NCBI GenBank assembly: GCA_045603045.1
Contig: JAZULJ010000018.1
Span: 1,067-65,066, forward strand
Direction: 5' to 3'
Length of the DNA stretch: 64,000 nucleotides
Origin: Alistipes sp.
GTDB lineage: Bacteria; Bacteroidota; Bacteroidia; Bacteroidales; Rikenellaceae
Shown here: positions 1 through 64,000 of the stretch, one piece after another
How positions within the stretch are numbered: the first letter of the stretch is position 1
How the letters are laid out: each line of letters begins with the position of its first letter
Program-made: the position numbers and the translations under genes
Notes under the pieces: generated by a model
Database searches by the model: none
Told to the model about the DNA's origin: nothing
The model's input: only the letters and a program-made list of their open reading frames with translations

Positions 1-1087
1 CGGTCCCCATCAACGACTCGTAGTCGAAGCGGTTTATATCCAAAACGCCCGCCTTGCGATCAAGGAATTTACCCACATCACACGAGAAGTACATCGCCGC
101 ATTATCCTTTATTGAGGCGATGGCCAAGGCTTTAACCTCGTCGATGGGAAGATTGAGGTAGAGCCAGTTATCACCATCATAGACGTGGCGGTCGTACTCA
201 ATCTCATAGACCTTGTGGTACTCGCGTGAGGGGTCGTTCATGACCATTACGAAGTCTTTTTCGAGGTCAAGGTCTCCGAAGTACTCCTTGTAGAATGACT
301 TGGGCGTATAACGCTTGGTCTCGACGATGTTACCATCCTTATCCTGGCGCGACCACTCGAACTCGGTGGGAGGCACACCAAAGCTACGGACAAGCATCGA
401 GTATATCTCGGTAAGCATCTCCTCTTTGAGGGCTGCGGGAGCGCGACGATCCCTCTGATTGCGCAGCTTCAAGCCATACTCACGAAGTTTGAGTTTCAGG
501 AGGTTAGATATCGCCGACGTGTTATTTGTCTGATAGTTCTCGGGCATGACCTCAGCGGGCACCACACCATACTTCATTACGAGATTCGAGACACCCGTAA
601 ACTGGCCGCCATCGTTGAGCGGATTCTTGAACAACCACTCTACCTGACGGTCGTCCATGGGCAGATGGCGCGTGTCTATTACGCCCTGCAAGAAGAGGTT
701 ACACTTCTCCAACTGGTCGTAGAAGAAGAGGTAGTTCTGCGAAAACTCCATAGCGGGAAGTCCCTGTTCCTCAATCATCTGTGCACGCAGCACATTGAGA
801 CCTGTAAAGAGCCAGCAACGTCCCGACTGCTGCTGATCGGTAATGCCCCATGTCTTCACACGGTGCGAGAAGTGAGTATCAATCATTGCGAGGTTATCGG
901 CATTTACGGCCAACTCCGCAATAGGGTTCACAGCCAAGGCATTGCGTGCTGCCTTCTCAGCCTGTGTGATGCTATAACCCGTGCGCATCTTCTGCATCAT
1001 CTCATCGGTGATGCCACCCTTATCCTGCTGTGCCGAGACGCCAGAAACAACGGCGAGGGCAAGCATGAGACTAAATAGTTTTTTCAT
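1..1087 (-). CDS. pepC: Aminopeptidase C (C1B/bleomycin hydrolase family cysteine peptidase), runs off the window start
   Basis: Not in the ORF track. Hand translation from ATG at 1087 gives a signal peptide (MKKLFSLMLALAVVSG) and the catalytic motif DQQQSGRCWLFTGLNVLR; the frame was open at both ends where translated. Confidence 0.9.
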   Translation of the reverse strand, partial: MKKLFSLMLALAVVSGVSAQQDKGGITDEMMQKMRTGYSITQAEKAARNALAVNPIAELAVNADNLAMIDTHFSHRVKTWGITDQQQSGRCWLFTGLNVLRAQMIEEQGLPAMEFSQNYLFFYDQLEKCNLFLQGVIDTRHLPMDDRQVEWLFKNPLNDGGQFTGVSNLVMKYGVVPAEVMPENYQTNNTSAISNLLKLKLREYGLKLRNQRDRRAPAALKEEMLTEIYSMLVRSFGVPPTEFEWSRQDKDGNIVETKRYTPKSFYKEYFGDLDLEKDFVMVMNDPSREYHKVYEIEYDRHVYDGDNWLYLNLPIDEVKALAIASIKDNAAMYFSCDVGKFLDRKAGVLDINRFDYESLMGT

Positions 1088-1125
1088 TTTGCAGTATGTT
1101 TAATCGTTAGTAATATATCGCTCTA

Positions 1126-1575
1126 TCAGAACCACTTATCGGCATAGAAGTAGAGTACCGCCCACATCACAAAGCGACCACCCTTACCCACGAGCATCCA
1201 TAGTGCCGAGGGCAGAAAGCGCGCCTTGAAGAAGCCGAGGACGATAGCAAAAACATCGCCTACAACAGGCAGCCACGTGAGCAGCGCAAGCCATGCGCCC
1301 CACCGCCCAACAGCGTTCTTATACTTATCGATAGTCTCGCGCTTGACCTTGAACCACCTTTCGAGCCACTCGGTCTTGCCGAGCCACCCTATCCAATAGG
1401 ATGTGAGGCCTCCGAGCCAGTTGCCAAGGGTTGCAACTATTATTGTGGTGGTTGCATTACCCCCAAGAGCCAACATACCTACAACAAGGACATCGGAGCT
1501 GAACGGCACCACCGTAGCCGCGAGAAACGACCCTATGAAGAGGCCTATATATCCATAGTCGAGGAGTGTTTCCAT
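1126..1575 (-). CDS. YqaA/DedA family membrane protein
   Basis: FLAATVVPFSSD, GNWLGGLTSYWIG and WLPVVGD motifs; start trimmed to METLL, just downstream of a TATCTTTG promoter element. Confidence 0.85.
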   Translation of the reverse strand: METLLDYGYIGLFIGSFLAATVVPFSSDVLVVGMLALGGNATTTIIVATLGNWLGGLTSYWIGWLGKTEWLERWFKVKRETIDKYKNAVGRWGAWLALLTWLPVVGDVFAIVLGFFKARFLPSALWMLVGKGGRFVMWAVLYFYADKWF

Positions 1576-1593
1576 ATCTCTTACATTCGTGTG

Positions 1594-1601
1594 CAAAGAT
1601 A
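1594..1601 (-). promoter_or_regulatory. Bacteroidetes sigma-A -7 element (TAnnTTTG)
   Basis: TATCTTTG on the minus strand 19 bp upstream of the DedA-family start. Confidence 0.6.
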
Positions 1602-1789
1602 ATACATTTTATCGTCATTAACAGCCACAACAAAGAAAATGACATCATCGCAATATTTTTTTCGTCTTCGAGTGATAAAATTCCCAAATTTTAACTATTT
1701 TTGTTGATGATTACGTGCGCTAAGCATCGTGGTTGCCATGCAAACAGGAGAATTATAACCTAAAAATATAACTAACGTAAAGTAAATCA

Positions 1790-2731
1790 ATGAAGCGCAT
1801 TTTGGTTTTGGGTGCCGGCGGTCAGATTGGATCTGAGTTGGTACCGTATCTGCGATCAATCTACGGTGCATCGAATGTCGTTGCTACCGATGTTAAACAC
1901 AATGCTGTATTGGCCGAGGCAGGTCCGTTCGAGTCCTTGGATGCTCTCGATGCCAAGAGCTATGCCGAGCTTGTCGAGAAGTATAAAATCGACTCTATCT
2001 TCAACCTTGTAGCCCTTCTCTCGGCTACGGGCGAGAAGAACCCACAGCTTGCCATGCGTATCAACATGGGTGCGTTGGAGAACTCGTTGGAGATTGCACG
2101 CGAGAAGAACTGCGCTGTATTTACACCCAGCTCTATCGGCGCCTTCGGCGGCGACTTCCCCCGCGACAAGACCCCCCAGGATACCGTGATGCAGCCCAAC
2201 ACCATCTATGGTGTATGTAAGGTTACCGGCGAGTTGCTCTCGAACTACTACCACACACGCTTTGGCGTTGATACACGTTCGGTACGCTTCCCCGGCATCA
2301 TCTCTAACGTAACACTCCCCGGTGGCGGTACTACCGACTACGCAGTGGAGATTTACTATGAGGCTGTCAAGGGTAATAAGTTTATCTGCAACATTGCGCC
2401 CGACGTATATATGGATATGATGTATATGCCCGATGCACTGCGTGCCACAGTAGAGCTTATGGAGGCTGACCCCTCGAAGCTCAAGCACCGCAACTCGTTC
2501 AACATCGCCGCCATGAGCTTCACACCCGAGATTATCCGCGAGGTTGTAGAGCGCCACGTGCCCGGCTTCCAGATGGAGTACAATGTTGACCCCGTAAAAG
2601 ATCAGATTTCGCGCAGCTGGCCCAACTCGCTGGACGACACATGCGCACGCGAGGAGTGGGGTTGGAAGCCTCAGTGGGACCTCGAGTCAATGACTGTGGA
2701 TATGTTGGAGGCTGTACGTCGTAAATTATAG
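1790..2731 (+). CDS. tdh: L-threonine 3-dehydrogenase, extended-SDR (NAD-dependent epimerase/dehydratase) type
   Basis: GAGGQIG Rossmann motif, YGVCK catalytic YxxxK, PGGGTTDYAV motif typical of SDR-type TDH. Confidence 0.85.
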   Translation: MKRILVLGAGGQIGSELVPYLRSIYGASNVVATDVKHNAVLAEAGPFESLDALDAKSYAELVEKYKIDSIFNLVALLSATGEKNPQLAMRINMGALENSLEIAREKNCAVFTPSSIGAFGGDFPRDKTPQDTVMQPNTIYGVCKVTGELLSNYYHTRFGVDTRSVRFPGIISNVTLPGGGTTDYAVEIYYEAVKGNKFICNIAPDVYMDMMYMPDALRATVELMEADPSKLKHRNSFNIAAMSFTPEIIREVVERHVPGFQMEYNVDPVKDQISRSWPNSLDDTCAREEWGWKPQWDLESMTVDMLEAVRRKL

Positions 2732-2747
2732 GAAGATACTATAAATT

Positions 2748-2845
2748 AGGCTTAGCATTAGCCTTGCATCAATCAAAGCCCTGAATGAGAGGTACGACAA
2801 GTACTGTCCATTCAGGGCTTTTTCTCATTTCTCATTTCTCATTCT
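2748..2845 (+). repeat. Copy 1 of the dispersed two-hairpin element (family A), probably also the tdh terminator, followed by (TTTCTCA)x3
   Basis: AGGCT/AGCCT small hairpin, then AAAGCCCTGAATG-agag-GTAC-gacaa-GTAC-tgtc-CATTCAGGGCTTT at 2775-2821; homologous to the copies at 51751-51973 and 56924-57017. Confidence 0.75.
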
Positions 2846-3017
2846 CCACATACGCGTCATAGTCTCATCGCTCCACCATCCGGCGCGTACTATATATTAA
2901 TACTACATATTACGCGATGTCCCCCCATTTTTTTGACCAATTAGGAACAACGACACGAAAAATTTCATAACTTTGTAGGTATATTCACTTAGGTTGAACA
3001 CCCAAACACCGAAGATT

Positions 3018-4895
3018 ATGAGCGAGAAGTATGCAGCTCAGATTAACAGTAGCGTCGATGATTTATTCGCATACATGACCGAACGCTACACCGAGAGCGA
3101 GATGTCGCGCGTGAAGGAGGCCTACGCATTAGCTCATGAGGCACACAGCAAGCAGCGTCGCAAGAGCGGCGAGCCCTATATCATCCACCCTATTGCCGTA
3201 GCCACGATTGTTGCCGAGGAGCTCGAACTTGGCGACAACCCCGTAATTTCGGCATTTCTGCACGACGTAGTCGAAGACACCGACTACACCATAGAGGATA
3301 TACGCGACCGCTTTGGCGACGACGTAGCCTTCCTTGTTGGTAGCGTAACGAAGCAGAAGAAGGAGAAGTATCAACACTCCAAGCAGGTGGACAACTACCG
3401 CCAGATACTCGAATCGGTACACTACGACATCCGCGCACTGCTCATCAAGCTCGCCGACCGTCTGCACAACATGCGCACGCTCGACAGCATGCGTGCCGAC
3501 AAGCAGATGAAGATTGCCGGCGAAACCGACTACTTCTACGCACCTCTGGCCAACCGCCTCGGCCTCTACCACATCAAGACCGAACTCGAAAACCTATCAT
3601 TCCGCTACCGCTGTCCTCGCGAATACGCCCTAATGGAGAGCATGCTCGAAGAGGAGCGTCGCCTCGACCGTCCCCGCTTGGAGCGCTTCACATCGAAGAT
3701 TGCCGAGCTCCTCGAAGCCGCAGGCGTAGAGGCTCGCACCGAGATACGCTACCGCATGCCTTACAGCGTATGGCGCAAGATGCAGTCCAAAGGCAGCGAC
3801 CTACGCCACGTGGATAGCAAGCACTACATACGTATCATTTACCCCAACAACCCCAAGTGGTCGGAAAAGAGTATGAGCCTACATATATACTCCATCCTCA
3901 CCGACACCTTCAAGGAGAGCCCCGGTAGCGTATCGAACTACATCGACGCACCCAAGGAGAATGGCTATCAGAGTTTCCATGTCAAACTCCTAAGTGAGCA
4001 GGGTCTTTGGGAGGAGATACACATTTCGTCGGAGCGCATGGTACGCAACTCGCGCCTCGGGTGTGCTGCCGAGCGCACGGAGGACAACGTAACATCGTGG
4101 CTCAATAAGTTTAAGTCTATATTGCAGGATGTCGCCAAGGACAACCACGAGATGGAGTTCATGGATGGCGTAACCTCAACCTTCTACAATGACGACATCA
4201 TGGTCTTCACGCCCAAGGGTCGCGGCGTCATACTACCCAAGGGAGCCTCAGCTCTCGACTTCGCCTTCGAGATACATAGCGAGGTAGGCGAGAAGGCGGT
4301 ATATGCACGCATCAACGGCAAGCTGATGTCGGTGCGCACCGTGCTCAAACGCGGCGACTGCGTAGAGATAGGCACCGCCGAGGATGCTCGTCCCGAGCCT
4401 GAGTGGATAGACCATGTATCGACATATCGTGCCAAGCGATACCTACGCACCTACTTTGCCAACAGACCCCGCTTGGAGTATGAGCGTTGCGAGCACTGCC
4501 ACCCACTACCGGGAGATGAGGTTGTAGGCTTCGAGGGCGATGACGGCAAGATTACGCTACACAAGCGCGACTGCACAACAGCCATACGTCTCGCCTCGCA
4601 GCATGGCGACTCCATCACGCATGTTAACTTCGAGGAGAACCCTCAGTTCCTATACCCCGTGCGCATACGCATACAAGGCATCGACCGCTACCACCTCATG
4701 AGCGACCTCATAGACTGCATAACCGACCGCCTGCACCTCTCGATGTTGAGCCTATCGACAGAGAATATCGACCGCATAGCCATCTGCATCATCGACTTCG
4801 AAGTGCACTCTGCTGCCGAGTTGCAGACAGCCATGGAGAGCATAGCCGCCATTGACGGCATCGACGAGGTTACGCGCCTCAACCTGGCAAAATAG
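3018..4895 (+). CDS. Long RelA/SpoT homologue (HD hydrolase, degenerate synthetase, TGS, zinc finger, ACT)
   Basis: RKSGEPYIIHP, LHDVVED, KLADRLHNMRTL, TGS (FTPKG...DFAFEIHSEVG), CEHC...HKRDC and a C-terminal ACT domain. Confidence 0.9.
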   Translation: MSEKYAAQINSSVDDLFAYMTERYTESEMSRVKEAYALAHEAHSKQRRKSGEPYIIHPIAVATIVAEELELGDNPVISAFLHDVVEDTDYTIEDIRDRFGDDVAFLVGSVTKQKKEKYQHSKQVDNYRQILESVHYDIRALLIKLADRLHNMRTLDSMRADKQMKIAGETDYFYAPLANRLGLYHIKTELENLSFRYRCPREYALMESMLEEERRLDRPRLERFTSKIAELLEAAGVEARTEIRYRMPYSVWRKMQSKGSDLRHVDSKHYIRIIYPNNPKWSEKSMSLHIYSILTDTFKESPGSVSNYIDAPKENGYQSFHVKLLSEQGLWEEIHISSERMVRNSRLGCAAERTEDNVTSWLNKFKSILQDVAKDNHEMEFMDGVTSTFYNDDIMVFTPKGRGVILPKGASALDFAFEIHSEVGEKAVYARINGKLMSVRTVLKRGDCVEIGTAEDARPEPEWIDHVSTYRAKRYLRTYFANRPRLEYERCEHCHPLPGDEVVGFEGDDGKITLHKRDCTTAIRLASQHGDSITHVNFEENPQFLYPVRIRIQGIDRYHLMSDLIDCITDRLHLSMLSLSTENIDRIAICIIDFEVHSAAELQTAMESIAAIDGIDEVTRLNLAK

Positions 4896-5007
4896 CAATG
4901 ACTGCGACCAACAACACATCTGCCCATGTACGCCTACTGCTGCCCAAGATATTACGCCACGAGTAGTATTTTTGGACATCACACGCTATGGTAAGAGAAT
5001 ATTTTAG

Positions 5008-5015
5008 TATCTTTG
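5008..5015 (+). promoter_or_regulatory. Bacteroidetes -7 promoter element
   Basis: TATCTTTG 53 bp upstream of the lipoprotein start at 5069. Confidence 0.6.
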
Positions 5016-5068
5016 CAACGATAATTTAACATTAAGTTGTTTCTTTCAAGAATTAAACACTTTAAGAC

Positions 5069-6739
5069 ATGAGAAAGTATCTACTTTTGACAATATGTGC
5101 TATCATGGGCATCTGCCTTATGACAGCGTGCGAAGAGCCCCAAAATCAGCCGACTCCTAAGCCCGACCCCGAAGAGATAGCGGGTATCGATACGGACTTC
5201 AAGTTCGACGACGTGCGTGTCATGGATACAGGCTTTGTGCTCAACATCCTCCCCGAAGATAAGGATATGGAGTACATTGTATTTGTAAGCGAAAAGAGCT
5301 ACTTCGAGAATAATAACATCGCCGACAAGGAGGCTCTTTTGGCAGACGACTACACCTATTTTCAAAATCAAGCCTCGCAGTTTGGCATGAACATTCGCGA
5401 CTTCCTCTCCAAGGCAGGTTGGCTCAACGCGGGGGACTACATGAATTTGAAGGGTAGCAGCCTCACTCCCAACACCGAGTATATAGTATATTGCTATGGC
5501 GTGCGTTTCGAGGGCGACTTCTACGAGGCAACGACCAACGTAAACTACATCGTCATCAAGACTACGGCACCTGCGATGTTCGATATCGAGTTCGACGTGC
5601 AGTGTAAGACTACGGGCAACCTCGTGGAGTTCAGCATCGACCCGGGCAGCTACGATGGCTACTACTACGCCTACTGCTTCACCAACTTGCAAGAGGGCTA
5701 CATCGAGCAAGGCAAGACGATGACCGACGAACAGATTACCGCACTGCGCAACAAAGCATACAGAGACTTTCTATACTACATCGAGAATGAGGAGATGTCT
5801 ATCGACGAGTTCTGCATGAAGGGCAATACATCATTTGCGGAGCGCCTCTCTCCGATGGAGTACTATATGATTGCTGTCTTTGCCGTAAACGAGGATAGCA
5901 TCCCGCTGCTATGTTCTACGCCCACACTCGCCTACTTCGACACCGATGACATCTATCTCGCGGAGACAAAGATAGAGCTCGATGTCAGCAATATCACAAC
6001 CTACTCTGCCGACCTGATCATCACCCCCGAGGACCTCGATATGTCCTATGTCGCTACGCTCATCCTCGCCGAGGACTTCGACGAGATGCCCGAAGAGGAG
6101 ATTGCACGCATGCAACTTATTATCGACATGTGGGACTACTCAATCTTCACAGGCGTATGGAGCGAGCGCATGACCCCTCTTATTGCCGGCAATGAGTATG
6201 TTATCGTAGCCTTCGGCATCGAAAATGACATGCCCACAACACACCTCTTCTACGAGCGTTACCGCGCCAAGGAGAATGTCGATATCGAACTCGAAATTAC
6301 CGACATCGTTATACGCAAAGTCTTCGATGCCGAGGAAATTGTAGCTCTCGACGCCTCATACGCCCACATCCTCAATGAGTGCGAGTGCATGATACTTACC
6401 GAGGCTATCACCAACATCCCTTGCGATAACTTCTACTACTGGTGGTACTGGGAGGATACGCGCTACGCATTTAGCAACGAAGCCTACCTCGAAGACTTTC
6501 TGCTCTATGAGCCCACCGGAGCTTTCCAATTGTTGGGCCTATGGTATGGCGAAGAGTACTTCTTCGCAGGTATTGTCGAGGATGACAACAAGAACCTCAG
6601 TGAGATATACTTTGGTGAGGCATTCACCGTCTCGCGCGAGGATTGTAGCCCCGCCGAGGAGTTCTTCGACTATGTGGCACGTAGCAGCAAGTTAGAGCCC
6701 TCGCGCACATCACGCCACACGAGCCTCCTAATACGATAG
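5069..6739 (+). CDS. Surface lipoprotein with about four tandem FN3/Ig-like modules, function unknown
   Basis: Lipobox LMTA-C followed by acidic EEP; repeated ~130-aa units each ending in a motif like LxPxxEYxVxxxGV. Confidence 0.7.
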   Translation: MRKYLLLTICAIMGICLMTACEEPQNQPTPKPDPEEIAGIDTDFKFDDVRVMDTGFVLNILPEDKDMEYIVFVSEKSYFENNNIADKEALLADDYTYFQNQASQFGMNIRDFLSKAGWLNAGDYMNLKGSSLTPNTEYIVYCYGVRFEGDFYEATTNVNYIVIKTTAPAMFDIEFDVQCKTTGNLVEFSIDPGSYDGYYYAYCFTNLQEGYIEQGKTMTDEQITALRNKAYRDFLYYIENEEMSIDEFCMKGNTSFAERLSPMEYYMIAVFAVNEDSIPLLCSTPTLAYFDTDDIYLAETKIELDVSNITTYSADLIITPEDLDMSYVATLILAEDFDEMPEEEIARMQLIIDMWDYSIFTGVWSERMTPLIAGNEYVIVAFGIENDMPTTHLFYERYRAKENVDIELEITDIVIRKVFDAEEIVALDASYAHILNECECMILTEAITNIPCDNFYYWWYWEDTRYAFSNEAYLEDFLLYEPTGAFQLLGLWYGEEYFFAGIVEDDNKNLSEIYFGEAFTVSREDCSPAEEFFDYVARSSKLEPSRTSRHTSLLIR

Positions 6740-6743
6740 CTAC

Positions 6744-7790
6744 ATGATACGCTTCGACTCAGACTATATGGCAGGTGCGCACCCCGAGGTTTTAGACTCA
6801 TTGGTGCGCACTAACCTTGAACTCACACCCGGCTACGGCAATGACAGCTATACCGCTGAGGCCCGCGACCTCATACGCAAGGCTGTGGGCTGCCCCGATG
6901 CCGAGGTGCGTTTTCTCGTGGGCGGAACGCAGACAAATGCAACTATTATAGACGGCATCCTATCGCGCCACGAGGGGGTATTAGCAGCCGAAAGTGGCCA
7001 TATCGCCGTACATGAGTCGGGCGCTATCGAAGCTTCGGGCCACAAGGTCCTCACCCTACCCCACTACGACGGCAAGGTATGCGCCAAGGATGTCGAGGAG
7101 TATATCACCTCGTTCTATGCAGACCAGACCTACGAACACATGGTCGCCCCGGGCATGCTCTATATATCTCACCCCACGGAGTATGGCACCATATACACAC
7201 GCGACGAGTTGCAGGCTCTGAGCGACACCTGCCACCGCCACAACATACCGCTCTATATCGATGGTGCACGCTTAGGCTACGGTCTCGCCGCCGAGGGCAC
7301 GGATGTTACGCTACGCGATATTGCACGCCTCGCAGATGCCTTCTATATCGGTGGAACGAAGGTTGGCACACTCTTTGGCGAGGCTGTCGTAATACCCAAT
7401 AAGGGGCTTATACGCCATATCTTTCCACTCATCAAGCAACATGGAGCACTCCTGGCCAAGGGTCGTTTGCTGGGCGTACAGTTCGGCACGCTCTTCCGCG
7501 ACGGTCTCTATGAGCGCATGGGACACCATGCCGTGCGACTTGCCCTGCGTATCCGCGAGGCATTTACCACGGCAGGATATGAGTGTGTCGTAACATCACC
7601 TACAAACCAACAGTTCTTCCGTCTGCCCAACACCGTTATCGACCGTCTGCGCGAAGAGGTGTCGTTCGACTATTGGGGCGCTCGTGGCAAAGATGAGAGT
7701 GTCGTGCGTTTAGTTACAAGCTGGGCTACAACGGACGAGGATGTAGATAGGCTCTGCACACTTATCGCGGTAATAAGACCAAACAAATGA
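6744..7790 (+). CDS. ltaE: Low-specificity L-threonine aldolase (PLP-dependent)
   Basis: FDSDY N-terminus, GGTQTN, HIAVHESGA, DGARLG and GGTK (PLP lysine). Confidence 0.9.
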   Translation: MIRFDSDYMAGAHPEVLDSLVRTNLELTPGYGNDSYTAEARDLIRKAVGCPDAEVRFLVGGTQTNATIIDGILSRHEGVLAAESGHIAVHESGAIEASGHKVLTLPHYDGKVCAKDVEEYITSFYADQTYEHMVAPGMLYISHPTEYGTIYTRDELQALSDTCHRHNIPLYIDGARLGYGLAAEGTDVTLRDIARLADAFYIGGTKVGTLFGEAVVIPNKGLIRHIFPLIKQHGALLAKGRLLGVQFGTLFRDGLYERMGHHAVRLALRIREAFTTAGYECVVTSPTNQQFFRLPNTVIDRLREEVSFDYWGARGKDESVVRLVTSWATTDEDVDRLCTLIAVIRPNK

Positions 7791-7833
7791 GACAATAGAG
7801 CAACAAAACGACACAATAACCGGACAATGAGAT

Positions 7834-7878
7834 AAATTAAGACGGTGGAACACAAATTGAGTTCCACCGTCTTAATTT
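7834..7878. terminator. Bidirectional intrinsic terminator between convergent ltaE and rdgB
   Basis: Perfect 18-bp stem AAATTAAGACGGTGGAAC / GTTCCACCGTCTTAATTT. Confidence 0.85.
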
Positions 7879-7894
7879 TTATATGATATGTATC

Positions 7895-8470
7895 TTACTG
7901 CGTTTTAAGCAGTTTTACCAATTCTGCGACAGCACGTCCACGGTGCGAGATAGTATTTTTGGCATCTGCCGACATCTCGGCAAAGGTAACCTCCGAGCCC
8001 TCGGGAATGAAGAGTGGGTCGTAACCAAAACCCTCACAGCCCGACTCCTCGGCACCAATTACGCCACGCACAACACCCTCTACCTGCTGCTCCACACCTC
8101 CGCGAATAAGCGAGATTACCGTGCGAAAGCGGGCACGACGATTCTCCTTGCCCTCCATCTCCGCGATGAGCTTGCGGTTGTTGGCCTTGAAGTCGTGGCC
8201 CTCGCCTGCATAACGTGCCGAGCGGACACCGGGGCGACCATCCAATGCTTCGACCTCCAAGCCCGTATCGTCGGCAAAGCAGTCGAGACCCGTGCGGTCA
8301 TATACGTAGTGTGCCTTCTGCGAGGCATTCTCCTCCAACGTGGTTCCCGTCTCGGGGATATCCTCGAAGATACCCACCTCGCGGAGCGTTACAAGCTCAC
8401 ACTCCTCGCCCAAAACGGCCCTTACCTCCGAGAGCTTGTGAGCATTATTTGTAGCAAAAACAATCTTCAT
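7895..8470 (-). CDS. rdgB: Non-canonical purine NTP pyrophosphatase (RdgB/HAM1)
   Basis: ATNNAHK, DDTGLEV, GFGYDP and SHRGRA motifs; start trimmed to MKIVF. Confidence 0.95.
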
Positions 8471-8480
8471 CGTATTATAT

Positions 8481-9323
8481 TTATATTCGCGCAACTTCCA
8501 ACTCCGATAGTCGCTGATCCATAACAATTTTATCGATTATGGTCTTTACAACGATATCAATCTCCGAGTCCTCGGAGTAGTCGGCGGGACATACATGGTT
8601 CACGCGGTTATCGCGGATAAGGTCGTTGAGCACGGTACGCTGACCCTCCTCCTCGGGGTTATATACGGCGATAGAGTGTCCCCCGAAATTCTTGACAAGC
8701 TTCATACATGGTATATCCGTCGTACCGTCGCCAAAATATATCATGCGCGAGAAGGGTACAGGGCGCTTATTCTCCTCCATAAAACGGTTTACATCGCGTG
8801 TATCAAAGACCGACTCAACCCCCTTATTTATCTTGAATATGAACTGTGTCTTGTTGGTATAGTTTACCGCCACGGCAGGCCAATAGGCTATGCCATCAAC
8901 ATTATAGAGAAACGAGCATGCGTAGATATTCTTGAACTCGTGCGCAATGGCCGTACCCTCGATAATCTCCTTCAACCCCGATGAATTTACGTAGTGCAGC
9001 ACGTTGATACCACGCTCAGCACCATACTCGTTGATACGCTTGAACCACGCCTCAACACCCTTATAGAACTGCACATTACGTCCCGACTCACGGAAGGCCT
9101 CACGTCTGAGCGACAAGCCCTTAGACTGCGCTGCCTGTATCATTCGTGCCATGTAGGTAAGCACCTGGTCGGCATCCTGCTCCTCGGCCAGCGTATTGGC
9201 CTCGTTCCAAAATTCGCGATTGCTCTTACCTACGGCAGGGATGAAGTCATACTCCTGCATATTACCCGGGGCGAGTGTACCATCGAAGTCGTAGATGAGT
9301 GCTACGGTAATATTCTCTTTCAT
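8481..9323 (-). CDS. HAD-family hydrolase
   Basis: DFDGTL motif I and GDGTTD motif IV. Confidence 0.85.
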
Positions 9324-9416
9324 TATTAAGGTTATTTCGCTATAAAACAGTTCAAATATACGAAATTTTCACTATTTTTGCAATTAGTTACACGAAAATT
9401 ATAACACAACCAAATT

Positions 9417-9947
9417 ATGGAGTTCAAAGATGTCGTATTTAAGCGCCGCTCTACACGTCGCTACACGGGACAGAAGGTTGAGCGCGAGAAGCTCGAAGCA
9501 GCCATGAAACTCGCCCTAACAGCCCCCTCATCAAAAAATACACGTTCAACACGCCTCATGGCCGTTACCGACCTCAACAAGGTACACGCCCTTGCGAAGC
9601 TTCGCGACTGGGGCTCTGACCTCTTGGATGGCGCAGGTGCCGCTATCGTCATCCTTGGCGACGAGGAGGCGAGCCCCATGTGGCAGACAAACGCCTCAAT
9701 TATGGCTACGGTGCTGCAACTTGCACTCGTTAACGAGGGTCTCGCCTCATGCTGGGTGCATGTTGGCGACTACCTCACGCTCAAAGATGAACCTACAAGC
9801 CAGCGCAGCGAAGATTACGTAAAGGGGCTGCTACCCATACCCGAGGGCTACCGCGTATGGTGCGTTGTGGCCATAGGTTACGCCGACTACACCCCTAAGC
9901 CACTGCCCGAGTACACAGGCCCCGAGCGCATACTCTTCGTCGAGTAG
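9417..9947 (+). CDS. Nitroreductase family flavoprotein
   Basis: RRSTRRY FMN-binding start, APSSKN, GLASCW and IGY motifs. Confidence 0.9.
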   Translation: MEFKDVVFKRRSTRRYTGQKVEREKLEAAMKLALTAPSSKNTRSTRLMAVTDLNKVHALAKLRDWGSDLLDGAGAAIVILGDEEASPMWQTNASIMATVLQLALVNEGLASCWVHVGDYLTLKDEPTSQRSEDYVKGLLPIPEGYRVWCVVAIGYADYTPKPLPEYTGPERILFVE

Positions 9948-10073
9948 GCACCACGGCAGCGAATATCACCTTATAGGCGCAGCGAATTTTCATAATTCGT
10001 TGCGCTTTTCTCATTTTTTCCGTATATTTGTGAGGTATTAGAACAATAGGCGAAAATAGAATAACACAAAGAT

Positions 10074-11321
10074 ATGTACGACGTAATAGTTATCGGCGCA
10101 GGCGCCGCAGGACTTATGGCCGCAGGCACAGCCGCAATGAGTGGTCGTCAGGTGCTCCTCATAGAGAAGATGGAGAAGGCTGGACGCAAGATACGCATCA
10201 CGGGCAAGGGTCGTTGCAACCTCACCAATGCCCGTCCTGCCGAAGAGTTCCTCGATAAGGTTCGTACGAACCAAGAGTTCTTCTCGGTAGCATTTGCCGA
10301 GTTCAACAACCGCGCCACGATACGCTTCTTCGAGCGCTTGGGCGTGAAGCTCGACATCGAGCGTGGCGAACGCGTCTTCCCGCATAGCGGCAAGGCGTGG
10401 GATATAGCTAATGCACTTGTCGAGTTCTGCGAGGATAAGGGTGTAAAGATTGCCTACAAGACACGCGTAACAGAGATTATGACCTTCGACGGCAAGATTA
10501 CAGGCGTGAAGTACGTAAATGCCCGCGGCTTCGAGCGTCGCGAGGAGGCTCCCTATGTCATCGTCGCCACGGGTGGTGTTAGCTACCCCACAACAGGCTC
10601 TACGGGCGACGGCTACGACTTCGCAGCGTCGGTAGGACATAGCATTGAGCCGGTGCGTCCCTCGCTGACCCCCCTAAAAACGTCGCACCCACAACGCGAA
10701 TACCTCAACGGTCTGCTACTCAAAAACGTAGGCGCTAAGCTATATATCGACAACGAGCTACGCCAGGAGGAGTTTGGCGAGCTTGGCTTCTCGGAGCGAG
10801 GCATCGAGGGTGCCGTGGCACTACGCCTCAGCCGCGATGTAGTGGACGCCATTATCGACGAGCGCAAGGTGAAGATTGTCATTGACCTCAAACCGGCCCT
10901 CGACGAGGAGACGCTCCTCGCGCGCATAGACCGCGAGATTGCCGAGATGCAGTCGTCGGAGTTCTTCGCCGAGTTGCTACGCAAGCTCGTACCTAAGCAG
11001 CTGGTAGTGCCCTTAGCCAAAGAGGTTGATTTTCACTCTAAGACCTACGTAGGCAAGCTCACCGCGGCCGAGAAGATGCGCTTGGTAAAGATTTTGAAGG
11101 GGATGGTATTCCCCATCGTCGATTACGCACCCTTCGAGAATGCCATCGTCACGGCGGGTGGCGTGGCATGCGACGAGGTAAACAGCTACACTATGGAGTC
11201 AACACTCGTCAAGGGACTATACTTTGCAGGCGAGGTACTCGACATCGACGCCAACACCGGAGGCTACAACATGCAGATAGCCTTCTCTACCGGACGACTT
11301 GCAGGACAACTTAAAAAATAG
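10074..11321 (+). CDS. BaiN/HI0933 family flavoprotein (aminoacetone oxidase-like NAD(P)/FAD oxidoreductase)
   Basis: GAGAAG, GKGRCNLTN, TGGVSYPTTGSTGDGY and GEVLDIDANTGGYN. Confidence 0.9.
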   Translation: MYDVIVIGAGAAGLMAAGTAAMSGRQVLLIEKMEKAGRKIRITGKGRCNLTNARPAEEFLDKVRTNQEFFSVAFAEFNNRATIRFFERLGVKLDIERGERVFPHSGKAWDIANALVEFCEDKGVKIAYKTRVTEIMTFDGKITGVKYVNARGFERREEAPYVIVATGGVSYPTTGSTGDGYDFAASVGHSIEPVRPSLTPLKTSHPQREYLNGLLLKNVGAKLYIDNELRQEEFGELGFSERGIEGAVALRLSRDVVDAIIDERKVKIVIDLKPALDEETLLARIDREIAEMQSSEFFAELLRKLVPKQLVVPLAKEVDFHSKTYVGKLTAAEKMRLVKILKGMVFPIVDYAPFENAIVTAGGVACDEVNSYTMESTLVKGLYFAGEVLDIDANTGGYNMQIAFSTGRLAGQLKK

Positions 11322-11327
11322 TGAGAT

Positions 11328-11837
11328 ATGAAACGCTCGGGACGAACACTCAAACAGCGACTCTACGGCCTCAAACATCTACCTTCGAGGCTACGCCGCG
11401 CACGCTACTTCCGCGGTCATGGCGTACACTCGCCATACGTATATAACATTGTGCGTCAGGCGTTCATGTCCTCGAAGTTTATCGGCAACGACCACGCATT
11501 GTACGATGCCCTCATCGCACGTGGTGTAGCACCGCGTCGCGCCATGCAGCTGCAAAACCTCGCGATACACTGCGACTATGCGACATGGAGTATCGATACG
11601 GAGGGTGGCGCTATGGTCATCCTCACACTCGACTGCGAGGCCGAGACTTTGGCACAACATGCCGAGGCCGCACAAGCAACGAAGTCAACACTCTGCATCC
11701 TCAGCCCCTACCATACGGCCGAGCGTTGGCAGATGTGCTGCTCGCTTATCGACGCCCACCCCTCAACGTCGGTGGATAACCGTGGCTACCTGCTACTCTT
11801 CAACAACCACCTGCCCAAACAACGATACAGACTTTAA
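11328..11837 (+). CDS. Hypothetical protein resembling a truncated Bacteroidetes SAM-methyltransferase-like family
   Basis: GHGVHSPYVY N-terminal motif and HPSTSVD...LPKQRYRL C-terminus; no glycine-rich SAM loop visible. Confidence 0.55.
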   Translation: MKRSGRTLKQRLYGLKHLPSRLRRARYFRGHGVHSPYVYNIVRQAFMSSKFIGNDHALYDALIARGVAPRRAMQLQNLAIHCDYATWSIDTEGGAMVILTLDCEAETLAQHAEAAQATKSTLCILSPYHTAERWQMCCSLIDAHPSTSVDNRGYLLLFNNHLPKQRYRL

Positions 11838-11850
11838 CAACATCCATAAC

Positions 11851-12402
11851 ATGAAGATATACACACGCACAGGAGACGACGGCACAACATCACTTATCGG
11901 TGGTGAGCGCGTCAAGAAACAGGACCTCCGCGTTGAGGCATACGGCACCGTGGATGAACTTACAGCATTCATCGCTCTCTTAGCCGACCGCATCGCCACG
12001 GAGGATGTATGCTTGGAACTTGTGTCCGAGTTGCATAAGGTGGAGTGCCGCCTGATGAGCGTCGCGGCGCTACTTGCCGTAGGTCGCGGTGGCGAGGGTA
12101 AGGTTACACCCCTCGAAGCTCGCCATATAAAGGCGTTGGAGCAGGCCATAGACCGCATGCAGGGCGAGTTGGAGCCTATTACGAAATTTACCATTCCGGG
12201 GGGCCACCGCGCATGCTCGTTGTGTCATGTATGCCGCACAATATGTCGTCGCGCGGAGCGTGCTGCACTACGCGCCGCAGAGGAGCATCCCATAGATGCC
12301 ACGGCGACAAAGTACCTCAACCGTCTCTCGGACTACCTATACACGCTGGGACGCGTGCTCGCGGTACGCTTCAAGGTCGAGGAGACGTTGTGGATACCGT
12401 AG
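11851..12402 (+). CDS. ATP:cob(I)alamin adenosyltransferase (PduO type)
   Basis: KIYTRTGDDGTT, YGTVDEL, RTICRRAER and YLNRLSDYL. Confidence 0.95.
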   Translation: MKIYTRTGDDGTTSLIGGERVKKQDLRVEAYGTVDELTAFIALLADRIATEDVCLELVSELHKVECRLMSVAALLAVGRGGEGKVTPLEARHIKALEQAIDRMQGELEPITKFTIPGGHRACSLCHVCRTICRRAERAALRAAEEHPIDATATKYLNRLSDYLYTLGRVLAVRFKVEETLWIP

Positions 12403-12474
12403 GCAGAAGCTACCGAATTATTTGAGCATCAAAACATTTATCACTGTTTTTATTGCATATATAAAATTATTTTA

Positions 12475-12482
12475 TACCTTTG
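12475..12482 (+). promoter_or_regulatory. Bacteroidetes -7 promoter element
   Basis: TACCTTTG in AT-rich DNA upstream of the DUF2795 gene. Confidence 0.6.
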
Positions 12483-12594
12483 CGCACCAAATGCGCCGAA
12501 TAGCCCGTTTATGGTAGGCGACCACAGCGTTACCATCATCGGTAGCGAGACAAAAGAGTATAGAGTAAAACTAACAATAAAAACACTGAATACT

Positions 12595-12816
12595 ATGTAT
12601 TGGACATTGGAACTTGCATCGAAGTTGGAGGATGCACCATGGCCCGCAACCAAGGAGGAGCTGATTGACTACGCAGTACGTTCGGGCGCACCTCTCGAGG
12701 TTTTGGAGAACTTACAGGAGATTGAGGACGAGGGCGACATCTACGAGTCTATCGAGGATATATGGCCCGACTACCCCTCGAAGGACGATTTTTTGTTCAA
12801 CGAGGACGAGTATTAG
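12595..12816 (+). CDS. DUF2795 domain small protein
   Basis: MYWTLELASKLEDAPWPATKEELIDYA matches the highly conserved Bacteroidetes family. Confidence 0.9.
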   Translation: MYWTLELASKLEDAPWPATKEELIDYAVRSGAPLEVLENLQEIEDEGDIYESIEDIWPDYPSKDDFLFNEDEY

Positions 12817-12904
12817 ACCACGGTCTAATGCCTGATATGAGGTAAGCAATGGGGGGGGTCTGACACTACGTAAGACACCCCTTTATAATATATAACAACA
12901 CACT

Positions 12905-13636
12905 ATGGAGAACATTATCTTTGGTATTCGCCCCGTTGCCGAAGCTATCGAGGCGCGCAAGCAGATTGAGCGCGTATATATCCGCAAGGGCGCCGAGGGA
13001 CAGCTCATGATGGACCTCAAAGACCTCATGATGCGCCACCATATACGCTGGCAAGATGTGCCCGTTGAGAAGCTCAACCGCCTCACACGTGGCAACCACC
13101 AGGGCGTCGTAGCACAGATTGCCGCTATCGAGTATGTCGAGCTCACGGACATCTTGGAGCGCGTACCCGAGGATGAGACTCCCCTCGTTGTGGTCTTCGA
13201 TGGCGTTACGGATGTTCGTAACTTCGGAGGCATAGCACGCTCAGCCGAGTGCGCAGGTGCGCATGGTCTTATCACACCGTTGAAGAACTCGGCTCCCGTA
13301 AACGCCGACGCCATACGCTCATCGGCAGGCGCGCTAAACAACATCCCTGTATGTCGCGTAGGCTCTATACGCAACACGCTTAAAACGTTGCAGGCCGAGG
13401 GCTTCCAGATTGTTGCCGCCACCGAGAAGAGCCGTAAGCTACTCTACGATGCCGACTTCAAGCGACCTACGGCTATTGTCATGGGCGCCGAGGATAAGGG
13501 TATATCGAAGGAGGTGCTCAAACTATGCGACGAGCAGCTCGCCATTCCGCTTATCGGCCACACCGAGTCACTAAACGTGGCTGCTGCCGCGGCCATAATG
13601 CTCTTCGAGGTTGTACGTCAGCGCATTGGCGACTAA
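12905..13636 (+). CDS. rlmB: 23S rRNA (guanosine-2'-O)-methyltransferase
   Basis: NHQGVV, DGVTDVRNFGGIARSA, MGAEDKG and ESLNVA SpoU motifs. Confidence 0.95.
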   Translation: MENIIFGIRPVAEAIEARKQIERVYIRKGAEGQLMMDLKDLMMRHHIRWQDVPVEKLNRLTRGNHQGVVAQIAAIEYVELTDILERVPEDETPLVVVFDGVTDVRNFGGIARSAECAGAHGLITPLKNSAPVNADAIRSSAGALNNIPVCRVGSIRNTLKTLQAEGFQIVAATEKSRKLLYDADFKRPTAIVMGAEDKGISKEVLKLCDEQLAIPLIGHTESLNVAAAAAIMLFEVVRQRIGD

Positions 13637-13639
13637 CCG

Positions 13640-14266
13640 ATGACTACGATTGAGCATCCCGTGTTTGGTAAGGTGGAGTGCGTTCGTTCTATGCGTGCGC
13701 GCTCTATTCGTCTTATGGTGCGTGCCGACGGCTCGATACGCATCACCTACCCTATCATTGCCTCGCGCACTCGTGCCTTGGAGTTCTTAGAGCGCAAGCG
13801 CGACTGGGTAGAGGCCACACGCGCACGCCTCGCCACGAAGCTTAGCTCGCTGCCAACCATAGCACACTCCGAGGTAGAGCAATTGCGCCGCGAGGCACAC
13901 GCCACGCTCCCCGCTCTGCTACACACGCTGGCCACACGCCACGGCTTCGACTACTCGTCGTTGCGCATATCGTCGGCACACACTCGCTGGGGCTCATGCA
14001 GTGCCCGCAACGGCATATCGCTCTCGCTCTTCGTCATGCTGCTACCCCACCACTTACGCGAATTTATCATCTTGCACGAGCTCTGCCACACCCGCCATCA
14101 CAACCACTCGGCAGCCTTTCACGCGCTACTCAATCGCTGCGTCGAGGGCAAAGAGAAGGCCCTCAACCGTGAGTTGAAGGCCTACCACATTCCGCGCGTG
14201 GAATCAACACACCAAAAGGTATCACAACGACCAAACGTCGCCCAGATAGATAAACATAGATTCTGA
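13640..14266 (+). CDS. M48/YgjP-like (DUF45) zinc-dependent hydrolase
   Basis: RWGSCS and HELCH...HNHS motifs. Confidence 0.85.
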   Translation: MTTIEHPVFGKVECVRSMRARSIRLMVRADGSIRITYPIIASRTRALEFLERKRDWVEATRARLATKLSSLPTIAHSEVEQLRREAHATLPALLHTLATRHGFDYSSLRISSAHTRWGSCSARNGISLSLFVMLLPHHLREFIILHELCHTRHHNHSAAFHALLNRCVEGKEKALNRELKAYHIPRVESTHQKVSQRPNVAQIDKHRF

Positions 14267-14344
14267 AGGTAGATGGATATCACACAGAGAGGTGCGTAAA
14301 TTCTCACACCTCTATAACTCCATGCGGTATAAAACGGCTATGCG

Positions 14345-15157
14345 TTACAGTTGCTCGATGTGCACAAAGATATCATCATCGAACTTCACCTCGGGATACT
14401 CCCCGAATAGTCCAAAGAGTGCCGAGCCCGAGCCCGACATCGAGGCGTAGAGTGCACCTTGTGCCAAGAGGCTCTCTTTGAGAGCGGCGATACGCGGATG
14501 CGCCGCAAAGATATGGGGCTCAAAGTCGTTGACAACTCTACCCTGCCACTCCTCGATGGGACCTCTCAACAGTTCACATAGATCGTCAACAGGCATCTGC
14601 GGCTTCACACCCGAGTAGGCCTCGGCGGTAGAGACACTCTCATTGGGCTTCACAACGACGAGCCACAAACCACTCAAATCGACATTCACCGGCGACATAA
14701 TCTCACCACGTCCCGTGCAGTACTGCGGCGCGTTATATACAAAGAAGGGGGTATCACTACCTAACTCCGCAGCAAGTGCCGCGAGCGTGGCGACGGATAG
14801 GTCCAAGGCGAAGATATCGTTCATGGCAACAATGACGGCCGTAGCATCCGACGAGCCACCACCGAGACCTGCACCAAAAGGAACGCGCTTATCGAGCGTG
14901 ATACGCACGCCACAGAGCGCATAGCGCTGCTGCATGAGGCGCGCAGCGCGGACAACGAGGTTCTTATCCGCAGGGCAATCGACCACAATACCCGACTGTC
15001 GGAACTCTACATCCGTGCCATCTGTTCGCTCGACACTCAACGTGTCGTACAACTCCCTGACAGGCAGCATGACAGTTTGCAGCTCGTGATAACCATCCTC
15101 CCTTTTGCGCACAACCCTCAGGCCGAGGTTTATCTTACAATTAGCACGTAGAATCAT
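14345..15157 (-). CDS. ispE: 4-(cytidine 5'-diphospho)-2-C-methyl-D-erythritol kinase
   Basis: KINLGL, GYHELQT, GAGLGGGSSDA and MSGSGS; start trimmed to MILRA. Confidence 0.95.
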   Translation of the reverse strand: MILRANCKINLGLRVVRKREDGYHELQTVMLPVRELYDTLSVERTDGTDVEFRQSGIVVDCPADKNLVVRAARLMQQRYALCGVRITLDKRVPFGAGLGGGSSDATAVIVAMNDIFALDLSVATLAALAAELGSDTPFFVYNAPQYCTGRGEIMSPVNVDLSGLWLVVVKPNESVSTAEAYSGVKPQMPVDDLCELLRGPIEEWQGRVVNDFEPHIFAAHPRIAALKESLLAQGALYASMSGSGSALFGLFGEYPEVKFDDDIFVHIEQL

Positions 15158-15275
15158 AGTTCGCCGACGAATATTTAGTAGATTTATTAGCAAAGATACT
15201 CTTTTTTTTCGGTTTTCGGAAATATCGAGGTATAGTTCTTGTTTTATCGCCTCACAAACCAAAAATAATTTTACT

Positions 15276-16094
15276 ATGAGAGCGAAACAACTATTTATGA
15301 TTTTGTGTGCCGCCGTCGCCACACTTACCATCGACAGCGCCACAGCACAGCAGAACAACCGCACACTCGTCAAGGAGTGGCGCGAAGGCGACTATATAGT
15401 ACGCCGCTACATGGTTGCCGACGACGAGCCCCACAAAGCAGAGTACGAGATATTCTATGCCATAAACAAGTCGGAGCCCTCGGCAACATTCGAGCATAAC
15501 GACGAGGTTATGCATCGTATCGACGGCTTCTTCTCGGAGCTTCAAAACGACTCGCTGCGCCATGTGAAGAGCATAACAATCACGGGCTACGCCTCGCCCG
15601 ATGGCACCACCGCCTTCAATACCTCGCTCGCGCGCAAGCGCGCACAGCAACTCGGCGACCTGCTTCGTGAGCGCTACGCCCTCGACGACAAGTACAACGT
15701 AACGATAACCTCGCACGTGGAACCATGGAGCGCAACAGCACCCGCCATCGAGCACTCATCGCTCGCAAACCGCACTGACCTTGTGCGCCTGGTAAGCACC
15801 AACGAGCCTGCTATGACCATAGACAACCGCCTCAAAAAGCAACACGCAGCATGGGACTACCTTACGGCAGACGTGCTGCCCGAGATGCGACGTGCAACGG
15901 TTGAGATAACATACACCGAGGATGAACTTGCCGACAGCCGCGAGTACTGCCCCGAGCGCGAGGTGATAGTGGTCGAGGAGGTAATCATGGAGGAGCCCCG
16001 ACACAAGCACCGCAAGCACCATGTGGAGGTCGTAGATGAGTGGGAAGGTGTAATAATCGACCTCGGCGCAGCAAGCGAGGGCTACGGCAATTAA
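15276..16094 (+). CDS. Secreted protein with an OmpA-like peptidoglycan-binding domain (DUF3868-related)
   Basis: Signal peptide, ITGYASPDG...NTSLARKRA OmpA motif, LPEMRRA. Confidence 0.75.
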   Translation: MRAKQLFMILCAAVATLTIDSATAQQNNRTLVKEWREGDYIVRRYMVADDEPHKAEYEIFYAINKSEPSATFEHNDEVMHRIDGFFSELQNDSLRHVKSITITGYASPDGTTAFNTSLARKRAQQLGDLLRERYALDDKYNVTITSHVEPWSATAPAIEHSSLANRTDLVRLVSTNEPAMTIDNRLKKQHAAWDYLTADVLPEMRRATVEITYTEDELADSREYCPEREVIVVEEVIMEEPRHKHRKHHVEVVDEWEGVIIDLGAASEGYGN

Positions 16095-16150
16095 GCCTTT
16101 GACATCTTCGCGCTCCACATAAAGCGAAAAAGCGAAAAAGCTGTCAATAA

Positions 16151-16182
16151 TTTGCATATAATAAATCGTTTTGTTATCTTTG
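16151..16182 (+). promoter_or_regulatory. Full Bacteroidetes sigma-A promoter (-33 TTTG, -7 TAnnTTTG)
   Basis: TTTG at 16151-16154, 20-nt spacer, TATCTTTG at 16175-16182. Confidence 0.7.
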
Positions 16183-16213
16183 CGTTTAGCAAAAACTATA
16201 AACCGATATAATT

Positions 16214-16495
16214 ATGGCAAATTTAAGAGTATTAAAGAAGGAGATTGACTACCGTTTGGAGGAGTTCGTATTCGATTGCGAGATGGCAGCATTCATGCAG
16301 CCCAACAAGGAGGAGCAGATTGTGAACCTCATGCAGAAGAGCGTGGAGCTTCGCAACGCCCTCTACCACAAGGCTAACAATCCTGCCGAGCCTAAGAATC
16401 GCTCACTCACAAAGAAGCACTACGCAGCATTGCGTCGTGATATGGTAGCAAGCTACGAAGCTCTCTTTGCTGACCTCAGTGAGGCGTGCAAATAA
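16214..16495 (+). CDS. Conserved small Bacteroidales hypothetical protein
   Basis: 93-aa helical ORF (MANLRVLKKEIDY) with its own promoter and terminator. Confidence 0.75.
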   Translation: MANLRVLKKEIDYRLEEFVFDCEMAAFMQPNKEEQIVNLMQKSVELRNALYHKANNPAEPKNRSLTKKHYAALRRDMVASYEALFADLSEACK

Positions 16496-16512
16496 CGAGG
16501 ACATAATCATAA

Positions 16513-16553
16513 CAGAAGGGGATGACTAAACGTAAATTAGTCATCCCCTTCTG
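16513..16553. terminator. Bidirectional terminator (repeat family C, copy 1)
   Basis: 17-bp stem CAGAAGGGGATGACTAA / TTAGTCATCCCCTTCTG between convergent genes. Confidence 0.85.
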
Positions 16554-16571
16554 CTTTTATGGTAGCAGGCA

Positions 16572-17885
16572 CTACTCGGCAGACTGTTGCTCGGCAGACT
16601 GCTTCTTTGCCGGAGCACCCTTCACGGGGAGAATAGGCTGCTTAGCACCCTTATCGGGGTTGAGCTCATTGATATCTATCTTCTGAATACGAGCGTTGCC
16701 GGCCTGAGGAAGGTACGATGGGTCGTAGGGCTTAACATCGAGAACCTTAATGGTCATAACGATAGCCTCATTAGGCTGCGTATTGCGATTACCACGCTCG
16801 CCATAGGCCAACTCCGAGGGAAGCCACATAGTAATTTCGCCACCCTTACCTACCAACTTCAAAGCCTCGATAGCACCACGAACGCCCAACTGTTGAAGCG
16901 TGATAGTGGGTGTATAGGTCTTAGCGTACGACTCCTCCATCTTGGCAACAGCCTCGTCGATACGCTCCTGTGCTACTGTGCTATCGGCACGCATGGTCGC
17001 AATGCGATTCTCGGCATCCTTGCGGAGCATATCGGCACGATATGATGTTGACTCCACCAACGAGCCACGGCGTGTAAAGACCTCAAACTGAACGCTTACG
17101 GTATCACGGCGATCCGAAGCCTTAACATCGCTACCGCTATTTAGCACCTTGTAGTACATGGTATCGGCATCCACAGCCAACGCCGTAACATCCGAACGCT
17201 TTGCGATAGAGGCAATCCACTGCTGCGATAGCTCCTTGTTCTGTGCGGGAAGCTCATTCTTGACGTACTCGCGTAAGATACCACGCATCTGATCGGCGGT
17301 GATACGCATTACAGAGTCCATCTGATCGATAGTCTCAGCACCCTCGCTATCACGCATACCAGCAAGCATCCACTTCACGTTGATAGGTACCTGTATGGTG
17401 TGAACATAGTTTGCCATGTCAATACCAAACCACTGAGACACCTCCTCACGACTATACTTCTCGTTGTAGAGCTCTGGCTGAGGCAACGTATCGGGACGGT
17501 CGGTGTTAACCATGCGCTGCACTTGCTTCTGCATCATGAAGGGGCGAATACGCTCACCTGCAAACTGGTCGAGCTTAGCTCGTGTATCGGCACCAAACTG
17601 ATAGTCATGAGCCTTGGCGAGCGTCTTTTCGATATTAGCGATGACGATGTCGTTATCGAGGTCGAAATCGGCCTGCTGGAAGTTAAGGCTCACACCGAGG
17701 TTCATACCCATAGCATAAGACAGCGTATCGAACGGTGCGTCAGGGTCATTGTAGGCCTTATTGACGGCGCCAACACATTCGTAGTCGGGGTTAGGTGTCA
17801 TATCACCAAACACATCCTTAGGCTCCTCAGAGCCACATGCCGCACATATCGCAATGGCGGCAGCAAAAAATAGTACTCTCTTCAT
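16572..17885 (-). CDS. FKBP-type PPIase-like lipoprotein with duplicated FKBP_N region and a degenerate active site
   Basis: Lipobox CAA-C, DTLSYAMGMNLG (FKBP_N), DTVSVQF and PSELAYGERG. Confidence 0.8.
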   Translation of the reverse strand: MKRVLFFAAAIAICAACGSEEPKDVFGDMTPNPDYECVGAVNKAYNDPDAPFDTLSYAMGMNLGVSLNFQQADFDLDNDIVIANIEKTLAKAHDYQFGADTRAKLDQFAGERIRPFMMQKQVQRMVNTDRPDTLPQPELYNEKYSREEVSQWFGIDMANYVHTIQVPINVKWMLAGMRDSEGAETIDQMDSVMRITADQMRGILREYVKNELPAQNKELSQQWIASIAKRSDVTALAVDADTMYYKVLNSGSDVKASDRRDTVSVQFEVFTRRGSLVESTSYRADMLRKDAENRIATMRADSTVAQERIDEAVAKMEESYAKTYTPTITLQQLGVRGAIEALKLVGKGGEITMWLPSELAYGERGNRNTQPNEAIVMTIKVLDVKPYDPSYLPQAGNARIQKIDINELNPDKGAKQPILPVKGAPAKKQSAEQQSAE

Positions 17886-17899
17886 TTCTTAGATTTTAA

Positions 17900-18601
17900 T
17901 TATCTTTTTCTTCGATTAACTTGTTCCACTTCGATTAGCGTCATCTCGTAGTACAATAGTGTATTAGGCTTGATGTTGAGTGAGTCGCAGCCATCTGCAC
18001 CATAGGCCATCTGCGAGGGCACCCATGCCTCAATGCGGCCACCCTGACCAATGAGACGTACTGCCTCCTGAACACCTCGCGGCATATCGCCCACAGCAAT
18101 ACGCAACGTATCACCTCGATAGTAGGTCGTATCGACAATTTGGCCAGCGCTGTTCAGAATACGACACTGCATCTTCACGGTGTCGCGCGTGCTGCGTATT
18201 GCAGTCTTCAACTCGCCAATATCGCCAATCTTATACGTGAGACCCGTGCCCGTAGCCACAAACTTACGGTCCTGCTTGCGCAAATCCTCCAAGAATTGGC
18301 TCTCTAACCTCTTGACACGCTCATAGTTGTCGTAGTTCATATACTTCAAAAATGCCGTGCGCGCCTCCTCATCGGTGAGTTGTGCGTCTTGGGCATAGGC
18401 ATCTTTGATACCTTCGCACACCATATCGATATTGAGTGTCGAGTCAATATCCCTGAGGTTGAGACCCACATTCATACCCACGACATAGGACATCGTATCG
18501 AGACCACTCTGCATCGTTGCAGGTGCCGCCTTATCGCCACCACCACACGCCGTAATAAAGACCACGGCAGCGACTATCACTATGCTTAAAACATGCTTCA
18601 T
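17900..18601 (-). CDS. FKBP-type PPIase-like lipoprotein, degenerate active site
   Basis: Lipobox ITA-C, DTMSYVVGMNVG, PSQMAYG and PNTLLYYEMTL. Confidence 0.85.
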   Translation of the reverse strand: MKHVLSIVIVAAVVFITACGGGDKAAPATMQSGLDTMSYVVGMNVGLNLRDIDSTLNIDMVCEGIKDAYAQDAQLTDEEARTAFLKYMNYDNYERVKRLESQFLEDLRKQDRKFVATGTGLTYKIGDIGELKTAIRSTRDTVKMQCRILNSAGQIVDTTYYRGDTLRIAVGDMPRGVQEAVRLIGQGGRIEAWVPSQMAYGADGCDSLNIKPNTLLYYEMTLIEVEQVNRRKR

Positions 18602-18604
18602 AAG

Positions 18605-20035
18605 CTACTTATTACCCTTTTTGTGTCGCTCAACCATAGCCTGCTGAATAATTAGCAACGAGCCAAGCACGGCGGCCGTGATCGAACCTATAAGAATTGC
18701 TATCTTACCCTTATTGATAAACTCCATGTTGGCTGCCGCCTCCTCCACCGAGATTATATCGGTATTGGTACAGAAGGCGAGATTATCGACAAATATAGAC
18801 ATCGTAAAGCCTATACCTCCGAGGCACGCCACGGCAATAAGCATAGGCCACGACGCACCCGACGGGCGCTCGGCCAAGCCGAACTTCACGGCAAGGTAGC
18901 TGAATAGCGAGATGCCGAGAGGCTTACCTACAACCAGACCGCAGAAGATACCCATACCTATTGAGCCCACCTCAGGGCTATACTCGAAGATATTAAAGTA
19001 CTCAACCGACTCGATATGCACACCTGCATTGGCAAGCGCAAAGATGGGCATGATGAGAAAGTTGACATAGGGCATAAGGGCATGTTCAAGGCGTGTGCTC
19101 ATGCTAAGCGAGCCATTCGACACCTGCAACATACGGTTGATGCTGTAATGCAAAATATCATGCGCCTCCGCATTATCCATCTGCGCAACCTTTTGGATGT
19201 TACGCTCAATCATATCGGCCTTATGCATGAAGTAGGAACGGCTATATCGCGGTTTTGTGGGTATGAGCATCGCCATAGCCACACCCGAGATTGTGGCGTG
19301 AACACCCGAGTAGTAGAACAGTATCCACACTACGGCCGCGGGAATGAGGTAGGCCATCATGCGGAACTCGCCCATGCGACGCATGAGGTAGATACCTATC
19401 ATGATAAGGATGGCTATGCCGAGAAGCAGTAAATTGGGGGTCTCGCCATAGAAGAGTGCGATGACCAATATTGCACCAAGGTCATCGGCTACGGCCAACG
19501 CCGTAAGAAAGACCTTCAACGATATGGGCACACGGCGACCGAGTAGCGACATGATACCAATGGCAAAGGCTATATCCGTCGCTGTGGGGATACCCCAGCC
19601 GTTGGCAACTGCTGTACCGCCATTGAATGCTATGAAAATGGTTGCCGGCACGAGCATACCACCCATGGCAGCGATGATGGGCAAGGCCGCCTTCTTGGGT
19701 GAGGAGAGCTGTCCGTGCGATATCTCGCGACGTATTTCAAGACCTACCGTGAAGAAGAAGATGACCATCAGACCGTCGTTGATGAACTTCTCGATATTCA
19801 TACCCTTGGGGAAGAAGTACGAATTGCCGTCCATATTGAGGTATATGCTGAGGTCGGTAAGCAATATATCGTGATAGATATCGGCCGTAGCAGGCATGTT
19901 TGCCAGCAACATGGCCACGACCACACACACCACAAGAACAATACCGCCCGCCCAGGGAGCTTGCAGGAAGTTTTTGCCGCGCAACGAGAGGATATGGTTG
20001 CGCTTTATCATTGCAAATCGGTTAAACATCGACAT
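18605..20035 (-). CDS. nhaA: Na+/H+ antiporter NhaA
   Basis: INDGLM, ATDIAF, LAVADDLGA and GKPLG; the key Asp/Asp-Asp/Lys residues are present. Confidence 0.95.
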   Translation of the reverse strand: MSMFNRFAMIKRNHILSLRGKNFLQAPWAGGIVLVVCVVVAMLLANMPATADIYHDILLTDLSIYLNMDGNSYFFPKGMNIEKFINDGLMVIFFFTVGLEIRREISHGQLSSPKKAALPIIAAMGGMLVPATIFIAFNGGTAVANGWGIPTATDIAFAIGIMSLLGRRVPISLKVFLTALAVADDLGAILVIALFYGETPNLLLLGIAILIMIGIYLMRRMGEFRMMAYLIPAAVVWILFYYSGVHATISGVAMAMLIPTKPRYSRSYFMHKADMIERNIQKVAQMDNAEAHDILHYSINRMLQVSNGSLSMSTRLEHALMPYVNFLIMPIFALANAGVHIESVEYFNIFEYSPEVGSIGMGIFCGLVVGKPLGISLFSYLAVKFGLAERPSGASWPMLIAVACLGGIGFTMSIFVDNLAFCTNTDIISVEEAAANMEFINKGKIAILIGSITAAVLGSLLIIQQAMVERHKKGNK

Positions 20036-20078
20036 CGTATATCGGTTTGAATAATAGTCTTAAAATATGTTATTTATC

Positions 20079-21137
20079 TTAGAGTACGTCGGGCGCAGGA
20101 TGCTCTTTGAGTGCCATGCTACACATCTTGAAGAGGAGGCGCGCGGCAATAGCAGCATCTGTACGGTCATCCATATCGGGCACCACCTCCGTAAGGTCGA
20201 AGCCCACGATACGACGCCCCGAGGTCACAAGTTTACCAACGAGATAAACAACCTCCGGGAAGCGCAAGCCACCCGATACAAGCGTACCCGTATGGGGTGA
20301 GCACTCGATGGTCAGACCGTCGATATCGAGCGATACATATACCTTCTCAGGGAGTGTCTCAATAATCTCATCGCACAACGCAGCCCACGTCACGCCCTCG
20401 AACTTCTGCGACCACAGATACTGTCCCGTGAAGAGGTGTATGCGCTCATCGCTCTGGGCACGCTCCCACTCGCGGGGGCTGAACTCACGCACACCAACCG
20501 ACACAAGACGCTTCACCTGAGGCACGTCGCGCATGATGTTGTGCATCACCGAGGCATGCGAGAAGTCGAAGTTATAGTGTTGCTCGCGCAGGTCGCACTT
20601 CGAGTCTATATGCAAAATACCGACCTCGTTGTGCTTCTCGCCCACGGCCTTGACCAGACCATAGGCCACCGACTGTTCGCCACCGACCAGGCCCACAATC
20701 TTATCCCTGTCGAGCCAGCGCTTTGCCTGCTCATATATATTGTTATTAACCTCAGCCGAGCCCTCGTTGACCTTACGCAGACGGCGCGAGTGTAGCATAT
20801 TCTCTATCGACGATAGTCCCAGCTCATCGTGCATCTTCATAACGCGCTCAGCATCGGAGCGCAGACGGTGCGACAAATCCTGTATGCGATAATCGATAGG
20901 CGCCGTGGCGATACCCTTACGCCAGCTATATGGCGCCGAAGGCTCATAAAAGTCTATGAAGCGCGACGCCTCAATGATGGCGTCGGGGGCATACGAGCTG
21001 CCGGCACGTATCTGCACCGTAGCATCCCATGGAGCCGATATGAGCACCAGGGCTGCATCCTCGGCACTGAGTGGCATACCGAAATAATTGCCGTTATCGG
21101 GCACTACACCATTGGGGTCAAACTCTGTTGTATGCAT
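20079..21137 (-). CDS. Agmatinase/ureohydrolase family protein with both metal-binding histidines substituted
   Basis: PWDAT, GGEQS (canonical GGE/DHS), DSKCD (canonical DAHxD), SLDIDGL and GFDLTEV. Confidence 0.85.
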   Translation of the reverse strand: MHTTEFDPNGVVPDNGNYFGMPLSAEDAALVLISAPWDATVQIRAGSSYAPDAIIEASRFIDFYEPSAPYSWRKGIATAPIDYRIQDLSHRLRSDAERVMKMHDELGLSSIENMLHSRRLRKVNEGSAEVNNNIYEQAKRWLDRDKIVGLVGGEQSVAYGLVKAVGEKHNEVGILHIDSKCDLREQHYNFDFSHASVMHNIMRDVPQVKRLVSVGVREFSPREWERAQSDERIHLFTGQYLWSQKFEGVTWAALCDEIIETLPEKVYVSLDIDGLTIECSPHTGTLVSGGLRFPEVVYLVGKLVTSGRRIVGFDLTEVVPDMDDRTDAAIAARLLFKMCSMALKEHPAPDVL

Positions 21138-21218
21138 ATTCTACCGATTAGTTGGTTAATCACACTTTTTGCACAGCAAAATAACATGCAAATATAGTAA
21201 CTTTTTTGCATTTTTTAC

Positions 21219-21226
21219 TATCTTTG
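21219..21226 (+). promoter_or_regulatory. -7 promoter element upstream of the family B element and pdxB
   Basis: TATCTTTG. Confidence 0.6.
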
Positions 21227-21243
21227 TCCTAAAATTTATTAAC

Positions 21244-21431
21244 GGAGGCCCCGTAAATCAGGTCGAGTAGATTTTGAAATTTATTGCGAGAATATTTCTC
21301 GGCTCTCGGGAGCGCACAATGTAAGCATTGTAACCGGGCAATGGTGAGAAAAACTACAATAAGTTCAAAGGCGACCGAAACACAACCTCCCGAAGTAACG
21401 AATAATCTTTTACCAATTTATAGAACATCTC
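21244..21431 (+). repeat. ~190-bp structured intergenic element (family B, copy 1) in the apparent pdxB leader
   Basis: GGAGG...GGTCG...GGGAGCGCACAATG-TAAG-CATTGTAACC...CGACCGAAA...CCTCC...ATTTATAGAACATCTC; second copy at 37296-37487. Confidence 0.8.
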
Positions 21432-21454
21432 TAAATTCACACTCACCATACCTC

Positions 21455-22450
21455 ATGAAGATAATCATCGACAGCGCCATACCCTTCATCAAGGGTGTCT
21501 TAGAACCCTATGCCGAGGTCATATACTGCGCCGGCAGAGAGTTCAACGCAGAGAACGTAAGCGACTGCGATGCGATGATTGTGCGCACACGCACACGTTG
21601 CGACGAGGCACTGCTCGCCAACTCTCGCGTTAGATTCATCGCCACCGCAACCATCGGCACCGACCATATAGACCTCAACTGGTGCAAGGCCAACGGCATA
21701 AGCGTTGCGAGTGCTGCGGGATGCAACGCACGAGGCGTCTTGCAGTGGGTGGCAGCAGCCCTCAAAGAGATATGCTCCACCGACAACAAGCACCCCGAGC
21801 ACTACACTTTGGGCGTCGTTGGCGTTGGCAACGTAGGCTCACTTGTGGCGGAGTATGCCGAGCGTTGGGGTTTCAGCGTATTGAAGTGCGACCCGCCACG
21901 CCAGGAGCGCGAAGGTGGCGACTACGTCGATATCGACACCATCGTTCGCGAGTGCAACATCATAACACTCCACACCCCATTAGACACCACAACAAAACAC
22001 CTTATAAACGAGCGAAACATAGCCCTCATGCCCGCCGATGCGACCATTATCAACGCCTCACGAGGGGGCGTTGCCGATAATCGCGCGGTGCTGCATAGCG
22101 GCCATCGCTACATATTCGACGTATGGGAACAAGAGCCGAACCTCGATATCGACATTCTGGCTGCCGCAACCCTCGCCACACCCCACATTGCGGGCTACTC
22201 GCGACAGGGCAAGGCAAATGCTACTTCAATGGTCATAAGAGCCCTCGCCCACCACTTCTCACTACCGCTGACAGAGTGGTATCCCGAGGATATGAGCGAG
22301 TGTGAACCACGCGACATTTCGTGGTCGGAGATGTGCCACACAATAGACCAATACTTTCCGATAAAAGAACAGAGCAGAGAGCTCAAATCGGCACCCGAAA
22401 AGTTCGAGACACTGCGCAATGAATACCACTACCGCGAGGAGTATTTCTAA
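21455..22450 (+). CDS. pdxB: Erythronate-4-phosphate dehydrogenase
   Basis: MIVRTRT, ATATIGTDHID, GVVGVGNVG, INASRG and TPHIAGYS; start trimmed to MKIII. Confidence 0.9.
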   Translation: MKIIIDSAIPFIKGVLEPYAEVIYCAGREFNAENVSDCDAMIVRTRTRCDEALLANSRVRFIATATIGTDHIDLNWCKANGISVASAAGCNARGVLQWVAAALKEICSTDNKHPEHYTLGVVGVGNVGSLVAEYAERWGFSVLKCDPPRQEREGGDYVDIDTIVRECNIITLHTPLDTTTKHLINERNIALMPADATIINASRGGVADNRAVLHSGHRYIFDVWEQEPNLDIDILAAATLATPHIAGYSRQGKANATSMVIRALAHHFSLPLTEWYPEDMSECEPRDISWSEMCHTIDQYFPIKEQSRELKSAPEKFETLRNEYHYREEYF

Positions 22451-22563
22451 ACATCTCGCAGAGAATAGCCCCGAGAACTATATTTTAGCGTTTGTCGGGG
22501 CTTTTTATTTGGATAAAAAATTGCTCATTGCGGAATTATTTATATATTTGTATAATATTTACA

Positions 22564-23682
22564 ATGCGCAAAAATCGAATGAAACGCTCGATACTACAAT
22601 CGCTACTGAACATCTTACCCGCCGAGATGTCGCATAGGGTGCGCCTTAGGCTACTTGGCGGCGTATGCCACATACCCACGGCCAAGTGGTTTCTCGGCCG
22701 CACATTTGCACCACGCGATAAAACCCTCTCTCGCGAGGTCTTCGGCGTACACTTCGACAACCCGATAGGTGTCGCCGCAGGCTTCGACGCCAACGGCGAC
22801 TACATCGACGAGTTCTCGGCAATGGGCTTCGGCTTCGTGGAGATAGGCTCCATCATCGCCCACGCACAGCCTGGCACACCGCGCCCACGCCTCAGACGTC
22901 TGCGCTCAATGAATTCCCTGCTCGACAATTCAGGATACCCGAGCAAAGGGTTGGAGTATGCGCTAAATAACGTGCGACACCGCAACTCAAAGACTCAACG
23001 TATAACGATAGGTTGCAACATCGGCAAGTGCACAGCCACGCCCGCCGAACAGATTACGAAGGAGTATCTGCGCGTATTCCGCAACATGTACCAATATGTC
23101 GATTTCTTCGTCATCAACATATCGTGCAACACCTCCGTCAAGCCCTTTACGCTAAAAACGCGCGAGGAGATTTTGGAGATCATAGAGCCGCTCTTTGAGT
23201 TCCGCCGCGGACAGCTCGATTACCGCCCCATTCTTCTCAAAATATCGCCCGACCTCTCTCAGGAGCAACTCGACGAGATTATCAACATCCTCATAGAGAC
23301 CCCGCTGGATGGCATCGAGGCTGTTGCCGGCTCGTCCGATATAGCGCCCAACAGCGGAGGTATCATCAGCGGACAACTGCTCACCGAGCGCGCAATTGAC
23401 ATGGTGCGCTACATAACACAAAAGACAGAGGGCAACTACCCCATTATCGGCAGTGGCGGCATGATACAGCCCGAGGATGTGAGACGCATGTTTGAGGCGG
23501 GAGCATCGCTCGTGGCACTCAATACAGGACTGCGCCTCAATGGTTTTAAGTTGCTGAGAGAGTCGGCACAAGCTCTTGTCGCGAAGCCCGAGGAGGAGAC
23601 TCCCGAAGCCGAGAGCATAGCACCCACGGCACCACAAGAGCCACAAGAGCCGCAGCAACCACAAGAGTACCAACAAGAGTAA
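22564..23682 (+). CDS. Class 2 (quinone) dihydroorotate dehydrogenase-like protein with a degenerate active site
   Basis: NPIGVAAGFD, GFVEIG, NIGK, LKISPD and IIGSGG are recognisable, but several substrate- and FMN-binding residues are changed; low-complexity PQE tail. Confidence 0.75.
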   Translation: MRKNRMKRSILQSLLNILPAEMSHRVRLRLLGGVCHIPTAKWFLGRTFAPRDKTLSREVFGVHFDNPIGVAAGFDANGDYIDEFSAMGFGFVEIGSIIAHAQPGTPRPRLRRLRSMNSLLDNSGYPSKGLEYALNNVRHRNSKTQRITIGCNIGKCTATPAEQITKEYLRVFRNMYQYVDFFVINISCNTSVKPFTLKTREEILEIIEPLFEFRRGQLDYRPILLKISPDLSQEQLDEIINILIETPLDGIEAVAGSSDIAPNSGGIISGQLLTERAIDMVRYITQKTEGNYPIIGSGGMIQPEDVRRMFEAGASLVALNTGLRLNGFKLLRESAQALVAKPEEETPEAESIAPTAPQEPQEPQQPQEYQQE

Positions 23683-23694
23683 ATAGGCCAAACA

Positions 23695-24942
23695 ATGAAG
23701 GCGACGGTAATAACCATAGGCGACGAGATACTCATCGGCCAGATAGTCGATACCAACAGCGTTTCGATAGCACGCCACCTCAACACCATAGGCATCGCCA
23801 TTGCAGAGAAGCTATCCATCGGCGACGATGCTGAGCAGATAACCTCGACGCTGCGTCGTGCGATGGCAGGCAGCGAGGTTGTCATCATCACGGGAGGACT
23901 CGGTCCCACTAAAGATGACATCACGAAGCACACCTTGGCGCACCTCTTCAACTCGGAGTTGGAGTATAACGCCTCGGAGGGCGAACATGTGCGCACACTC
24001 TTGGCACGCCGCGGAATACCCTTCACCGAGCTCAACCGCGCACAGGCCATGCTCCCGAAGTGCTGTACCGTGCTACACAACGCCCACGGCACCGCTCCGG
24101 GCATGTGGTTCGAGGACGAGAAGGGATGTATCGTAGTCTCGCTGCCGGGCGTACCCTTCGAGATGGAGCACCTCATGGAGGATGAGGTTATACCTCGCCT
24201 TAAAAAACGCTTTGCGCTACACGCCATCGTCCACCGCACTATTATCACCCGCGGCATTCCCGAGTCGCTACTCGCCGAGCGCATAGCAGCGTGGGAGGAG
24301 GCCCTACCCAACTACATACACCTCGCCTACCTACCCGCACCTAACATCGTGCGCCTGCGTCTCTCGGCATACGACGTCGAGAAGGGGGCTGCAAATAGGG
24401 TCATAACGGAACAAATAGAGCAACTACACACAATCATAGGCGACAACATCGTCGGCATGGAGGATGCCTCTGTCGAGCAACTCGTGCACAACATCCTCAC
24501 GCAGCGCGGCCTACGCCTTGCCGTAGCGGAGAGCTGCACGGGAGGTACCATAGCCTCGAAGTTCACAGCACAGGCGGGAGCCTCGGCCTACTTTATGGCG
24601 GGCATCGTGGCATATAGCAATGAGGCCAAGCGCGACATCCTCGGCGTGAACATGGACCACATCATGCGCCACGGCGCCGTGAGCGAGGAAGTGGCTATAC
24701 AGATGGCCGAGGGAGCACGCCGCATATCGGGTGCCGACTACGCCATCGCCACAACGGGCATTGCCGGCCCCACAGGAGGAAGCACCGAGAAGCCCGTGGG
24801 CACAGTTTGGATGGCCATAGCCACGCCACACGGTTGCCGCGCTGTGATGCGCAACTCGGGCACCGACCGCTCACAGATAATATCACGCGCCTCAGCATAC
24901 GCTATCGAAATGTTGTACGAGGAGTTAAAAAAGAGAGCTTAG
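23695..24942 (+). CDS. cinA: CinA family protein (molybdopterin-binding-like domain + NMN deamidase PncC)
   Basis: IGDEILIGQIVDTNS, GGLGPTKDD, AESCTGG and TTGIAGPTGG. Confidence 0.95.
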   Translation: MKATVITIGDEILIGQIVDTNSVSIARHLNTIGIAIAEKLSIGDDAEQITSTLRRAMAGSEVVIITGGLGPTKDDITKHTLAHLFNSELEYNASEGEHVRTLLARRGIPFTELNRAQAMLPKCCTVLHNAHGTAPGMWFEDEKGCIVVSLPGVPFEMEHLMEDEVIPRLKKRFALHAIVHRTIITRGIPESLLAERIAAWEEALPNYIHLAYLPAPNIVRLRLSAYDVEKGAANRVITEQIEQLHTIIGDNIVGMEDASVEQLVHNILTQRGLRLAVAESCTGGTIASKFTAQAGASAYFMAGIVAYSNEAKRDILGVNMDHIMRHGAVSEEVAIQMAEGARRISGADYAIATTGIAGPTGGSTEKPVGTVWMAIATPHGCRAVMRNSGTDRSQIISRASAYAIEMLYEELKKRA

Positions 24943-24977
24943 TCCCCACAGTATAAAAATTCAAACTAAATAAAACT

Positions 24978-26153
24978 ATGATTCGCTCAATCTTAGACAC
25001 CGACCTCTATAAGTTTACCACGTCGTACGCCTACTTCAAGCTCTACCCGCAAGCCATTGGCACCTTCACATTCAATGACCGCGCTAAGACGGTATTCGAC
25101 GACGACTTCTTGGAGGACCTCAAAGCAGAATTCAAGGCGTTGGAGCGCATATCGCTCTCGCAGGACGAGTTTTGCTACATGAACAATCACTGCAAGTATA
25201 TCCCTCAGAACTACTTCGAGTGGCTCTTAGGCTTCCGTTTCGACGCCTCGAAGATTAACGTATGGCTCGATGAGGAGAACCACTTGCAGATAAATGTTAC
25301 GGACTTCATGTATAAGGTTACACTCTACGAGATACCTATTCTGGCCACCGTATCGGAGTTGTTCCACCTGCGCAATAGCTACGACGCCGAGGCTATGATT
25401 GCACGCCTCGAAGAGAAGGAGCAGATAGCGCGCGATAATGGACTCCTATTCTCGGACTTCGGCACACGCCGCCGCTTCTCGTACGATGTGCAGCGCATGG
25501 TCGTCAAGCACCTCAAAAATAACCCGTGTGGCTGTACCGGAACATCAAACTGCCACCTCGCCATGGAGCTCGATATGAAGATGATAGGAACCTACCCCCA
25601 CGAGCTTCCGATGTTTATCGCCGCAGTGAATGGTGGTCCACGTAATGCCAACTACCTCACCATGGAGGACTGGGTAAAGGTCTATGATGGCTACCTCGGC
25701 ACGGCACTCACTGATAGCTTCGGCTCGGAGGTCTTCTTCAACAACTTCTCGAAGAAGCACGCCTGTCTCTTCGATGGTGTGCGCCAGGACTCGGGCGACC
25801 CCATCGCCTTTATTGACATGGCCATCAATCGCTATAAGGAGTTAGGTATCGACCCCATGACCAAGAGCATCGTGTTCAGCGATGCACTGAACTTCGAGAA
25901 GGCCGTGCAGATTAAGAAGGCTTGCGAGGGACGCATCAAATGTATGTTCGGCATCGGTACCAACCTTACGTGCGACACGGGCCATGCGTCGTGCAATATC
26001 GTCATGAAGCTATCGAGCTGCCAGATAAACTCACGTAAGCCCAGGGAGTTGTGCGTCAAACTCTCGGATGTCGAGGGCAAGGAGATGGGCGACCCCGAAG
26101 AGATAAAGCTCTATCGCGCCCTACTTCGCAACCACACCCAGAAGAGCGAATAA
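24978..26153 (+). CDS. pncB: Nicotinate phosphoribosyltransferase
   Basis: LDTDLYK, DFGTRRR, GTYPHE, RQDSGDP, FSDAL and FGIGTNL. Confidence 0.95.
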   Translation: MIRSILDTDLYKFTTSYAYFKLYPQAIGTFTFNDRAKTVFDDDFLEDLKAEFKALERISLSQDEFCYMNNHCKYIPQNYFEWLLGFRFDASKINVWLDEENHLQINVTDFMYKVTLYEIPILATVSELFHLRNSYDAEAMIARLEEKEQIARDNGLLFSDFGTRRRFSYDVQRMVVKHLKNNPCGCTGTSNCHLAMELDMKMIGTYPHELPMFIAAVNGGPRNANYLTMEDWVKVYDGYLGTALTDSFGSEVFFNNFSKKHACLFDGVRQDSGDPIAFIDMAINRYKELGIDPMTKSIVFSDALNFEKAVQIKKACEGRIKCMFGIGTNLTCDTGHASCNIVMKLSSCQINSRKPRELCVKLSDVEGKEMGDPEEIKLYRALLRNHTQKSE

Positions 26154-26163
26154 GTGGCAAAAC

Positions 26164-26200
26164 AAAGAGCCTGTCTAACCATATGTTAGACAGGCTCTTT
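26164..26200. terminator. Bidirectional terminator (repeat family D, copy 1)
   Basis: 16-bp stem AAAGAGCCTGTCTAAC / GTTAGACAGGCTCTTT between pncB and the tRNA. Confidence 0.85.
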
Positions 26201-26206
26201 ACTATG

Positions 26207-26280
<74 letters not shown>

Positions 26281-26441
26281 GACGTTTTCACGCTTTCGTG
26301 GGTGCAAAGATAGTAAAAAAAATGAAATGTGAAACCCTAAACCGTAAAATTTTTCGCGGAGGCCTCATATTGCTACAAAAAACACAATCTTTGTGCCTTT
26401 GAAACAATACAAAGCCTCCGCGAAAGTATCATCTAAAACGA

Positions 26442-27932
26442 CTACTCGTTATACTCGATAGCCTTTGTCGAGTTGATGGGGCAGAGGATGGTGTTCACAA
26501 CCTCGTACTTATTATCGAACTGCGAGTTAGGCGCTGCAATAATCACGAGCACGCTAAGCTCCGACTTTTTGTAGTTTGCAGCGATGGGGATCGATACCTT
26601 GAAGTCAGCAGTCTTGCCCTCCTCGATGGTGCCGAGGTCGTCACCTGTGATATCCATAATCTGCTCATCGACGCCTGTCATTTCTCGCAAGCAGTGGTTG
26701 TGATAGTTATGCCAATCCTCCCATGCACCCAGCTGTGCACCGTAGATATTGCTTTCGAGAAGCCAGCAAGAGATGCGATAGGACTGTGTAACACCTGACT
26801 TTACGATAGCCTCGACATCTACCGACGAGCCATTTATCTTGGTCGTAACACCGGCACTTGCCTGCGCAGTCTTCTTCCATGTGTAGGCGATATGTGTTTT
26901 GAGGTTATCGACACTTGCACCAGCAATCTTGGCGTACTGATAGTTAAATGTTGCCCCAGGGAAGCCGCGCACGCTGCGCACGAAGCCGAAGATGGCGGCA
27001 GCATCCGACTTTGCGGGGTCGCCATTTGCCAAACCACTATAATGAGCCTCAACAAGGTTGTAGCGATCGGCATAGTTGGTTGCAGCCAACTCCTTGAGGG
27101 CGTTCATCATCGAGGGACAGTTTCCACATAGTGTACCTGTATGCTCCACTAAGAGCACGCGGTTTTTGAAGTTGGTATTCTCGGGGTCGGGGTCGAGGGT
27201 GCTATCATCATTACCACCTGTGTTACCACCGCCATTCTCCACAACTGTAACAGAAATCTGCTCCGACGCGGTGTTATAGTACTTGACATAGAAGGTCATC
27301 TCGCCTGCTACCTCGGGAGTGTAGGGGTTCTCGATGCTCTGGTCGTCTGCGTAGATGGTGTATCCCTCAGTGAGGGTCTCAGCGCCAGCCTTAACCTCAA
27401 AGGTAATGGCACTTCCGAGCGTTATCTCCTCGGCTGCTGTGAGCGTAATGGGGAGCTTCGCAGCCTCCACTTCGATAGCCTTCGATACACATACCGTCTC
27501 GCCATCGATGGCCGTGAGTACAACCTTGGCGTTCAGCGTGTCGCTATACACATCCTCGATAAGTGCCTCGGCCGATGCCGTAAGGGTTATGGCACCCGCA
27601 TTGGCTGTGCACGATGCTATTGCGAGGTCGCTGCTCTGACTGCCGTTGAGCAGCTGTAACGACAACATCGTCTCGCAGGCGGCAGCTACCCGGGGTGCAA
27701 CGTCTGCGGGGGTGATGTCAAATGTGAGGGCGATACTCGCCGTAGAGAGCATTTCGTCGGTGTAGCCGATAGCCACCTTATCGCTATCGGCAGCGTAGTC
27801 GATAGCTACCAAACCAATAGTCTCCTCAGGATTAGGGTCGCCGCTGGGCTGCTGGCCGGGTGTAGGCTCCTCGTTACAGCCGACAGCCAAAAGCATGACT
27901 GCGGCAAAGAGATAAGAGATAAAATTTTTCAT
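26442..27932 (-). CDS. Omp28-related outer-membrane lipoprotein with a C-terminal thioredoxin-like CxxC domain
   Basis: Lipobox AVG-C, VLLVEHTGTLCGNCP, GFP and HNHCLR motifs. Confidence 0.85.
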   Translation of the reverse strand: MKNFISYLFAAVMLLAVGCNEEPTPGQQPSGDPNPEETIGLVAIDYAADSDKVAIGYTDEMLSTASIALTFDITPADVAPRVAAACETMLSLQLLNGSQSSDLAIASCTANAGAITLTASAEALIEDVYSDTLNAKVVLTAIDGETVCVSKAIEVEAAKLPITLTAAEEITLGSAITFEVKAGAETLTEGYTIYADDQSIENPYTPEVAGEMTFYVKYYNTASEQISVTVVENGGGNTGGNDDSTLDPDPENTNFKNRVLLVEHTGTLCGNCPSMMNALKELAATNYADRYNLVEAHYSGLANGDPAKSDAAAIFGFVRSVRGFPGATFNYQYAKIAGASVDNLKTHIAYTWKKTAQASAGVTTKINGSSVDVEAIVKSGVTQSYRISCWLLESNIYGAQLGAWEDWHNYHNHCLREMTGVDEQIMDITGDDLGTIEEGKTADFKVSIPIAANYKKSELSVLVIIAAPNSQFDNKYEVVNTILCPINSTKAIEYNE

Positions 27933-28128
27933 AGTATTAGGTTATAAATTAATTGCTCATGCACTGCGGCCATAGCCACTTACGACCACAAAGATAGCGA
28001 TAAGTTGCTAACAACGTATCACTCTGCCTCATTTTTTTTCGGATACTCCATAAAATGGACATAAATAAATTAGCCACTCACCTTTTCGTGATGAGACATA
28101 TAGTTCGTTGTGATTAGCCCTAACTAAC

Positions 28129-28163
28129 GGAGCCTGCCTAACAAAACTTGTTATACAGGCTCC
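28129..28163 (-). terminator. fhs terminator (repeat family D, copy 2)
   Basis: GGAGCCTGCCTAAC...GTTATACAGGCTCC. Confidence 0.7.
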
Positions 28164-28190
28164 TTATTATAATCGCTGGTGTACCGAAAG

Positions 28191-29861
28191 CTATACAATA
28201 CCCTCAACGGTACCATCCTCCGCGAGGTGTATATTACCCGCCTGCGGGGTTTTGCTAAGACCCGGCATACGCATAATATCGCCTGCCAAAGCCACGATAA
28301 AACCACTACCGGCGTTGAGCTCGATATCTTTGATATTTATCTCGAAGCCCTCAACCGAGCCATAGCGCTTGGCATCGGCACTAAACGAGAACTGCGTCTT
28401 GGCGATACACACGGGGAGATTGCCCATATTCCACCTCTCCAAGAGCTCAATCTGCTTCTTGGCCTTGGGCCCGAAGACTACCGAGCCGGCACCATATATA
28501 TTCTTTGCCACCTTCGTAATCTTCTCCTTGATGCTATCTTCAAGGTTGTAGGCATACTTGATAGGCCCCGAAGGCTGCGTCTCGATAAGCTCCACTGCGG
28601 CACGCGCAAGGTCAGCTGCACCTGCGCCACCCTCCGAATAGGCGTTGTTTATCACGCAGCGCACACCCAGCTCCTCGCAGTGTTTCATGACCATATCAAT
28701 CTCCTCGTCGGTATCGCTTGCAAAGCGATTGAAACATATCAGGATGGTCTGACCGAACTTTTTAAGGTTGGCCACATGGCGGTCGAGGTTTGCAAAACCA
28801 TGCTGCAAGCCCTCGGCATTGGGCAACTTAATCTCCGTCTCGGGCACGCCGCCGTGCATCTTCAATGCGAGGGTTGAGGCTACAAGGACCGTAAGGTCGG
28901 GTTTTATATCGGCCTGACGACACTTGATATCGAGGAACTTCTCGGCGCCAAGGTCGGCACCGAAGCCCGCCTCGGTAACGGTATATTCTGCGTGCGTCAT
29001 GGCCATCTTGGTCGCGATAACCGAGTTACAGCCGTGCGCAATATTTGCGAAGGGACCACCATGGATGATGACGGGGTTATGCTCCGTGGTCTGCACAAGG
29101 TTGGGGTTGATGGCATCCTTCAACAGCGCCACAACAGCACCCGTAACGCCGAGGTCATTGACAGTGAGCGGAGTATCGTCGTAGCGTACGCCAAGCACGA
29201 TGCGACCGATGCGCACATACAAATCCTCGACGTTGCGCGCAAGGCACAATATAGCCATAATCTCCGATGCAGGGGTAATATCGAAGCCTGTCTCGGTAGG
29301 TATGCCGTTTGCCGAGCCACCCAAGCCCGAGACAATATTACGTAGTGAGCGGTCGTTCATGTCGAGCACACGACGCCACATGACGCGCTTCAAACCCACT
29401 TGCGTTGAGCGGTTGTGGTATAGGTAGTTATCCAATAGTGCGGCGATGAGATTGTTTGCCGAGGTAACGGCGTGGAAGTCGCCCGTAAAGTGAAGGTTGA
29501 TATCCTCCGAGGGTAACACCTGAGCATAGCCACCACCCGTAGCGCCACCCTTCATACCGAAGCAGGGACCAAGCGAGGGCTCACGAAGGGCAATGATAGC
29601 CTTCTTGCCGATATGGTTGAGACCCATGCCGAGGCCTATGCTCACAGTTGTCTTGCCGACACCCGCCTTTGTAGCAGTGATGGCCGTAACAAGAATAAGA
29701 TGGTTCTTGGCGACCTGCTTCTCGTCAATTAGCTTATATGGCACCTTGGCAATGTACTTGCCGTAGTTAAATATCTCATCTTCGGGAAAACCGGCCTGGG
29801 CTGCAATATCACGAATATTTTTCAATTTCGTCTCGCGAGCAATCTCTATATCTGTCTTCAT
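28191..29861 (-). CDS. fhs: Formate--tetrahydrofolate ligase
   Basis: [45 protein letters not shown] and MRMPGL. Confidence 0.97.
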
Positions 29862-30076
29862 ATCTTTATATTTATTTTAATTATTATCGTTTTAGCATAT
29901 ACCATAATCATACAATGACGAGAGCAAAATTACATAAAATTTCATAAGTTTTGCTATTATTTATCAATATTTTGTATTCTTTTTACTGATGCACATATAA
30001 GCTAAACAAATAGCTGCATTTTTTTACCTATCTTAGCAACATATTTTGTATCTTTGTCGTATAATCAGTTTCCTCT

Positions 30077-31873
30077 ATGAACCTCACTTCACGTGCACTT
30101 ATCGGGCTGGCTATCGGCGGCATCGTCGCTGTGTTGTTTACTGCTTCCGGGAGCGCACAATGCAGGCCCGACAATGACGACATAGGCCGCTACCCCATAT
30201 ACGATTACGAGGAGCCACGTGTGGGCACCATACCCGATGCTGCGGAGTGGGCAAAGGTTGATGATGGCTTGAACCTCACATGGGCATCTCGCGATGTTCA
30301 CTACTCGCTGCACAGCGTACCCAAAGTGCTGCATCAGACGCACGCAACAATATCGGCATGGCGCGGCGAACGTGCCAACATCGTAGCCCTCATTTACAGC
30401 AAACGCGACGAGGGCACGCTGCGTGTTCAGATGAGCGAGTGGCGCAGAGACGGCGAGCCTACGGGCATAAGGTCGTCTATGGCACGCTTCGTAAACTACG
30501 TAATAACGGATGACTACAAGGCGTGCGGCGACCACCCCACATCGCTCGAAGGGTGGCTGGTGCCGGATGTCATCGACCTCGATAAGCCACGCCACATATC
30601 AGCAATGCAGACGCGCCCCGTGTGGTGCAGCATTGAGGTACCTCGCGATATTGCGCCGGGCGAGTATGAGTGTGAGCTACAAGCCATCGATGAGGAGGGC
30701 TTGGTGGTGGCGAGTATTCAGTTGACAATCGCCGTAAACAGACACACACTACCCGAAGTCTCGCAGCAGAGATTTCACCTCGACCTATGGCAGCAACCCT
30801 ACGCCATAAGCCGATATCATGGCGTCGAGCGTTGGAGCGACGACCATATCGAAGCACTACGTCCCTATCTACAAGCCTTGGGGCGCGCCGGACAATCTGT
30901 CATATCGGCAATACTCTTTTACGAGCCATGGGGCATGCAGACACACGAGCCCGACCGCTTCGAGCCCATGGTACAGACCATAAAGAGCAAGGAGGGTACA
31001 TGGCGTTACGACTACACGATATTCGACCGCTACGTAACACTATGCGCCGAGTGCGGAATAAGCCGTCAGATAAGTTGTTTCAGCATGGTGCCCTGGGATA
31101 TGAGTTTCAGGTACTACGACGAGGCAACCGCCGACTACAAATACTTGATTACCAAGACATCAGACGCCGAGTACCGCGAGCTTTGGAATAGTTTTCTCGC
31201 CTCGTTCAAGGCACACCTAACAGCAAAGGGGTGGTTCGAGAAGACCTATATCGCCATGGATGAACGCTCCGAGGAGGATATGCACAACGCCTACAATATC
31301 GCTGTGTCATATGGCTTTAAGGTGGCCTTAGCGGGCAACTATCACGCCTCGCTCATCGACAAACTCAACGATTTTAGCATTGCCTACGGGCAGCTCGACT
31401 ATCTTCGTGCGTCGGAGTTGCGCCACCGCCAGGAGGCGGGATACACCACAACCTTCTACACATGTTGCGCCGATGTAGAGCCCAACATCTACTCCAACTC
31501 TCTACCCGCCGAGGCAGCCTTTATTCCAATATATGCCGCAGCCCTGAACCTCGATGGCTACCTCCATTGGTCGTGGGTAAATTGGGACGAGGCACCCCTC
31601 ATGGATAGCCGTTACCGACTCTTCGGCGCGGGCGACACCTACTTCTACTACCCCGGCAACCGTTCGAGCGTTCGCTTTGAGCGTCTTATCGAGGGCATAC
31701 AGCAGTACGAGAAGATATTTACGTTGCGCGAGGAGTTTAAGGAGAACCCCGAGAACCTCGCTCTGCTCGATGCGATGTTGCAGGATGTTGCCCTCAGCAC
31801 GGGTACGGGCACGGAGTGCGCAACCATAGTCAACGATATAGAGCATTTCCTAAATGGCGGATACGTCGAATAA
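30077..31873 (+). CDS. GH123-like beta-N-acetylgalactosaminidase (C-terminal DUF4091)
   Basis: Signal peptide, LWQQP, FEPMV, YIAMDE acid pair, GYLHWS and YPG...SVRFERLIEGIQQYEK (DUF4091). Confidence 0.75.
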   Translation: MNLTSRALIGLAIGGIVAVLFTASGSAQCRPDNDDIGRYPIYDYEEPRVGTIPDAAEWAKVDDGLNLTWASRDVHYSLHSVPKVLHQTHATISAWRGERANIVALIYSKRDEGTLRVQMSEWRRDGEPTGIRSSMARFVNYVITDDYKACGDHPTSLEGWLVPDVIDLDKPRHISAMQTRPVWCSIEVPRDIAPGEYECELQAIDEEGLVVASIQLTIAVNRHTLPEVSQQRFHLDLWQQPYAISRYHGVERWSDDHIEALRPYLQALGRAGQSVISAILFYEPWGMQTHEPDRFEPMVQTIKSKEGTWRYDYTIFDRYVTLCAECGISRQISCFSMVPWDMSFRYYDEATADYKYLITKTSDAEYRELWNSFLASFKAHLTAKGWFEKTYIAMDERSEEDMHNAYNIAVSYGFKVALAGNYHASLIDKLNDFSIAYGQLDYLRASELRHRQEAGYTTTFYTCCADVEPNIYSNSLPAEAAFIPIYAAALNLDGYLHWSWVNWDEAPLMDSRYRLFGAGDTYFYYPGNRSSVRFERLIEGIQQYEKIFTLREEFKENPENLALLDAMLQDVALSTGTGTECATIVNDIEHFLNGGYVE

Positions 31874-31882
31874 CATACCTCT

Positions 31883-33244
31883 ATGAACTCATTTAAGATT
31901 ATCGCCGTTATAGCTGCCCTCATGACACTGAGCGTGTCGTGCGCAGAAAACGAAACATCCAATAATCCACCTATCGACGAGGAGTACTATGCCCCACCCG
32001 TCAAGCAGGAGCTCTTCAACACGAGCCGTGGAGATGGTGTCATGCCGCCCTATCGCATTCCGGGTATCACTGTAACACAAAACGGCACCCTTATAGCTAC
32101 GGCAGCACGCTTAGTCTGCGGCACAGACCCGGGCTATGGCCGCAACGATATCGTATGTCGCCGAAGCTACGACAACGGAGCATCATGGAGCGACATTGAA
32201 GACGTTGCCGTAGGCACGGGCATAACATCGGCCACGGAGAACTTCTTCGACACCGCTTTCGGAGACCCCGCCATCGTCGCCGACCGCACCAGCGACGAGG
32301 TGCTCGTGATGGCTGTCGCCGGCTGTACGGTATATGGCAACAGCAACACCACACGTCAAAATCCCCAGCTCATAGCAGCCATACGCAGTATGGACGGAGG
32401 TTATACATGGCTGCCGCCGACCGATGTTACCGAGAACATATACACCCTCTTCGATGGCAAGAAACCCCTTGCCGCAGCCTTTGTAAGCGGTGGTAACATC
32501 TTCCAGAGCCGCGTAATTAAGAGTGGCGACTACTTCCGTATCTATATTGCGCTGTGCGCTCGTCCCAATGGCAACCGCGTTCTCTACTCCGACGACTTCG
32601 GCCGCACATGGTCAGTGCTGGGTGGCGCCATGTGCTACCCTATCCCCGATGGAGATGAGGCGAAGTGCGAGGAGTTGCCCAATGGCGATGTGGTATTATC
32701 GAGCCGAATGAGTGGCGGCCGCCTGTACAACATATTCACATATAGCGATACGACCACGGCACAGGGTTCATGGGATAAGCCCAAAGTTACGACATTCGTT
32801 GGCTCGGGTCATGCCATGGGTCGCAATGCTACGAATGGCGATATTTTGATTATTCCCGTCATCCGCAATAGCGATGGCTGTCGTTCACACCTACTATTGC
32901 AGTCAATACCCACGGGTGATAACCGCTCACAATTGGGCATATACTACAAAGAGTTTGTCGATAGTGGCGAGCTACGTACGGCACAGGACTTTGTTATCGG
33001 CTGGGATGGTTTTTTCCTCGTCAGCGAGACCGACTCGGCATATAGCTCCATGATTTTGCAAGCCAATAAGCGCATAGCTCTCATCTATGAGGAGACACTC
33101 ACAGGCTTCGGCAAACGTCCTAATCCAATATCAACCTGCTTCCCCAATGGAGAGGGTACGCATAATTTCGACGGCTTCGACAATATCTATGTATCCTACA
33201 CTATCGACCATATCACCGACGGAGCATATAGCATAGCGAGATAG
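31883..33244 (+). CDS. GH33 sialidase-family lipoprotein
   Basis: Lipobox SVS-C, YRIP, three Asp-boxes (SYDNGASW, SMDGGYTW, SDDFGRTW), DEAKCEEL...SSR and AYS. Confidence 0.85.
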   Translation: MNSFKIIAVIAALMTLSVSCAENETSNNPPIDEEYYAPPVKQELFNTSRGDGVMPPYRIPGITVTQNGTLIATAARLVCGTDPGYGRNDIVCRRSYDNGASWSDIEDVAVGTGITSATENFFDTAFGDPAIVADRTSDEVLVMAVAGCTVYGNSNTTRQNPQLIAAIRSMDGGYTWLPPTDVTENIYTLFDGKKPLAAAFVSGGNIFQSRVIKSGDYFRIYIALCARPNGNRVLYSDDFGRTWSVLGGAMCYPIPDGDEAKCEELPNGDVVLSSRMSGGRLYNIFTYSDTTTAQGSWDKPKVTTFVGSGHAMGRNATNGDILIIPVIRNSDGCRSHLLLQSIPTGDNRSQLGIYYKEFVDSGELRTAQDFVIGWDGFFLVSETDSAYSSMILQANKRIALIYEETLTGFGKRPNPISTCFPNGEGTHNFDGFDNIYVSYTIDHITDGAYSIAR

Positions 33245-33360
33245 TGGGTGCTCGCATATGGGCGCACTGCGCAGCGGGGCTCGCGCCCGTATAGCGACAC
33301 TGACGAGCGACATAACCACAAACAAAAAAAGAAGCTACTTTCGTAACTTCTTCTCGGTTG

Positions 33361-33435
33361 TGGGAGTTGACGGATTCGAACCGCCGACCCTCTGCTTGTA
33401 AGGCAGATGCTCTGAACCAGCTGAGCTAAACTCCC
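33361..33435 (-). tRNA. tRNA-Val(TAC)
   Basis: GGGAGTT acceptor, TCTGC-CT-TAC-AA-GCAGA, GGTTCGAATCC. Confidence 0.95.
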
Positions 33436-33601
33436 CTTTTGTTAAGGCTCGGGATTGCAAAGGTAGTGATTATTTTTTTATCTGCAAACTTTTCGATAAG
33501 TTTTTTAAGAGTCTTGTCATCTTCGATGCTCGACCGCGTCGTCCGCTTACCTATTGCAGAGTTATCGTTTGCTACCTCTTAGTGCATCCCTCGCACTTAT
33601 G

Positions 33602-33675
33602 CGCCTGAACAAGGACTTGAACCTAGGACCCCATGATTAACAGTCATGTGCTCTAACCAACTGAGCTATTCAGGC
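33602..33675 (-). tRNA. tRNA-Asn(GTT)
   Basis: GCCTGAA acceptor, CATGA-CT-GTT-AA-TCATG, GGTTCAAGTCC. Confidence 0.95.
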
Positions 33676-33885
33676 ATTGTAAAGAACGTCTTTGCGTTGT
33701 TTTGCGGTGCAAATATAGAGCATATTTTTCAAACTCCAAACTTTTTACAACATTTTTTTTGATTTTTTTTATCTCTTTTTTAGCGCCCACATCAAAACAT
33801 ATTGATAACGTGCATATTACGACTTACGTTCGTTTTGCGATTTCTTTTATTTGGATATCCGGCCGATAACCACTATATTTGTAGT

Positions 33886-34980
33886 GTGAAACACTTATAT
33901 AAATATATAGTCGCTCTTATGCTGGTACTCTCCGCTCACGTCGTCATGGCGCAAGGCACCGAGAGTGCGCTTCGTTTCGAGGCCACGACATACAACTACG
34001 GCCATATAAACGAGGAGGGAGGTGCAGCTGTTAGCACATTTAGCGCCATAAATACCGGAAGAGAGGATATCGTCATCGTGCAGGTACTCACATCGTGTGG
34101 CTGCACCTCGGCGAAGTACGACAAGGGGGTCATCGCCCCGGGCGAGGAGTTCTCGATGCAGGTAGAGTTCGACCCCTATAACCGCCCGGGACGCATAGAT
34201 AAGAGCCTATATGTTTATACCTCGGATAGCGAAGAGGTAATTCGCCTAAAAATTATCGGCTACGTGATACCTCGCGAACGCTCCATCGACGAACTCTTTC
34301 CCTTCTACATGGGTGGAGGCCTACGCCTACAAAGTAATTTCCACTCCTTCTCGTACATCGAGCATGGCGCCACTATCGAGGAGCGCATAGGCTACGTCAA
34401 CGACTCCGACAAAGAGATAGAGATTGTGTTGCTCCCCACTCTATCGTCGGGAGCCCTTAATATAGAGTATGCCCGCACCATAGCTCCCCATGCCATGGGC
34501 GACATCGTGCTACGCTACTCACTCCCCTTCCGAAGCACGCGCTACGGAACACTGAACGACCACCTGAGGGTAGTTGTAGATGGCGTAGCCTCCGAGATGC
34601 TACTCACCACACATGCCGTAGCGGTGGATAATTTCAACTTTATGGATGATATTTCGGCACCAAGAGCCGAAATTCCAAAAAAAATTATTAAATTTGGGGT
34701 TGTAAAGTGCGAGGATGCAACCTTGGAGGATAGCTTCACCGTGCGCAACGATGGGGCATCACCGCTCTATATACGTTGCGTGGAGTGTAGCAGCGAGGCA
34801 ATTGTGTGCAACATCGTCCCCGATACGGTCATTGCTACGGGCGAAGAGCAGACATTTGTCGTAAGTTTTAATCCGAAGAGTATCAACCCCGACATCCCCT
34901 TTACGGGACGCATAACACTCATCTTAAATGATATGGTGCGTCCCATGCAGCAGATAAAGGTGAGCGCTCTACCCGAATAG
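33886..34980 (+). CDS. DUF1573 domain (Ig-like) secreted protein
   Basis: Signal peptide, YNYGHINEE, TSCGCT, IAPGE and a second CSS-type module; GTG start 4 nt after a TATATTTG element. Confidence 0.85.
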   Translation: MKHLYKYIVALMLVLSAHVVMAQGTESALRFEATTYNYGHINEEGGAAVSTFSAINTGREDIVIVQVLTSCGCTSAKYDKGVIAPGEEFSMQVEFDPYNRPGRIDKSLYVYTSDSEEVIRLKIIGYVIPRERSIDELFPFYMGGGLRLQSNFHSFSYIEHGATIEERIGYVNDSDKEIEIVLLPTLSSGALNIEYARTIAPHAMGDIVLRYSLPFRSTRYGTLNDHLRVVVDGVASEMLLTTHAVAVDNFNFMDDISAPRAEIPKKIIKFGVVKCEDATLEDSFTVRNDGASPLYIRCVECSSEAIVCNIVPDTVIATGEEQTFVVSFNPKSINPDIPFTGRITLILNDMVRPMQQIKVSALPE

Positions 34981-35034
34981 GACGACCCGAGAGAGTAAAC
35001 AGAAACGTAACGCAAACTATTAAAATAACACAGA

Positions 35035-35898
35035 ATGTTTAAGATTGTCGAAAAACGCAAACTTGCCGAGAACATCTACGAGATGAAGATTGCGGCAGAG
35101 CGTGTAGCACGAGCTGCCCTACCCGGACAGTTTGTTATTGTACGTGCCGACGAGGGTGGCGAGCGTATTCCGCTCACCATTGCCGACTACGACACCGAGG
35201 CCGGCACGGTAACCATCGTAACGCAGACCATAGGTCTCTCAACCAAAAAGATATGCGCCTTAGAGGTTGGAGACTCGTTAGCCGACTTCGCAGGCCCGTT
35301 GGGTCGCCCCTCGGAGTTCGTACATATGCCCGAGGAGGAACTGCGCAAGCGCAAGTATCTCTTCGTTGCGGGTGGTGTGGGTACCGCCCCCGTATATCCA
35401 CAGGTTAAGTGGGTGCACCAGCACGGCGTAGAGTGCGACGTCATCATCGGCGCCAAAACCAAAGGTATGCTCATCTATACCGACATGATGCGCGAAGTGG
35501 GCAACGTACACATCGCCACCGACGATGGCACCGAGGGCTACAAGGGCATGGTTACAGGCCTCATGAAGGAACTCGTGGAGGTTGAGCAACGCAAGTACGA
35601 CGAGTGCGTATGTATCGGCCCGATGATTATGATGAAGTTTGTATGTCTCACGACCAAGCCCTGGGCATTGCAGACCACCGTATCGCTCAACGCCCTCATG
35701 GTCGATGGTACAGGCATGTGTGGTGCCTGCCGCGTGTCGGTAGGTGGCAAGACACTCTTTACGTGTGTCGATGGCCCCGAGTTCGACGGTCATCAGGTAG
35801 ATTTCGACGAGGCTATGCGCCGCCAGTCGATGTATCGCAAACAGGAGAAGAGCGCAACAGAGAACCACAAACATCACTGCAACTGTTATGGCAAATAA
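35035..35898 (+). CDS. nfnA: NfnA-like ferredoxin-NADP+ reductase small subunit (FAD, [2Fe-2S])
   Basis: PGQFVIVR, ERIPLTIAD, GGVGTAP and DGTGMCGACRV. Confidence 0.85.
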   Translation: MFKIVEKRKLAENIYEMKIAAERVARAALPGQFVIVRADEGGERIPLTIADYDTEAGTVTIVTQTIGLSTKKICALEVGDSLADFAGPLGRPSEFVHMPEEELRKRKYLFVAGGVGTAPVYPQVKWVHQHGVECDVIIGAKTKGMLIYTDMMREVGNVHIATDDGTEGYKGMVTGLMKELVEVEQRKYDECVCIGPMIMMKFVCLTTKPWALQTTVSLNALMVDGTGMCGACRVSVGGKTLFTCVDGPEFDGHQVDFDEAMRRQSMYRKQEKSATENHKHHCNCYGK

Positions 35899-37282
35899 AA
35901 TACCGCGTGTCCCCGTCCGCGAACAGAATCCGGTAGTGCGCGCTACCAACTTCGACGAGGTATGTTACGGCTACAACTGGGAGGAGGCATCGTTGGAGGC
36001 CACCCGCTGTCTGAATTGCAAGAATCCGCGTTGCGTGGCTGCCTGCCCCGTGAACATCCGCATCCCCGACTTCATTCACCATATCACCGAGGGTAATCTG
36101 CGAGGTGCTGCCGACACCATCCACCTCGACAGCTCGTTGCCCTCAATCTGTGGACGTGTATGTCCCCAGGAGTCGCAGTGCGAGGGCTCGTGTGTCCTCG
36201 GCATCAAGGGTGAGCCTGTGGCTATCGGCAAACTCGAGCGCTTTGTAGGCGACTGGGCCTTGGATAACTCTGCCGAAACCTCAGATGTAGTAATTACACC
36301 CAATGGCAAGCGCGTAGCCGTAGTAGGTAGTGGTCCCGCAGGTCTGGCATGTGCCAGCGACCTTGCGAAGATGGGCTACGAGGTGCATGTTTTTGAGGCG
36401 CTCCACAAACTCGGCGGCGTACTTGTTTATGGTATTCCCGAATTCCGTCTGCCCAAAGAGCGTGTTGTTGCTCGCGAGATTAACGAGGTCAAGAAGCTTG
36501 GTGTTAAGTTCGAGACCGACGTTATCATAGGTCGCACGATGACCATCGACTCACTCCTCGACAAGGAGGGCTACGACGCCGTCTTCGTAGGCTCGGGTGC
36601 CGGCCTTCCCCGCTTCATGGGCATCGAGGGTGAGAATCTCAATGGTGTGCTCTCGGCAAACGAGTTCCTCACACGCGTAAACCTCATGGGTGCCTGGAAT
36701 GCCGAGACGTCGGATACCCCCGTATATGTTGGCCGTAAGGTTGTCGTTGTTGGTGGCGGTAACGTTGCCATGGATGCTGTGCGTACCGCAAAGCGTCTTG
36801 GAGCTGAGGCCGTAATCGTATATCGTCGCGGCGAGGCGGAGCTCCCTGCACGTAAGGAGGAGGTACATCACGCCAAGGAGGAGGGCATCGAGTTCCGCAT
36901 GCTCACCAACCCCACACGTATCCTCGGCACGGAGGATGGTTGGGTTAAGGGCATCAACTGCGTGGAGATGGAACTTGGCGAGCCCGATGCAAGTGGTCGT
37001 CGCTCACCTCAGGAGAGGGCTGGCTCGGACTTCACCATCGACTGCGATGTTGTCATCATGGCACTCGGAACATCACCCAACCCGCTTATTGCCTCAACAA
37101 CAGGCGGCCTGAACATCAACCGTCGTGGCTGCATCGAGGCCGACGAGATGGGCACAACCTCTCGCGAGGGAGTATTTGCCGGCGGCGATGCCGTTACGGG
37201 CGCAGCTACGGTAATCTTGGCTATGGGCGCCGGCCGTAAGGGTGCCAAGGCCATAGACGAGTATATCAAGTCGAAGAGATAA
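35888..37282 (+). CDS. nfnB: NfnB-like large subunit (often annotated as NADPH-dependent glutamate synthase small chain)
   Basis: RCLNCKNPRCVAACPV, CGRVCPQESQCE, GSGPAG and GGGNVAMD; overlaps nfnA by 11 bp; no gltB in the window. Confidence 0.85.
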   Translation: MANKIPRVPVREQNPVVRATNFDEVCYGYNWEEASLEATRCLNCKNPRCVAACPVNIRIPDFIHHITEGNLRGAADTIHLDSSLPSICGRVCPQESQCEGSCVLGIKGEPVAIGKLERFVGDWALDNSAETSDVVITPNGKRVAVVGSGPAGLACASDLAKMGYEVHVFEALHKLGGVLVYGIPEFRLPKERVVAREINEVKKLGVKFETDVIIGRTMTIDSLLDKEGYDAVFVGSGAGLPRFMGIEGENLNGVLSANEFLTRVNLMGAWNAETSDTPVYVGRKVVVVGGGNVAMDAVRTAKRLGAEAVIVYRRGEAELPARKEEVHHAKEEGIEFRMLTNPTRILGTEDGWVKGINCVEMELGEPDASGRRSPQERAGSDFTIDCDVVIMALGTSPNPLIASTTGGLNINRRGCIEADEMGTTSREGVFAGGDAVTGAATVILAMGAGRKGAKAIDEYIKSKR

Positions 37283-37295
37283 CAAACAACTTTAA

Positions 37296-37487
37296 GGGAG
37301 ATACTATAAATTAGGTCGAGCGATTTTTGAAGGACGTTTCGAGCATATTGCCAAACTCTTTGGGAGCGCACAATGCTAAGCATTGTAACCGAGATAAGAT
37401 GAGAAGGCTACCCCAAAAAATCAAAAGCGACCGAAATATAATCTCCCGAAGAGACGAATAATTGTTTACTCATTTATAGAACATCTC
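37296..37487 (+). repeat. ~190-bp structured intergenic element (family B, copy 2) upstream of the aquaporin gene
   Basis: GGGAGAT...GGTCG...GGGAGCGCACAATG-CTAAG-CATTGTAACC...CGACCGAAA...ATCTCCC...ATTTATAGAACATCTC. Confidence 0.8.
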
Positions 37488-37503
37488 TTAACAACTTAAT
37501 ATT

Positions 37504-38211
37504 ATGGAACAGATTTTTCAGAAGAAGTATTTCGCCGAGATGCTGGGTACCTTGGTACTTGTTTTCCTCGGTTGCGGCACAGCGCTGTTTACACACGTGA
37601 ATATCGTTGCTACGGCTTTCGCCTTCGGTCTTTCGGTTGTTGCCATGGCATATACCATCGGTAACTTCTCGGGTTGCCATATCAACCCCGCCATCACCTT
37701 TGCGGCATGGCTTTCAAAGCGTATCTCAGGTTTCGACGCGTGCTTGTACGTTATCTTCCAGTTCATCGGCGGTATCCTCGGAACACTCCTTTTGTTCATG
37801 ATTGTCCCCGAGACCAAGGATTGTGCATTTGGCGCTAACTTAGCCCCCGTTGAGGAGATAAACCTCTCGGGCAACGTCGAATATTACCTCGGCACAGCCT
37901 TTGGCGCAGAGGTGCTCTTTACCTTCATCTTCGTATTGGTAGTATTGGCTACTACCGATGAGAAGCATGGTGCAGGTAACAAGGCAGGTCTCTACATCGG
38001 CTTAACCCTCGCGCTGGTACACCTCGCCTGCATCGGTATCACCGGCACATCGGTTAACCCCGCACGTTCATTTGGCCCGGCACTCTTTGCTGGCGACGAC
38101 TACCTTAGCCAGATATGGATTTTCTTGTTAGCACCCACCATTGGTGCTGCTATTGCAGCAGGCGTTTGGGCGCTGTTTACCGACAAGGTTAAGTTCAATG
38201 TAACCAAGTAA
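37504..38211 (+). CDS. MIP family channel (AqpZ-like aquaporin)
   Basis: Two NPA motifs (GCHINPA, TSVNPARS); His in the ar/R position. Confidence 0.92.
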   Translation: MEQIFQKKYFAEMLGTLVLVFLGCGTALFTHVNIVATAFAFGLSVVAMAYTIGNFSGCHINPAITFAAWLSKRISGFDACLYVIFQFIGGILGTLLLFMIVPETKDCAFGANLAPVEEINLSGNVEYYLGTAFGAEVLFTFIFVLVVLATTDEKHGAGNKAGLYIGLTLALVHLACIGITGTSVNPARSFGPALFAGDDYLSQIWIFLLAPTIGAAIAAGVWALFTDKVKFNVTK

Positions 38212-38230
38212 TATGTTGGATAGCATGATG

Positions 38231-38343
38231 GAGGCTGACTAAAAAGTCTATTTGTCGCGACGCTCGCAAAATGTTCATTTACACATAGTAAATTCCATAT
38301 TTGGGGCTTCGCAGGTCAAAGCGACATCTTTTCATTCAACCTC
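38231..38343. repeat. ~113-bp imperfect palindrome (REP-like)
   Basis: GAGGCTGA/TCAACCTC, TGTCGC/GCGACA and ATTTAC/GTAAAT nested pairings. Confidence 0.6.
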
Positions 38344-38353
38344 ATAACAAAAC

Positions 38354-38385
38354 GGGGATGGCTAAAAAGTAATTTAGCCATCCCC
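38354..38385. terminator. Bidirectional terminator (repeat family C, copy 2)
   Basis: GGGGATGGCTAA / TTAGCCATCCCC. Confidence 0.8.
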
Positions 38386-38413
38386 TTATTAAAGCTATAT
38401 GTATGCTCCCACA

Positions 38414-38905
38414 CTACAAGTAGTAGGGAAGATAGTCATAGTCCTCGACATCGACAGCCGAGCGTAGCAGCGAGCCATCCTCCGCGTAGTCGAGGTAGAT
38501 GTCTGCCAAGTAGCCATTCACAACCACAGTAGCCTCGATAAAGTAGATTGTATCGGCATTGTTACGCTCCACGCGCTTGACATCATCGACAGGCGTCTGC
38601 TTGCCGTAGCTACTCTCGAAGGCCTCGCGCACAGCCGTAGGCAGGTCATTGTAGTTGATGTCGAACTCCGTGAGCACCCACTCGCCATCGAGTGTGTACC
38701 ATGCCTCGCAGCCGCCAGGGTTGCTCGGAATACGGAAATCTACGACGGCATAGCCACGCTCCTTCTCCCACTCCACATCCACGGCACCGGGGTACTGCTC
38801 GTTGAAGGTATTGCGTAGCGACTGGGGGGCGTCGTAGTGGTCGTTGCAACCTATGGACACAAGGGCCACAAGAGCGACAATTACTGTTAAAATACTCTTT
38901 TTCAT
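38414..38905 (-). CDS. PepSY-like domain lipoprotein
   Basis: Lipobox SIG-C; YPGAVDVEWEKE, AWYTLDGEWV and DLPTAV motifs. Confidence 0.85.
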   Translation of the reverse strand: MKKSILTVIVALVALVSIGCNDHYDAPQSLRNTFNEQYPGAVDVEWEKERGYAVVDFRIPSNPGGCEAWYTLDGEWVLTEFDINYNDLPTAVREAFESSYGKQTPVDDVKRVERNNADTIYFIEATVVVNGYLADIYLDYAEDGSLLRSAVDVEDYDYLPYYL

Positions 38906-39018
38906 AACTAACTCATTTTTATTAACTAACCATCTGGAAATTATCCCTTTCGGGTATATGTATTCTCACACTATCTGATAGTTACCGTGCTAATTCTCGA
39001 TGGACACACCTTCATCGA

Positions 39019-39471
39019 TTAGTCATCAATATCGACCAACTTACCGGCCTTATTGAACGTCAGTTCGAGGCCGCCCGTAAGCTTCACCTCGCAGCCGCCA
39101 TGCTCGCGTCGAAGCTCCATGATGCTTCTCTCAGGGTAGTTTATCTTGACATAGTCGGCAACAGCCTTGGGCACGAGCTGCGCGGGTACTGCGGCATAGC
39201 GGCAGTCAACCTCGGTCCATGCTCCGGAGTTGTCGAACTCAACCTTCGTGCCACTCACGAAGACAACCTTATACTCATTGCCCATAAACTCCTTATCCTC
39301 AATGACGTGCGATATCTTCTCGTCGGTAAAGTGCTCCTTAACGAAACTCTGCGCCTGAGTAGGCAGCTCATCGAACTTAATGGGACGCTCGTCGTGGCAG
39401 ATGCATGCTGCGGTAGCCATGGCTGCTACAACCGTAAGAAAAAGTGCCGATAAAACAAAAATCTTTCTCAT
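39019..39471 (-). CDS. PepSY-like domain secreted protein
   Basis: ELPTQAQSFVKEHF, KVEFDNSGAW and LTFNKAG repeats. Confidence 0.9.
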   Translation of the reverse strand: MRKIFVLSALFLTVVAAMATAACICHDERPIKFDELPTQAQSFVKEHFTDEKISHVIEDKEFMGNEYKVVFVSGTKVEFDNSGAWTEVDCRYAAVPAQLVPKAVADYVKINYPERSIMELRREHGGCEVKLTGGLELTFNKAGKLVDIDD

Positions 39472-39560
39472 AACATTATAATTTTATAGTTTAACTTACC
39501 TCGTTTTCGGATAGGTACGCATACGTTTACGACCTATCACCACTGCAAAGGTCGTACACA

Positions 39561-39581
39561 AATTTGAAATGAATTTGAAAT
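39561..39581 (-). promoter_or_regulatory. Candidate OmpR-family regulator binding site
   Basis: Perfect 10-bp direct repeat AATTTGAAAT at an 11-bp period upstream of the PepSY operon; weaker copy at 41632-41651. Confidence 0.6.
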
Positions 39582-39654
39582 TTTACGCTTCAGCGCGATT
39601 TTTTTTGATTTTTATAGAGAAGCGAATTACGCGCCAACCCCGATATGGCACCAC

Positions 39655-40932
39655 CTACCTTTTGAGAAAGGTTACCGAAAAGCGATGCTCGCCCTCGCGA
39701 TAGTCATATACCACATCGTAGCCATAGTGGGTGCAAATAGACTTAACGATGGAGAGTCCAAGACCCGTGGAGCCGGCACGCGTAGTGCGTGTATAGAAGC
39801 GGTCAAAGACCGAGGCAGCATCTAACGGTTCAGTGCCTTTATTGGCGATAACCATAGTGTTGTTGCCGAGTGTAAGACGTATGACACTGTTCTCGGGGGC
39901 GTGGATATATCCGTTTTTGAGCAGGTTGGAGAGCAACATGCGCAACATAGACTCGTTGATATCGAGCGACAGCGACCTCACACCCTCGACCTCGGCATGT
40001 ACCCTACGCTCGCCATAAATATCATTGAGGTTGTCTATGACCTCGCCGATGATGGGTACTATGTCGAGATGTTCGCTCTCACCCACCTGACCGCTATCTA
40101 TGCGTGCGAGGGTTAAAAGCGTGCGGTTGAGACGCACGCTGTGGCGCAGCGTCTGCTTAATCATCATGAGTTCAGCGAGTTGCTCCTCCGTGGGCGAGGT
40201 GTGGTCTATAAGGTAATCTATACGATTACCAACCACCGCCAAGGGTGTCTGCAACTCGTGCGAGGCGTTACCCAAGAACTCCTTCTGCTGTGCAAGAAGC
40301 GCCTCGGAGCGGCTAACGGCGCTCTCTGCAGCCTCCGAGAGGGCTCTGAACTCAACAATGCGACCACCGCAGGGCACGGATGCACCTCTCTGTCCGGGGG
40401 TATAGCCATCGAGCCACTTTAATAGGGCGTAGAGGGGTTGTAGGGCACGACGTACCGTGAACATCGAGACGACGACGATGACAAGCAGCAAAGCCCCAAA
40501 GAGGAAGATAGACCAATAGAGAATCGTTTCGCGCAAATCTTCCTTCTCGAAGGTGGGCGTGGCAACCTCCAAGCGTAGGTGGCGACCCTCGCTATCAACA
40601 AAGAGTTTGCTCAATACGCGTGCCGGCTCCGTCTCGCCCTTCTCCGGGATATATACCTCGCGGTCGAAGTATTGAGGACCATGATATGCCATAGCCTCTT
40701 GCTCATCTATGGGGGTGATGGTGTAGCTATTATTTGAGCCGTTATTAAGCAACGGCAGGGGGCGACCCTCTCTGCAACGACGTATGATAAGCTCGGCGTA
40801 GTCGTCGAGTGAGTCATCTGCCTCGTCGTTAATCTCACCCACCATGGCATAGTAGAAGAGCGTACCCCAGAGCATTATGATGGGGAGCAGTGCGGCAGCG
40901 AGCCAGAGGGCTATGCGGTAGATGAGTTTCAT
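39655..40932 (-). CDS. Sensor histidine kinase
   Basis: Two TM segments, NASHELQTPL H-box, LLKNG N-box, STGLGL G-box. Confidence 0.93.
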   Translation of the reverse strand: MKLIYRIALWLAAALLPIIMLWGTLFYYAMVGEINDEADDSLDDYAELIIRRCREGRPLPLLNNGSNNSYTITPIDEQEAMAYHGPQYFDREVYIPEKGETEPARVLSKLFVDSEGRHLRLEVATPTFEKEDLRETILYWSIFLFGALLLVIVVVSMFTVRRALQPLYALLKWLDGYTPGQRGASVPCGGRIVEFRALSEAAESAVSRSEALLAQQKEFLGNASHELQTPLAVVGNRIDYLIDHTSPTEEQLAELMMIKQTLRHSVRLNRTLLTLARIDSGQVGESEHLDIVPIIGEVIDNLNDIYGERRVHAEVEGVRSLSLDINESMLRMLLSNLLKNGYIHAPENSVIRLTLGNNTMVIANKGTEPLDAASVFDRFYTRTTRAGSTGLGLSIVKSICTHYGYDVVYDYREGEHRFSVTFLKR

Positions 40933-40934
40933 GG

Positions 40935-41612
40935 TTACGATAGTGTGAGTTTATATCCGAAACCATATACCGAACGTATCTCGATGGTGGCATTTGCCTC
41001 TTCGAGACGTCGGCGCAGGTTCTTAATCTGTGCATAGACGAAGTGGAAGTTATCGGCTTCGTCTGCGAAGTCGCCCCACACAGCCTCAGCGAGTGTTACC
41101 TTGTCGATGATATGGTCGGGGCGTTGCATAAAATATAGAAGGATGTCAAACTCCTTTTTCAGCAGTTCGATGCCCTCGCCACCAATTGCTACGCGGCGCG
41201 AGGAGGGGTCAAGGGTTACGTTGCCCAGCTCTATGCTGAGGCTGCCACCACTGCGGCCGCGGCGTAATACGCTACGCACACGTGCCACAAGCTCGGTCAT
41301 GTGAAAGGGCTTGGAGAGGTAGTCATCGGCACCGAGCTCTAAGCCTGCAACGCGGTCGTCAACAGCATCACGTGCCGAGATGATGATGACATTCTCGCGG
41401 CGTCCCTCGCGGCGCAAGCGCTCTAAGAGGTCGAGTCCCGAGCCTCCGGGGAGCATGATATCAAGGAGTATGCAGTCGTAGTTGTAGCCCACAATCTTCG
41501 TCTCCGCAGAGAGAAAGTCCGAGGCACTCTCGACAACATACCCTTCGCCACGCATCTCACGCTCTATGAGCTCCCGCAACGAGGGCTCATCCTCAACAAT
41601 CAGTATCTTCAT
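40935..41612 (-). CDS. OmpR/PhoB family response regulator
   Basis: IVEDE, LDIMLP, GADDYLSKPF and a winged-helix tail (YGFGYKL); start trimmed to MKILI. Confidence 0.95.
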   Translation of the reverse strand: MKILIVEDEPSLRELIEREMRGEGYVVESASDFLSAETKIVGYNYDCILLDIMLPGGSGLDLLERLRREGRRENVIIISARDAVDDRVAGLELGADDYLSKPFHMTELVARVRSVLRRGRSGGSLSIELGNVTLDPSSRRVAIGGEGIELLKKEFDILLYFMQRPDHIIDKVTLAEAVWGDFADEADNFHFVYAQIKNLRRRLEEANATIEIRSVYGFGYKLTLS

Positions 41613-41700
41613 ACCCCAAAGATACAAAAGGATTTTGAAACAGAATTAAAATCTGCTGCAAAATCCTTCTGAAAATCAAAATATCGCACCGTATGCTATG

Positions 41701-41958
41701 TTATTGCAGTTCAATGGCTACTGCCTCAGCCTCCTCCTCAACGGCAGGTGGGGTCTCTACTTCGTTGATGAGTTGTAGTTCGACCTCGGCAACTTCGCCA
41801 CCGCCATTCTCTATCACTTCGTCCGTCGCGCTATCGGCGCTATTAGCGCTATTAGCGCCACAGATTATCGAACGATAGTTGCCCCAATTCATTATGGCAA
41901 AGACTACAATGGCGAGGGTGGCGAGGGTGAAAAGTGTGCCTATAATTCTCTTTATCAT
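41701..41958 (-). CDS. Small membrane-anchored acidic hypothetical protein
   Basis: N-terminal TM helix and Glu-rich tail; directly downstream of the S41 peptidase. Confidence 0.6.
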   Translation of the reverse strand: MIKRIIGTLFTLATLAIVVFAIMNWGNYRSIICGANSANSADSATDEVIENGGGEVAEVELQLINEVETPPAVEEEAEAVAIELQ

Positions 41959-41970
41959 ATTGTCGTTCTG

Positions 41971-43677
41971 TTATTTAAGCAATTCTCGTTTTAACTCCTC
42001 CACGGCACGCTGCATGGTCTTATCCGCAGGGTAAATATTGTAGTAGAAACCCGACTCATCGTTCAGCGCATTGCGGCCTATATAAGCGCGTATCTGCGCG
42101 AGGATGATATCGCGCGACTCACCCAACTCGCGGTAGTTAGTCTTAATGCCATGTCTCTCGGCATATTTTCTAAACTCGCTCATCAGGTCGTGCGCAGAGA
42201 GCAGGCTATCGAGTTCGCGGAGACTCGTGATGGCATCCATGGTACTGCGGTTACGGTCGGTGAAGTCGAGCGTGAAGCGGTATAATACATTTGTTTCCCA
42301 AACCTTTGTATAGTAGTCGGTTATACCTGTGGTATCTGCCGGTACGAAGATATCGGGCATGATGCCGCCACCACCATATACTGTGCGTCCCGCGGGTGTA
42401 GTGTAACGCAACGAGTCGGCAAAGTGTATGGAGTCGGCCGAGAAATACTCGTTATTCATGTAACGGTCAATAAGCTCCATGTGATATGCCATGCCGTCCC
42501 CTCGCGTATAGGGCTTCTGTATCGAACGTCCTGTGGGCGTGTAGTAGCGTGCTACGGTGAGACGTATTGCCGAGCCATCAGCAAAGGGTAACTGCGTCTG
42601 CACCAAGCCCTTACCGAAAGTGCGACGACCAATCACCAAGCCTCGGTCGTTATCCTGCACCGCGCCTGCCAAAATCTCACTCGACGAAGCGCTTCCTTCA
42701 TCGACAAGTATAGCGATAGCGATATCCGTAGAGTGTCCGCGTCCCGAGCTGAACTGCTGTTGGCGGTTGCCATCGCGGTCCTCGGTATATACAATGAGTC
42801 GGTTTGCGGGCAGCAACTCGTCAGCGATGAGTATCGCCTGGTCGAGGAAACCTCCTGTATTGCCACGCAAATCGATGATGAGCGCCTTGGCACCCTCAGC
42901 ACGCAGCCTATCGATAGCCTCGCGCATCTCGGCATGTGATGTGCGCGAGAACTGCGAGAGACGTACGAAGCCTATCTTGGCCTCGTCATCGAGCATGAAG
43001 CTGGTCTCGATACTATGCAGTTCAATGGGGGCGCGAGTAACATCGATATCGACGAGCTCAGCGATACCATGACGCTGCACCGAGAGCTTCACTTGTGAGC
43101 CGCGGGGACCACGCATGAGTTTCATCATCGAGTCTTGCGGTATCTTCTGTCCCGCCACGGGGCTATTGTCGATGCGTATGATGCGGTCGCCGGCGCGCAC
43201 TCCCGCCCTGTCGCTCGGACCCTGCGGGATGACGTTAAGGACGGTAATGGTGTCGGTGAGGGCATTAAAGACGATACCTATGCCGTCGAACTCGCCCTCC
43301 AACGACTCATTTACCCGATTAAAATATTTCGCGGGTATATACTCCGAGTGGGGGTCCAACTCCGCGAGGAGCTTCGGGATGACAATCTCATATATCGAGT
43401 CGATATCTATCTTATCGACATACATCGTGCGAATGCTTGCCACGGTCTGCATCAGCTTGTCGCTATTTGCGAGGTAGTGCTCCAAGGCCATGAGTTCGGC
43501 AGCAAACTGCTCGGTGGTAATCTCCGTGGTCGAGATACTATCGTTACGGTGCGCCTTGATGTACTCGCGCATGATACGTTGATCGTTGAGACGACCAAGG
43601 AACATGCCGACGCACATCATCAACAATATCAACGATATTGTGCCGAATATATATGTTTGCTTCTTACTCATACCCAA
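41971..43677 (-). CDS. S41 family carboxy-terminal processing protease
   Basis: LDPHS, PDZ (GIGI...GDRII), DLRGNTGG, SASSSEI and TFGKG. Confidence 0.93.
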   Translation of the reverse strand: MGMSKKQTYIFGTISLILLMMCVGMFLGRLNDQRIMREYIKAHRNDSISTTEITTEQFAAELMALEHYLANSDKLMQTVASIRTMYVDKIDIDSIYEIVIPKLLAELDPHSEYIPAKYFNRVNESLEGEFDGIGIVFNALTDTITVLNVIPQGPSDRAGVRAGDRIIRIDNSPVAGQKIPQDSMMKLMRGPRGSQVKLSVQRHGIAELVDIDVTRAPIELHSIETSFMLDDEAKIGFVRLSQFSRTSHAEMREAIDRLRAEGAKALIIDLRGNTGGFLDQAILIADELLPANRLIVYTEDRDGNRQQQFSSGRGHSTDIAIAILVDEGSASSSEILAGAVQDNDRGLVIGRRTFGKGLVQTQLPFADGSAIRLTVARYYTPTGRSIQKPYTRGDGMAYHMELIDRYMNNEYFSADSIHFADSLRYTTPAGRTVYGGGGIMPDIFVPADTTGITDYYTKVWETNVLYRFTLDFTDRNRSTMDAITSLRELDSLLSAHDLMSEFRKYAERHGIKTNYRELGESRDIILAQIRAYIGRNALNDESGFYYNIYPADKTMQRAVEELKRELLK

Positions 43678-43718
43678 GCGACAACAGTTTTTCTATGGGC
43701 CTTCGCTTACGAGAATTG

Positions 43719-44813
43719 TTACTTATTCTTAAAGGTATAGGTGAGACCTACCGACAACATAGACTGCAATTGGAGCTTGTTAACCTCGGCCTTATTGTAG
43801 TATAGCTGCACATATATCTGTGTCGAGATATACTTCGTAGCCTTGATATCGATGGTATTCTCCCAACGCACCGTGGGCACAATATGCTCGTATGCAGCCT
43901 TATCCTCGGCCTTAGCAAGCTTCGCGATGTCGGTAATCCAACCGTAGAACGAGTATGCCGTAGTGCGGTAGCGCAACCAACCGTTCTTGCCCCACGACTT
44001 GTCAAAGTCGAGCTGAACAGAGAGACCACCCTCATACTTCTGCTTCTGACCGAAGGGTACACCGTAAGCGGTATCGGCGATAACGACGTTGCCATCTGCA
44101 CCGATACTCTTATAAACTGCCAAGTCGGTAACGTATGTCGCGCTCATGGCGATAGGCGCGAGGTTAACCTTCAACGGGAAACGCTCCGAGGGGAGGATGT
44201 AGGTAAAACCGACCGAAGCATCCAGGTAGCCGGGCGTCATAAAGTTCGACATGCGGTAAGCACCCTTCTGCTGGTCGCCACGAGCGTTGTAACCGGGAGC
44301 AAACTGTGTACGGAACTTGACGTTGGCACCATACGACCAATTCTTAACCAAAGCCCACTGCGGCGATGTCGATATTGCTATCTCATCGACGTTCTTAAAC
44401 CAAACGCCCCGCTGTGCGCCATCCAGCTCCATGCGCATATTGTTGTAGCCGAACTTCGCCGATGCGGTGTTTGTCAACGTGAAGCGTCCCTTTTTATAGG
44501 TGTGCAGGAAGTTGACGCTGGCAAGCACGGTGATTGTGTTATCGCCGGCAGCCTGCCAATGTTTGTTGAAGGCGGTAAGTGAGCCGTGGAGGTTGGCCGA
44601 GAAATCAACCACATTGCGCTCTTTGCGTATCGCCATACGCTCGGCGCGACGCTTTGCCTCCGATACATAGTCGGCCTCGACAGCCTCGGCCTTGACCTCA
44701 TTATCGAATGTTGCCTCGCCCTTGGGTGTAACCTCATCGATAGAGACCTGAGCAGTAGCATCTGTCATGAAAACGAGCATGACAAGTGCCAAAATAGCGT
44801 AAAATTTCTTCAT
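43719..44813 (-). CDS. DUF3078 outer-membrane beta-barrel protein
   Basis: Signal peptide, W..GDN, KNVDEI, FRTQFAPGY, APIA and an alternating beta-strand C-terminus. Confidence 0.8.
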   Translation of the reverse strand: MKKFYAILALVMLVFMTDATAQVSIDEVTPKGEATFDNEVKAEAVEADYVSEAKRRAERMAIRKERNVVDFSANLHGSLTAFNKHWQAAGDNTITVLASVNFLHTYKKGRFTLTNTASAKFGYNNMRMELDGAQRGVWFKNVDEIAISTSPQWALVKNWSYGANVKFRTQFAPGYNARGDQQKGAYRMSNFMTPGYLDASVGFTYILPSERFPLKVNLAPIAMSATYVTDLAVYKSIGADGNVVIADTAYGVPFGQKQKYEGGLSVQLDFDKSWGKNGWLRYRTTAYSFYGWITDIAKLAKAEDKAAYEHIVPTVRWENTIDIKATKYISTQIYVQLYYNKAEVNKLQLQSMLSVGLTYTFKNK

Positions 44814-44917
44814 ACGTTATAGATTAGTTTATGTTGATTACTATTTACAGCACAAAGATAAATCTTTTTCTTAAAAATTACTATCTTTGTAACCATTAAT
44901 AGGAATAAGTTTGGTAT

Positions 44918-45763
44918 ATGAAATATTTTGGAGCACACGTTAGCGCATCGGGCGGCTTGGAAAATGCCGTGCGCAATGCGCAAGCCATAGGCGCCACAGC
45001 CTTAGCACTCTTCACGAAGAATCAGCGTCAATGGTCGGCACCACCTCTTACCGCACAGCAGATAGCAACCTTCAAGGCGGCCATGCAGGATGCCAACTTC
45101 ACAGCCTCGCAGATACTACCCCACGACAGCTATCTCATCAACCTCGGGCACCCCGACAAGGAGGGGCTCGACAAGTCGCGCGACGCCTTCTTTGAGGAGA
45201 TGGAGCGTTGCGAGCAGTTGGGTCTCGACCGCCTTAACTTCCACCCGGGCAGCCACTTGAAACGCATCTCAGAGGAGGAGTCATTGGAGCGCATTGCCGA
45301 GTCTATAAACATGGCTTTGCAGCGCACATCGACCGTAACAGCCGTCTTGGAGAATACCGCAGGTCAGGGTTCAAACCTCGGCTATCGCTTCGAGCAGTTG
45401 GCATACATCATCGAGCGCGTCGAGGATAAGAGCCGCGTGGGTGTCTGCATCGACACATGCCACGCCTTTGCTGCGGGCTACGACCTGCGCACTACGGAGG
45501 CGTGCGAGAGGACATTTGCCGAGTTCGAGCGCGTCATAGGTTTTAGGTATCTGCGCGGCATGCACCTAAACGACGCCATGCGCCCATTGGAGAGCCGCAT
45601 CGACCGACACTCGTCGCTCGGTAGCGGCGAGATAGGCGTTGACTGCTTCCGATATATTGCCACAGATGCGCGCTTCGATAATATACCCCTCATCCTCGAA
45701 ACGCCAGACGAGGCTCTGTGGAGCGAGGAGGTAGCTAAGTTAAAGACCTTCGCCGGCATGTAA
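44918..45763 (+). CDS. nfo: Endonuclease IV (deoxyribonuclease IV)
   Basis: [37 protein letters not shown] and ETP. Confidence 0.97.
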
Positions 45764-45774
45764 AATATCGAAAC

Positions 45775-46338
45775 ATGACACTTCTTGAACTTATGCTTAT
45801 AGGCGTTGTCCTGGCAATGGATGCCTTTACCGTATCCGTTGGCAAGGGTTTGTCGCTGCATCATCCTCGCCCCCGACACGCTCTTCTTGCCGGGCTATGG
45901 TTTGGTGGGTTTCAGGCACTTATGCCCCTCATTGGCTACTTCGCCGGCCACACCTTTGTAGAGACGGCACGTGGCGTTGACCACTGGATTGCCATGACAC
46001 TCTTGGTACTCATCGGAGTTAACATGATACGTGCGGCTATCAAGGGCGATGATGAGGCACAAAACAGCGACCTCGGAGTACGCACGATGTTCATTCTGGC
46101 CATAGCCACAAGCATCGACGCATTGGCCGTTGGTCTATCATTAGCCTTCATCGACGTAAACATTTGGCATGCAGTAGCCGTAATCGGCGTTGTTACGCTC
46201 CTGCTCTCGGCAGCAGGTATATATCTCGGCCACGGCATTGGCACACGTCTTGGCAACAAGGCGAGTATCGTAGGCGGTTTGGTGCTGATTATCATAGGCA
46301 TAAAAATCGTTATTGAGCACCTTACGGAGGGTATTTAA
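45775..46338 (+). CDS. mntP: Manganese efflux pump MntP
   Basis: LAMDAF, FQALMP, DHW and ATSIDAL. Confidence 0.93.
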   Translation: MTLLELMLIGVVLAMDAFTVSVGKGLSLHHPRPRHALLAGLWFGGFQALMPLIGYFAGHTFVETARGVDHWIAMTLLVLIGVNMIRAAIKGDDEAQNSDLGVRTMFILAIATSIDALAVGLSLAFIDVNIWHAVAVIGVVTLLLSAAGIYLGHGIGTRLGNKASIVGGLVLIIIGIKIVIEHLTEGI

Positions 46339-46356
46339 CATATATCACCGTAAAAA

Positions 46357-46389
46357 TTAGTGGTGGACTATCGTAAGAAGTCCACCACT
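46357..46389. terminator. Bidirectional terminator
   Basis: AGTGGTGGACT / AGTCCACCACT stem flanked by A- and T-tracts between convergent genes. Confidence 0.75.
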
Positions 46390-46655
46390 TTTTTAACTAT
46401 GCAACCGATGCGATAAGATAGCGCCTCGAAGGTTGCGCTCACCTCGTAGATGGTATTTAGCCTCCGTCGCCACTGTCGCACGATGCCGTGTAACGATATG
46501 GAGTAGATAATTGCGGCTATAAGTATATATGCAGCTCCCATAATCAGTAGCGAGAGCATCACATTGCCACTTATCGTTGTGAGCCATAGTACCCCTGCTA
46601 ACGAGAGAAGCATAAGCCCTACGATGAGGCACAACACGAAGAGAATCAGTATCAT
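46368..46655 (-). CDS. Two-TM membrane protein (holin-X/YqjE-like, typical partner of YtxH genes)
   Basis: Two hydrophobic helices directly downstream of the YtxH-like gene; the true start may be uncertain. Confidence 0.55.
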   Translation of the reverse strand: MILILFVLCLIVGLMLLSLAGVLWLTTISGNVMLSLLIMGAAYILIAAIIYSISLHGIVRQWRRRLNTIYEVSATFEALSYRIGCIVKKVVDFLR

Positions 46656-46670
46656 CGCTCGGCCACAAGG

Positions 46671-46856
46671 TTAATCTTCGCAATCGCAACAACACGTGTC
46701 GTTGTGGTGATGCATCTTCTCAGCCGCGTTGTTCACGGCATCACGAATCTTACCGCGCAGTTCCTTACCCGACTGAGGTGTTACGAGTGCAGTAATCATA
46801 GCTCCGACCATGGCGCCACCAAGAGCCGAGAGCAGACAGATAGTTGAATTTTTCAT
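46671..46856 (-). CDS. YtxH domain small protein
   Basis: GGAMVGAMITALVTPQSGKELRGKI motif. Confidence 0.85.
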   Translation of the reverse strand: MKNSTICLLSALGGAMVGAMITALVTPQSGKELRGKIRDAVNNAAEKMHHHNDTCCCDCED

Positions 46857-46947
46857 AATCGTAAATTTTTAGAAGTTGTACATCTCCGTCATGGACAAAA
46901 CCCACGCCAAAGTGGTGCGATAAGTAATTTTTTTGTATATTTGTACT

Positions 46948-47436
46948 ATGACTACCTCTTATTATACAGCCTCCTTCACGGGACATCGCAGCTACGCTCA
47001 TTCGGCCGATGAACTGCTTGCTAACACCGTCGCCACACTCTACGCAGAGGGTGTGCGCACCTTTCGTGTGGGCATGGCCGAGGGCTTCGACATGGCTGCT
47101 GCCGAGGCTGTCATATTGCTTATGGAGCAGCATGCAGACATCTCTCTGGAAGCCGTTGTGCCATGGCCGCGCTTCTGGGAACACATGGGTTTGTGTGATA
47201 GACGTCGCTATGAGACAATTCTGAGTGTCGCTACGAGGGTAACATACGCCGCCGAGAGATACTCCGAAGGGGTTTTTCGTCTGCGCAACTGTCTCCTCGT
47301 CGAGGGTACGGATGTCGTTGTAGCGTGGTGGAATGGGCAGTGTAGCGGCACGGAATATACCATACGACAAGCCCGCAAGCATCATGCTAAGATAATAAAT
47401 CTATACCTTTCAAAACAGCTCAATTTTGACTTCTAA
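46948..47436 (+). CDS. DUF1273/YpsA-like SLOG family protein
   Basis: FTGHR, GMAEGFD, RNCLLV and SGTEYT. Confidence 0.85.
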   Translation: MTTSYYTASFTGHRSYAHSADELLANTVATLYAEGVRTFRVGMAEGFDMAAAEAVILLMEQHADISLEAVVPWPRFWEHMGLCDRRRYETILSVATRVTYAAERYSEGVFRLRNCLLVEGTDVVVAWWNGQCSGTEYTIRQARKHHAKIINLYLSKQLNFDF

Positions 47437-47524
47437 GCGTGAGTCGAAGCGTTTTTAGGTATTTATACTAACCAGAAAATTTTAATAAACAACTAATTTT
47501 GCGCTATAAAAAATTTTAGAAAGT

Positions 47525-48604
47525 ATGAAAGTAAAACATCTTGTTTTGGTCATCGCAGCTATGGCCTTTACTACAACTATTTACGCTCAGAGCGAGGGTA
47601 TCTCAACACAGGATGAGGTGAAGGCCCTTCAAGAGCGTGTTGCAGAACTCGAAAAGCAAAAGACGGGAGATAAGATTAAATCTTTTGCCAAGGAGCACTT
47701 ATCGCTATCCGGCTATTTGCAGACCGGATTTGAGTGGAATGAGGCATCGGACCCGACAACCTCATTTTATATCAGGCGCGCCCGCGTGAGCCTCACAGGT
47801 AACTTCCTTCAAGAGAAGCTGGACTTCCGCCTCCAAGTCGATATGGCCGGTCAGCCTAAGATTTGCGACCTCTACATCCGCTACAAGCCTTTTAACGCGC
47901 TTAATGCGCAGCTCGGACAATTCAAGCTTCCGTTTGCCATGGAGAATGAGTTGTGCGGTCCCACATCGTTTGAGTTTATCGAGTACTCGTACCTCACGGT
48001 ATATCTCACCCGTAACAATAGTAAGTACGACGGCGTTCCAAGCGCAACAGGTCGTGGCATGGGCGCACAGCTCTATGGCGGTTTCATCAAGCGTGACGGA
48101 TACAGCATCCTCAACTACAACATTGGCATCTACAATGGCTCAGGCATTAACACCAAGGACAATAACTCGTCGAAGGATGCCATCGCACGCCTCATTGTCA
48201 AGCCTATCAAGGAGCTATCGTTGTCGGCATCGTACATGTATAGCGAGAGTAACAACAATGCTACGGAGTATATGAGTTCGCATCGCTGGTCGGTGGGTGC
48301 TTGGTACAACTCGCGCCACTGGGTTGCCCGCTCGGAGTTTGCACAGGCCGACTTTGGCGGCAACCTCACAAACGCATTTTACGTTTTGGGTGGCTACCAT
48401 TTCGATAAACCATGGTCGATAGCGGCACGCTATGAGTTTATCAATGATGAGCTTAACATCCTCGACGAAGATCGCATCACGCTCGGCGGCATTTACAAGC
48501 CCTATCACTTCTTGCGTTTGCAACTTAATGCCTCATATACGTTGAACCATAAGATGCAGCGCAACACTCCCGGAGTAAATCTCATGGTATCTGCGATATT
48601 CTAA
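47525..48604 (+). CDS. Phosphate-selective porin O/P-like outer-membrane protein
   Basis: Signal peptide, coiled segment, IRRARV, GQFKLPF, C-terminal Phe. Confidence 0.85.
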   Translation: MKVKHLVLVIAAMAFTTTIYAQSEGISTQDEVKALQERVAELEKQKTGDKIKSFAKEHLSLSGYLQTGFEWNEASDPTTSFYIRRARVSLTGNFLQEKLDFRLQVDMAGQPKICDLYIRYKPFNALNAQLGQFKLPFAMENELCGPTSFEFIEYSYLTVYLTRNNSKYDGVPSATGRGMGAQLYGGFIKRDGYSILNYNIGIYNGSGINTKDNNSSKDAIARLIVKPIKELSLSASYMYSESNNNATEYMSSHRWSVGAWYNSRHWVARSEFAQADFGGNLTNAFYVLGGYHFDKPWSIAARYEFINDELNILDEDRITLGGIYKPYHFLRLQLNASYTLNHKMQRNTPGVNLMVSAIF

Positions 48605-48622
48605 CAAAACTTAATATAGCGC

Positions 48623-50074
48623 ATGAAAAAGTTTCTTACAGAGGATTGGGTTGTTACAATACTCAGCCTTCCTCTACTGATTATTGCAGCATTAGCATCG
48701 CTGCTACCGAATAATGGCTTTAAGGTTGCTGCCGACCTCTCTACGCTTGGCGCATGGTGCGACATCGCAGTCTTCTTTGTCATTGCATTGTCGTTGTTAT
48801 GTATCGGCAATAAGCTGCTCGGTCGCCCGATGAAGGGCATCTTACGCTCGTTTATCGTCATCTTCGCCATCGCCATCTTAGCGCAGTGGATAGCTAAGAT
48901 TGACGCGGTTAAATACTACGGCTTTGAGGCGGTATTCTTCTCGGTTATCTTCGGCCTTATCGTCCGCAACGTCTTTCATATACCCGAGTGGCTCAAACCC
49001 GCTATCCAGGGAGAGTTCTTCATCAAGATTGGTGTTGTATGCCTCGGTGCCACGGTGCTATTCAGCGACGTAATGAAGTCGGGTGCTGCGGGTCTGTTGC
49101 AGGCATGCCTGGTGGTGGCCATCGTATGGTTCTTCGCCTACTTCGTTGCTCGTAAATTGCGTGTGGAGCGCGCTACGGCGATGACCTTGGCAAGCGGATG
49201 CTCTATCTGTGGCGTATCGGCTTGTATTACAGCTGCGGGTGTTGCGGGTACCGACCGCAAGCAGCTATCCTATATTATCTCAATGGTGCTCATCATCGTT
49301 GTTCCGATGATTTATTTTATGCCATGGCTCGCCGAGACGATTGTGCCTCTAATTACGGATAATGCCGCGGTGCAAAATGATATTACCGGTGCATGGATAG
49401 GTGGTACTATCGACACAACCTCGGGTGTTGGCGCTTCGTCGGCCATCGCGGGCGATGCTGCGCAGAAGACGGCTATCATCGTTAAGGCCACGCAGAATGT
49501 GCTTATTGGTGTTGTAGCATTCTTCATAGCTCTCTACCTCTCGGCACGTGGCGAGGGTAAGACAGGTGCTCCTTCGCTCGGCATCGTGTGGGATAAGTTC
49601 CCGAAGTTTATCCTCGGCTTTGTCGTAGCCTCGGCAATATTCAGCATCTTGCAGTCGCAGGAGTTGCTCACGGCAGATAGCAAGGGTAAGATTGTGGAGA
49701 CGGCAATGGCCAAGAACTTCTCGACGTTCTTCTTCTCGTTGTCGTTCGTATGTATCGGTATGGATACACGCTTGAAGGATATTATCTCGCGCGAGAATCG
49801 TCGTGTACTATGGTCATTTCTCTGTGCGCAGACCTTCAATATCATCGTTACGTTCTTCGTGGCATGGCTCATGTTTGGCGTAGTGAAGCCCGCATTGGAG
49901 GGTGATGCAAAGGTTGAAAACGTTGCACAGACAACGAGCATGGAGGCTGTCGAAACGGAGGCCATTGAGCCTGAGGGCATGGTTATACCCACGGAGCCCG
50001 TATCGGGCGAATCGAACATCGAGATTACGGAGTTCAAGACCCTCGCAGGTGACGAGGAGCCAACCATCGAATAG
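48623..50074 (+). CDS. Putative sulfate exporter (YeiH/PSE) family transporter
   Basis: FFIKIGVV, SICGVSACI, GAWIGGTI...TSGV and FPKFILGF. Confidence 0.88.
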   Translation: MKKFLTEDWVVTILSLPLLIIAALASLLPNNGFKVAADLSTLGAWCDIAVFFVIALSLLCIGNKLLGRPMKGILRSFIVIFAIAILAQWIAKIDAVKYYGFEAVFFSVIFGLIVRNVFHIPEWLKPAIQGEFFIKIGVVCLGATVLFSDVMKSGAAGLLQACLVVAIVWFFAYFVARKLRVERATAMTLASGCSICGVSACITAAGVAGTDRKQLSYIISMVLIIVVPMIYFMPWLAETIVPLITDNAAVQNDITGAWIGGTIDTTSGVGASSAIAGDAAQKTAIIVKATQNVLIGVVAFFIALYLSARGEGKTGAPSLGIVWDKFPKFILGFVVASAIFSILQSQELLTADSKGKIVETAMAKNFSTFFFSLSFVCIGMDTRLKDIISRENRRVLWSFLCAQTFNIIVTFFVAWLMFGVVKPALEGDAKVENVAQTTSMEAVETEAIEPEGMVIPTEPVSGESNIEITEFKTLAGDEEPTIE

Positions 50075-50097
50075 TAGGCTTCGGTACACAAACACCA

Positions 50098-50148
50098 TAT
50101 ATCAACAAAATAGGCTGCCCCGTTGGTGCAGCCTATTTTGTTGATATA
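50098..50148. terminator. Bidirectional terminator
   Basis: Perfect 21-bp stem TATATCAACAAAATAGGCTGC / GCAGCCTATTTTGTTGATATA. Confidence 0.85.
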
Positions 50149-50159
50149 GCAATTTGACG

Positions 50160-51575
50160 TTACTCGGCGATGCCATCTAAGCAGATGACACATGATACCC
50201 AACCATTCTCGGTATTGGCCGTACCAACGATGGTCTTGCCATCCTCCGAAGCACCTACGATGATAACACCATAGGGAATCTGTTCTGTAAGGTCGAGGTC
50301 ATGCTCCTCCAAGAGCCAGTCGGCAATGGGTGTAAGAGTTTCAAGGTCTTCTGACATAACATCTATGATGTACGATGTCTCGCCCATGTAGTAGGGAGCG
50401 TCGTTTATGAAGGCAATACCATCATCTGTCATAGCTGTAATCTGAGCGCCTGCGCACTTTATAAACTCGTCGGTTTTGAGGTTGTAGGCTGCTGCAAACT
50501 CGTTAGCATACCCTGTCGAGAAGTCCTTTCCCTTACCATAAGCATAGGTTCCGTTCTGCGACATACGGTTCTGACTATCACCGAGGCTCTCCAAAGGCAT
50601 ACTATTATCCTTCTTTTCGAGATGTACATACTCGAAGGGTTCATTCCATGCAGACCACACGATGCTGAACATATCTACAGAGTAGTCATAGCCAAGAATT
50701 TTGCCATCGGGAGCAATACACTTGGCAACGATGCCAATCTGTACGTCCTCAGACGCGTCGTAGGGGTTAATCTCATATGCGAGTTCACCGATAGCGGGCA
50801 TCGACAGCTCGTTGGTCTCTAAGTTATAGACGATAGGTACCATCATACCACACTGACTCGTGTACTCCGTAGTACCATACTCAAAGAACCAACCCACCGC
50901 CAGCTTACCGTCAGGAGTGATAGCATCCAACGATGCCGAGTCGAGGTTTTCGGGCGCCGAGAGGTACTTCGAGATGTCGATGTCGTGAATCTGGCCATCA
51001 ATATAGTATGCTGCCTGGCCAATGCCCGATTCGTAGTTGGTACCCACTGCCAAACCGTCATCCGATACATCCGAGAACTCCATGTTAGACACGGTGGTAA
51101 GGATATCCGTGTTAAGGTCGAGGATGAAACCCTGTCTGTCAAAAGCACCTACTACATAGCGACCGTTGTTCGAGATTGCAACTGCCGCAGCGCCATTCTG
51201 GGCATACCACTCGCGGTATGCGGGAACGATACGGCCACCGAGTGTTACCTCAACTACGGCAGCCTCCGAGCTGAGCAACGCACTCTCATTGGGCGATACA
51301 GCCTTAACATAGAACTTGTGCGTAGTAGCCCAAGCGAGGCCACGCACCACGTAGCTGGTGCCCTCAACGATTGTGGGCTCCTCCTCATTTACTGATACGG
51401 TGTAGTAGAGAGCATTCTCTACGGCCGACCATGTGAGCGTAACATTGTTGTTATCGACGAGATGTCCTACAACGGGAGTTTCGAGCTGAGGAATACCGGG
51501 CGTGGGCTCCTCGTTACATCCTGCTAAGGCAAGGAGTACAATGCCTGAGAGCAGAAGATTGAATAATTGTTTCAT
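50160..51575 (-). CDS. Surface lipoprotein: FN3 domain plus a probable 7-bladed beta-propeller
   Basis: Lipobox LAG-C; VTLTWSAVENA..Y FN3 motif; seven [S/T]xDG-type repeats (ISNNG, VSDDG, ITPDG, IAPDG, MSQNG, MTDDG, ASEDG). Confidence 0.75.
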   Translation of the reverse strand: MKQLFNLLLSGIVLLALAGCNEEPTPGIPQLETPVVGHLVDNNNVTLTWSAVENALYYTVSVNEEEPTIVEGTSYVVRGLAWATTHKFYVKAVSPNESALLSSEAAVVEVTLGGRIVPAYREWYAQNGAAAVAISNNGRYVVGAFDRQGFILDLNTDILTTVSNMEFSDVSDDGLAVGTNYESGIGQAAYYIDGQIHDIDISKYLSAPENLDSASLDAITPDGKLAVGWFFEYGTTEYTSQCGMMVPIVYNLETNELSMPAIGELAYEINPYDASEDVQIGIVAKCIAPDGKILGYDYSVDMFSIVWSAWNEPFEYVHLEKKDNSMPLESLGDSQNRMSQNGTYAYGKGKDFSTGYANEFAAAYNLKTDEFIKCAGAQITAMTDDGIAFINDAPYYMGETSYIIDVMSEDLETLTPIADWLLEEHDLDLTEQIPYGVIIVGASEDGKTIVGTANTENGWVSCVICLDGIAE

Positions 51576-51750
51576 GTTCTTAGGGTTTTATATGTATAAA
51601 ATTAGTAAGCTATTTAGTTGTAAGGCGTTGCCATAATGCTGGACAAAGGTAGTAAATTAATTGAATTTGCAAAAATACGGATGCAAAAAACGTAATTTTG
51701 GTTAGTAGGAAGTGAAAATTGTGGAGTATTAGATAACGAGAGTTATGATA

Positions 51751-51973
51751 GGTGCGAAATGAAAGTACCCTGGATGGATAGTACTTGACGTACATTCCAT
51801 TCAGCCCAATGATTGAGAGGGTGCAGATGCGCCCTTATCACAGGAAATTTCTTGTCAGAAGCCGTGAGATGTGGTGCGAAATGAAAGTACCCTGGATGGA
51901 TAGTACTTGGCGTACATTCCATTCAGGGTATCTTTTGGTTTCGTGCCGCAGATTGCGGCTTATCACAAGAAAT
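51751..51973 (-). repeat. Tandem copies 2 and 3 of the family A two-hairpin element (122-bp period)
   Basis: 54-nt core identical at 53/54 positions (51751-51804 vs 51873-51926); each copy also has a small hairpin and TTATCAC. Confidence 0.9.
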
Positions 51974-52524
51974 TATTTGAAGTAGCGATTATAAAGCCCC
52001 TCAAACCCCTTACCGTGGCGAGCCTCATCCTTGGCCATCTCGTGCACAGTATCGTGAATAGCGTCGTAGTTGTGCTGCTTGGCAAGTGCTGCGATGCGCA
52101 TCTTGTCGGCACAAGCACCACTCTCAGCATTCATGCGCTTCTCGAGGTTGGTCTTAGTATCCCATACGCAGTCGCCAAGCAACTCAGCGAACTTCGAAGC
52201 ATGCTCAGCCTCCTCGAAAGCGTAGCGCTTGAAGGCCTCGGCAATCTCAGGATAACCCTCACGGTCAGCCTGACGGCTCATTGCGAGATACATACCTACC
52301 TCGGTGCACTCGCCCATGAAGTGGTTGTTGAGACCCTCGATAATCTCGGCATTGTCAACCTTACCGTCGCCAATCTTATGCTCTGTTACAAATTCGAGAG
52401 CTGCGTCCTCCTCCTTCATCTCCTCAAAACGGTCGCTACCAACCTTGCACAAGGGGCACTGCTCGGGTGCCTCGGGACCTTCGTGAATATATCCGCATAC
52501 TGAGCAAATCCATTTCTTAGCCAT
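51973..52524 (-). CDS. Reverse rubrerythrin (rubredoxin + di-iron domain; NADH peroxidase-like)
   Basis: CSVCG...[18 protein letters not shown] and DEARHG. Confidence 0.93.
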
Positions 52525-52684
52525 AATCTTAATAGTTTTTTAGGTGTTAATGATTATTCTGTTTTTATCGGTTTATCGCTGTTTTCTACGGCAAAGATAA
52601 GGGCATTTTTCTCATTCGCAATAGTTTTTCCTTAACGTTTTCTTATGGCGCTATAAGCTGCCGTTATACCCGTTGATTATCAAT

Positions 52685-53374
52685 CTATTTCTTGCGGGCG
52701 CCAATTGCGAGTATCACGCCAAGTGCCACGCCGAGGAGTGCTGCAAAGAGCACGCGGTACTCGCCCGGGAGCATGAAGGTAATGGTGTGCGCGGGGTACC
52801 AGAAGAGAGGTATCGTCTTCTTGAATATGAAGTTCCACTGACGGTCCCAGTTGAGTTGTACCATGTGGCGGCGCATGGCGATAGGCTTCAATAGAGCCGT
52901 TATCGAGCCTCCATTCTCGGCGATGTGGGTATCGGTAATCTTGTGGAATGTCATGAATACGGGCGCGAAGAAGGTGTTCATCATCACCGATATCGAGAGT
53001 GCCACAACGAACTTACCGAACGATATGCCCTCTGCGCCGAAGTCGGCAACGAGGTCGGCACCGCCCATGCTCACGATAAATGCGGGAATACCTACCGAGA
53101 ATACGCTCATCGCCATAGATATCGCCATACCGAGCAGACCCCATATAATCATGCGGGGCAGCACACCAAATGTAGGTGTTGTGTAGTTACCTGTCGATAT
53201 GCGGCATCCGAGCATCTCGCCGAGGGTTGCAAGAATACCGAATTTAAGGAATGCCATGACCATAGCGTGGTCGGCATTGAAGTCCTTGTACCACTGGTAC
53301 AGGTCGGCAGAGATGAAGAAGGGGAGGAATATCGCTAACATGACGATAGCGAAGTAGATGTCTTGGCGCTTCAT
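52685..53374 (-). CDS. Mpv17/PMP22-like membrane protein
   Basis: Multiple TM helices; FWYPAHTITF.LP.EYRVLFAA C-terminal motif. Confidence 0.7.
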   Translation of the reverse strand: MKRQDIYFAIVMLAIFLPFFISADLYQWYKDFNADHAMVMAFLKFGILATLGEMLGCRISTGNYTTPTFGVLPRMIIWGLLGMAISMAMSVFSVGIPAFIVSMGGADLVADFGAEGISFGKFVVALSISVMMNTFFAPVFMTFHKITDTHIAENGGSITALLKPIAMRRHMVQLNWDRQWNFIFKKTIPLFWYPAHTITFMLPGEYRVLFAALLGVALGVILAIGARKK

Positions 53375-53503
53375 AAATTTTTAGTTTGGCTTATGAATAT
53401 TAATTATTTCACAAAGGTATATAAAAAATTGTGAAAGATGCCACAGGCGGCTCCGAATGTTTCACGATTTTGGGGTGCATCTTATATTTTTTTTGATGAA
53501 ATG

Positions 53504-53534
53504 TTTGCAGATTCAAAAATCTTGTGTACTTTTG
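53504..53534 (+). promoter_or_regulatory. Full sigma-A promoter for tRNA-Thr
   Basis: TTTG, 19-nt spacer, TACTTTTG. Confidence 0.7.
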
Positions 53535-53567
53535 CACCACTCTTAGTGATTAAGAGGTGATAACAAT

Positions 53568-53639
<72 letters not shown>

Positions 53640-53983
53640 CAAAAGGGATAGCCGAAAGGTTATCCCTTGTTGTTTATAATAAGGCTTGTCTGACAACCTC
53701 GACAAAAAGTACTCCTTTGCCAAAGATTGCATCGAGAGCATATATATGCCTTTAAAAAGAATATATTTCATATACGCGCAACATTAATTATGATAATACC
53801 ACTATTCCCTATTTACCTCACAATAATACCAATAAGCACAAAAATATCGCATAAACATTGCATATATGCGCAATTATTACCACGTAGAACTTTTTACTTT
53901 GCAAAATATTATTACCTTTGTAATTGTGTGGAGTGTGCACATATAAAATTGCTACAACACTAAAAACCAAATAATTATTATTT

Positions 53984-56764
53984 ATGAAAAACTTTAAGTA
54001 CTTTTTGTTAGCAACAATCGCCCTCATCGGAGGTTTTGCTCTCGCTTCATGCGAACCCGACCCCATGGACGAAGGAACCCGCTTGCAGGACGCTGTTGTT
54101 GTAAACATTGAGGTTGGCTACATCGACCAAACCACCGCCAACTTCACAATTAAGACCACAGGTTTGAAGGACTTTGCATGGCTGCGCACCGATAAGACAG
54201 ACATCGAGGCTACGGCTATCCTCGGTGGCGGCGAGATGGTAGAGATTGAGGATGCCTCGATAGAGACCACCACCGACATCAAATTCGAGAATCTCGACCC
54301 CTCGTCAACCTACACCTTCTATATCGCAGGTCATGTAGTTGATGGCAATCTCTACGAGAAGGTTATCAAAACCGACTTCAGCACCACAGGCTTTGGTCAA
54401 GCTATAACCGTCATGGAGGAGATGTATGACGGCTTCAAGGTGCACCTCACCATTCCCGAGGAGGTTAAGGAGCGCGGCAACGGCGTCCGTTATAGCACCG
54501 CTTCACTGGCCATGTACAACTATCAGGTGATGCGTGGTTTTTACTGTTTCGACCAACTTTTGACCAACGCCGGACAGTGTACAACCAAGGATAAGACCAT
54601 CATCTACGACGACTACCACTCTGTCGAGCGCGATGAGAATGGTAATGAGATATACGACGAATACGGCAACTATGCATCTGCGGTATTCGCAGACCCCAAA
54701 ACTCCCGGTGAGCCCGGCATCTTCATCGCAGGTGAGTTCTCATGGTACACATTGCAGGAGTATGACCCCGAACTTGGTCCCGGAAATGACGATACAGGTC
54801 CCTTTGGTTGGGGCGAGGGCTACTTTGTACCTATGTATGATTATGATGCATTTTACAGCATATGGAATAACGACGACTTCGAAAGTGCCGACTCCGAGAA
54901 GTTCTGGACAGGCTACTACGAGCGTATTGCTATTAACTGCTTACCACCCTCGAAATTGGAGGGCAACGTAGATATCAAGGTTAGCGGCAAGACGCCTATC
55001 AATGCCGTTATCAGCTTCGAGCCTACGGATGATGTTATTATGTATGTGGTGATGATTGTGGAGGAGAATGAGATGGAGGCGAACATCATGCCTCTGCTCA
55101 ACAACAACCCCGACTACTTGCAGTGGTTCACAGCATCGGCCTTCGGCCTTTACACCTTCGGTTCGCAGACCATCATCGATGGCGCTACGGACATATACCT
55201 CTCGGATTGGTTCGTAAACACACGTAACTTCGCAGGTCAGACCTTCCGCGTGATGGTTACCGGCTTGGGCGACAACTATGGTCGTACGCAGTGTTTCAAC
55301 CAGACTTCATTTACCCTTCCCGAGATTACGCTGGATGCTCCCGAGATTACCGTTACGGCCATCAAGAGCACCGATCCTTACAGCGCTACGTTCAACATCC
55401 GCAACACCAGTCCCGATGGTCAGAAGCTTACCGAGGCACGCTTCAACTGCAACTATATTCGTGAGTTCAATAACATCTTGAACCCGAATAATCAGACTAA
55501 GTACACCTATGCGTCGCTTATCGAGTCTCTCGGTTACAAGTTTAATGCCCAGGAGTTGCAGGAGATAAACAGCACCGAGGGTTACACCATGACCTTCTCG
55601 AGCCGCGAGAACGCCACCACACGTATCGCCGTTATGGGCTGGAACTGGGAGGGTACACCCAACGATATCAACGCCACCGGCTCACCCGCCGTTTGCGAGT
55701 ACACCACACCTCGTGCACCCTACCGTCGTCGCGTAAACTCACCCTTGTTCGATGAGTTGGTAGGCGAGTGGGAGGCTACTGCACCTATGATTAAATATGT
55801 CGCCTCGGAGGATGGCACCGGCGGCAAGTACGAGGAGGCAGGCTCTATGAGCAGCCCCGTAACCATCAGCGGTGGTGTTGAGTATCCCGAGACATTGCCC
55901 GAGGAGGTATATGATATTTACGCTGCTGCCGGCCTCTCAGAGTCGCAGACAAACGCTCTCTACACCGAGTTCAAGGAGCTCGCAAAGGACTATAACAAGC
56001 GTACCCGTGGCTTCAACCGCCTCCTGTGCGTAGGCTATAACTTCGCACCCGAGGATTATATGCTCAATGAGGTTGCTACACCCTACGACCTATTCATCGA
56101 TGATGAGTATGGCGCTGCCGAGCTCAGCTCACTCTTCTATGACTTCGGTCCCAAGTGGAACCTCGAAATAGACGAGGATGGTTCGGTATGGTTGCCTTTG
56201 GATATCGAGCGCGAATTCCCGTTGGAGACATGGAACTTCGGCATGGAATACACGTTCTACATGCTTGGTGTAGGTATGCAGTCGTATATCGGCGCTCCCG
56301 TCTATAACACCAACGGCGAGGTGGTTACCGATGCACGTTTCCCCGTGGAGATTTCTGATGACCGCAACACTATCACCATCAAGCCTATCGTCTATACCGA
56401 CTCTAAGGGCACTACGGAGACTTACTATCCATGTATCGCACAGCTCAATACGATTGGCCAGGCCGAGCCTATCAACCCCCGCATTGGTGGCAACGTCGTT
56501 TTGAAGCGCAAGAGTGGCGCCAAGACCTCATCTGCCACACTCGACATGCGCGGTGTAAGCGGCGAGGCTAAGGCCGTAAGCTCAATGGGTAAGACTCCTG
56601 TACCTATGGCTCGCTGCTACATGATGACACCGATGGACATCAACAGCATCAAGGTACGCAAACGTCATGTTATCGAGAATCCTATCGAGGCAGGTACCGA
56701 GGCGTTCTACAAGCGTGGCGATAAATACCTCAAAGATTTGTACGGCATCGATGTTAATAAATAA
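53984..56764 (+). CDS. Large (926 aa) surface lipoprotein with FN3/Ig-like modules, function unknown
   Basis: Lipobox LAS-C + EPD; LDPSSTYTFY FN3-like motif; repeated beta-rich segments. Confidence 0.7.
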   Translation: MKNFKYFLLATIALIGGFALASCEPDPMDEGTRLQDAVVVNIEVGYIDQTTANFTIKTTGLKDFAWLRTDKTDIEATAILGGGEMVEIEDASIETTTDIKFENLDPSSTYTFYIAGHVVDGNLYEKVIKTDFSTTGFGQAITVMEEMYDGFKVHLTIPEEVKERGNGVRYSTASLAMYNYQVMRGFYCFDQLLTNAGQCTTKDKTIIYDDYHSVERDENGNEIYDEYGNYASAVFADPKTPGEPGIFIAGEFSWYTLQEYDPELGPGNDDTGPFGWGEGYFVPMYDYDAFYSIWNNDDFESADSEKFWTGYYERIAINCLPPSKLEGNVDIKVSGKTPINAVISFEPTDDVIMYVVMIVEENEMEANIMPLLNNNPDYLQWFTASAFGLYTFGSQTIIDGATDIYLSDWFVNTRNFAGQTFRVMVTGLGDNYGRTQCFNQTSFTLPEITLDAPEITVTAIKSTDPYSATFNIRNTSPDGQKLTEARFNCNYIREFNNILNPNNQTKYTYASLIESLGYKFNAQELQEINSTEGYTMTFSSRENATTRIAVMGWNWEGTPNDINATGSPAVCEYTTPRAPYRRRVNSPLFDELVGEWEATAPMIKYVASEDGTGGKYEEAGSMSSPVTISGGVEYPETLPEEVYDIYAAAGLSESQTNALYTEFKELAKDYNKRTRGFNRLLCVGYNFAPEDYMLNEVATPYDLFIDDEYGAAELSSLFYDFGPKWNLEIDEDGSVWLPLDIEREFPLETWNFGMEYTFYMLGVGMQSYIGAPVYNTNGEVVTDARFPVEISDDRNTITIKPIVYTDSKGTTETYYPCIAQLNTIGQAEPINPRIGGNVVLKRKSGAKTSSATLDMRGVSGEAKAVSSMGKTPVPMARCYMMTPMDINSIKVRKRHVIENPIEAGTEAFYKRGDKYLKDLYGIDVNK

Positions 56765-56783
56765 TCGCATGCGCTAAATAGTC

Positions 56784-56812
56784 AAAGGGCTCTCGTTGTG
56801 AGAGCCCTTTTT
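56784..56812 (+). terminator. Intrinsic terminator of the large lipoprotein gene
   Basis: AAAGGGCTCTC-gttgt-GAGAGCCCTTT followed by a T-tract. Confidence 0.8.
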
Positions 56813-56816
56813 TGTT

Positions 56817-56917
56817 GGAGGTCGGCGGGGTCGGCGGGGCTGGTCAGGGCTGGTGGGGGTTGGTGAGGTTGGTGAGGTTGGTGAGGTTGGTGGGGTTGGT
56901 GGGGGGTTGGAGGGGTC
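56817..56917. repeat. G-rich degenerate 9-bp tandem array (consensus TTGGTGAGG), about 11 units
   Basis: ggtcggcgg ggtcggcgg ggctggtca gggctggtg ... (ttggtgagg)x3 ttggtgggg ... Confidence 0.9.
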
Positions 56918-56923
56918 AGACAT

Positions 56924-57017
56924 GGCACGAAATGAAAGTACCCCGGATGGATAGTACTTGGTGTACATTCCATTCAGGGTATCTCTCGTTTTCGCGCCGC
57001 AGAGCGCGGCTTATCAC
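56924..57017 (-). repeat. Copy 4 of the family A two-hairpin element
   Basis: Four differences from copy 3 over the 61-nt core; GCCGC/GCGGC small hairpin and TTATCAC conserved. Confidence 0.9.
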
Positions 57018-57018
57018 G

Positions 57019-57147
57019 CTAAATTTTGAAGAGGTCGGTAAGGTATGTATCCAAAAATAACAATTCGTGGTCATCCTTAATTACATCGTTCATAAGCATA
57101 TCCTCTTCACTATACAACTGTAAAATACGACTGTCGATATCTCCCAT
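57019..57147 (-). CDS. Small acidic ORF, 42 aa (MGDIDSRILQLYSEEDMLMNDVIKDDHELLFLDTYLTDLFKI), below the ORF-track cutoff
   Basis: Hand translation; A-rich initiation region; co-oriented 73 bp after the sigma factor gene; family A element begins right after its stop. Confidence 0.55.
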   Translation of the reverse strand: MGDIDSRILQLYSEEDMLMNDVIKDDHELLFLDTYLTDLFKI

Positions 57148-57220
57148 AGGCACTATGTTTTATGTGTTTGTTTGCTTTTCACACATATAACGTGCCCCAA
57201 AGAGTATTATTGCACAAAGA

Positions 57221-57805
57221 CTAACTTAATACGATATTTTTCTCCTGAATCATGCGGCGCAGGTTGATAAGGGCGTAGCGCATACGACCAAGCGCGGTAT
57301 TTATGCTCACCTGCGTCTCGTCGGCAATCTCCTGGAAGGAGAGCTTCGAGTAGTAGCGTAGGCGCACTACCTCCTGCTGCTCCTCGGGCAGAAGGTCGAT
57401 AAGCGAACGTATGGTCTGCTCCATCTCGCCCTGCACGAGCCTATCCTCGGCCGTGGGCTCAGCAATGCGCAACGTACCAAGCACATCGTATCCAGCCTCG
57501 GCCTCGTTGAGCTGACGGCTACTCTTCTCGCGACGGAAGTAGTCGAGGACACGGTTGTGGGCTATGCGGAGCACCCACGAGAGGAACTTGCCGCTATCCG
57601 TATAGCGACCCTCGTCGATAACCCTTACTGCTTTGATAAATGTCTCCTGGAAGATGTCGTCTGCGACGTCATCGTCTTTGACCATCATACCGATATAGTT
57701 GCGCACGCGCTGCGAGTGGCGCTCGATAAGTTCAGATATGGCACTCCTATCCCCCGAAAGGTAGTTATTAAGCAGCACGCGGTCGCTTAATACATTCACG
57801 TTCAT
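57221..57805 (-). CDS. ECF-type RNA polymerase sigma-70 factor
   Basis: DDIFQETFIK, WVLRIAHN..LDYFR, LPEEQQEVV.LRYY and SINTALGRMRYA. Confidence 0.93.
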   Translation of the reverse strand: MNVNVLSDRVLLNNYLSGDRSAISELIERHSQRVRNYIGMMVKDDDVADDIFQETFIKAVRVIDEGRYTDSGKFLSWVLRIAHNRVLDYFRREKSSRQLNEAEAGYDVLGTLRIAEPTAEDRLVQGEMEQTIRSLIDLLPEEQQEVVRLRYYSKLSFQEIADETQVSINTALGRMRYALINLRRMIQEKNIVLS

Positions 57806-58212
57806 ACTCTTTAATTTTAAGTTAGTTTAAGAGCAGAATTTCGTCGATAGGCAATGTTGTTTTATCGGTTAATAATCATTGTTTTCAGTTGCAAGATAGT
57901 AATAATTTCGCTAACTGCAAAATTTTATTTATCCATCAGCGTTTAGCCCGTCTGCACAAAATTCCGCCACAAAGACATCAAACGTCGTGCCAATCAGTGA
58001 TTTACGGCAAATATCGTGCAAAATTGAGCCAAACACATTATCGGCGAAGCGACAATTATCGGGGGCGAAACGACGAGTCAAAATATAATAAAAACCGCTT
58101 TTTTTACTTTCAGCAATAATCGTAGAACGACATAAAAAGTACGAGGGGCTCACTGCAATTAAAACGTGAACCCCTCGCACTATTCGAGGTTATAGCTCTA
58201 TAAAAACTGTGA

Positions 58213-59094
58213 TTATAACGTAGAGACAGACTCGGCTTTAACATCGCGCGACACTTTGCCCACCAAGCCCTGCAACACCGTGCCAGGGCCTACCTCCGTG
58301 AACTCGGTAACGCCATCCTCTACCATCTTCTCGACAATCTGAGTCCAACGCACGGGCGCAGTGAGCTGCGCAATAAGGTTCTTTTTGATAGACTCAGCGT
58401 CGGTATAGGGCTGAGCATCGACATTCTGATATACGGGGCATGTGGGGGTCATGAAGTGAGCCTCGGCGATAGCCGCCTCCAACTCCTGACGTGCGGGCTC
58501 CATGAGGGGCGAGTGGAAAGCACCACCCACGGGCAGACGTAGAGCACGGCGAGCGCCCGCCTCTTTGAGCTTCACGCAAGCAGCATCGACAGCCTCGTCA
58601 GCACCCGAGATAACAAGCTGACCGGGGCAGTTGTAGTTGGCACCCACAACTACGCCGTCTATCGAGGCACACACCTCCTCAACGCTCTTATCATCGAGAC
58701 CCAACACCGCAGCCATACCACCAGGCTGCTGCTCACAACATCTTTGCATGGCCATAGCGCGCTTCGAGACGAGCTTCAAGCCATCCTCGAAAGACAAGGC
58801 ACCGGCAACAACCAATGCCGAGAACTCACCGAGCGAGTGTCCCGCAACAGCATCGGGCTTAACACCAAGAGCCTTAGCCAAGATTACCGAGTGGAGAAAG
58901 ACGGCAGGCTGCGTAACCTTCGTCTCTTTAAGTTCCTCAGGCGTACCTGCAAACATGATATCGGTTATACGGAAGCCGAGAATCTCGTTAGCCTGCTCAA
59001 AGAGGGCACGAGCCTCAGCATTGTTCTCATAGACGTCCTTGCCCATGCCTACGGCCTGCGAGCCCTGGCCGGGGAATACGTATGCGTGTTTCAT
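58213..59094 (-). CDS. fabD: Malonyl-CoA:ACP transacylase
   Basis: FPGQGSQ, TQPA, GHSLGE, GAFHS and QLTAPVRW. Confidence 0.97.
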   Translation of the reverse strand: MKHAYVFPGQGSQAVGMGKDVYENNAEARALFEQANEILGFRITDIMFAGTPEELKETKVTQPAVFLHSVILAKALGVKPDAVAGHSLGEFSALVVAGALSFEDGLKLVSKRAMAMQRCCEQQPGGMAAVLGLDDKSVEEVCASIDGVVVGANYNCPGQLVISGADEAVDAACVKLKEAGARRALRLPVGGAFHSPLMEPARQELEAAIAEAHFMTPTCPVYQNVDAQPYTDAESIKKNLIAQLTAPVRWTQIVEKMVEDGVTEFTEVGPGTVLQGLVGKVSRDVKAESVSTL

Positions 59095-59192
59095 AGTTAT
59101 CCTGTTTTATAATCTCCGAAGAGTACAAAATATTAATAATCAAATAAAATCGGCGCTAATATAGTGATAATTCCCGAAATGGCAAAACGTGT

Positions 59193-59714
59193 CTAATCAA
59201 AGAGACACTGGTACTCGACCTCATCACAAAAGCCCTCGGGGGTATGTATCCATGCGCGGCGCACACCACAACGCTCAAAGCCACACGCTTCGAACAGAGC
59301 GATGCTCTGCACATTATCCACCGCCATCGTCGCCCACACCTGCCTAAGTCCGAGCACCTCACGGGCATAGCGCTTCACAGCCTCCACAGCAGCACGCGCA
59401 TAGCCCTGGCGACGCACCTCGGGGCTATAAATGAGGATACCGAGCCCCAAACGGCGGTGTCGCGGCTCAAAATCGAAGAGGTCGATAGCACCCACGGCCA
59501 CACCCTCGACATCGATGATAAGGCGCATCTGTCGCGTGGCGTAGATATCGTACTGCTGTTCCTCGACGAAGCGCATCAGCTGTGCGCGCGACATCGGAGC
59601 ACATGTGCCACTCACCCGCCACACCTCGGGGTCATTCTCCCAGAGATACATGACCTCGACATCCGACGGCTCAACGGCACGCAGACAACACTTAACGGCG
59701 TCGATACAGACCAT
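59193..59714 (-). CDS. GNAT (RimJ/RimL-like) N-acetyltransferase
   Basis: LRAVEPSD, WENDP, RRQGYA and SIALFEACGF. Confidence 0.9.
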   Translation of the reverse strand: MVCIDAVKCCLRAVEPSDVEVMYLWENDPEVWRVSGTCAPMSRAQLMRFVEEQQYDIYATRQMRLIIDVEGVAVGAIDLFDFEPRHRRLGLGILIYSPEVRRQGYARAAVEAVKRYAREVLGLRQVWATMAVDNVQSIALFEACGFERCGVRRAWIHTPEGFCDEVEYQCLFD

Positions 59715-59715
59715 T

Positions 59716-60945
59716 TTACAGACCTATTATGCGATTACGGATAAGCATCGCCACACCCCATGCATTCGCGCTGTCGGTCATCTTCGACACGCGGAATTTG
59801 GTATCCTTATAGACGAGGTTGAGCGAATATTTGTTTGTTGAAGACTTCAACGGCAACATGAGGTACTCACCCGCTTGCGCGAGGTTACCACCCACGATAA
59901 CGGTCTCGGGATTGAAGGTGTTGATGAGAAAGGCGACAGCTTTACCCACCTTTTCGCCCGCCTCCTCGATAAGTTCGATAGAGAGGTTATCGTCGTTACG
60001 TGCAGCGGCGATGATATCGTTGATATGTATCGACTCGCCACGGTCGTACATCTCCCTCAGACGTGTATTCACGCCGTTGCGTATGAGGTTTACAATCTTA
60101 TTCTCGATGGCAATACCCGACACCTCGGTCTCCAAGCAGCCCTTCTTGCCGCAAGCACATATTATCTCGTTATCGAAGAAGGGGATATGTCCGAATTCGC
60201 CTGCAAAGCCATTCTTGCCGTAGTATAGCTTGCCGTCGATGACGATGCCTATGGCCACGCCACGACCCATGTGCAAGTAGAGGACGTTGCTCTCGTTCTT
60301 CGACTTGCCGGTGGTGTACTCTGCATAGCAGCGTGCTCGCGTGTCGTTCTCCAAGAGTACGCGTATGCCTATGCGCGACGAGATGATATCGCGCAATGAC
60401 TCCTCGCTCGAAGTGAAGTACTTGTACGAACGTCCTGTCTCGGGATTTACACGGCCTACGATAGAGACACCCACGCCCAAAATCTTCTCCCGCTCAACAC
60501 CGCAGTCGGCCACAAATTTCTCGATATTCTGACATATATGTTCCAAGCACTGTGGTCGATCGACAAGCTCAAAGGTGGTGTCCGTACGCTCGCTTATGAC
60601 GTTATTTTGGAGGTCGGTAACGACATAGGTCATGTGGTCACGACCCACGTTGATACCCGCGAAATATATTGCCGAGTTTGCCAAGCCAAAGACATTGGGA
60701 CGGCGACCACCGGGAGTCTCAACCTTGCCCAAGTCGTTCACGATGCTGTCATCGACAAGCTCCTGCACGAGCTTGGTCATCGTCGGAACGCTTATATGTA
60801 ACTCACGCGTGAGCTCCGAGAGGGTGCTCTCGCCATTAAGCGCCATATATGCGATTATGTTTCGTTTGATTATATTGTTTTTGTGCGTGATGCCCTTCAA
60901 CCCATCTGCCGCCTCAATATTAAAAAACCTTGCGAGCGATGTCAT
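59716..60945 (-). CDS. ROK family transcriptional regulator (NagC/XylR-like)
   Basis: N-terminal HTH (SVPTMTK), GGRRP, ENDTRA, GEFGH and CACGKKGCLE. Confidence 0.93.
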   Translation of the reverse strand: MTSLARFFNIEAADGLKGITHKNNIIKRNIIAYMALNGESTLSELTRELHISVPTMTKLVQELVDDSIVNDLGKVETPGGRRPNVFGLANSAIYFAGINVGRDHMTYVVTDLQNNVISERTDTTFELVDRPQCLEHICQNIEKFVADCGVEREKILGVGVSIVGRVNPETGRSYKYFTSSEESLRDIISSRIGIRVLLENDTRARCYAEYTTGKSKNESNVLYLHMGRGVAIGIVIDGKLYYGKNGFAGEFGHIPFFDNEIICACGKKGCLETEVSGIAIENKIVNLIRNGVNTRLREMYDRGESIHINDIIAAARNDDNLSIELIEEAGEKVGKAVAFLINTFNPETVIVGGNLAQAGEYLMLPLKSSTNKYSLNLVYKDTKFRVSKMTDSANAWGVAMLIRNRIIGL

Positions 60946-61129
60946 CTTTCTAAAAACATTTAATTTATTATGCAAATATAATAAAAATTTTTGAAAATAT
61001 TTTACATCATAACGTAAATTTAACTAAAAATAACAACATTTACCTACATATTAGCCGCCTACAACACTATCGAGCGTTTGCTCATTCGGCTTTTTTGAGT
61101 ATCTTTGTATGATTTTGAATGGCAGACAA

Positions 61130-61747
61130 ATGTTACTACACGACAAACTACAAAGCTACGATATAATTCTCGCCTCCGCCTCACCGCGCCGTCGCGAGTT
61201 ATTACGCGCTGCGGGCATCGATTATCGCCTTGCTGCAAAGTTCGAATGTGAGGAGCACTACCCCGCCACTATCCTCAAAGAGGATGTCGCGGCCTACCTC
61301 TCGCAGTTGAAGAGCCACGCCTACCCTGCCACGCTCCAACCACGCGAGATACTCATCACGGCCGATACCACGGTACTACTCGGCGATGAAGTTCTCGGCA
61401 AGCCCGCCGACAGCGTCGAAGCATGTAGCATGCTACGCCGCCTTGCAGGTCGAGACCACGCGGTAATTACGGGTGTAACGCTACGCTCACACGAGCGCGA
61501 GCGCACCTTCGCCGTATGTAGCAAGGTACGCTTCGCTGCACTCAGCGACGAGCAGATAACCTACTACGTCGCGCGCTACAAGCCCATGGACAAGGCCGGC
61601 GCCTACGGCATACAGGAGTGGATAGGCTACATCGGAATTGAACGCATCGAAGGGTCGTTCTACAATGTCATGGGACTCCCCGTGCAGCGCCTATGCAGCG
61701 AGTTGGAGGCCTTCATCGAGGCATGGCCCGAGTGCCACCTCGGATAG
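61130..61747 (+). CDS. maf: Maf family nucleoside triphosphate pyrophosphatase
   Basis: LASASPRRRELL, ADT, LGKP and DKAGAYGIQ; alternative start at 61109. Confidence 0.95.
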   Translation: MLLHDKLQSYDIILASASPRRRELLRAAGIDYRLAAKFECEEHYPATILKEDVAAYLSQLKSHAYPATLQPREILITADTTVLLGDEVLGKPADSVEACSMLRRLAGRDHAVITGVTLRSHERERTFAVCSKVRFAALSDEQITYYVARYKPMDKAGAYGIQEWIGYIGIERIEGSFYNVMGLPVQRLCSELEAFIEAWPECHLG

Positions 61748-61792
61748 TCGGATGCGATAACTACGAAAATAATTTATAAACACAGCTTAAAT

Positions 61793-63820
61793 ATGAAACG
61801 TTCACTACTTATTATCGCGTTGCTCTTTGCAACCACCTTCTCGGCAGTTGCCGACAAGGGTATGTGGCTACCTTCGCTCATCTCATCACGCGTGAAGGAT
61901 ATGAAGTCTAAGGGCTTCAAGCTATCGGCCGAGGACATCTACTCTATCAACAAGGCATCGTTGAAGGATGCCGTTGTTCTGTTCGATGGCGGCTGCACCG
62001 GCGAAATTGTATCGGAGAAGGGTCTTCTGTTTACCAACCACCACTGCGGCTACGACGCTATTCAAGCACTCTCTACCGTCGAACACGACTACCTCACCAA
62101 TGGCTTCTGGGCAAAGTCTCACGCCGAGGAGCTGCCCTGCGCAGGCCTAAAAGTGCATATCCTGGTGCGCATGGAGGAGGTAACGGCTCGCTTGGCGAAG
62201 GGCGAGAGCCGCGAGGAAATTGTTGCGAAGGCTGAGGCCGAGGGCGTAGGCTACATGGCCAAGGTGGAGTCTATGTACTACGGCAACGAGGCCTACCTCT
62301 TCATCTACCGTGAGTTCTCGGATGTGCGTCTGGTGGGCGCACCTCCAACGACCATCGGCAAATTCGGCGCCGACAACGACAACTGGATATGGCCACGTCA
62401 TACGGGCGACTTCTCGGTATTCCGCATCTACGCAAACGCGAATAATGAGCCTGCGGCATATAGTCCCGACAACCGTCCCTACACCCCTGCACGCCACTTC
62501 GAGATTTCAACAAAGGGTATCAAGGAGGGCGACTTCACCATGATATACGGTTTCCCGGGTAATACCCAGGAGTATATCACCTCGGATGCTGTGAAATATA
62601 TTGCCGAGATCTCTGACCCCACGAAGATTGCACTTCGCGACCAGCGCCTCGACATAATCGGCACAGCACAGGCAACATCGCCCGAGATACGTATTCAGTA
62701 TGCTGCTAAGCAGGCCACCATCGCCAACGCCTGGAAGAAGTGGCAGGGCGAGGTTCTCGGCATCAACCGCCTCGGCACCTACGCCAAGAAGGTAGCCTAC
62801 GAGGAGCGCTTCCGCCGCGAAAACCCCTCGAAGAGCTATGTTCTCGACTCATTGGTTGCCGCCTATGCGCGCAACATTGAGGGTTACTACAACTTCGAGC
62901 TCTACAACGAGACGATACGCGGCATCGAGTTGCAGCAGGTTGTGGCTATCGCCCAGAATACAAAACTTAGCGACGCCGAGAAAGAGGCCGCTGCCGACCT
63001 CTTCTACAAGGATTTTGTGTTGAATGTAGATAGAGCCCTGGCCGTTGCCATGCTCACGGAATATGAGGCCAAGGGCACATATATCTCCGAGGAGCTCAAA
63101 TCACTCTTTGCGCGTCATGGTGGCGCAAAGCAGTATGCCGAGTGGCTCTACGACAATACCAAACTTGGCACACGTGCGGGCTACACCAAGGAGAATATCG
63201 CCTCAGACCCCATGACCGAGTTTGTCCTCGCCACAAAGCCCATACAGCAGCGCATCAAACCCTTCGCCTACCGCAACCTGAGCAATATCCCCGATATCGA
63301 GCAGTGGTATCGCCCCTATGTTAAGGCACTCATGGAGTGGGACAAGAAGCGTGCATTCTTCCCCGACGCCAACCTCACACTGCGCGTAGCCTATGGTAAG
63401 GTTGCCGGCTACCAATATGCCGATGGCGAGTATCACCTGCCACAGACCACGTTGGAGGGTATCATGGAGAAGGATAACCCTGAGATTTACGACTATAACA
63501 TTCCGCAGGCACTGCGCGACGTCTTTGCTACGAAGGATTATGGTCGCTGGGGCACCACCATCAACGGTCGCTATACCGTTCCCGTATGTTTCATCGCCAC
63601 CAACCACACCACAGGCGGTAACTCGGGCTCTCCCGTGCTTAACGACCGTGGCGAACTTATAGGTATCAACTTCGACCGCACATGGCTCTCTACGATGAGC
63701 GACATAGAGTTCGACGAAACCCTCTGCCGCAATATCATCTGCGATATCCGCTACGTACTCTTCGTCATCGATAAGGTGGGCGGTGCAGGCTGGCTCATCG
63801 ACGAGATTGGCATTAAATAG
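61793..63820 (+). CDS. S46 family dipeptidyl peptidase, DPP11-like
   Basis: DKGMW, TNHHCG and TTGGNSGSP; Arg in FDRTW at the S1 position. Confidence 0.92.
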   Translation: MKRSLLIIALLFATTFSAVADKGMWLPSLISSRVKDMKSKGFKLSAEDIYSINKASLKDAVVLFDGGCTGEIVSEKGLLFTNHHCGYDAIQALSTVEHDYLTNGFWAKSHAEELPCAGLKVHILVRMEEVTARLAKGESREEIVAKAEAEGVGYMAKVESMYYGNEAYLFIYREFSDVRLVGAPPTTIGKFGADNDNWIWPRHTGDFSVFRIYANANNEPAAYSPDNRPYTPARHFEISTKGIKEGDFTMIYGFPGNTQEYITSDAVKYIAEISDPTKIALRDQRLDIIGTAQATSPEIRIQYAAKQATIANAWKKWQGEVLGINRLGTYAKKVAYEERFRRENPSKSYVLDSLVAAYARNIEGYYNFELYNETIRGIELQQVVAIAQNTKLSDAEKEAAADLFYKDFVLNVDRALAVAMLTEYEAKGTYISEELKSLFARHGGAKQYAEWLYDNTKLGTRAGYTKENIASDPMTEFVLATKPIQQRIKPFAYRNLSNIPDIEQWYRPYVKALMEWDKKRAFFPDANLTLRVAYGKVAGYQYADGEYHLPQTTLEGIMEKDNPEIYDYNIPQALRDVFATKDYGRWGTTINGRYTVPVCFIATNHTTGGNSGSPVLNDRGELIGINFDRTWLSTMSDIEFDETLCRNIICDIRYVLFVIDKVGGAGWLIDEIGIK

Positions 63821-63851
63821 TATCTCTCATGGCGAAAATGCCATGAAAAAC

Positions 63852-63882
63852 GGCCAGGCGAAAATTCATTTTTCACCTGGCC
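63852..63882. terminator. Intrinsic terminator after the S46 peptidase
   Basis: GGCCAGGCGAAAA / TTTTCACCTGGCC near-perfect stem. Confidence 0.75.
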
Positions 63883-64000
63883 TTATTTTATTTATTATCA
63901 ATATATTGCAAAAACGATTGAACGCACTATATCGGCATCACGCTCTCGGTGTTCACAAACACTCTTCCAGATACGGGGGATAGGCAAATATGCTCCCATG

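What the first reader, a model, noticed from the sequence alone, without database searches (positions are those of the whole stretch)
20079..21137. Agmatinase-like protein lacking both metal-binding histidines, leading an operon with NhaA and two FKBP-like lipoproteins
Established knowledge: ureohydrolases bind two Mn2+ ions through GG(D/E)HS, DAHxD and DxD. Seen in sequence: GGEQS (H to Q), DSKCD (AH to SK) and intact DIDG, in a full-length, uninterrupted ORF. It heads a co-oriented run (agmatinase-like, nhaA, FKBP-like, FKBP-like) with gaps of 43, 3 and 14 bp. Non-catalytic ureohydrolase subunits have precedent, such as MfmB of metformin hydrolase. Inference: a pseudoenzyme or enzyme with changed metal/substrate, possibly a guanidine or polyamine sensor or scaffold tied to Na+/pH homeostasis and envelope folding.
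Basis: partly seen in the sequence, partly recalled or inferred. Interest (0 to 1): 0.62.

Follow-up and report, generated by a model that had tools for sequence, protein, structure and literature searches.

The report
Conserved dead agmatinase-like protein in Alistipes
A gut Alistipes bacterium keeps, under strong selection, a single agmatinase-like protein whose metal-binding catalytic site is wrecked, so it is almost certainly a "pseudoenzyme" that has taken on a still unknown non-catalytic job.

Summary
The ORF at 20079-21137 (-) encodes a 352-aa arginase-fold protein in which both metal-binding histidines are replaced (GGEQS, DSKCD); DIDG, H194 and E317 are intact. It is not a decaying gene and not a one-off. 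It belongs to a single clade of at least 64 Alistipes species whose former ligand positions are degenerate in about 20 different combinations. Position 180 varies freely (S/R/K/G/N/H/Q/M/T). Even so, all 81 genes examined are intact and selection is strongly purifying (ML omega 0.087; 0.063 in the canonical sister clades). The wider subfamily is about 92% canonical and, in Flavobacteriia, abuts a SpeD-SpeE fusion, so the ancestor was a polyamine-pathway ureohydrolase. The window's genome has no second arginase-fold gene, which rules out an MfmB-style partner role. It has no detectable SpeA, SpeC, LysA, SpeD or SpeE, but it does have PotABCD. The gene order ARG-antiporter-FKBP-FKBP is genus-wide and older than the degeneration. 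Within the degenerate clade the antiporter slot is never empty, although NhaA is swapped for an NhaD-like permease about five times. No residue co-varies with those swaps. Best reading: a stand-alone, conserved arginase-fold pseudoenzyme of unknown binding function.

The parts
20079..21137 (-). Arginase-fold (SpeB-like subfamily) gene, 352 aa, degenerate metal site; the only PF00491 gene in the genome
20670..20684 (-). GGEQS (residues 152-156). Q155 replaces the MnA-ligand His. Within the clade this position is restricted to Q (58) or H (6)
20592..20606 (-). DSKCD (residues 178-182). K180 replaces the MnB-ligand His. It is among the most variable positions in the clade (2.75 bits, 96th percentile). 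D182 is D or N
20316..20327 (-). DIDG (residues 271-274). D271 is invariant in the clade; D273 is D (51) or N (13)
20712..20891 (-). Helical hairpin insertion (residues 83-142, two long helices) typical of this ~350-aa subfamily; absent from E. coli SpeB
18605..20035 (-). NhaA Na+/H+ antiporter, 43 bp downstream. In 16 related species the same slot holds an NhaD-like CitMHS_2 permease instead
17900..18601 (-). FKBP_N + FKBP_C lipoprotein (FKBP1), 3 bp after NhaA
16572..17885 (-). Longer FKBP_N + FKBP_C lipoprotein (FKBP2), 14 bp after FKBP1; fast-evolving (median 34% identity within the clade)
16513..16553 (.). Perfect 17-bp-stem hairpin 18 nt after the FKBP2 stop; likely end of the transcription unit
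21189..21196 (-). TATATTTG, which fits the Bacteroidota -7 promoter consensus TAnnTTTG (own knowledge), 52 nt upstream of the ATG; candidate promoter only

Best explanation
The gene encodes a stand-alone arginase-fold pseudoenzyme. It descends from a SpeB-like polyamine-pathway ureohydrolase (agmatinase or N1-aminopropylagmatine ureohydrolase type). Once, at the base of one Alistipes clade, that ancestor stopped being selected for binuclear-metal hydrolysis and was kept for another purpose. Shown: the fold is intact; the MnB ligand position evolves freely; other ligands and the proton-shuttle His drift to N/S/Y/Q; and the substrate-specificity loops (residues 184-191 and 285-287) lost their constraint. 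Also shown: the protein as a whole is as conserved as its housekeeping neighbours, and about 22 positions became newly invariant in this clade. Among these are two tryptophans (W224, W242) and P221, Q239, R59, D87 and H90, at positions that vary freely in the wider family. Inferred: the protein now works by binding rather than by catalysis. It may bind a partner protein through the newly constrained surface, a cation (guanidinium or polyamine type) in the still acidic, metal-poor fossil pocket (D178, D271 and E317 remain fixed), or both. In this organism the ancestral pathway appears to be gone: no arginine, ornithine or SAM decarboxylase and no aminopropyltransferase was detected, and a PotABCD importer is present. 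The protein therefore has no obvious substrate to hydrolyse. It is probably made from the first cistron of a transcript that also encodes a Na+/H+ antiporter and two FKBP lipoproteins.
For: Motif substitutions are verified residue by residue. Of 81 species-level orthologues, 64 form one clade (UFBoot 82) with degenerate ligands in about 20 combinations, and 17 sister sequences are fully canonical. Position 180 has 2.75 bits of entropy (96th percentile); D182 is D41/N22/K1, H194 is H46/S9/N6/Y3 and D273 is D51/N13, while D271 and E317 are invariant. All 81 ORFs are intact at 342-355 aa. The ML codon omega is 0.087 in the degenerate clade and 0.063 in the canonical one. Pairwise NG86 gives a median of 0.075, and 0.040 for the query against L002. 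Median identity within the clade is 70%, compared with NhaA 72%, PdxB 63%, PyrD 63% and FKBP1 60%. Gain and loss of constraint by site is documented. The wider subfamily is canonical in 128 of 139 representatives. The Flavobacteriia relative starts 3 nt after an AdoMet_dc + Spermine_synth fusion gene. The genome has a single PF00491 gene. It gives no tblastn hit for SpeA, SpeC, LysA, SpeD, SpeE or the SpeD-SpeE fusion, while a PotABCD cluster is present. The AF2 model is confident (pLDDT 84, pTM 0.88), with agmatinase, PAH and guanidinobutyrase as top structural matches.
Against: There is no biochemical data, so 'inactive' is inferred from sequence. Q155 is restricted to Q or H, and D154, D178, D271 and E317 stay fixed, which could mean that a mononuclear or hard-cation site still works. 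The new function is not identified. The three-dimensional location of the newly conserved residues could not be computed, because the tools do not return model coordinates. Absence of the pathway rests on a 92%-complete MAG and on tblastn with E. coli and Flavobacteriia queries; pyruvoyl-type arginine decarboxylase and the agmatine deiminase route were tested only by a crude motif search or not at all.
Confidence: 0.6

Rival explanations
1. It is still a hydrolase, using a remodelled site: a single metal held by Q155, D178, D182 and D271, a harder cation such as Mg2+ or Ca2+, or metal-independent chemistry. It would act on a new guanidino or amide substrate.
For: Selection is strongly purifying. 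D271 and E317 are invariant, D154 and D178 nearly so, and position 155 is limited to Q or H. H194 and E317 are present in the window's protein.
Against: The MnB ligand position is unconstrained, taking nine different residues including G, M, K and R. The proton-shuttle His is S, N or Y in 18 of 64 sequences. D182 and D273 are often N. The loops that were invariant around the substrate in the canonical sister clade (R184, Y187, E188, E191, T285-P286-V287) are variable here. A conserved catalytic machine would not tolerate all of this across the clade. No enzyme that could supply a substrate was detected in the genome.
Confidence: 0.2
2. It is a cytoplasmic regulator or accessory factor of the downstream Na+/H+ antiporter. 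For example, it could couple cation, polyamine or pH status to antiport.
For: In the degenerate clade the slot after the gene always holds an antiporter-annotated gene: 47 NhaA (including the window) and 16 NhaD-like CitMHS_2, with one locus ending at NhaA where its contig stops. On the gene tree there are 5 in-place swaps and 0 losses over tree length 9.5, against 3 losses over length 4.3 in the canonical part. At the canonical loss rate about 6.7 losses would be expected, so P(0) is about 0.001; this is a rough estimate of my own. The gaps are tight at 43 and 3 bp.
Against: NhaA in the slot is ancestral to the genus and predates the degeneration, and canonical orthologues share the same neighbours. 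No residue of the protein differs consistently between NhaA-linked and NhaD-like-linked genes in two independent contrasts or overall. No such NhaA partner is known (own knowledge). The statistic uses a gene tree as a proxy for the species tree, and ecology could explain antiporter retention.
Confidence: 0.12
3. It is the non-catalytic partner subunit of a heteromeric ureohydrolase, as MetCb/MfmB/MefH-beta is in metformin hydrolase.
For: Loss of metal ligands in an otherwise intact arginase fold resembles MetCb (PMC11271267, PMC11399263).
Against: The whole genome holds only one PF00491 gene, and no adjacent paralogue appears in any of 80 related loci.
Confidence: 0.03
4. It is a decaying gene on its way to becoming a pseudogene after loss of polyamine synthesis.
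For: The catalytic ligands are degenerate and the pathway seems absent.
Against: 81 of 81 ORFs are intact. Omega is 0.087 over a clade whose synonymous sites are saturated (dS is about 1 even against the closest relative). About 22 residues are newly invariant. The protein is as conserved as NhaA.
Confidence: 0.02

Closest known systems
Trypanosoma brucei arginase-like protein (Hai et al. 2015, cited in PMC11271267 and PMC10820115)
   Same: A stand-alone arginase-fold protein that lacks the binuclear-metal ligands, is described as inactive, and has no known function. The organism obtains the pathway product from outside.
   Different: It is eukaryotic and descends from arginase proper, not from a SpeB-like agmatinase subfamily. 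The origin here is independent: bacterial, documented across at least 64 species with quantified purifying selection, and set in a fixed operon-like context.
MetCb / MfmB / MefH-beta, the metal-free subunit of metformin hydrolase (PMC11271267, PMC11399263)
   Same: A bacterial agmatinase-family member that lost its metal-coordinating residues and is retained for a non-catalytic role.
   Different: MetCb works only as partner of a co-encoded active paralogue (MetCa). Here the genome has no second arginase-family gene and none lies next to the gene in any of 80 related loci.
[quoted passage not shown] 2022, cited in PMC11271267)
   Same: Natural sequence divergence within one bacterial lineage abolishes arginase-fold activity in some species, while related species keep it.
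   Different: That is a domain fused to an active ODC. This is a free-standing protein.
SpeB-type ureohydrolases: agmatinase, N1-aminopropylagmatine ureohydrolase, diagmatine ureohydrolase (PMC13625781, PMC10981699)
   Same: Same fold and nearest sequence family: TIGR01230 is the best NCBIfam hit, and canonical subfamily members score 159-171.5 bits against the 174.3 cut-off. A Flavobacteriia relative is linked to SpeD-SpeE.
   Different: Two of the six metal ligands are replaced, the score drops to 129.6 bits, the substrate loops are unconstrained, and no agmatine-producing enzyme was detected in the genome.

Membership tests
Arginase/ureohydrolase superfamily (Pfam PF00491) | Significant full-length match to the family profile and the arginase alpha/beta fold | tested here: met
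   164.5 bits against a cut-off of 22, covering profile positions 2-278 of 280. AF2 model pLDDT 84. Foldseek probability 1.00 to PAH 1gq6, agmatinases 3pzl and 7lol, and guanidinobutyrase 3nio.
Agmatinase SpeB (NCBIfam TIGR01230 equivalog) | Score at or above the curated cut-off (174.3 bits) | tested here: not met
   129.6 bits. Canonical relatives of the same subfamily score 158.8-171.5, also just below the cut-off.
Agmatinase SpeB / catalytically competent binuclear-metal ureohydrolase | Six metal ligands: H (GGDH), D-x-H-x-D, D-x-D | tested here: not met
   H155Q and H180K. In the same columns E. coli SpeB reads DHDHDHDDE and the query reads EQDKDHDDE.
Agmatinase SpeB / catalytically competent binuclear-metal ureohydrolase | Catalytic-shell His (proton shuttle) and the Glu that binds guanidinium | tested here: met
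   H194 and E317 are present in the window's protein. E317 is invariant in the clade, but H194 is S, N or Y in 18 of 64 clade members.
Agmatinase SpeB / catalytically competent binuclear-metal ureohydrolase | Pathway context: an arginine decarboxylase or aminopropyltransferase supplying the substrate | tested here: not met
   No tblastn hit for SpeA, SpeC, LysA (E<=1), SpeD, SpeE or the SpeD-SpeE fusion in the 92%-complete genome. Pyruvoyl-type ADC was not tested.
Agmatinase SpeB / catalytically competent binuclear-metal ureohydrolase | Urea release from agmatine; Mn2+ or Ni2+ content | not testable with these tools
   Needs purified protein.
Heteromeric-ureohydrolase pseudo-subunit (MetCb/MfmB type) | Metal ligands lost | tested here: met
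Heteromeric-ureohydrolase pseudo-subunit (MetCb/MfmB type) | Co-encoded, catalytically intact arginase-family partner | tested here: not met
   One PF00491 gene in the genome; none adjacent in 80 related loci.
Stand-alone metal-free arginase-fold pseudoenzyme (T. brucei type) | Intact fold, ligand set incompatible with a binuclear cluster, gene maintained by selection, no active paralogue | tested here: met
Stand-alone metal-free arginase-fold pseudoenzyme (T. brucei type) | Demonstrated absence of metal and of activity | not testable with these tools
   Needs ICP-MS and enzyme assays.

The most novel reading that the evidence does not exclude
The fossil active site (an acidic pocket without its metals) has become a receptor for a guanidinium or polyamine cation, and the new tryptophan-bearing surface is an output interface. 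The protein would then be a ligand-gated cytoplasmic regulator that links imported polyamine or cation status to the Na+/H+ antiporter always encoded next to it in these polyamine-auxotrophic gut Alistipes. That would be an enzyme-to-sensor conversion in a bacterial polyamine pathway, comparable in logic to the eukaryotic antizyme inhibitor.
Probability: 0.1. Interest if true: 0.8.

Novelty: new member of a known kind. Interest (0 to 1): 0.5.

Why it matters
Metal-free arginase-fold proteins are known, but according to the literature read here (PMC11271267) their functions remain elusive except where an active partner exists. This case offers a clean natural experiment. Within one genus, canonical and degenerate orthologues sit in the same genomic position; the degeneration happened once; and selection afterwards stayed as strong as before while the constrained residues shifted. 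That makes the question 'what does a dead ureohydrolase do?' directly testable by comparing two orthologues. It also warns that 'agmatinase' annotations in gut Alistipes MAGs, and metabolic models that infer putrescine or urea production from them, are probably wrong for this clade.

Tried and rejected
(1) Decaying-gene reading: rejected by intact ORFs in 81 of 81 genes and omega of about 0.09. (2) MfmB-like partner: rejected because there is only one arginase-family gene. (3) K180 as a designed metal surrogate: rejected as a clade feature because position 180 takes nine residues with no charge-compensation pattern. (4) A new Cys/His site (H176, C181, C279, H282): these residues are shared with the canonical Alistipes orthologues, so they are not linked to the degeneration. 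They vary in the wider family. Only C280->S is a fixed difference. (5) Co-adaptation with the antiporter type: no co-varying residue. (6) The sigma-70 promoter scan was uninformative (7 sites found, 7.7 expected). (7) Rfam and tRNA scans of the window found only four tRNAs and nothing near the locus. (8) A motif search for agmatine deiminase or CN-hydrolase found nothing, but the motifs came from memory, so the negative is weak. (9) The context of a third canonical relative (P0298) was uninformative. The T. brucei paper itself is not held. (11) The first parse of the iqtree omega failed; the values were taken from the log.

Full report
OBSERVATION. The ORF at 20079-21137 on the minus strand encodes 352 aa. 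It matches Pfam Arginase (PF00491) at E=4.7e-48 over almost the whole profile. Its best NCBIfam hit is agmatinase TIGR01230, but at 129.6 bits it falls below the 174.3-bit cut-off. Residue-level alignments to solved agmatinases (3lhl, 3pzl) and guanidinobutyrase (3nio) put GGEQS under GGEH/GGDH and DSKCD under DAHxD. With E. coli SpeB in the same alignment, the nine catalytic columns read DHDHDHDDE for SpeB and EQDKDHDDE for the query. Both metal-binding histidines are therefore replaced: Q155 (codon CAG) and K180 (codon AAG). DIDG, H194 and E317 remain. The gaps to NhaA, FKBP1 and FKBP2 are 43, 3 and 14 bp, exactly as stated. An independent MAG (L002, 93% identical) carries the same Q and K, so this is not an assembly error.

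IT IS A CLADE, NOT A ONE-OFF. Among 120 close homologues, 21 (53-63% identical) carry the full canonical ligand set. The other 99, like the query, are degenerate in dozens of combinations. In the named genome collection, 201 relatives were found and the best 80 kept; all are Alistipes, Rikenellaceae or Bacteroidales MAGs, mostly from ruminant hindgut. All 80 genes are intact ORFs of 342-355 aa. On a maximum-likelihood tree, the 64 degenerate sequences (including the query) form one clade with UFBoot 82, and the 17 canonical ones lie outside it. Within the clade, position 180 (the MnB histidine) is S20, R10, K9, G9, N7, H3, Q3, M2, T1. That is 2.75 bits, the 96th percentile of site entropy. D182 is D or N (41/22), the proton-shuttle H194 is H, S, N or Y (46/9/6/3), and D273 is D or N (51/13). 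Position 155 is Q or H only (58/6). D271 and E317 are invariant.

SELECTION. A codon model (GY+F3X4) gives omega = 0.087 for 20 degenerate-clade genes and 0.063 for the 17 canonical genes. Pairwise Nei-Gojobori estimates for pairs with dS<1 have a median of 0.075, and the query against L002 gives 0.040. Across the clade the protein is 70% identical to the window's copy (median). NhaA is 72%, PdxB and PyrD 63%, and FKBP1 60%. The gene is clearly maintained. The pattern of constraint, however, has shifted. Residues that are invariant in the canonical sister group around the substrate pocket (R184, Y187, E188, E191, T285-P286-V287) are variable in the degenerate clade. About 22 other positions have become invariant only there. 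Several of these (R59, D87, H90, P221, W224, Q239, W242) lie at positions that vary freely in the wider family, which is what a newly used surface would look like. I could not place them in three dimensions because model coordinates are not returned. From the secondary structure, P221/W224 and T237/Q239/W242 lie at the N-terminal ends of helices that follow beta-strands, on the active-site side of the sheet. That placement is an inference.

WHAT THE ANCESTOR DID. A profile search of 1.8 billion representatives finds 656 proteins at E<=1e-30. Of the 139 full-length top hits, 128 carry [D/E]HDHDHDDE. The subfamily is therefore a normal ureohydrolase family of about 350 aa, with a helical-hairpin insertion at residues 83-142. 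Sources name its members only 'agmatinase (family protein)'. In three Flavobacteriia contigs the relative starts 3 nt after a fused SAM-decarboxylase/aminopropyltransferase gene (AdoMet_dc + Spermine_synth). That is the signature of the agmatine / N1-aminopropylagmatine route to spermidine described in PMC13625781 and PMC10981699. Canonical relatives score 159-171.5 bits on TIGR01230, just under the cut-off, whereas degenerate ones score about 129. The ancestor was most likely a polyamine-pathway ureohydrolase.

THE HOST GENOME. The assembly is 1.73 Mb in 51 contigs and 92% complete. It has a single PF00491 gene, this one, so an MfmB/MetCb-style role as partner of an active paralogue is excluded. 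tblastn with E. coli SpeA, SpeC, LysA, SpeD and SpeE, and with the Flavobacteriia SpeD-SpeE fusion, finds nothing. A complete potA-potB-potC-potD cluster is present on contig C47. Subject to MAG incompleteness and to untested enzyme types (pyruvoyl ADC; agmatine deiminase only by a crude motif), the organism looks like a polyamine importer with no way of making the ancestral substrate.

THE NEIGHBOURS. The order pdxB <- -> ARG-(antiporter)-FKBP1-FKBP2 holds in all 80 loci, including the canonical ones. It is genus-level synteny and older than the degeneration. Ten of the 17 canonical loci have no gene between ARG and FKBP1, and seven have NhaA. In the degenerate clade the slot is never empty. 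It holds NhaA in 46 loci plus the window, and L019 shows NhaA right up to the end of its contig. In the other 16 it holds a CitMHS_2 (PF16980) permease that NCBI calls 'sodium:proton antiporter' and JGI calls 'NhaD/arsenite permease-like'. Parsimony on the gene tree gives 5 NhaA<->NhaD-like swaps and 0 losses in the degenerate part (tree length 9.5), against 3 losses in the canonical part (length 4.3). That contrast is suggestive: at the canonical loss rate about 6.7 losses would be expected. It rests, however, on a gene tree and could reflect ecology. No residue of the ARG-like protein differs consistently between NhaA-linked and NhaD-like-linked genes, so there is no sign of partner-specific co-adaptation. 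The FKBPs have lipoprotein signal sequences and the ARG-like protein has none, so a direct role in envelope folding is unlikely. No terminator-like site separates the four genes. A perfect 17-bp hairpin follows FKBP2, and a TATATTTG box lies 52 nt upstream of the ATG.

INTERPRETATION. The best-supported reading (about 0.6) is a stand-alone arginase-fold pseudoenzyme. Catalysis stopped being selected once, the old site has partly fossilised, and the protein is kept for a binding function: a partner, a cationic ligand, or both. That function remains unidentified. The main rival (about 0.2) is a remodelled hydrolase that uses what is left of the MnA site. The clade-wide variability of the MnB ligand, the shuttle His, D182/D273 and the substrate loops argues against it. 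A regulatory link to the antiporter (about 0.12) survives only on the never-empty-slot argument. The MfmB-like and decaying-gene readings are essentially refuted.

COMPARISON WITH WHAT IS KNOWN. Metal-free arginase-fold proteins are documented. They include the T. brucei arginase-like protein, the MetCb/MfmB/MefH-beta subunit of metformin hydrolase, and the arginase domain of the Fusobacteriaceae ODC/arginase (PMC11271267, PMC11399263, PMC10820115). This is an independent bacterial instance of the stand-alone type, derived from the SpeB side of the family. I therefore file it as a new member of a known kind. Its value lies in the matched canonical and degenerate orthologues within one genus and in the practical warning about 'agmatinase' annotations in gut Alistipes.

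As a result, the correlation between pathway loss and degeneration across species, and the expression of the locus, remain untested.

Noticed in passing
L010:3656-4957 and 15 other related loci (e.g. L058:8203-9495, L034:8089-9399); corresponds to window 18605-20035: In 16 related Alistipes species the NhaA gene between the arginase-fold gene and FKBP1 is replaced, in exactly the same slot, by a non-homologous CitMHS_2 permease annotated as an NhaD-like sodium:proton antiporter. The gene tree implies about 5 swaps. This looks like cassette exchange of two analogous transporters between conserved flanks.
   Followed up: partly
It lies inside the 314-bp divergent intergenic region that must also hold the promoter of the arginase-fold gene.
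   Followed up: no
whole genome G000 (contig C47:4056-8249 for potABCD): The 1.73-Mb genome gives no tblastn hit for E. coli LysA, SpeA, SpeC, SpeD or SpeE, but it has a complete PotABCD-like importer. This suggests a reduced genome that is auxotrophic for polyamines and possibly lacks the usual diaminopimelate decarboxylase.
   Followed up: partly
window 16572-17885: The second FKBP lipoprotein evolves much faster than its operon neighbours: median 34% identity within the clade, against 60% for FKBP1 and 72% for NhaA. Its FKBP_C match is barely above the Pfam cut-off (22.6 vs 21.1 bits).
   Followed up: no
L083:4697-7580 (also L084, L085): Flavobacteriia cluster of a fused SAM decarboxylase/aminopropyltransferase (433 aa), a canonical ~349-aa ureohydrolase of this subfamily and an unannotated 176-aa protein. 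The ureohydrolase starts 3 nt after the fusion gene and the 176-aa ORF overlaps its stop codon by 1 nt. This is probably an N1-aminopropylagmatine route to spermidine.
   Followed up: no
window 20298-20303 (residues 279-280): Canonical Alistipes orthologues have an invariant Cys-Cys pair in the loop after DIDG. The degenerate clade has Cys-Ser (S280 in 93%). Together with H155Q this is one of only two fixed differences between residues conserved in both groups.
   Followed up: no
window 16513-16553: A perfect 17-bp-stem, 7-nt-loop hairpin lies 18 nt downstream of the FKBP2 stop, with a T-run on the plus strand. It is probably a terminator closing the four-gene unit.
   Followed up: no

Follow-up and report, generated by a model that had tools for sequence, protein, structure and literature searches.

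A ~190-bp miniature inverted-repeat element found predominantly upstream of start codons in Alistipes genomes

Two copies of a repeat upstream of pdxB and an aquaporin gene

The window analysed in this work is a stretch of 64,000 nucleotides from the genome of an Alistipes sp. (GenBank assembly GCA_045603045.1, contig JAZULJ010000018.1), and coordinates refer to it unless stated otherwise. It carries two full copies of a repeat, designated family B, both on the plus strand and each followed at a short distance by a protein-coding gene in the same orientation. Copy 1 (21243/21244–21431; nhmmer E = 1.6e-51, and alignment with copy 2) occupies the position of a leader in front of pdxB, the gene of 4-phosphoerythronate dehydrogenase (21455–22450, plus strand; NF001309, E = 9e-101). 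Copy 2 (37296–37487; nhmmer E = 7.9e-50, with terminal repeat matches at both ends) lies between a gltD-like gene, whose stop codon is at 37282, and a gene for an aquaporin Z/MIP channel (37504–38211, plus strand; NF003838, E = 3e-54). The distance from the 3' end of the repeat to the ATG is 23 nt for pdxB (ATG at 21455) and 16 nt for the aquaporin gene (ATG at 37504).

The boundaries that a first-pass annotation of this DNA had assigned to the two copies were exact and coincide with the tips of terminal inverted repeats (TIRs), and every one of the ordered blocks that it listed as shared was found in the pairwise alignment of the copies, which are 83% identical over 239 alignment columns. Its statement that the element occurs twice holds for full copies, while the window also contains a solo remnant of a 5' TIR, GGAAGATACTATAAATTAG, at 2731–2749 on the plus strand (pattern match at C18:3797–3815 in contig numbering). 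This remnant lies right after a stop codon and adjoins a "family A" hairpin.

Copy 1 begins with a diverged 5' TIR, CGGAGGCCCCGTAAATCAG (21243–21261, plus strand; aligned to the consensus GGGAGGTTCTATAAATTAG), the tip of which is degenerate (CGGAGG). It is followed by a hairpin domain of five helices (21275–21367, plus strand), defined by the covariation-supported structure of alignment A3 and mapped from the corresponding A3 row; at the apex of this structure, ACAATG (21316–21321) is paired with CATTGT (21326–21331). A conserved unpaired A-rich tail containing AAGGCGACCGAAAC and ACGAATAAT (21368–21412, plus strand) leads to the 3' TIR, CCAATTTATAGAACATCTC (21413–21431, plus strand; found as a TIR pattern match on the minus strand, C18:22479–22497). 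Copy 2, on the plus strand, has a 5' TIR, GGGAGATACTATAAATTAG (37296–37314; pattern match with one mismatch), a hairpin domain (37328–37423) with the apex ACAATG (37370–37375) paired with CATTGT (37381–37386), both mapped from the A3 row, and a 3' TIR, CTCATTTATAGAACATCTC (37469–37487; minus-strand pattern match with two mismatches). It is flanked by an identical target-site duplication (TSD), TTAA, at 37292–37295 on the left and 37488–37491 on the right.

A Bacteroidetes-type -7 promoter box, TATCTTTG, is predicted from the sequence upstream of copy 1 (21219–21226, plus strand). The placement of copy 1 between this box and the pdxB ATG, proposed in the first-pass annotation, agrees with synteny: in the closest relative, genome G012, about 190 bp are missing at the orthologous pdxB site, and the TATCTTTG box is conserved.

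Family B is a miniature transposon with a patchy distribution

Family B, about 190 bp in length, is a MITE, a non-autonomous DNA transposon. This identity follows from its TIRs, 4-bp TSDs, empty orthologous sites and patchy multi-copy distribution, and the "MITE-like mobile structure" considered in the first-pass annotation was thus essentially right. The elements are 186–200 bp long, as befits bacterial MITEs, which stay below about 300–500 bp, and carry at both ends a 19-bp TIR with the consensus GGKAKRTTCTATAAATTAG; position 5 consistently distinguishes the left TIR from the right (AGG versus ATG), the two being nearly identical. No conserved open reading frame is present in family-B elements, and copies differ by indels whose lengths are not multiples of three. 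A perfect 4-bp TSD was found for 52 of 79 TIR pairs; the duplications are A/T-rich and mostly of the form TNNA (TTAA, TATA, TAAA, TTTA, TACA, TGTA, ATAA and similar).

Comparison with G012 revealed the absence of the element at hflX, lipo, pyrC, prot, vWA, TPR, apt and pdxB (7–8 orthologous sites). The pdxB site of G012 retains a solo TIR-like remnant, and at least this "empty" site is therefore a deletion and not a virgin site.

The first-pass annotation had suggested counting copies genome-wide with nhmmer, and the count revealed a dispersed repeat, far beyond chance. The 1.7-Mb genome from which the window derives contains 10 full-length copies (E-values from 1e-36 to 1e-51 in iterated nhmmer) and about five fragments recovered by the same search. 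BLAST detected the element in 7 of 25 genomes of the genus, where the copy number ranges between species from 0, as in the closest relative G012, to more than 30. Searches with the TIR pattern yielded 65, 48, 34, 33 and 18 matches in five genomes, versus 0–2 for a reversed-pattern control, and the exact TIR is present at a minimum of 120 loci in metagenome-assembled genomes (MAGs) of Alistipes, "Bacteroidaceae", Prevotella/Alloprevotella and Ca. Equimonas. In many Bacteroidales MAGs from herbivore guts, the same TIRs enclose unrelated cores, giving elements of 61–482 bp; the longer of these TIR-bounded members (235–482 bp) were considered as possible coding elements and rejected, since no credible open reading frame is present in them and their cores are unrelated or duplicated repeats. 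No match was obtained among viral contigs, plasmids and phages, no recurrent sequence adjoins the solo TIRs, and an exact-protein look-up for strain-level polymorphism found the protein not on record.

Search for a partner transposase and comparison with known elements

No autonomous insertion sequence with matching TIRs was found in the 120 loci, in 61 genomes of the genus, in searches with PF01609 and NF033539, or among plasmids, phages and viral contigs, most of the searched genomes being fragmented MAGs, which often lose insertion sequence copies. PF01609 (DDE_Tnp_1) was absent from seven of eight MITE-rich genomes, its single match being an IS4-family element with unrelated ends (…CTGTCCGRTAAAA), and IS1380-type transposases were absent from 10 MITE-bearing genomes. 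Several candidates were rejected. The IS4-family transposase of genome G008 (locus L228) has a TIR-like site upstream of the ATG matching at 15 of 19 positions, against best background matches of 12–14 of 19 in similar loci, and was discarded because the true ends of this insertion sequence are TATTACTGTCCGATAAAA. A long TIR pair in genome G013, from Alistipes sp. RGIG4013, spans a 2.36-kb interval of ordinary genes (an ECF sigma factor and others) with no transposase, and a 1.3-kb TIR pair at locus L138 consists of two MITEs around kdsA.

Elements of the IS5 group have ends beginning with GG and generate a 4-bp duplication of a YTAR target, the TIR of IS5 itself being GGAAGGTGCGAATAAG. Family B has in common with this group the 4-bp target duplication and a TIR of 16–19 bp starting with GG, and about 10 of the first 16 positions of its TIR presumably match that of IS5, which we take as a lead. 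As a source of the MITE, the IS5 group fits less well in two respects: the targets of family B are TNNA or A/T-rich and not YTAR, and no DDE_Tnp_1 transposase flanked by family-B TIRs was found in the eight MITE-rich genomes.

The ERIC/IRU elements of enterobacteria and the Correia elements (CREE/NEMIS) of Neisseria are MITEs which are co-transcribed with neighbouring genes, and the effects of ERIC on mRNA depend on its orientation (PMC2229807). Like them, family B is shorter than about 200 bp, A+T-rich and non-coding, has TIRs and a target duplication, and forms many dispersed intergenic copies with filled versus empty sites between relatives; the long hairpin in the ERIC and Correia transcripts has a counterpart in family B that is predicted from sequence. 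On the other hand, family B has a different sequence, a 4-bp TNNA-like duplication instead of TA, no known partner insertion sequence, and a host phylum which, unlike the hosts of ERIC and Correia, initiates translation without Shine–Dalgarno sequences. PMC2229807 does not describe for ERIC or Correia elements what is observed for family B, a strong docking at 3–10 nt before start codons in which one end is turned towards the gene. Among Bacteroidales, MITEPgRS, MITE239 and MITE464/BrickBuilt of Porphyromonas gingivalis are described MITEs which, compared by description, are non-autonomous inverted-repeat elements as family B is; the hosts of family B are Alistipes and herbivore-gut MAGs, and the abstracts on the P. 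gingivalis elements report no start-codon docking (PMC2575886, PMC5771137). A literature search revealed no paper containing the TIR string GGKAKRTTCTATAAATTAG or describing an Alistipes MITE, and family B is an undescribed miniature mobile element of gut Bacteroidales.

Docking in front of start codons

The most unusual feature of family B is its position relative to genes. A co-oriented ATG is present within about 30 nt of the 3' end in 31 of 41 copies, and within that distance of the 5' end in no more than three. Random orientation relative to genes, which the first-pass annotation held, together with a lack of transcription through the element, to speak against a cis-regulatory role, was not what was found, the orientation being strongly one-way (31:3, P≈8e-7). 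Since the two TIRs are nearly identical, this bias must come from the core. The distance from the TIR tip to the ATG has a mode of 3–7 nt, and 22 of 41 copies are located within 10 nt of the ATG, versus 6.5% under the null model (P≈6e-16). In most copies, the 3' end takes the place of the sequence immediately upstream of the ATG, and the 4-bp flank of many G013 copies adjoins the start codon itself or overlaps it.

The genes downstream include recA, typA, prfA, alaS, ruvA, ettA, the gene of topoisomerase IV subunit A, dnaG, pdxB and aqpZ; the tabulated set contains both ordinary and essential genes (recA, dnaG, alaS, prfA) and bears out the earlier remark that the downstream genes are functionally unrelated. 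A co-oriented upstream stop codon is present no more than 25 nt from the 5' end in about 14 of 41 copies, and several docked copies are located in operon spacers of 10–30 nt. Docking on genes that include essential ones, and in such tiny operon spacers, suggests that the element is transcribed through and that its end acts as the translation-initiation region. A sequence shared at docked genes, ATGGCAGA, was considered as a part of the repeat and rejected; the genes concerned (recA, ettA, prfA, gyrB) are unrelated and have a common Met-Ala-Asp/Glu N-terminus.

Such a distribution could arise either because insertions at other positions do not persist or because the element is delivered to start codons. 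The latter would imply active homing, in which the transposition machinery or a coupled host process recognises the context of the start codon and inserts the element in a fixed orientation, with selection playing a minor role. The short modal distance, the flanks abutting the ATG, and the large excess of copies within 10 nt are consistent with such targeting, and MITEs which share the TIRs and have unrelated cores are enriched near starts as well, with about 14 of 31 within 40 nt compared to about 24–28% under the null model. Moreover, ettA and prfA carry docked copies in different species, and these copies are closer to others of their own genome than to each other; this resemblance to the resident subfamily could mean repeated independent insertions at one start codon, i.e., homing; the consistent difference between the TIRs at position 5 could provide polarity.

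Other observations argue against homing. Docked copies account for 6 of 27 copies with a perfect TSD, versus 22 of 35 of the others (Fisher P = 0.002), and 21 of the 27 perfect-TSD copies are located more than 12 nt away from any start. A perfect TSD is presumed to be a proxy for recent insertion, the best one available here, and the mostly undocked position of these presumably recent copies points to selection rather than homing. In addition, the consensus of the TSDs is a simple A/T-rich TNNA, the flank profile contains no ATG signal beyond that created by docking, the TIRs are nearly symmetric, and no machinery was identified in the searches for a TIR-matched transposase. Docking by selection is therefore favoured, and active homing is considered unlikely, although it is the strongest of the competing explanations. 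Most start-docked copies have no perfect TSD, and many of them have wholly mismatched 4-bp flanks although their TIRs are intact, a combination which simple age does not explain.

Docking could also be understood if the element were a portable promoter, that is, if the downstream gene were driven by a promoter that faces outward and lies close to the 3' end of the element. Insertion sequences of Bacteroides reportedly provide genes with outward promoters immediately before the start codon, as in the activation of cfiA, and several family-B copies are located in operon spacers without room for another promoter. However, the forward strand of the element contains no conserved TAnnTTTG promoter, and not a single copy has a conserved TTTG…TAnnTTTG on this strand; near-matches recur only on the reverse strand (TATATTTC and TATCTTTC), facing away from the gene. 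The element-free relative shares the native -7 box that precedes the element at pdxB and at the lipoprotein gene, and at the thiD, TPR and pyrC copies a promoter-like box lies in the gap that separates element and gene. These data make a portable promoter improbable.

A conserved hairpin on the gene-sense strand

The alignment of 41 copies revealed an interrupted internal hairpin of about 95 nt which is maintained by compensatory changes; the A-rich tail behind it is conserved and unpaired. For the 25 pairs of this hairpin, 90.4% of the cells are paired compared to 75.0% in shuffled alignments, none of 500 of which reached 90.4%, and to 43–54% in a control with slid partners. Both sides changed in 22 of the 25 pairs, and 154 compensatory cells were counted versus 41±5. 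The gene-sense strand folds better than its complement (alifold -11.3 for the forward and -2.9 for the reverse strand), has 83 G·U against 33 A·C pairs, and is purine-rich, with A exceeding T in 41 of 41 cores and G exceeding C in 40 of 41. Within the tail, the block GCGACCGAAAT shows at least 90% conservation in the 41 copies, and no pairing partner for it was found in the alignment.

The long hairpin with compensatory stems described in the first-pass annotation is thus real and covarying, while two of the three stems it named were wrong. The apex pairing of ACAATG with CATTGT is present and covaries, whereas GGTCG/CGACC is unsupported in the 41-copy alignment, as is the pairing of the 5' GGGAG with an internal CTCCC; this GGGAG matches the 3'-terminal CTCCC within the TIR. 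A known Rfam motif, for which the first-pass annotation had proposed a search, was not found: at the gathering threshold Rfam gives only tRNAs in the window, and at E ≤ 10 there is no match on either copy. A TPP riboswitch, considered as a candidate for the interval that separates thiD from its copy of the element, had no Rfam support either. No intrinsic terminator is present on either strand of the element.

A fold whose conservation on the gene-sense strand is accompanied by covariation, a fixed position and orientation relative to start codons, and a highly conserved single-stranded tail would all be expected of a dedicated, vertically inherited and non-mobile leader RNA, similar to a riboswitch or attenuator, and an "unrecognised cis-regulatory RNA" was the other option offered in the first-pass annotation. 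The empty sites and TSDs already go most of the way to refuting this reading, which we regard as very improbable. The downstream genes are functionally unrelated, the same genes occur without the element in the closest relative, the element has 19-bp TIRs with 4-bp TSDs, genomes of the genus differ in copy number, from 0 to more than 30, unrelated cores are found between the same ends, and Rfam gives no family match.

Transposons of the IS200/IS605 type have neither terminal inverted repeats nor a target duplication, and palindrome-associated elements (PATEs) derived from them are characterised by subterminal hairpins and a fixed short motif 5' of the left end. Such a PATE, which a Y1 transposase would move in single-stranded form, would naturally yield strand bias and hairpins and so fit the strong orientation bias, the hairpin-rich structure, and the strand asymmetry (G·U in excess of A·C, and a better fold on one strand), but it is already contradicted by the presence of both TIRs and 4-bp TSDs in family B and is the least probable explanation of all.

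Proposed origin of docking and its implications

Taken as a whole, the account which we consider probable is that family B is a MITE moved in trans, that its docked copies are co-transcribed with the adjacent genes, and that docking and orientation result mainly from the survival of insertions. Judging from its anatomy, the element would be mobilised by a DDE transposase encoded elsewhere. Docked copies would be transcribed together with the downstream gene, forming part of its 5' leader or of intercistronic RNA; their A/U-rich 3' TIR may serve as a Shine–Dalgarno-independent landing region of the kind used by Bacteroidetes, and the hairpin would be an RNA structure, either tolerated or useful for transcript stability or processing. 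Docking and orientation would then mainly mirror which insertions survive, those elsewhere being lost faster. An inverted copy would set a pyrimidine-rich untranslated stretch with more C than G, together with the base of the hairpin, beside the start codon, which is likely to be polar or inhibitory.

There is a smaller, though appreciable, chance that family B goes beyond a tolerated parasite, and that either its transposition machinery homes, placing the element in a set orientation a few bases before start codons, or the element has become a domesticated portable leader. In the case of a portable leader, ribosomes would find in the A/U-rich terminal repeat a landing pad that is ready for use and independent of the Shine–Dalgarno sequence, and the covarying hairpin with the conserved tail would be an RNA module. 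If homing or domestication proved true, the expression of recA, dnaG, alaS and prfA in some Alistipes would depend on the element, and targeted insertion would be a new example of the choice of safe-harbour sites by a small transposon.

Bacteroidetes start translation without a Shine–Dalgarno sequence, and what makes a good initiation region in this phylum is still being worked out. Family B offers a natural experiment in this respect, since in several species a single 19-nt sequence has taken the place of the native upstream region in dozens of genes that are unrelated and in part essential, and its strong one-way orientation provides a handle on the polarity of leaders (Rho, RNases) in Bacteroidetes. 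In terms of annotation, the family accounts for many long "leaders" and assembly breaks in MAGs of gut Bacteroidales, and it marks recent gene flow between Alistipes, Prevotella-like and other herbivore-gut lineages.

Copies of the family-B element

Family B, the ~190-bp long-hairpin element, has a hairpin that covaries on the sense strand, and its members sit shortly before start codons, docked in a single orientation. The two copies in the window lie where the first-pass annotation had placed them: copy 1 at 21243/21244–21431, with the pdxB ATG at 21455, 23 nt downstream, and copy 2 at 37296–37487, with the aquaporin ATG at 37504, 16 nt downstream. Pairwise alignment of the two gave 83% column identity and contained all the shared blocks that had been claimed. 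The genome-wide copy count that the same annotation had asked for, performed by iterated nhmmer on the genome whose contig C18 holds the window (G000; 1.73 Mb, 51 contigs, 51% G+C), revealed 10 full-length copies, with E values of 1e-36 to 1e-51, and about five further copies that are truncated or carry an internal deletion. Family B is a genuine dispersed repeat family, and chance likeness can be dismissed.

A single 19-nt sequence, GGKAKRTTCTATAAATTAG (the terminal inverted repeat, TIR), bounds the element at both ends, as two copies in inverted orientation. A solo 5' TIR, GGAAGATACTATAAATTAG, is present at window positions 2731–2749, directly after a stop codon, and is followed immediately by a terminator-like hairpin of family A, another repeat family of the window, along with three TTTCTCA repeats; by its appearance it is a truncated copy that the family A repeat has overwritten or lies next to. 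The thiD copy (G000 contig C22, 13872–14036; locus L042 1495–1700, minus strand) lacks its 5' end; the terminator-like hairpin AAAGACGACTTGCAAGTCGTCTTTTTTT precedes it, and a promoter-like TATCTTTG box lies 13 nt after it. The appearance of the ~150-nt thiD leader suggested a thiamine riboswitch, which was rejected as an Rfam match was absent.

Ends, target duplications and distribution

A search for the TIR pattern in 61 genomes of the genus, allowing up to 3 mismatches, found 65, 48, 34, 33, and 18 matches in five genomes and about 10 in three others; the majority had 0–2, equal to the reversed-pattern control. Nearly all matches form inward-facing pairs, 170–180 nt apart. In a collection of species-representative genomes the exact pattern was present in at least 120 stretches, and the MAGs among the matches listed are labelled Alistipes, ‘Bacteroidaceae’, Prevotella, Alloprevotella, Prevotellamassilia, Ca. 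Equimonas, and uncultured Bacteroidales, mostly from the guts of ruminants, horses, and other herbivores. Searches of the plasmid, phage, and viral collections did not find the element.

Among the matches listed, a perfect 4-bp direct repeat flanks 52 of 79 TIR pairs, for example TTAA, TATA, TAAA, TTTA, TACA, TGTA, or ATAA, with a target that is mostly TNNA; copy 2 is flanked by TTAA on both sides and the apt copy by TACA. The same TIRs bound unrelated cores, with sizes of 61 to 482 bp and a mode of 185–190 bp among the matches listed, and therefore the ends, not the core, define the mobile unit. In the Bacteroidales MAG W1P33.019, two longer members (L112 1901–2238, 338 bp; L167 6130–6542, 413 bp) have a different core, in which two or three copies of a ~90-nt module (…GCCGAGCCGCAGCCAATCTTCGGCGAAGCC…) without an ORF show internal tandem growth. 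Most matches in another genome of the genus, G003 (many loci, e.g., L030, L037, and L043), comprise only the 3' ~60 nt, that is, the conserved tail and the 3' TIR, and a shorter derivative family based on this 3' module seems to have multiplied there.

The closest relative, G012, whose pdxB protein is 82% identical to that of G000, contains no family-B copies at all, and its alignment runs unbroken over the junction left by deleting the element at hflX, a lipoprotein gene, pyrC, a protease-like gene, a vWA gene, a TPR regulator gene, and apt. Before the apt copy (about C46:4520–4760 in G000) come runs of short tandem repeats (GAGTACA several times, TTTTTGC three times) and G-rich stretches, and the G012 spacer at the apt position is much longer, different, and repeat-rich. 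At pdxB, both flanks align in G012, the divergent gene upstream and the TATCTTTG box among them, with about 190 extra bases in G000. The G012 pdxB leader (L047, about 1455–1476) retains CTAAATTTATCGAACAACCCC, which by eye, with two 1-nt indels, resembles the 3' TIR; judging from this remnant, the element was probably lost there by deletion between AATTTAT microhomologies, and the site may never have been empty.

Classification and search for a partner transposase

The first-pass annotation had offered either a MITE-like mobile structure or a cis-regulatory RNA, and it is the former that stood, given the TIRs, target duplications, and empty sites: family B is a MITE, part of a previously undescribed MITE superfamily of gut Bacteroidales. 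Four MITE features were found, namely small size without a coding frame, TIRs, a target duplication of fixed length, and dispersed copies with filled and empty sites; the fifth, a partner IS, was not found in the genomes and collections searched. Neither copy 1 nor copy 2 matched Rfam even at E≤10, which rules out membership in an Rfam family; no paper containing the TIR sequence or describing an Alistipes MITE was found in the literature searched. An IS200/IS605-type element is ruled out by the presence of inverted repeats and target duplications. In its 4-bp duplication and in a repeat that opens with GG, the element comes closest to the IS5 group, but assignment to it was rejected, since the target differs from YTAR and a transposase was not found.

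No longer TIR-bounded element was detected in G000. Of two candidate autonomous elements, a 2.36-kb TIR pair in the genus genome G013 encloses ordinary genes, and a 1.3-kb pair in locus L138 consists of two MITEs around kdsA. Members of 235–482 bp among the matches listed lack a credible ORF, and no recurrent sequence adjoins the solo TIRs. The PF01609 domain (IS4/IS5-type DDE) is absent in seven of eight MITE-rich genomes, and its sole match was rejected as a partner, being an IS4-family transposase (NF033592, DUF4372+DDE_Tnp_1) with true ends, …CTGTCCGRTAAAA…, unrelated to the MITE TIRs. This IS, on contig C297 of the genus genome G008 (L228; also L229–L258), has the ends TATTACTGTCCGATAAAA and was present in 51 of the 301 genomes sampled from the order, with up to 6 identical copies per genome. 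IS1380-type transposases were absent too from the MITE-bearing genomes searched. The absence of a transposase is weak evidence, because most of the genomes are fragmented MAGs, which often lose IS copies.

Secondary structure

RNAalifold, applied to the ten G000 copies alone, supported little past the apex stem ACAATG/CATTGT, a pairing of the first-pass annotation that is confirmed. A larger alignment of 41 non-identical copies from G000, genus relatives, and further MAGs (mean identity 66%) yielded a nested fold of five helices on the gene-sense strand, in which 25 pairs are formed in 90.4% of cells, against 75.0±0.7% in column shuffles (observed value reached in 0 of 500) and 43–54% when partners were slid by 1–3 columns. 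Both sides change in 22 of the 25 pairs, and compensatory cells number 154 versus 41±5 in shuffles, bearing out the proposed long hairpin with compensatory changes. The TIR tips covary as well, GGG…CCC alternating with GGT…ACC. Two pairings of the first-pass annotation were not retained: GGTCG/CGACC is not kept where its 5' side varies, and the 5' GGGAG, assigned to an internal CTCCC, pairs instead with the 3' tip. The alifold score is −11.3 for the gene-sense strand and a much worse −2.9 for the reverse strand, and there are 83 G·U pairs to 33 A·C pairs; thus, selection on a single-stranded form more likely acts on the sense strand. An unpaired A-rich tail follows the hairpin on its 3' side; its block GCGACCGAAAT is at least 90% conserved, and no pairing partner for it was found.

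Position relative to start codons

Of 41 family-B copies from eight genus genomes, each at a different locus, 31 have a 3' end that lies no more than ~30 nt from a co-oriented ORF's ATG (P≈1.5e-12 if the null is assumed to be 0.23), and 22 lie within 10 nt (P≈6e-16). The null, taken from the all-A/T intergenic tetramers of G000, is the fraction of them that lie as near a start codon (6.5% for 10 nt, 20% for 26 nt) and depends on crude ORF-based gene calls. The 5' end is equally close to a divergent ATG in at most 3 copies, only one of them convincing (orientation, two-sided P≈8e-7), and random orientation, named beforehand as counting against the proposal, was not seen. According to the exact end registers, the commonest distance from the end to the ATG is 3–7 nt, at which the 4-bp flank touches the ATG or overlaps it by a single base, the final A of the flank. 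Only one copy adjoins a convergent gene end, with convergent spacers making up 23% of intergenic length. About 14 copies have, within 25 nt of their 5' end, the stop codon of an upstream gene in the same orientation; these were inserted into operon spacers of originally about 10–30 nt, most clearly at the vWA locus compared with G012.

As had been noted for the first two, the docked genes are functionally unrelated, and many are essential: they include pdxB, aquaporin Z, apt, a vWA protein gene, and two lipoprotein genes in G000, and recA, typA, prfA, alaS, ruvA, ettA, topoisomerase IV subunit A, and dnaG in relatives. MITEs with the same TIRs and unrelated cores are somewhat enriched near starts, at larger distances of 12–39 nt.

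Survival, targeting and expression

The two TIRs are almost identical, with a consistent difference at position 5 (AGG left, ATG right), and therefore the orientation bias should stem from the core. Its layout is asymmetric: the hairpin occupies the 5' two-thirds and the unpaired tail sits beside the 3' end. The sense strand of the core is purine-loaded (A>T in 41 of 41 copies, G>C in 40 of 41). An inverted copy would give the leader an untranslated stretch that is rich in pyrimidines, with C>G, and the base of the hairpin would come to lie within about 30 nt of where the element ends; such insertions could be polar (Rho-type) or inhibit initiation, and hence be lost.

A perfect 4-bp duplication was taken as the best proxy for recent insertion. 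Docking within 12 nt was observed for 6 of 27 copies with a perfect duplication versus 22 of 35 without a matching one (Fisher P=0.002); recent-looking copies are thus mostly undocked, which speaks for survival, and not targeting, as the chief cause of docking. Homing, in which insertion is targeted to start codons, has this result against it and appears unlikely, although in many docked copies the 4-bp flanks differ at 3–4 positions beside intact 19-nt ends, which simple ageing does not explain. Homing could also explain the ettA copies of two species and the prfA copies of two species, whose similarity (0.74) is no higher than that of random pairs, the G013 ettA copy being nearer to other G013 copies (0.80–0.84). 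Such own-genome resemblance could have arisen by concerted evolution, or because one start codon was hit independently more than once.

Since essential and distal operon genes still work with the element a few bases before their ATG, transcription must cross it, or start inside it, in this orientation, and the 3' TIR would have to be an acceptable initiation region. Bacteroidetes initiate translation without a Shine–Dalgarno sequence and prefer A/U-rich unstructured leaders. No conserved TTTG…TAnnTTTG promoter was found on the forward strand of the element, and no intrinsic terminator on either strand. The native −7 box upstream of the element at pdxB and at a lipoprotein gene is conserved in G012; read-through of docked copies from the native promoter would therefore be the simplest reading. 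Family B may in this respect be likened to the co-transcribed bacterial MITEs ERIC, which has an orientation-dependent effect on mRNA, and Correia elements (PMC2229807). The family is a natural test bed for Shine–Dalgarno-independent initiation and leader polarity in Bacteroidetes.

Follow-up and report, generated by a model that had tools for sequence, protein, structure and literature searches.

A class 2 dihydroorotate dehydrogenase-like gene of Alistipes, probably displaced by a class 1B enzyme, is kept under selection with a rewritten active site

Class replacement among dihydroorotate dehydrogenases (DHODHs), DHODH look-alikes that act on another substrate, and pseudoenzymes are all phenomena of already known kinds. 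In the yeast URA1/URA9 case, a horizontally acquired class 1A DHODH displaces the mitochondrial class 2 enzyme (PMC8520639, PMC10395836). Some fungal class-1A-like proteins that are annotated as DHODH are in fact dihydrouracil oxidases and fail to complement pyrimidine auxotrophy (PMC10395836). In class II DHODs of anaerobic fungi, the Ser that serves as the catalytic base is replaced by Cys (PMC8520639). Among bacteria, DHODH/teriflunomide homologues have been reported mainly in Bacteroidetes (PMC13346816); full-text searches of the literature yielded nothing on DHODH-like paralogues of Alistipes or Bacteroidales.

Here we describe a gene, denoted gene X, that is located in a window of 64,000 nucleotides of an Alistipes sp. 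genome (the whole stretch of DNA analysed; assembly GCA_045603045.1, contig JAZULJ010000018.1, positions 1,067 to 65,066). In our assessment, gene X is probably a displaced relic of a class 2 DHODH that no longer functions as a DHODH and is now either a repurposed flavoprotein or a pseudoenzyme. The frame at 22564-23682 (+) consists of 372 codons free of stops, so that the first-pass annotation was right to call it a full-length open reading frame. The longest version of this frame opens at TTG 22492 and another in-frame ATG is found at 22564, but Met6 (ATG 22579) is the conserved start in at least 98% of 115 homologues, and the true start is likely to be 22579, with the gene extending over 22579-23682 (+). 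In the AT-rich spacer 3' of pdxB, the octamer TATATTTG (22543-22550, +) is a candidate -7 promoter element, matching TAnnTTTG, which we take to be the Bacteroidetes -7 promoter consensus.

The databases name the gene X protein a quinone-dependent DHODH. Its matches to the Pfam family DHO_dh (175 bits) and to two NCBIfam models, NF003652 (285 bits, cut-off 267) and TIGR01036 (228 bits, cut-off 200), exceed the cut-offs of the latter two. A canonical class 2 gene of the same genus scores 466 bits against NF003652, and all the degenerate types described below, with 285-401 bits, also clear its cut-off. The assignment of gene X to DHODH by NF003652 is almost certainly a mis-annotation. The best solved relatives of the protein are the class 2 DHODHs of Mycobacterium tuberculosis, Acinetobacter baumannii, Escherichia coli and human (E-values 1e-48 to 1e-40), and its identity to class 2 DHODHs is 28-45%. 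About 115 homologues (60-79% identity) share the altered motifs of gene X, which are therefore not a chance oddity of one sequence.

Residues were numbered by alignment to E. coli PyrD from NC_000913.3. The residues of that enzyme that touch FMN or orotate are presumably those listed in the UniProt/HAMAP annotation: we take the orotate set to be Asn111-x-x-Gly-Phe115, Asn172, Asn177 and Asn246-Thr247, and the FMN set to be AAG, Thr86, Asn139, Asn172, Lys217, Thr245, Gly268, Gly297 and Tyr318-Ser319. The four motifs that the first-pass annotation had pointed out (GFDAN, DNSGYPS, NISCNTS and EAVAGS) are all found in the translation. The FMN-contacting Lys was rightly reported as gone: in the alignment, Ala76 (codon 22789-22791, +) takes the place of the FMN- and orotate-contacting Lys66, and all members of the window-type clade have Pro or Ala here. 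The substrate loop NRMGFNN is replaced with D121-N-S-G-Y-P-S127 (22924-22944, +; alignment and conservation across the 115 homologues), so that Asn111 becomes Asp121 and Phe115 becomes Tyr125. Likewise, E252-A-V-A-G-S257 (23317-23334, +) aligns in place of I-A-T-N-T-T (E. coli from I243), with Asn246-Thr247 changed to Ala255-Gly256 and a conserved acidic residue, Glu252, gained.

The catalytic loop, N185-I-S-C188-N-T190 (23116-23133, +), is one residue shorter than N-x-S-[SC]-P-N-T, having lost the Pro and kept the Cys. Set against N172-I-S-S175-P-N177-T of E. coli, the sequence NISCNTS (185-191) shows a shifted register of the Asn after the Cys; on the assumption of a one-residue deletion in the loop, Asn189 may be the equivalent of Asn177. 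N185 and C188 do not vary among the 115 homologues, at least 90% of which also have N189. Cys188 occupies the position of the catalytic base, and because the canonical relatives in the order read NVSCPN, the Cys is not part of the anomaly. The original claim that most orotate-binding Asn residues are gone was thus correct for Asn111 and Asn246, which are replaced with Asp and Ala, but overstated, given that Asn139 and Asn172 are kept as Asn152 and Asn185 and that Asn177 may be kept as Asn189.

At the FMN site, AAG, Ser96 (for Thr86), Asn152, Asn185, Lys226, Gly270, Gly299 and Thr321 are retained or conservatively replaced, and two flavin-contact positions have changed, Thr245 to Val254 and Tyr318 to Asn320. 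The retained Lys226 (codon 23239-23241, +; flavin-contacting K217 of E. coli in the alignment) lies inside KISPDL, one of the kept segments along with the AAGFD strand, NIGK, G..SG (266-270) and GSGG (296-299). With Asn152, Asn185, Lys226, G..SG and GSGG in place, the protein probably still binds FMN. Oxidation of dihydroorotate, in contrast, is predicted to have been lost, because the change equivalent to that of Lys66, K45A, abolished complementation by a class 1A DHODH (PMC10395836).

Few parts of the protein are as well conserved in the 115 homologues as the remodelled pocket (GFD.NGD, DNSGYPS.G, GCNIG, N..CNT, KISPDL, LIETPLDGIEAVAGS, IIGSGG and GASLVALN.G), and Cys188-Asn189-Thr190, Asp121, Tyr125, Glu252 and AVAGS are nearly invariant. 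With the Lys lost and Asp121 and Glu252 gained, a pocket that binds anions becomes more acidic, which, together with the near-invariance of Cys188-Asn189-Thr190, leans towards an enzyme for the window type. Against the reading of gene X as a displaced relic stand the passing of the cut-offs of two equivalog models and the retention of a Cys at the base position, of two of the four pyrimidine-binding Asn residues and of the flavin Lys.

The AlphaFold2 model of the gene X protein (mean pLDDT 75.7) consists of helices at residues 10-48 followed by a barrel, and its top Foldseek matches are class 2 DHODHs without exception, with TM scores of 0.76-0.84 to the E. coli, human and M. tuberculosis enzymes. 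Confidence is low at the remodelled loops (residues 105-124 and 190-193) and in the tail. According to the model, the DHODH-type TIM barrel and the N-terminal helical domain of the quinone site appear to be retained. The C-terminal PQE tail is indeed encoded by 9-bp repeats, as previously described: Tandem Repeats Finder detects CCACAAGAG at 23632-23667 (+; period 9, 4 copies). The tail (residues 344-372) is disordered, with pLDDT below 50, and its mean conservation in the 115 homologues is 0.31 versus 0.83 for the barrel; the tails of the homologues are different or missing.

A search of the source assembly (1.73 Mb, 92% complete) for DHO_dh identified three genes, namely, gene X, a class 1B PyrD (NF005574, 433 bits) and a PRK07565 'DHOD-like' protein. 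Adjoining the class 1B pyrD are a PyrK-like electron-transfer subunit (210-257 bits with the best models, slightly under their cut-offs), the end of CarB, and PyrF, with PyrE and PyrB directly downstream, giving the cluster order carB-pyrK-pyrD(class 1B)-pyrF-pyrE-pyrB in the source genome (G000). The search for a canonical pyrD that had been suggested as a check of the original claim therefore came out in its favour: gene X is not the sole pyrD of the genome, and the DHODH step of the de novo pyrimidine pathway is represented by the class 1B pyrK-pyrD in the pyr cluster, not by gene X.

To place gene X within its genus, 101 species genomes were searched with a profile built from the window-type alignment. 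Window-type genes were detected in 18 genomes (578-665 bits), a broad set of genomes yielded matches of 300-426 bits, and four had no match. Altogether, 97 of the 101 genomes carry an intact class 2 open reading frame; the 'stops inside' flags lie at the ends of matches, and extraction of the open reading frames gave single full-length frames. Of the 101 genomes, 93 encode a class 1B PyrD (72-99% identity). The remaining eight comprise the six with a canonical class 2 site (GFDKNA, NRMGFNN, NVSCPN, ATNTT and GGLSG) and two that are only 68% and 71% complete. Conversely, all 43 degenerate class 2 genes read in the genus come from genomes with class 1B, except for two from the 68-71% complete genomes.

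The degenerate genes of the genus fall into several types, which we named by the loop motif after reading motifs in about 50 genus loci. Apart from the window type, these are the Y type (NVSYNT with ATNAT), the CDN type (NISCDN with ATNGT and K66R) and the NIC[LC]NT type (with ACGGT), and there are further active-site states, such as HIGGDC, NLCGDD, NVGGDS and others. Three complete Alistipes genomes that carry both a class 2 and a class 1B gene (G462, G468 and G510) belong to the CDN type. Across the subclades, the base position is occupied by Cys, Tyr, Leu, Gly, Ser, Asp or His. By maximum likelihood, the 43 degenerate genes group in a single clade (SH-aLRT 100, stem 0.27), with the six canonical genes of the genus as its sister group, and the stem of the window clade measures 0.66 substitutions per site. 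Origin of gene X as a xenologue from another group was considered and rejected, as the tree nests the window clade within the genus clade, beside its canonical sisters.

Outside the genus, the family sample comprised 60 genomes of 31 genera. Within it, class 1B was restricted to this genus and to a single further genus, which lacks any class 2 gene; in the other 29 genera, a class 2 gene was present and class 1B was not found. The class 2 site was canonical in 11 of 11 loci read from these genera, and in the genomes checked the class 2 gene was the sole strong DHO_dh match. In the order sample (401 genomes; two match lists compared by eye), 143 genomes encode class 2 only, 224 class 1B only, and seven both. 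The distributions of the two classes are complementary at the levels of genus, family and order. Besides the source genome, these seven include four with a second degenerate type (type II), one with a canonical class 2 site (G260), which is a counter-example to the link between class 1B and degeneration, and one (G275) in which the site was not read. The type II genes, which come from four families and co-occur with class 1B, have the motifs ISRTGFNN, NINKD, NWGSI, KLPADI and ATGPT, where NWGSI represents a five-residue deletion of the catalytic loop. They group in a clade of their own (stem 0.77, SH-aLRT 100), remote from that of the genus, and hence the association of class 1B with an erased class 2 site rests on two independent events. 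In the 35-plus loci read, no class 2 gene that is its genome's only DHODH shows the changes of gene X. The class 2 gene has been lost in the genus from at least one genome that is 99% complete (G549), and also from a sister genus, both of which have class 1B only; whatever gene X does is dispensable in some lineages.

The selection acting on gene X was estimated by pairwise Nei-Gojobori dN/dS for the least-diverged pairs in three subclades and compared with that on the adjacent cinA and pdxB genes. With dS between 0.5 and 1.8, the values are rough: 0.09-0.21 for gene X versus 0.11-0.23 for cinA/pdxB in the window type, 0.05-0.11 versus 0.06-0.13 in the Y type, and 0.18-0.28 versus 0.18-0.32 in the CDN type. 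The dN/dS of gene X is indistinguishable from that of cinA/pdxB in the same genome pairs, which indicates that the protein is maintained and that the gene is not a pseudogene. Neutral decay was accordingly rejected, the open reading frame being intact in 97 of 101 genus genomes at a low dN/dS (about 0.05-0.2). The tempo of change differs between gene X and its neighbours: identity of the gene X protein is about 65% inside the clade and about 45% to the other types of the genus, whereas for cinA the same comparison yields about 74% and about 68% only. By these identities and the branch lengths, change in gene X is concentrated on stem branches and was far faster there than in the neighbouring genes.

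Thus, class 1B has displaced class 2 in this genus, gene X has lost the DHODH signature, and selection acts on the gene. Under the scenario that we favour, in which gene X is a displaced relic, the ancestral gene would have been the original membrane-associated, quinone-type (class 2) DHODH of the lineage. In an ancestor within the genus, the cytoplasmic class 1B enzyme (PyrK-PyrD) would have taken over dihydroorotate oxidation, while the old gene stayed in its slot between pdxB and cinA and lost the residues that hold orotate. On the stem of the window clade, change would have been very fast, and the gene would have been held by purifying selection afterwards. The proposal of the first-pass annotation that the protein is not a DHODH but a pseudoenzyme or a repurposed flavoprotein is strengthened by the class 1B pyrK-pyrD in the genome, by the way the altered site tracks class 1B, and by purifying selection; its argument on the substrate, which was drawn from the neighbouring genes, is not supported (see below).

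As to the present role of the protein, a flavin oxidoreductase with a new substrate appears to us a substantial possibility, if slightly short of even, considering that Cys188 is kept and that the conserved acidic residues Asp121 and Glu252 line the remodelled pocket. We consider a non-catalytic role possible but rather unlikely, and leave the remainder to other or residual roles. It is a tentative and somewhat doubtful suggestion that the class 2 scaffold serves a second purpose unrelated to dihydroorotate, for example in flavin- or quinone-linked redox chemistry or at the membrane, which was preserved by selection after the handover to class 1B and has been exposed at least twice in the order, in the diversifying Alistipes-type clade and in the NWGSI/ATGPT clade; under this suggestion, individual subclades may have evolved substrates of their own.

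If the protein were a true pseudoenzyme, the barrel would be kept for binding, scaffolding, or a membrane or regulatory job, and the pocket for folding or for the cofactor. Such a role would fit the high variability of the base position between subclades, each of which nevertheless shows low dN/dS, the deletion of the whole catalytic loop in the type II clade, and the tolerance of gene loss. The near-invariant pocket residues of the window type, however, resemble a defined ligand pocket, and the inherited genomic context points to no partner. On balance, we hold that a true pseudoenzyme is unlikely, while giving it appreciable weight.

An improbable explanation is that gene X still encodes a working DHODH, a second isozyme that would use a scavenged quinone or another acceptor, employ Cys188 as the base and hold orotate differently. 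Apart from the scores above the NF003652 and TIGR01036 cut-offs, this explanation could draw on the retention of Cys188, Asn152, Asn185 and Lys226, on the use of Cys by canonical relatives in the order as well as by Cys-type class II DHODs that work in anaerobic fungi (PMC8520639), and on the presence of NqrB in the source genome, which makes quinone use possible. It is opposed by the substitution of Ala or Pro for Lys66, a change that as K-to-A killed class 1A DHODH function (PMC10395836), by the replacement of Asn111, Asn246 and Thr247 and the deletion of the loop Pro, by the lack of such alterations in any of the sole-DHODH genes read, and by the sister subclades, whose base position is occupied by Tyr, Gly, Leu or Asp. 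The quinone supply also argues against an isozyme: neither MenA nor MenB was found in the source genome, and MenA was detected in 0 of 18 window-type genomes.

The distribution of MenA among the other types is uneven, with 0 of 7 NIC[LC]NT-type, 1 of 8 Y-type and 11 of 11 CDN-type genomes encoding it, along with all six genomes of the canonical type in the genus (for one of these, the matches are fragments that score under the cut-off). The two types that are most derived (stems of 0.66 each) thus coincide with missing menaquinone synthesis. Loss of menaquinone as the sole cause of the degeneration was rejected because the CDN type is altered yet keeps MenA, and the source genome keeps NqrB; at most, menaquinone loss was a second step after the takeover by class 1B. 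Cytochrome bd was not found in the source genome either. Given the presence of NQR, the gene X protein may use a scavenged quinone.

Gene X is surrounded by genes of cofactor metabolism, as the first-pass annotation stated. Upstream is a PdxB-like 2-hydroxyacid dehydrogenase (21284-22450, +; NF001309, 337 bits, under the cut-off of 434), in which the family match begins at residue 58. Downstream, 12 nt separate the stop of gene X at 23682 from the ATG of cinA at 23695 (CinA/PncC family; 23695-24942, +; NF001813, 391 bits, cut-off 379), which is followed by pncB, encoding nicotinate phosphoribosyltransferase (24978-26153, +; TIGR01514, 399 bits). A gene for CinA adjoins the class 2 gene in all 29 genus loci with flanks read, in 7 of 11 loci of other genera of the family and in 3 of 29 loci of other families. 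The pdxB-pyrD-cinA order also surrounds the canonical, sole-copy class 2 pyrD in other genera of the family, and pncB was absent from the flanks read at related loci. Most likely, the pdxB-X-cinA context is older than the change in the active site, to judge from these gene orders. Because the same order is found around canonical pyrD, the neighbours are uninformative with respect to a pyridine or B6 substrate, and the earlier suggestion that the B6 and NAD-salvage genes hint at a pyridine or pyrimidine substrate is not supported. It is accordingly very improbable that gene X encodes a flavoprotein that has been turned to a substrate of pyridine, B6 or NAD-salvage metabolism and works with pdxB, cinA and pncB, despite its position between pdxB and cinA-pncB, 12 nt from cinA, considering the canonical sole-copy pyrD in the same slot in other genera, the adjacency of pyrD and cinA in other families, and the absence of pncB from the related flanks that were read.

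A quinone-dependent DHODH is a routine entry in the genome annotations of Alistipes-type bacteria, which abound in the gut. For gene X, metabolic models that rely on the DHODH name are probably wrong, and so, likewise, are inventories of human drug-target homologues in bacteria (PMC13346816). More generally, the genus offers a natural experiment in enzyme displacement, in which the loser, instead of being deleted, went through bursts of rewriting and has since been retained by selection. The active-site solutions specific to individual subclades, together with the parallel case in other families, make it tractable to study the route from a core metabolic flavoenzyme to a new function or to a pseudoenzyme.

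Among the known systems, gene X is closest to class 2 PyrD (EC 1.3.5.2, HAMAP MF_00225; E. coli 1F76, M. tuberculosis 8OFW and human DHODH), with which it shares the fold, the N-terminal two-helix domain and the ancestral genomic slot, and from which it differs in the replaced equivalents of Lys66, Asn111, Phe115, Asn246 and Thr247, in the shorter loop, and in the change of Tyr318 to Asn. The yeast URA1/URA9 system resembles the present case in that DHODH classes were swapped in an anaerobic lifestyle and both genes are kept in some lineages; however, the retained class 2 enzyme of yeasts (e.g., that of Lachancea kluyveri) is still a DHODH, whereas gene X has lost the DHODH signature and is still selected. 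SjUra9, ArUra9 and DbUra9 of anaerobic fungi (PMC8520639) have Cys in place of the class 2 Ser base, as do the canonical relatives of gene X, but they are active DHODHs with the other substrate residues intact. The fungal dihydrouracil oxidases are a precedent for repurposing of the DHODH fold, but these are class 1A proteins with an intact SCPNV, whereas the gene X protein belongs to class 2 and has the loop SCNTS. Identity of gene X with this class-1A-like group was rejected on the strength of its class 2 architecture and of SCNTS in place of SCPNV.

Independently of the altered class-2 PyrD-like gene between the pdxB-like gene and cinA (denoted X), a second clade of degenerate class-2 dihydroorotate dehydrogenase (DHODH)-like genes is represented in four other families (L096:498-1502, minus strand; L098:501-1505, plus; L099:501-1508, plus; L100:393-1388, minus). 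The genes at these four loci carry the motifs ISRTGFNN, NINKD, NWGSI, KLPADI and ATGPT, of which NWGSI corresponds to the catalytic loop with a five-residue deletion, and, despite this degeneration, score 334-358 bits against the class-2 DHODH model NF003652 (cut-off 267). Each is accompanied by a class 1B (PyrK-PyrD-type) PyrD. Genome G549 and the sister genus g28 (G027, G052 and G419), all 99-100% complete, encode class 1B PyrD and lack the class-2 gene; thus, the relic, that is, a class-2 gene retained with a rewritten site in a genome that also has class 1B, can be lost.

The class 1B PyrD of G000, the genome containing the window, belongs to a carB-pyrK-pyrD-pyrF-pyrE-pyrB cluster located outside the window, on contig C12 (~75.7-80.4 kb; L001 and downstream), with a gene order resembling that of Firmicutes pyr operons. 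The sequence identity of this PyrD is 90-99% among members of the window clade (those genomes of the genus in which X is of the window's type), 79-80% to one sister genus and 65-70% to a single further family; elsewhere in the order it does not exceed 53%. This suggests that the class 1B enzyme of G000 represents a distinct, possibly transferred, lineage.

In the whole G000 assembly (92% complete), no match to MenA, MenB or cytochrome bd was detected; NqrB yielded a match above the cut-off. This bacterium may rely on quinone that it scavenges.

The larger genomes within the genus share the nhaA-agmatinase-like-pdxB-X-cinA gene order. Two of these neighbors fall below equivalog cut-offs: the PdxB-like ORF (window 21284-22450, plus strand; 337 vs 434), where matches to the PdxB models begin at residue 58 and the actual start probably lies near 21455, and the agmatinase-family ORF (20079-21137, minus strand), which is under all such cut-offs (TIGR01230, 130 vs 174). 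Elsewhere in the window, a 496-aa protein (26442-27932, minus strand) matches the Omp28 family (Pfam, 68 bits) in its C-terminal half, which follows an unassigned N-terminal half of about 250 residues.

Elsewhere in the order, in other genera and other families (loci L005-L015 and L017-L045), the catalytic base of canonical class-2 PyrD is almost always Cys (NVSCPN) rather than the textbook Ser, with the SSPNT motif found in a few, and in several of these genomes, canonical class-2 PyrD is the sole strong DHO_dh match. A parallel exists in anaerobic fungi, which have Cys-type class II DHODs (PMC8520639).

Follow-up and report, generated by a model that had tools for sequence, protein, structure and literature searches.

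Four copies of a repeat in the 64,000-nt window analysed here (C18:1067-65066 in the 1.73-Mb, 51-contig assembly of an Alistipes genome, labelled G000) belong to a family that is abundant, genus-restricted, palindromic and non-coding. We think it likely that the family is a terminator-bearing repeat of the genus Alistipes, which spreads and is replaced by recombination between its copies and does so with neither a DDE nor an HUH transposase. The case for this reading is made from the anatomy and position of the units, the base pairing along them, the exchange of their interiors between strains and species, and the enzymes encoded by the genomes that carry them.

Unit anatomy and position at gene ends

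A 29-nt core (GAATGNNNNGTACNNCAAGTACTNTCCAT) has exactly four matches in the window and none in 100 shuffles, and the four copies lie at the places and on the strands given in the first-pass annotation (Table 1). The same annotation had called this a four-copy family, which is correct for the window and far too low for the genome: a fuzzy genome search with a 35-nt core gave 68 matches, and two rounds of nhmmer gave ~162 non-overlapping units at ~115 loci (15.4 kb in total, 0.9% of the assembly), a count that is approximate because the family breaks the assembly, with 38 of the 102 contig ends lying within 300 nt of a unit.

The anatomy was read from units aligned on the apex. A complete unit is 123-134 nt (typically ~125-130 bp). 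It opens with a 5' box (TTT-NNN-GTGATAAG) and closes with a 3' box (CTTCTGAC-N'N'N'-AAA); between them lie, in this order, a small hairpin, a linker, a long hairpin whose apex is GTAC-N5-GTAC, a T-rich tract and a tail. The T-rich tail, the location after stop codons and the tandem pair had been noted before and are all present in the sequence. What had been missed was the exact docking on the stop codon and the terminal inverted boxes: the extent first given to the unit held the parts named for it, and left out the 14-nt 5' box TTTNNNGTGATAAG, which abuts or contains the stop, and the complementary 3' box CTTCTGACNNNAAA. The boxes are present in all subfamilies and are inverted repeats of 14-17 nt with two fixed mismatches; since the two ends of the unit pair, the whole unit is one long imperfect palindrome. 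Many single, older units have kept the stretch from the 5' box to the T-rich tract and lost the 3' box, as is true for three of the four window copies. A census of the boxes in this genome placed all of them within units, except for one orphan 5' box, and found no pair of boxes flanking a gene.

Units also occur in rows. Thirty-four loci hold 2-5 units arranged head to tail, and mixed strand calls were made in only 2 of these 34, both of them fragments at contig ends. The neighbours in a row are mostly from different subfamilies (24 units are of type A, 28 of B, 17 of C, 16 of D, 13 of E and 64 of others). An A-type unit comes first in 22 of the 22 rows whose 5' end falls inside a contig, while D- and E-type units are mostly internal. 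A strict stacking model, with the newest unit next to the stop, was considered in view of this A-first order and not adopted, as a unit-by-unit comparison with a related genome (G012) gave no consistent proximal or distal match. Eight units of this genome are chimeric, and the breakpoints lie past the first hairpin, at the apex or ahead of the tail.

The window copies illustrate most of these states. Their upstream genes are those of an NAD-dependent epimerase/dehydratase, rubrerythrin (51973-52524, minus strand; identity from Pfam) and, after an ECF sigma factor, a 42-aa ORF. The A-type unit of the tandem pair behind rubrerythrin scores 100.6 bits with nhmmer, and its fold is one long hairpin (-47.3 kcal/mol, z = -8.6). 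Its neighbour had been described as having an eroded outer 5' arm; there is no erosion, and this unit is instead a chimera (class 'BCA-') that combines the first hairpin of type B, the 5' arm of type C and the 3' arm of type A; it folds weakly (z = -1.5) because its outer arms derive from different subfamilies. In the diverged A-type unit the 3' box has decayed to ..TCTGAC and continues into a CCAACC-type satellite. The old unit at 2748 starts ~17 nt past its TAG stop and is followed by (TTTCTCA)x3; neither its 5' nor its 3' box is recognisable, and its nhmmer match is limited to model positions 29-101.

Table 1. Coordinates of the units in the window and of their parts
Feature	Position	Strand	Sequence	Context
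A-type unit, complete	51848..51975 (unit proper 51972-51848)	-		Downstream of rubrerythrin
A-type unit: stop of rubrerythrin	51975-51973	-	TAA	
A-type unit: 5' box	51972-51959	-	TTTCTTGTGATAAG	
A-type unit: first hairpin	51959-51945	-	GCCGCAATCTGCGGC	
A-type unit: long hairpin	51928-51890 (apex 51915-51903)	-	Apex GTACGCCAAGTAC	Followed by T-rich tail
A-type unit: 3' box	51861-51848	-	CTTCTGACAAGAAA	
Second tandem unit	51751..51847	-		Abuts A-type unit, no spacer
Second tandem unit: 5' box and apex	51847-51834; 51793-51781	-	TTTCCTGTGATAAG; apex GTACGTCAAGTAC	Without 3' box
Diverged A-type unit	56915..57023	-		Behind 42-aa ORF downstream of ECF sigma factor gene
Diverged A-type unit: 5' box	57023-57010	-	TTTAGCGTGATAAG	Internal TAG (57021-57019) is the stop of the 42-aa ORF
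Diverged A-type unit: apex	56966-56954	-	GTACACCAAGTAC	
Old unit	2748..2824	+		Behind NAD-dependent epimerase/dehydratase gene (1790-2731; stop TAG 2729-2731)
Old unit: first hairpin	2748-2764	+	AGGCTTAGCATTAGCCT	
Old unit: long hairpin	~2778-2818	+	Apex GTACGACAAGTAC	T-run 2819-2823

The orientation of units relative to stop codons, which the first-pass annotation had singled out as a point to check, is strongly biased. At 91 of the 100 loci with a callable 5' gene, that gene is co-oriented with the unit and ends at the unit start, and most of the nine exceptions are spurious ORFs crossing rows of units. Where a frame of at least 80 codons enters a unit (76 loci), the stop is a TAA directly abutting the box in 37 and a TAA 1-4 nt upstream of the box in 16. 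In a further 13 it lies inside the box, being either the TAG of a TTTAGCG variant (7 loci) or the TGA or TAA of GTGATAAG (6 loci), and in the remaining 10 it lies elsewhere. The DUF4465 gene of a Rikenellaceae MAG ends ...TCT TTC TTG TGA within the box. TAA is used by 79% of the unit-bearing genes compared to 62% of other genes, and just 4% of other genes have 'TTT' directly after the stop. Forty of the 56 solo complete units have AA...TT flanks; since a direct repeat of 2 nt is found at 2 of the 56, and one of 3 nt at 1 of the 56, there is no target-site duplication.

The two hairpins and the T-rich tract together are probably a terminator or 3'-end structure of the upstream gene. We infer this role because units stand where relatives have plain terminators, because they hold a hairpin and a T-rich tract, and because the mini forms consist of a hairpin and T8. 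At orthologous rubrerythrin ends, for example, some genomes have a unit where others have a plain GC hairpin and a T-run. The 8 nt past the hairpin contain a mean of 4.5 T, with at least 5 T in 31 of 51 units. A strict terminator scan (at least 5 T in 8) of positions 51400-52200 returned no match because the T-run is interrupted. The first hairpin starts 12-13 nt past the stop, which is in reach of a terminating ribosome.

Base pairing along the unit

To describe the fold we used an alignment (A2) of 51 diverse full-length units from this genome and other Alistipes MAGs. RNAalifold gave a single foldback with compensatory changes in 21 of 33 pairs. On this structure, and with counts that are inflated because the subfamilies share descent, 94.9% of the cells are paired against 77.6% in shuffled alignments, 266 cells show a double change against 73, and the covariation score is 0.427 against 0.122, a value that 0 of 500 shuffles reached; sliding the structure along the alignment as a control gave scores of 0.05-0.07. 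Shared descent notwithstanding, several positions show three or four pair types. The variable NNN of the 5' box is matched in the 3' box by the corresponding complement (CTT/AAG in 23 units, GTT/AAC in 17, GAT/ATC in 3 and AGC/GCT in 3). The covariation check put forward in the first-pass annotation thus gave a positive answer, and the long hairpin with the GTAC-N5-GTAC apex that it had described is real and covaries.

The two halves of the unit co-evolve by Watson-Crick rules, and the pairing is of the DNA kind. Among 1680 cells there are only 12 G.T (G.U) mispairs (0.7%) compared to 32 A.C, and a conserved A.C, present in 47 of the 51 units, becomes G.T on the other strand. The fixed mismatches in the unit fold are G.G, T.C and A.C. 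In 48 of the 51 units, the strand opposite the gene gives the more stable fold of the full unit, with energies of -67.5 versus -53.9 kcal/mol using RNA parameters and -35.0 versus -29.0 using DNA parameters.

The small first hairpin is G.U-rich, and its sense strand folds better in 37-42 of the 51 units. A single alignment register gave no covariation signal for it because the register differs between subfamilies, and we assessed it sequence by sequence instead (MFE versus shuffles). Across 108 units the MFE was -7.2 kcal/mol compared to -2.6 kcal/mol for shuffled sequences (p = 2e-18) and the stems were diverse, in agreement with the earlier description of a small hairpin whose stems change while pairing is kept. 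Searching Rfam, again as proposed from the window, gave no family match at either threshold: at gathering scores the whole window contains 4 tRNAs and nothing else, and at E <= 10 the sole match within 51650-52050 is a chance miRNA of 14.9 bits.

Turnover of units within and between species

The strongest evidence of turnover is the within-species comparison. We looked up exact matches to proteins from other Alistipes loci in metagenome contigs (the same look-up with the window's rubrerythrin had nothing on record). Ten contigs encode the same 271-aa panB protein. Its stop CAATATTAA is common to all 10, as is the 3' box CTTCTRACAACAAA, and the 5' box TTTGTTGTGATAAG is found in 9, with TTTATCG in the other. 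Between these boxes, the interior of the first unit comes from at least four unrelated subfamilies; the gene is followed by one to three units; and mini-units (a 5' box, a 13-15-nt hairpin and a 3' box) are present or absent depending on the contig. The 410-aa pfk protein is likewise identical in 10 contigs, and its gene end shows the panB pattern of varying subfamilies, one to three units and mini-units, plus partial units, with a 6-nt TTTGAA indel separating stop and box in 3 contigs. The panB and pfk genes themselves show ~2.5-2.7% base differences, all of them synonymous, and the type of unit is unrelated to gene distance: contigs with the same and with different unit types are separated by 22.0 and 21.9 differences at panB, and by 32.0 and 30.4 at pfk. 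Identical units were found behind panB and pfk in different samples. As read from these contigs, the comparison shows that the ~95-nt interior has evidently been exchanged between fixed boxes on a within-species time scale.

The ends of rplQ, gap, DUF4465 and cysS have a constant length in the few contigs found (the unit sequences were read for rplQ, gap and DUF4465). At the sigma-factor locus of the window's species (the 56915 copy), the unit is unchanged in two contigs; a third holds a chimeric allele, which keeps the 5' half and continues into a canonical A-type 3' half whose 3' box is intact. The 2748 copy is identical in two related strains except for how many TTTCTCA repeats follow it. 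Within species, we found no clean pair of a filled and an empty site.

Between species, the rubrerythrin end is a case in point. G012, where the protein is 99% identical, has one diverged unit, and G011 has a unit without the GTAC apex; recognisable units are also present in G013, G070, G053 and G010, and a plain GC hairpin with a T-run is present in G076, G051, G014, G042 and most distant species. The genome of G012 (1.79 Mb, ~85% identical to G000 across 1.49 Mb) has at least 78 units. Of the 93 gene ends with a unit in G000 that could be compared, 44 also have one detected in G012. The other 49, with none detected, are in many cases diverged unit-like ends or mini forms (5' box, first hairpin and T8), and others are plain terminators or have nothing. 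Where both genomes have a unit, its similarity is 0.57 compared to 0.53 for random pairs, while the flanking genes are 88% identical. To judge from these comparisons, the gene end is conserved between the two genomes and its occupant is not. The same pair gives no reading on target-site duplication because the intergenic DNA is too diverged at ~85% identity. Subfamilies, compensatory changes and turnover between both species and strains are all seen.

The family is largely confined to one genus. A strict pattern scan of species-representative genomes found it in many 'Alistipes sp.' MAGs from cattle, sheep, yak, buffalo, goat and human gut and in one Rikenellaceae MAG, all else being single, chance-like matches. 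A covariance model built from alignment A2 has matches in 89 of 151 genomes of the genus, many of which give at least 23 matches, with full-length ones at 130-147 bits, and none in the other 62; two closed genomes of ~3.5-3.8 Mb (G010 and G145) are among those matched. Among 200 other genomes of the order (~167 other genera) it matched two genomes of one genus, weakly (35-50 bits). This agrees with the earlier view of a lineage-restricted multi-copy hairpin rather than plain terminators. An exact A-type 48-mer had no matches in JGI metagenome contigs. A phage or plasmid origin was rejected: neither the plasmid nor the phage collections gave a blastn match to the unit, and the 90 loose-pattern matches in viral contigs were all single and chance-like.

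Candidate mechanisms and known systems

We read the units as a non-coding palindromic family of the REP/MITE/SPRITE kind that turns over by recombination. Units sit on the stop codons of ordinary genes in a single orientation and sometimes provide the stop; under the reading that we think likely, their hairpins and T-rich tract would act as a transcription terminator or 3'-end structure. Units would spread and replace each other through recombination between copies, a process of which the alleles described above would be the outcome. The terminal boxes GTGATAAG and CTTCTGAC remain at the gene end while the ~95-nt interior is swapped, and the exchange would also yield the chimeras, mini-units and head-to-tail rows. 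Watson-Crick pairing along the unit, the stronger fold of the opposite strand and the lack of target-site duplication suggest that the substrate would be folded or extruded DNA. The agent may be host recombination or replication functions, such as template switching or gene conversion at the hairpin, or it may be a site-specific recombinase; at 14-17 nt the boxes are short for RecA-type gene conversion, which would allow for a dedicated enzyme. We consider the involvement of a DDE or HUH transposase unlikely.

We screened seven enzyme families in genomes that are MAGs throughout (the present one being 92% complete), so that a missing gene is only suggestive, weak evidence. The HUH partner envisaged in the first-pass annotation (RAYT or IS200/IS605 TnpA) did not materialise: Y1_Tnp (RAYT, IS200; Pfam PF01797) has 0 matches in G000, G008, G011 and G012, all of which carry units, and is found in 1 of 25 genus genomes searched, and the same search finds such genes in 14 of 16 genomes of other Bacteroidales families and in 6 control genomes. 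DDE_Tnp_1 has no match in the four unit-bearing genomes screened for it (G000, G012, G011 and G014), and resolvase is absent from G000, G012, G091 and G153. Among nine unit-rich genomes, TnpB is present in G153 alone and rve in G076 alone, and IS110 was found in none of the unit-rich genomes. None of DDE_Tnp_1, rve, IS110, TnpB and resolvase tracks the element in the genomes screened, and each was set aside as a partner. The tyrosine recombinases of G000 are an XerD-like protein (328.9 bits), an XerC-like protein, one 427-aa integrase and a fragment; G012 has two Pfam hits only, of the same size and score as the XerC/D-like pair of G000. Scored with integron integrase models, the G000 recombinases give 155, 125 and 44 bits against a cut-off of 265, and an integron was rejected on the grounds that no recombinase in this genome reaches the cut-off.

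Several features of the units would also be expected of site-specific cassette exchange, in which the boxes, either paired on the folded bottom strand or as a 28-bp junction (CTTCTGAC-AAGAAATTTCTT-GTGATAAG), are the site of a tyrosine recombinase, perhaps XerC/XerD-like, as in integron attC or Xer-dependent modules. The interior is swapped within species while both boxes stay; there is no target-site duplication; structure is conserved above sequence, with the fixed mismatches G.G, T.C and A.C; the fold is stronger opposite the gene and the orientation to the ORF is fixed; and in G012, with at least 78 units, one XerC-like and one XerD-like protein are the sole recombinases found. We nevertheless hold this to be unlikely, since the two best integron integrase scores in this genome (155 and 125 bits) fall well below 265, RYYYAAC/GTTRRRY boxes are not visible in the sequence, the units are scattered behind >100 housekeeping genes and form no single array, chimera breakpoints are also found at the apex and linker, and nothing links the Xer proteins to the boxes. 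A wider version, in which the units are cassettes of a gene-end recombination system and a site-specific recombinase, possibly the XerC/XerD-like pair, acts on boxes paired on the folded opposite strand to insert, stack and exchange terminator cassettes at stop codons, is speculative and in our judgement also improbable; if true, it would give each strain a different set of gene-end structures.

Both transposase-driven readings are disfavoured. That the units are classical MITEs, moved in trans by the DDE transposase of an IS with the same terminal inverted repeats, seems very unlikely in spite of the terminal inverted repeats of 14-16 nt, the non-coding ~125-bp length, the high copy number and the subfamilies. 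An IS could have been lost from the assembly, given that a unit lies within 300 nt of 38 of the 102 contig ends, but target-site duplication is seen at 2 of 56 units only, the variable block of the repeats covaries between the ends rather than being fixed, no box pair flanks a gene in G000 (where there is one orphan 5' box only), DDE_Tnp_1 is absent from G000, G012, G011 and G014, and rve is found just in G076 of the nine unit-rich genomes; the near-total sense orientation and the docking on stop codons are also unexpected of cut-and-paste elements. We give hardly any weight to a REP/REPIN-like element whose single-stranded hairpins would be acted on by a Y1 (HUH) transposase of the RAYT or IS200/IS605 type. 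The hairpins with conserved unpaired bases and a conserved loop, the lack of target-site duplication, the strand-specific fold and the resemblance of the whole unit to an inverted doublet all fit such an element, while the distribution of Y1_Tnp (0 in G000, G008, G011 and G012; 1 of 25 in the genus versus 14 of 16 in other families), the finding of TnpB in G153 alone of the nine unit-rich genomes, the head-to-tail rather than alternating rows and a unit ~4x the size of a REP do not. The alternative raised at the outset, a protein-bound RNA motif in the 3' UTR, fits the whole unit poorly: G.U is rare (12 of 1680 cells, 0.7%), the antisense fold is the stronger (48 of 51) and the 3' arm comes after the T-rich tract and thus after the probable terminator. 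RNA-like behaviour is limited to the small first hairpin, to which an RNA-level motif may perhaps apply. The broader notion of a functional structured 3'-UTR RNA (a protein-binding or stability element, or the source of a small RNA) that is copied only for its usefulness draws on the same G.U-rich first hairpin, better on the sense strand and reachable by a terminating ribosome 12-13 nt past the stop, and on the persistence of the NNCAA apex loop and the 5' box even in old copies. It is highly improbable given that Rfam has no match even at E <= 10, and the swapping of subfamilies behind the same gene within a species argues against a gene-specific RNA function.

On the reading that we prefer, recombination between copies of a terminator-bearing repeat, the family would matter in several respects. 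Alistipes is a major gut genus, and because ~1 gene in twelve of this genome ends in a unit, the family probably shapes transcript ends and expression genome-wide. Short-read assemblies are broken by it, and the covariance model can be used for annotating units and marking assembly breakpoints in Alistipes MAGs. As none of the transposase families screened accompanies the units, an explanation of their movement would reveal either a new use of host recombination or a new mobilising enzyme.

We found no earlier description of the family. The literature on Alistipes or Bacteroidetes MITEs and REPs contained nothing relevant in our searches, and a 2024 review of prokaryotic MITEs has no word beginning 'Bacteroid'. 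A survey of candidate structured RNAs in the human microbiome (Fremin & Bhatt 2021, PMC8040213) describes palindromic, terminator-like Bacteroidetes motifs and Alistipes-dominated motifs, e.g. a 63-nt motif with 146 instances; going by their description, these may overlap with the present family. The combination of exact docking on stop codons, a single orientation and within-species exchange of subfamilies between fixed boxes was not found described for REP, MITE, BOX/RUP/SPRITE or attC.

REPs are high-copy extragenic palindromes found at gene ends, in mosaics, in Proteobacteria; they are hairpins of 20-40 nt with conserved unpaired bases, their orientation alternates within BIMEs, and a RAYT gene accompanies them. 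The Alistipes units are likewise high-copy palindromes at gene ends with conserved unpaired bases, but they are ~125 nt long, form head-to-tail rows and have no accompanying Y1 gene. An integron attC site is an imperfect palindrome lying directly 3' of an ORF in a fixed orientation, in which structure is conserved over sequence and the bottom strand is marked by unpaired bases, and its use leaves no target-site duplication. The likeness of the Alistipes units to attC is one of form only (a folded single strand on the side opposite the gene, structure over sequence, fixed unpaired bases), whereas no integron integrase was found in this genome and the units have no R-box consensus, lie behind scattered housekeeping genes and form rows without ORFs in between. 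BOX elements are modular, as are the rows of Alistipes units.

Correia elements carry TA duplications and insert in either orientation; the Alistipes units, in contrast, have no duplication, a single orientation and stop-codon docking. Together with NEMIS (Neisseria) and ERIC/RU-1 (127 bp, enterobacteria), Correia elements are ~100-155 bp long, have terminal inverted repeats and an end-to-end stem-loop, contain many stop codons and share transcripts with neighbouring genes (Delihas 2008, PMC2229807); terminal inverted repeats and an end-to-end fold are also features of the Alistipes unit. SPRITE is a small interspersed repeat, non-coding and confined to one lineage, that has a long stem plus a T/U-rich tract and is enriched near gene 3' ends and between convergent genes (PMC3049150, 2011). 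It has been proposed to be co-opted as a terminator, and neither a target-site duplication nor a cognate IS has been established for it; it has ~30 copies, its termini are only AAAA/TTTT and stop-codon docking is not reported (PMC3049150). The Alistipes family is similar in being a small lineage-restricted repeat with a stem and a T-rich tract at gene 3' ends and in lacking a target-site duplication. Compared by description only, it differs from SPRITE in its ~160 units, its covarying 14-nt boxes, a stop codon that abuts or lies inside the box, its sense orientation and the exchange of subfamilies.

Gene ends at and within the units

Coordinates are collected in the table. The last codons and the TAG stop of the 42-aa ORF fall inside the 5' box of its unit; judged from this overlap, the C-terminus of the ORF is shaped by the unit. 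Gene calls on three further contigs from this species give the same ORF, again with 42 residues, and its flank is ~90% conserved in G012, the closest relative of G000 (the assembly that contains the window). The DUF4465 gene of the Rikenellaceae MAG SIG174 and related contigs (L369-L372) terminates ...TCT TTC TTG TGA, where the 5' box supplies the last three codons and the stop, and no TAA precedes the box. At the pfk locus of human-gut Alistipes, the TAA stop of three strains (L379, L381 and L383) is separated from the 5' box by six inserted nucleotides, TTTGAA. This insert looks like the outermost ends of a single unit fused to each other and could be the footprint of a lost unit. For the two long ORFs that adjoin units in the window, a Pfam search at E <= 0.001 gave no match.

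Features adjoining or related to the units
Feature	Location	Strand	Length
42-aa ORF behind ECF sigma factor gene	window 57019-57147	minus	42 aa
Long ORF adjoining a unit	window 50160-51575	minus	471 aa
Long ORF adjoining a unit	window 53984-56764	plus	926 aa
(TTTCTCA) tandem repeat	window 2819-2842		
CCAACC-type 9-mer array	window 56817-56917		
Second module	G000 C2, C4, C16, C19-C21, C23-C26, C30, C32, C33, C39, C41, C43 and others		
Weak covariance-model matches (L348, L349, L351)	G318:C27:5560-5686; G318 C51 and C52; G177:C26:29232-29357		

Tandem repeats and the row-end module

Two of the window units are directly followed by short tandem repeats, both of which differ among strains of one species. 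The window has three copies of (TTTCTCA), as does one related contig, whereas another has two; for the CCAACC-type 9-mer array, each of the three related contigs shows a different length and sequence.

Elsewhere in G000, rows of units are commonly closed by a second conserved module, AAACGCGCTGATTAATGGCGTGGGTCTGTGGGGAG (counted as 24 copies of GCTGATTAATGGCGTGG); none lies within the window. After the module come, in order, the heptamer satellite (AGAGTAC)n, a spacer that is conserved, repeats of a 9-mer, (TTTCCGY)n and (CTGTACT)n. Since the last of these satellites is complementary to the first, the region can form a second, very long hairpin built of tandem repeats.

Counterparts in other genomes

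Other Alistipes species carry related modules, comprising GCGCTGATTGAGGTGG with AAGGAGTTTAGTGA/CCCTAAATTCC satellites, and these have different lengths among strains. The whole genome of G012 (L153-L256) has its own satellites 3' of terminators, with heptamers like (GGGACTAT) and (GTGAAAA), and some of its genes have mini ends in which the 5' box and the first hairpin are combined with a T8 run. Outside Alistipes, the unit covariance model matched two genomes (G318 and G177), both from a single genus of another Bacteroidales family, over its full length but weakly, at 35-50 bits; these matches may represent a distant or an analogous palindromic repeat.
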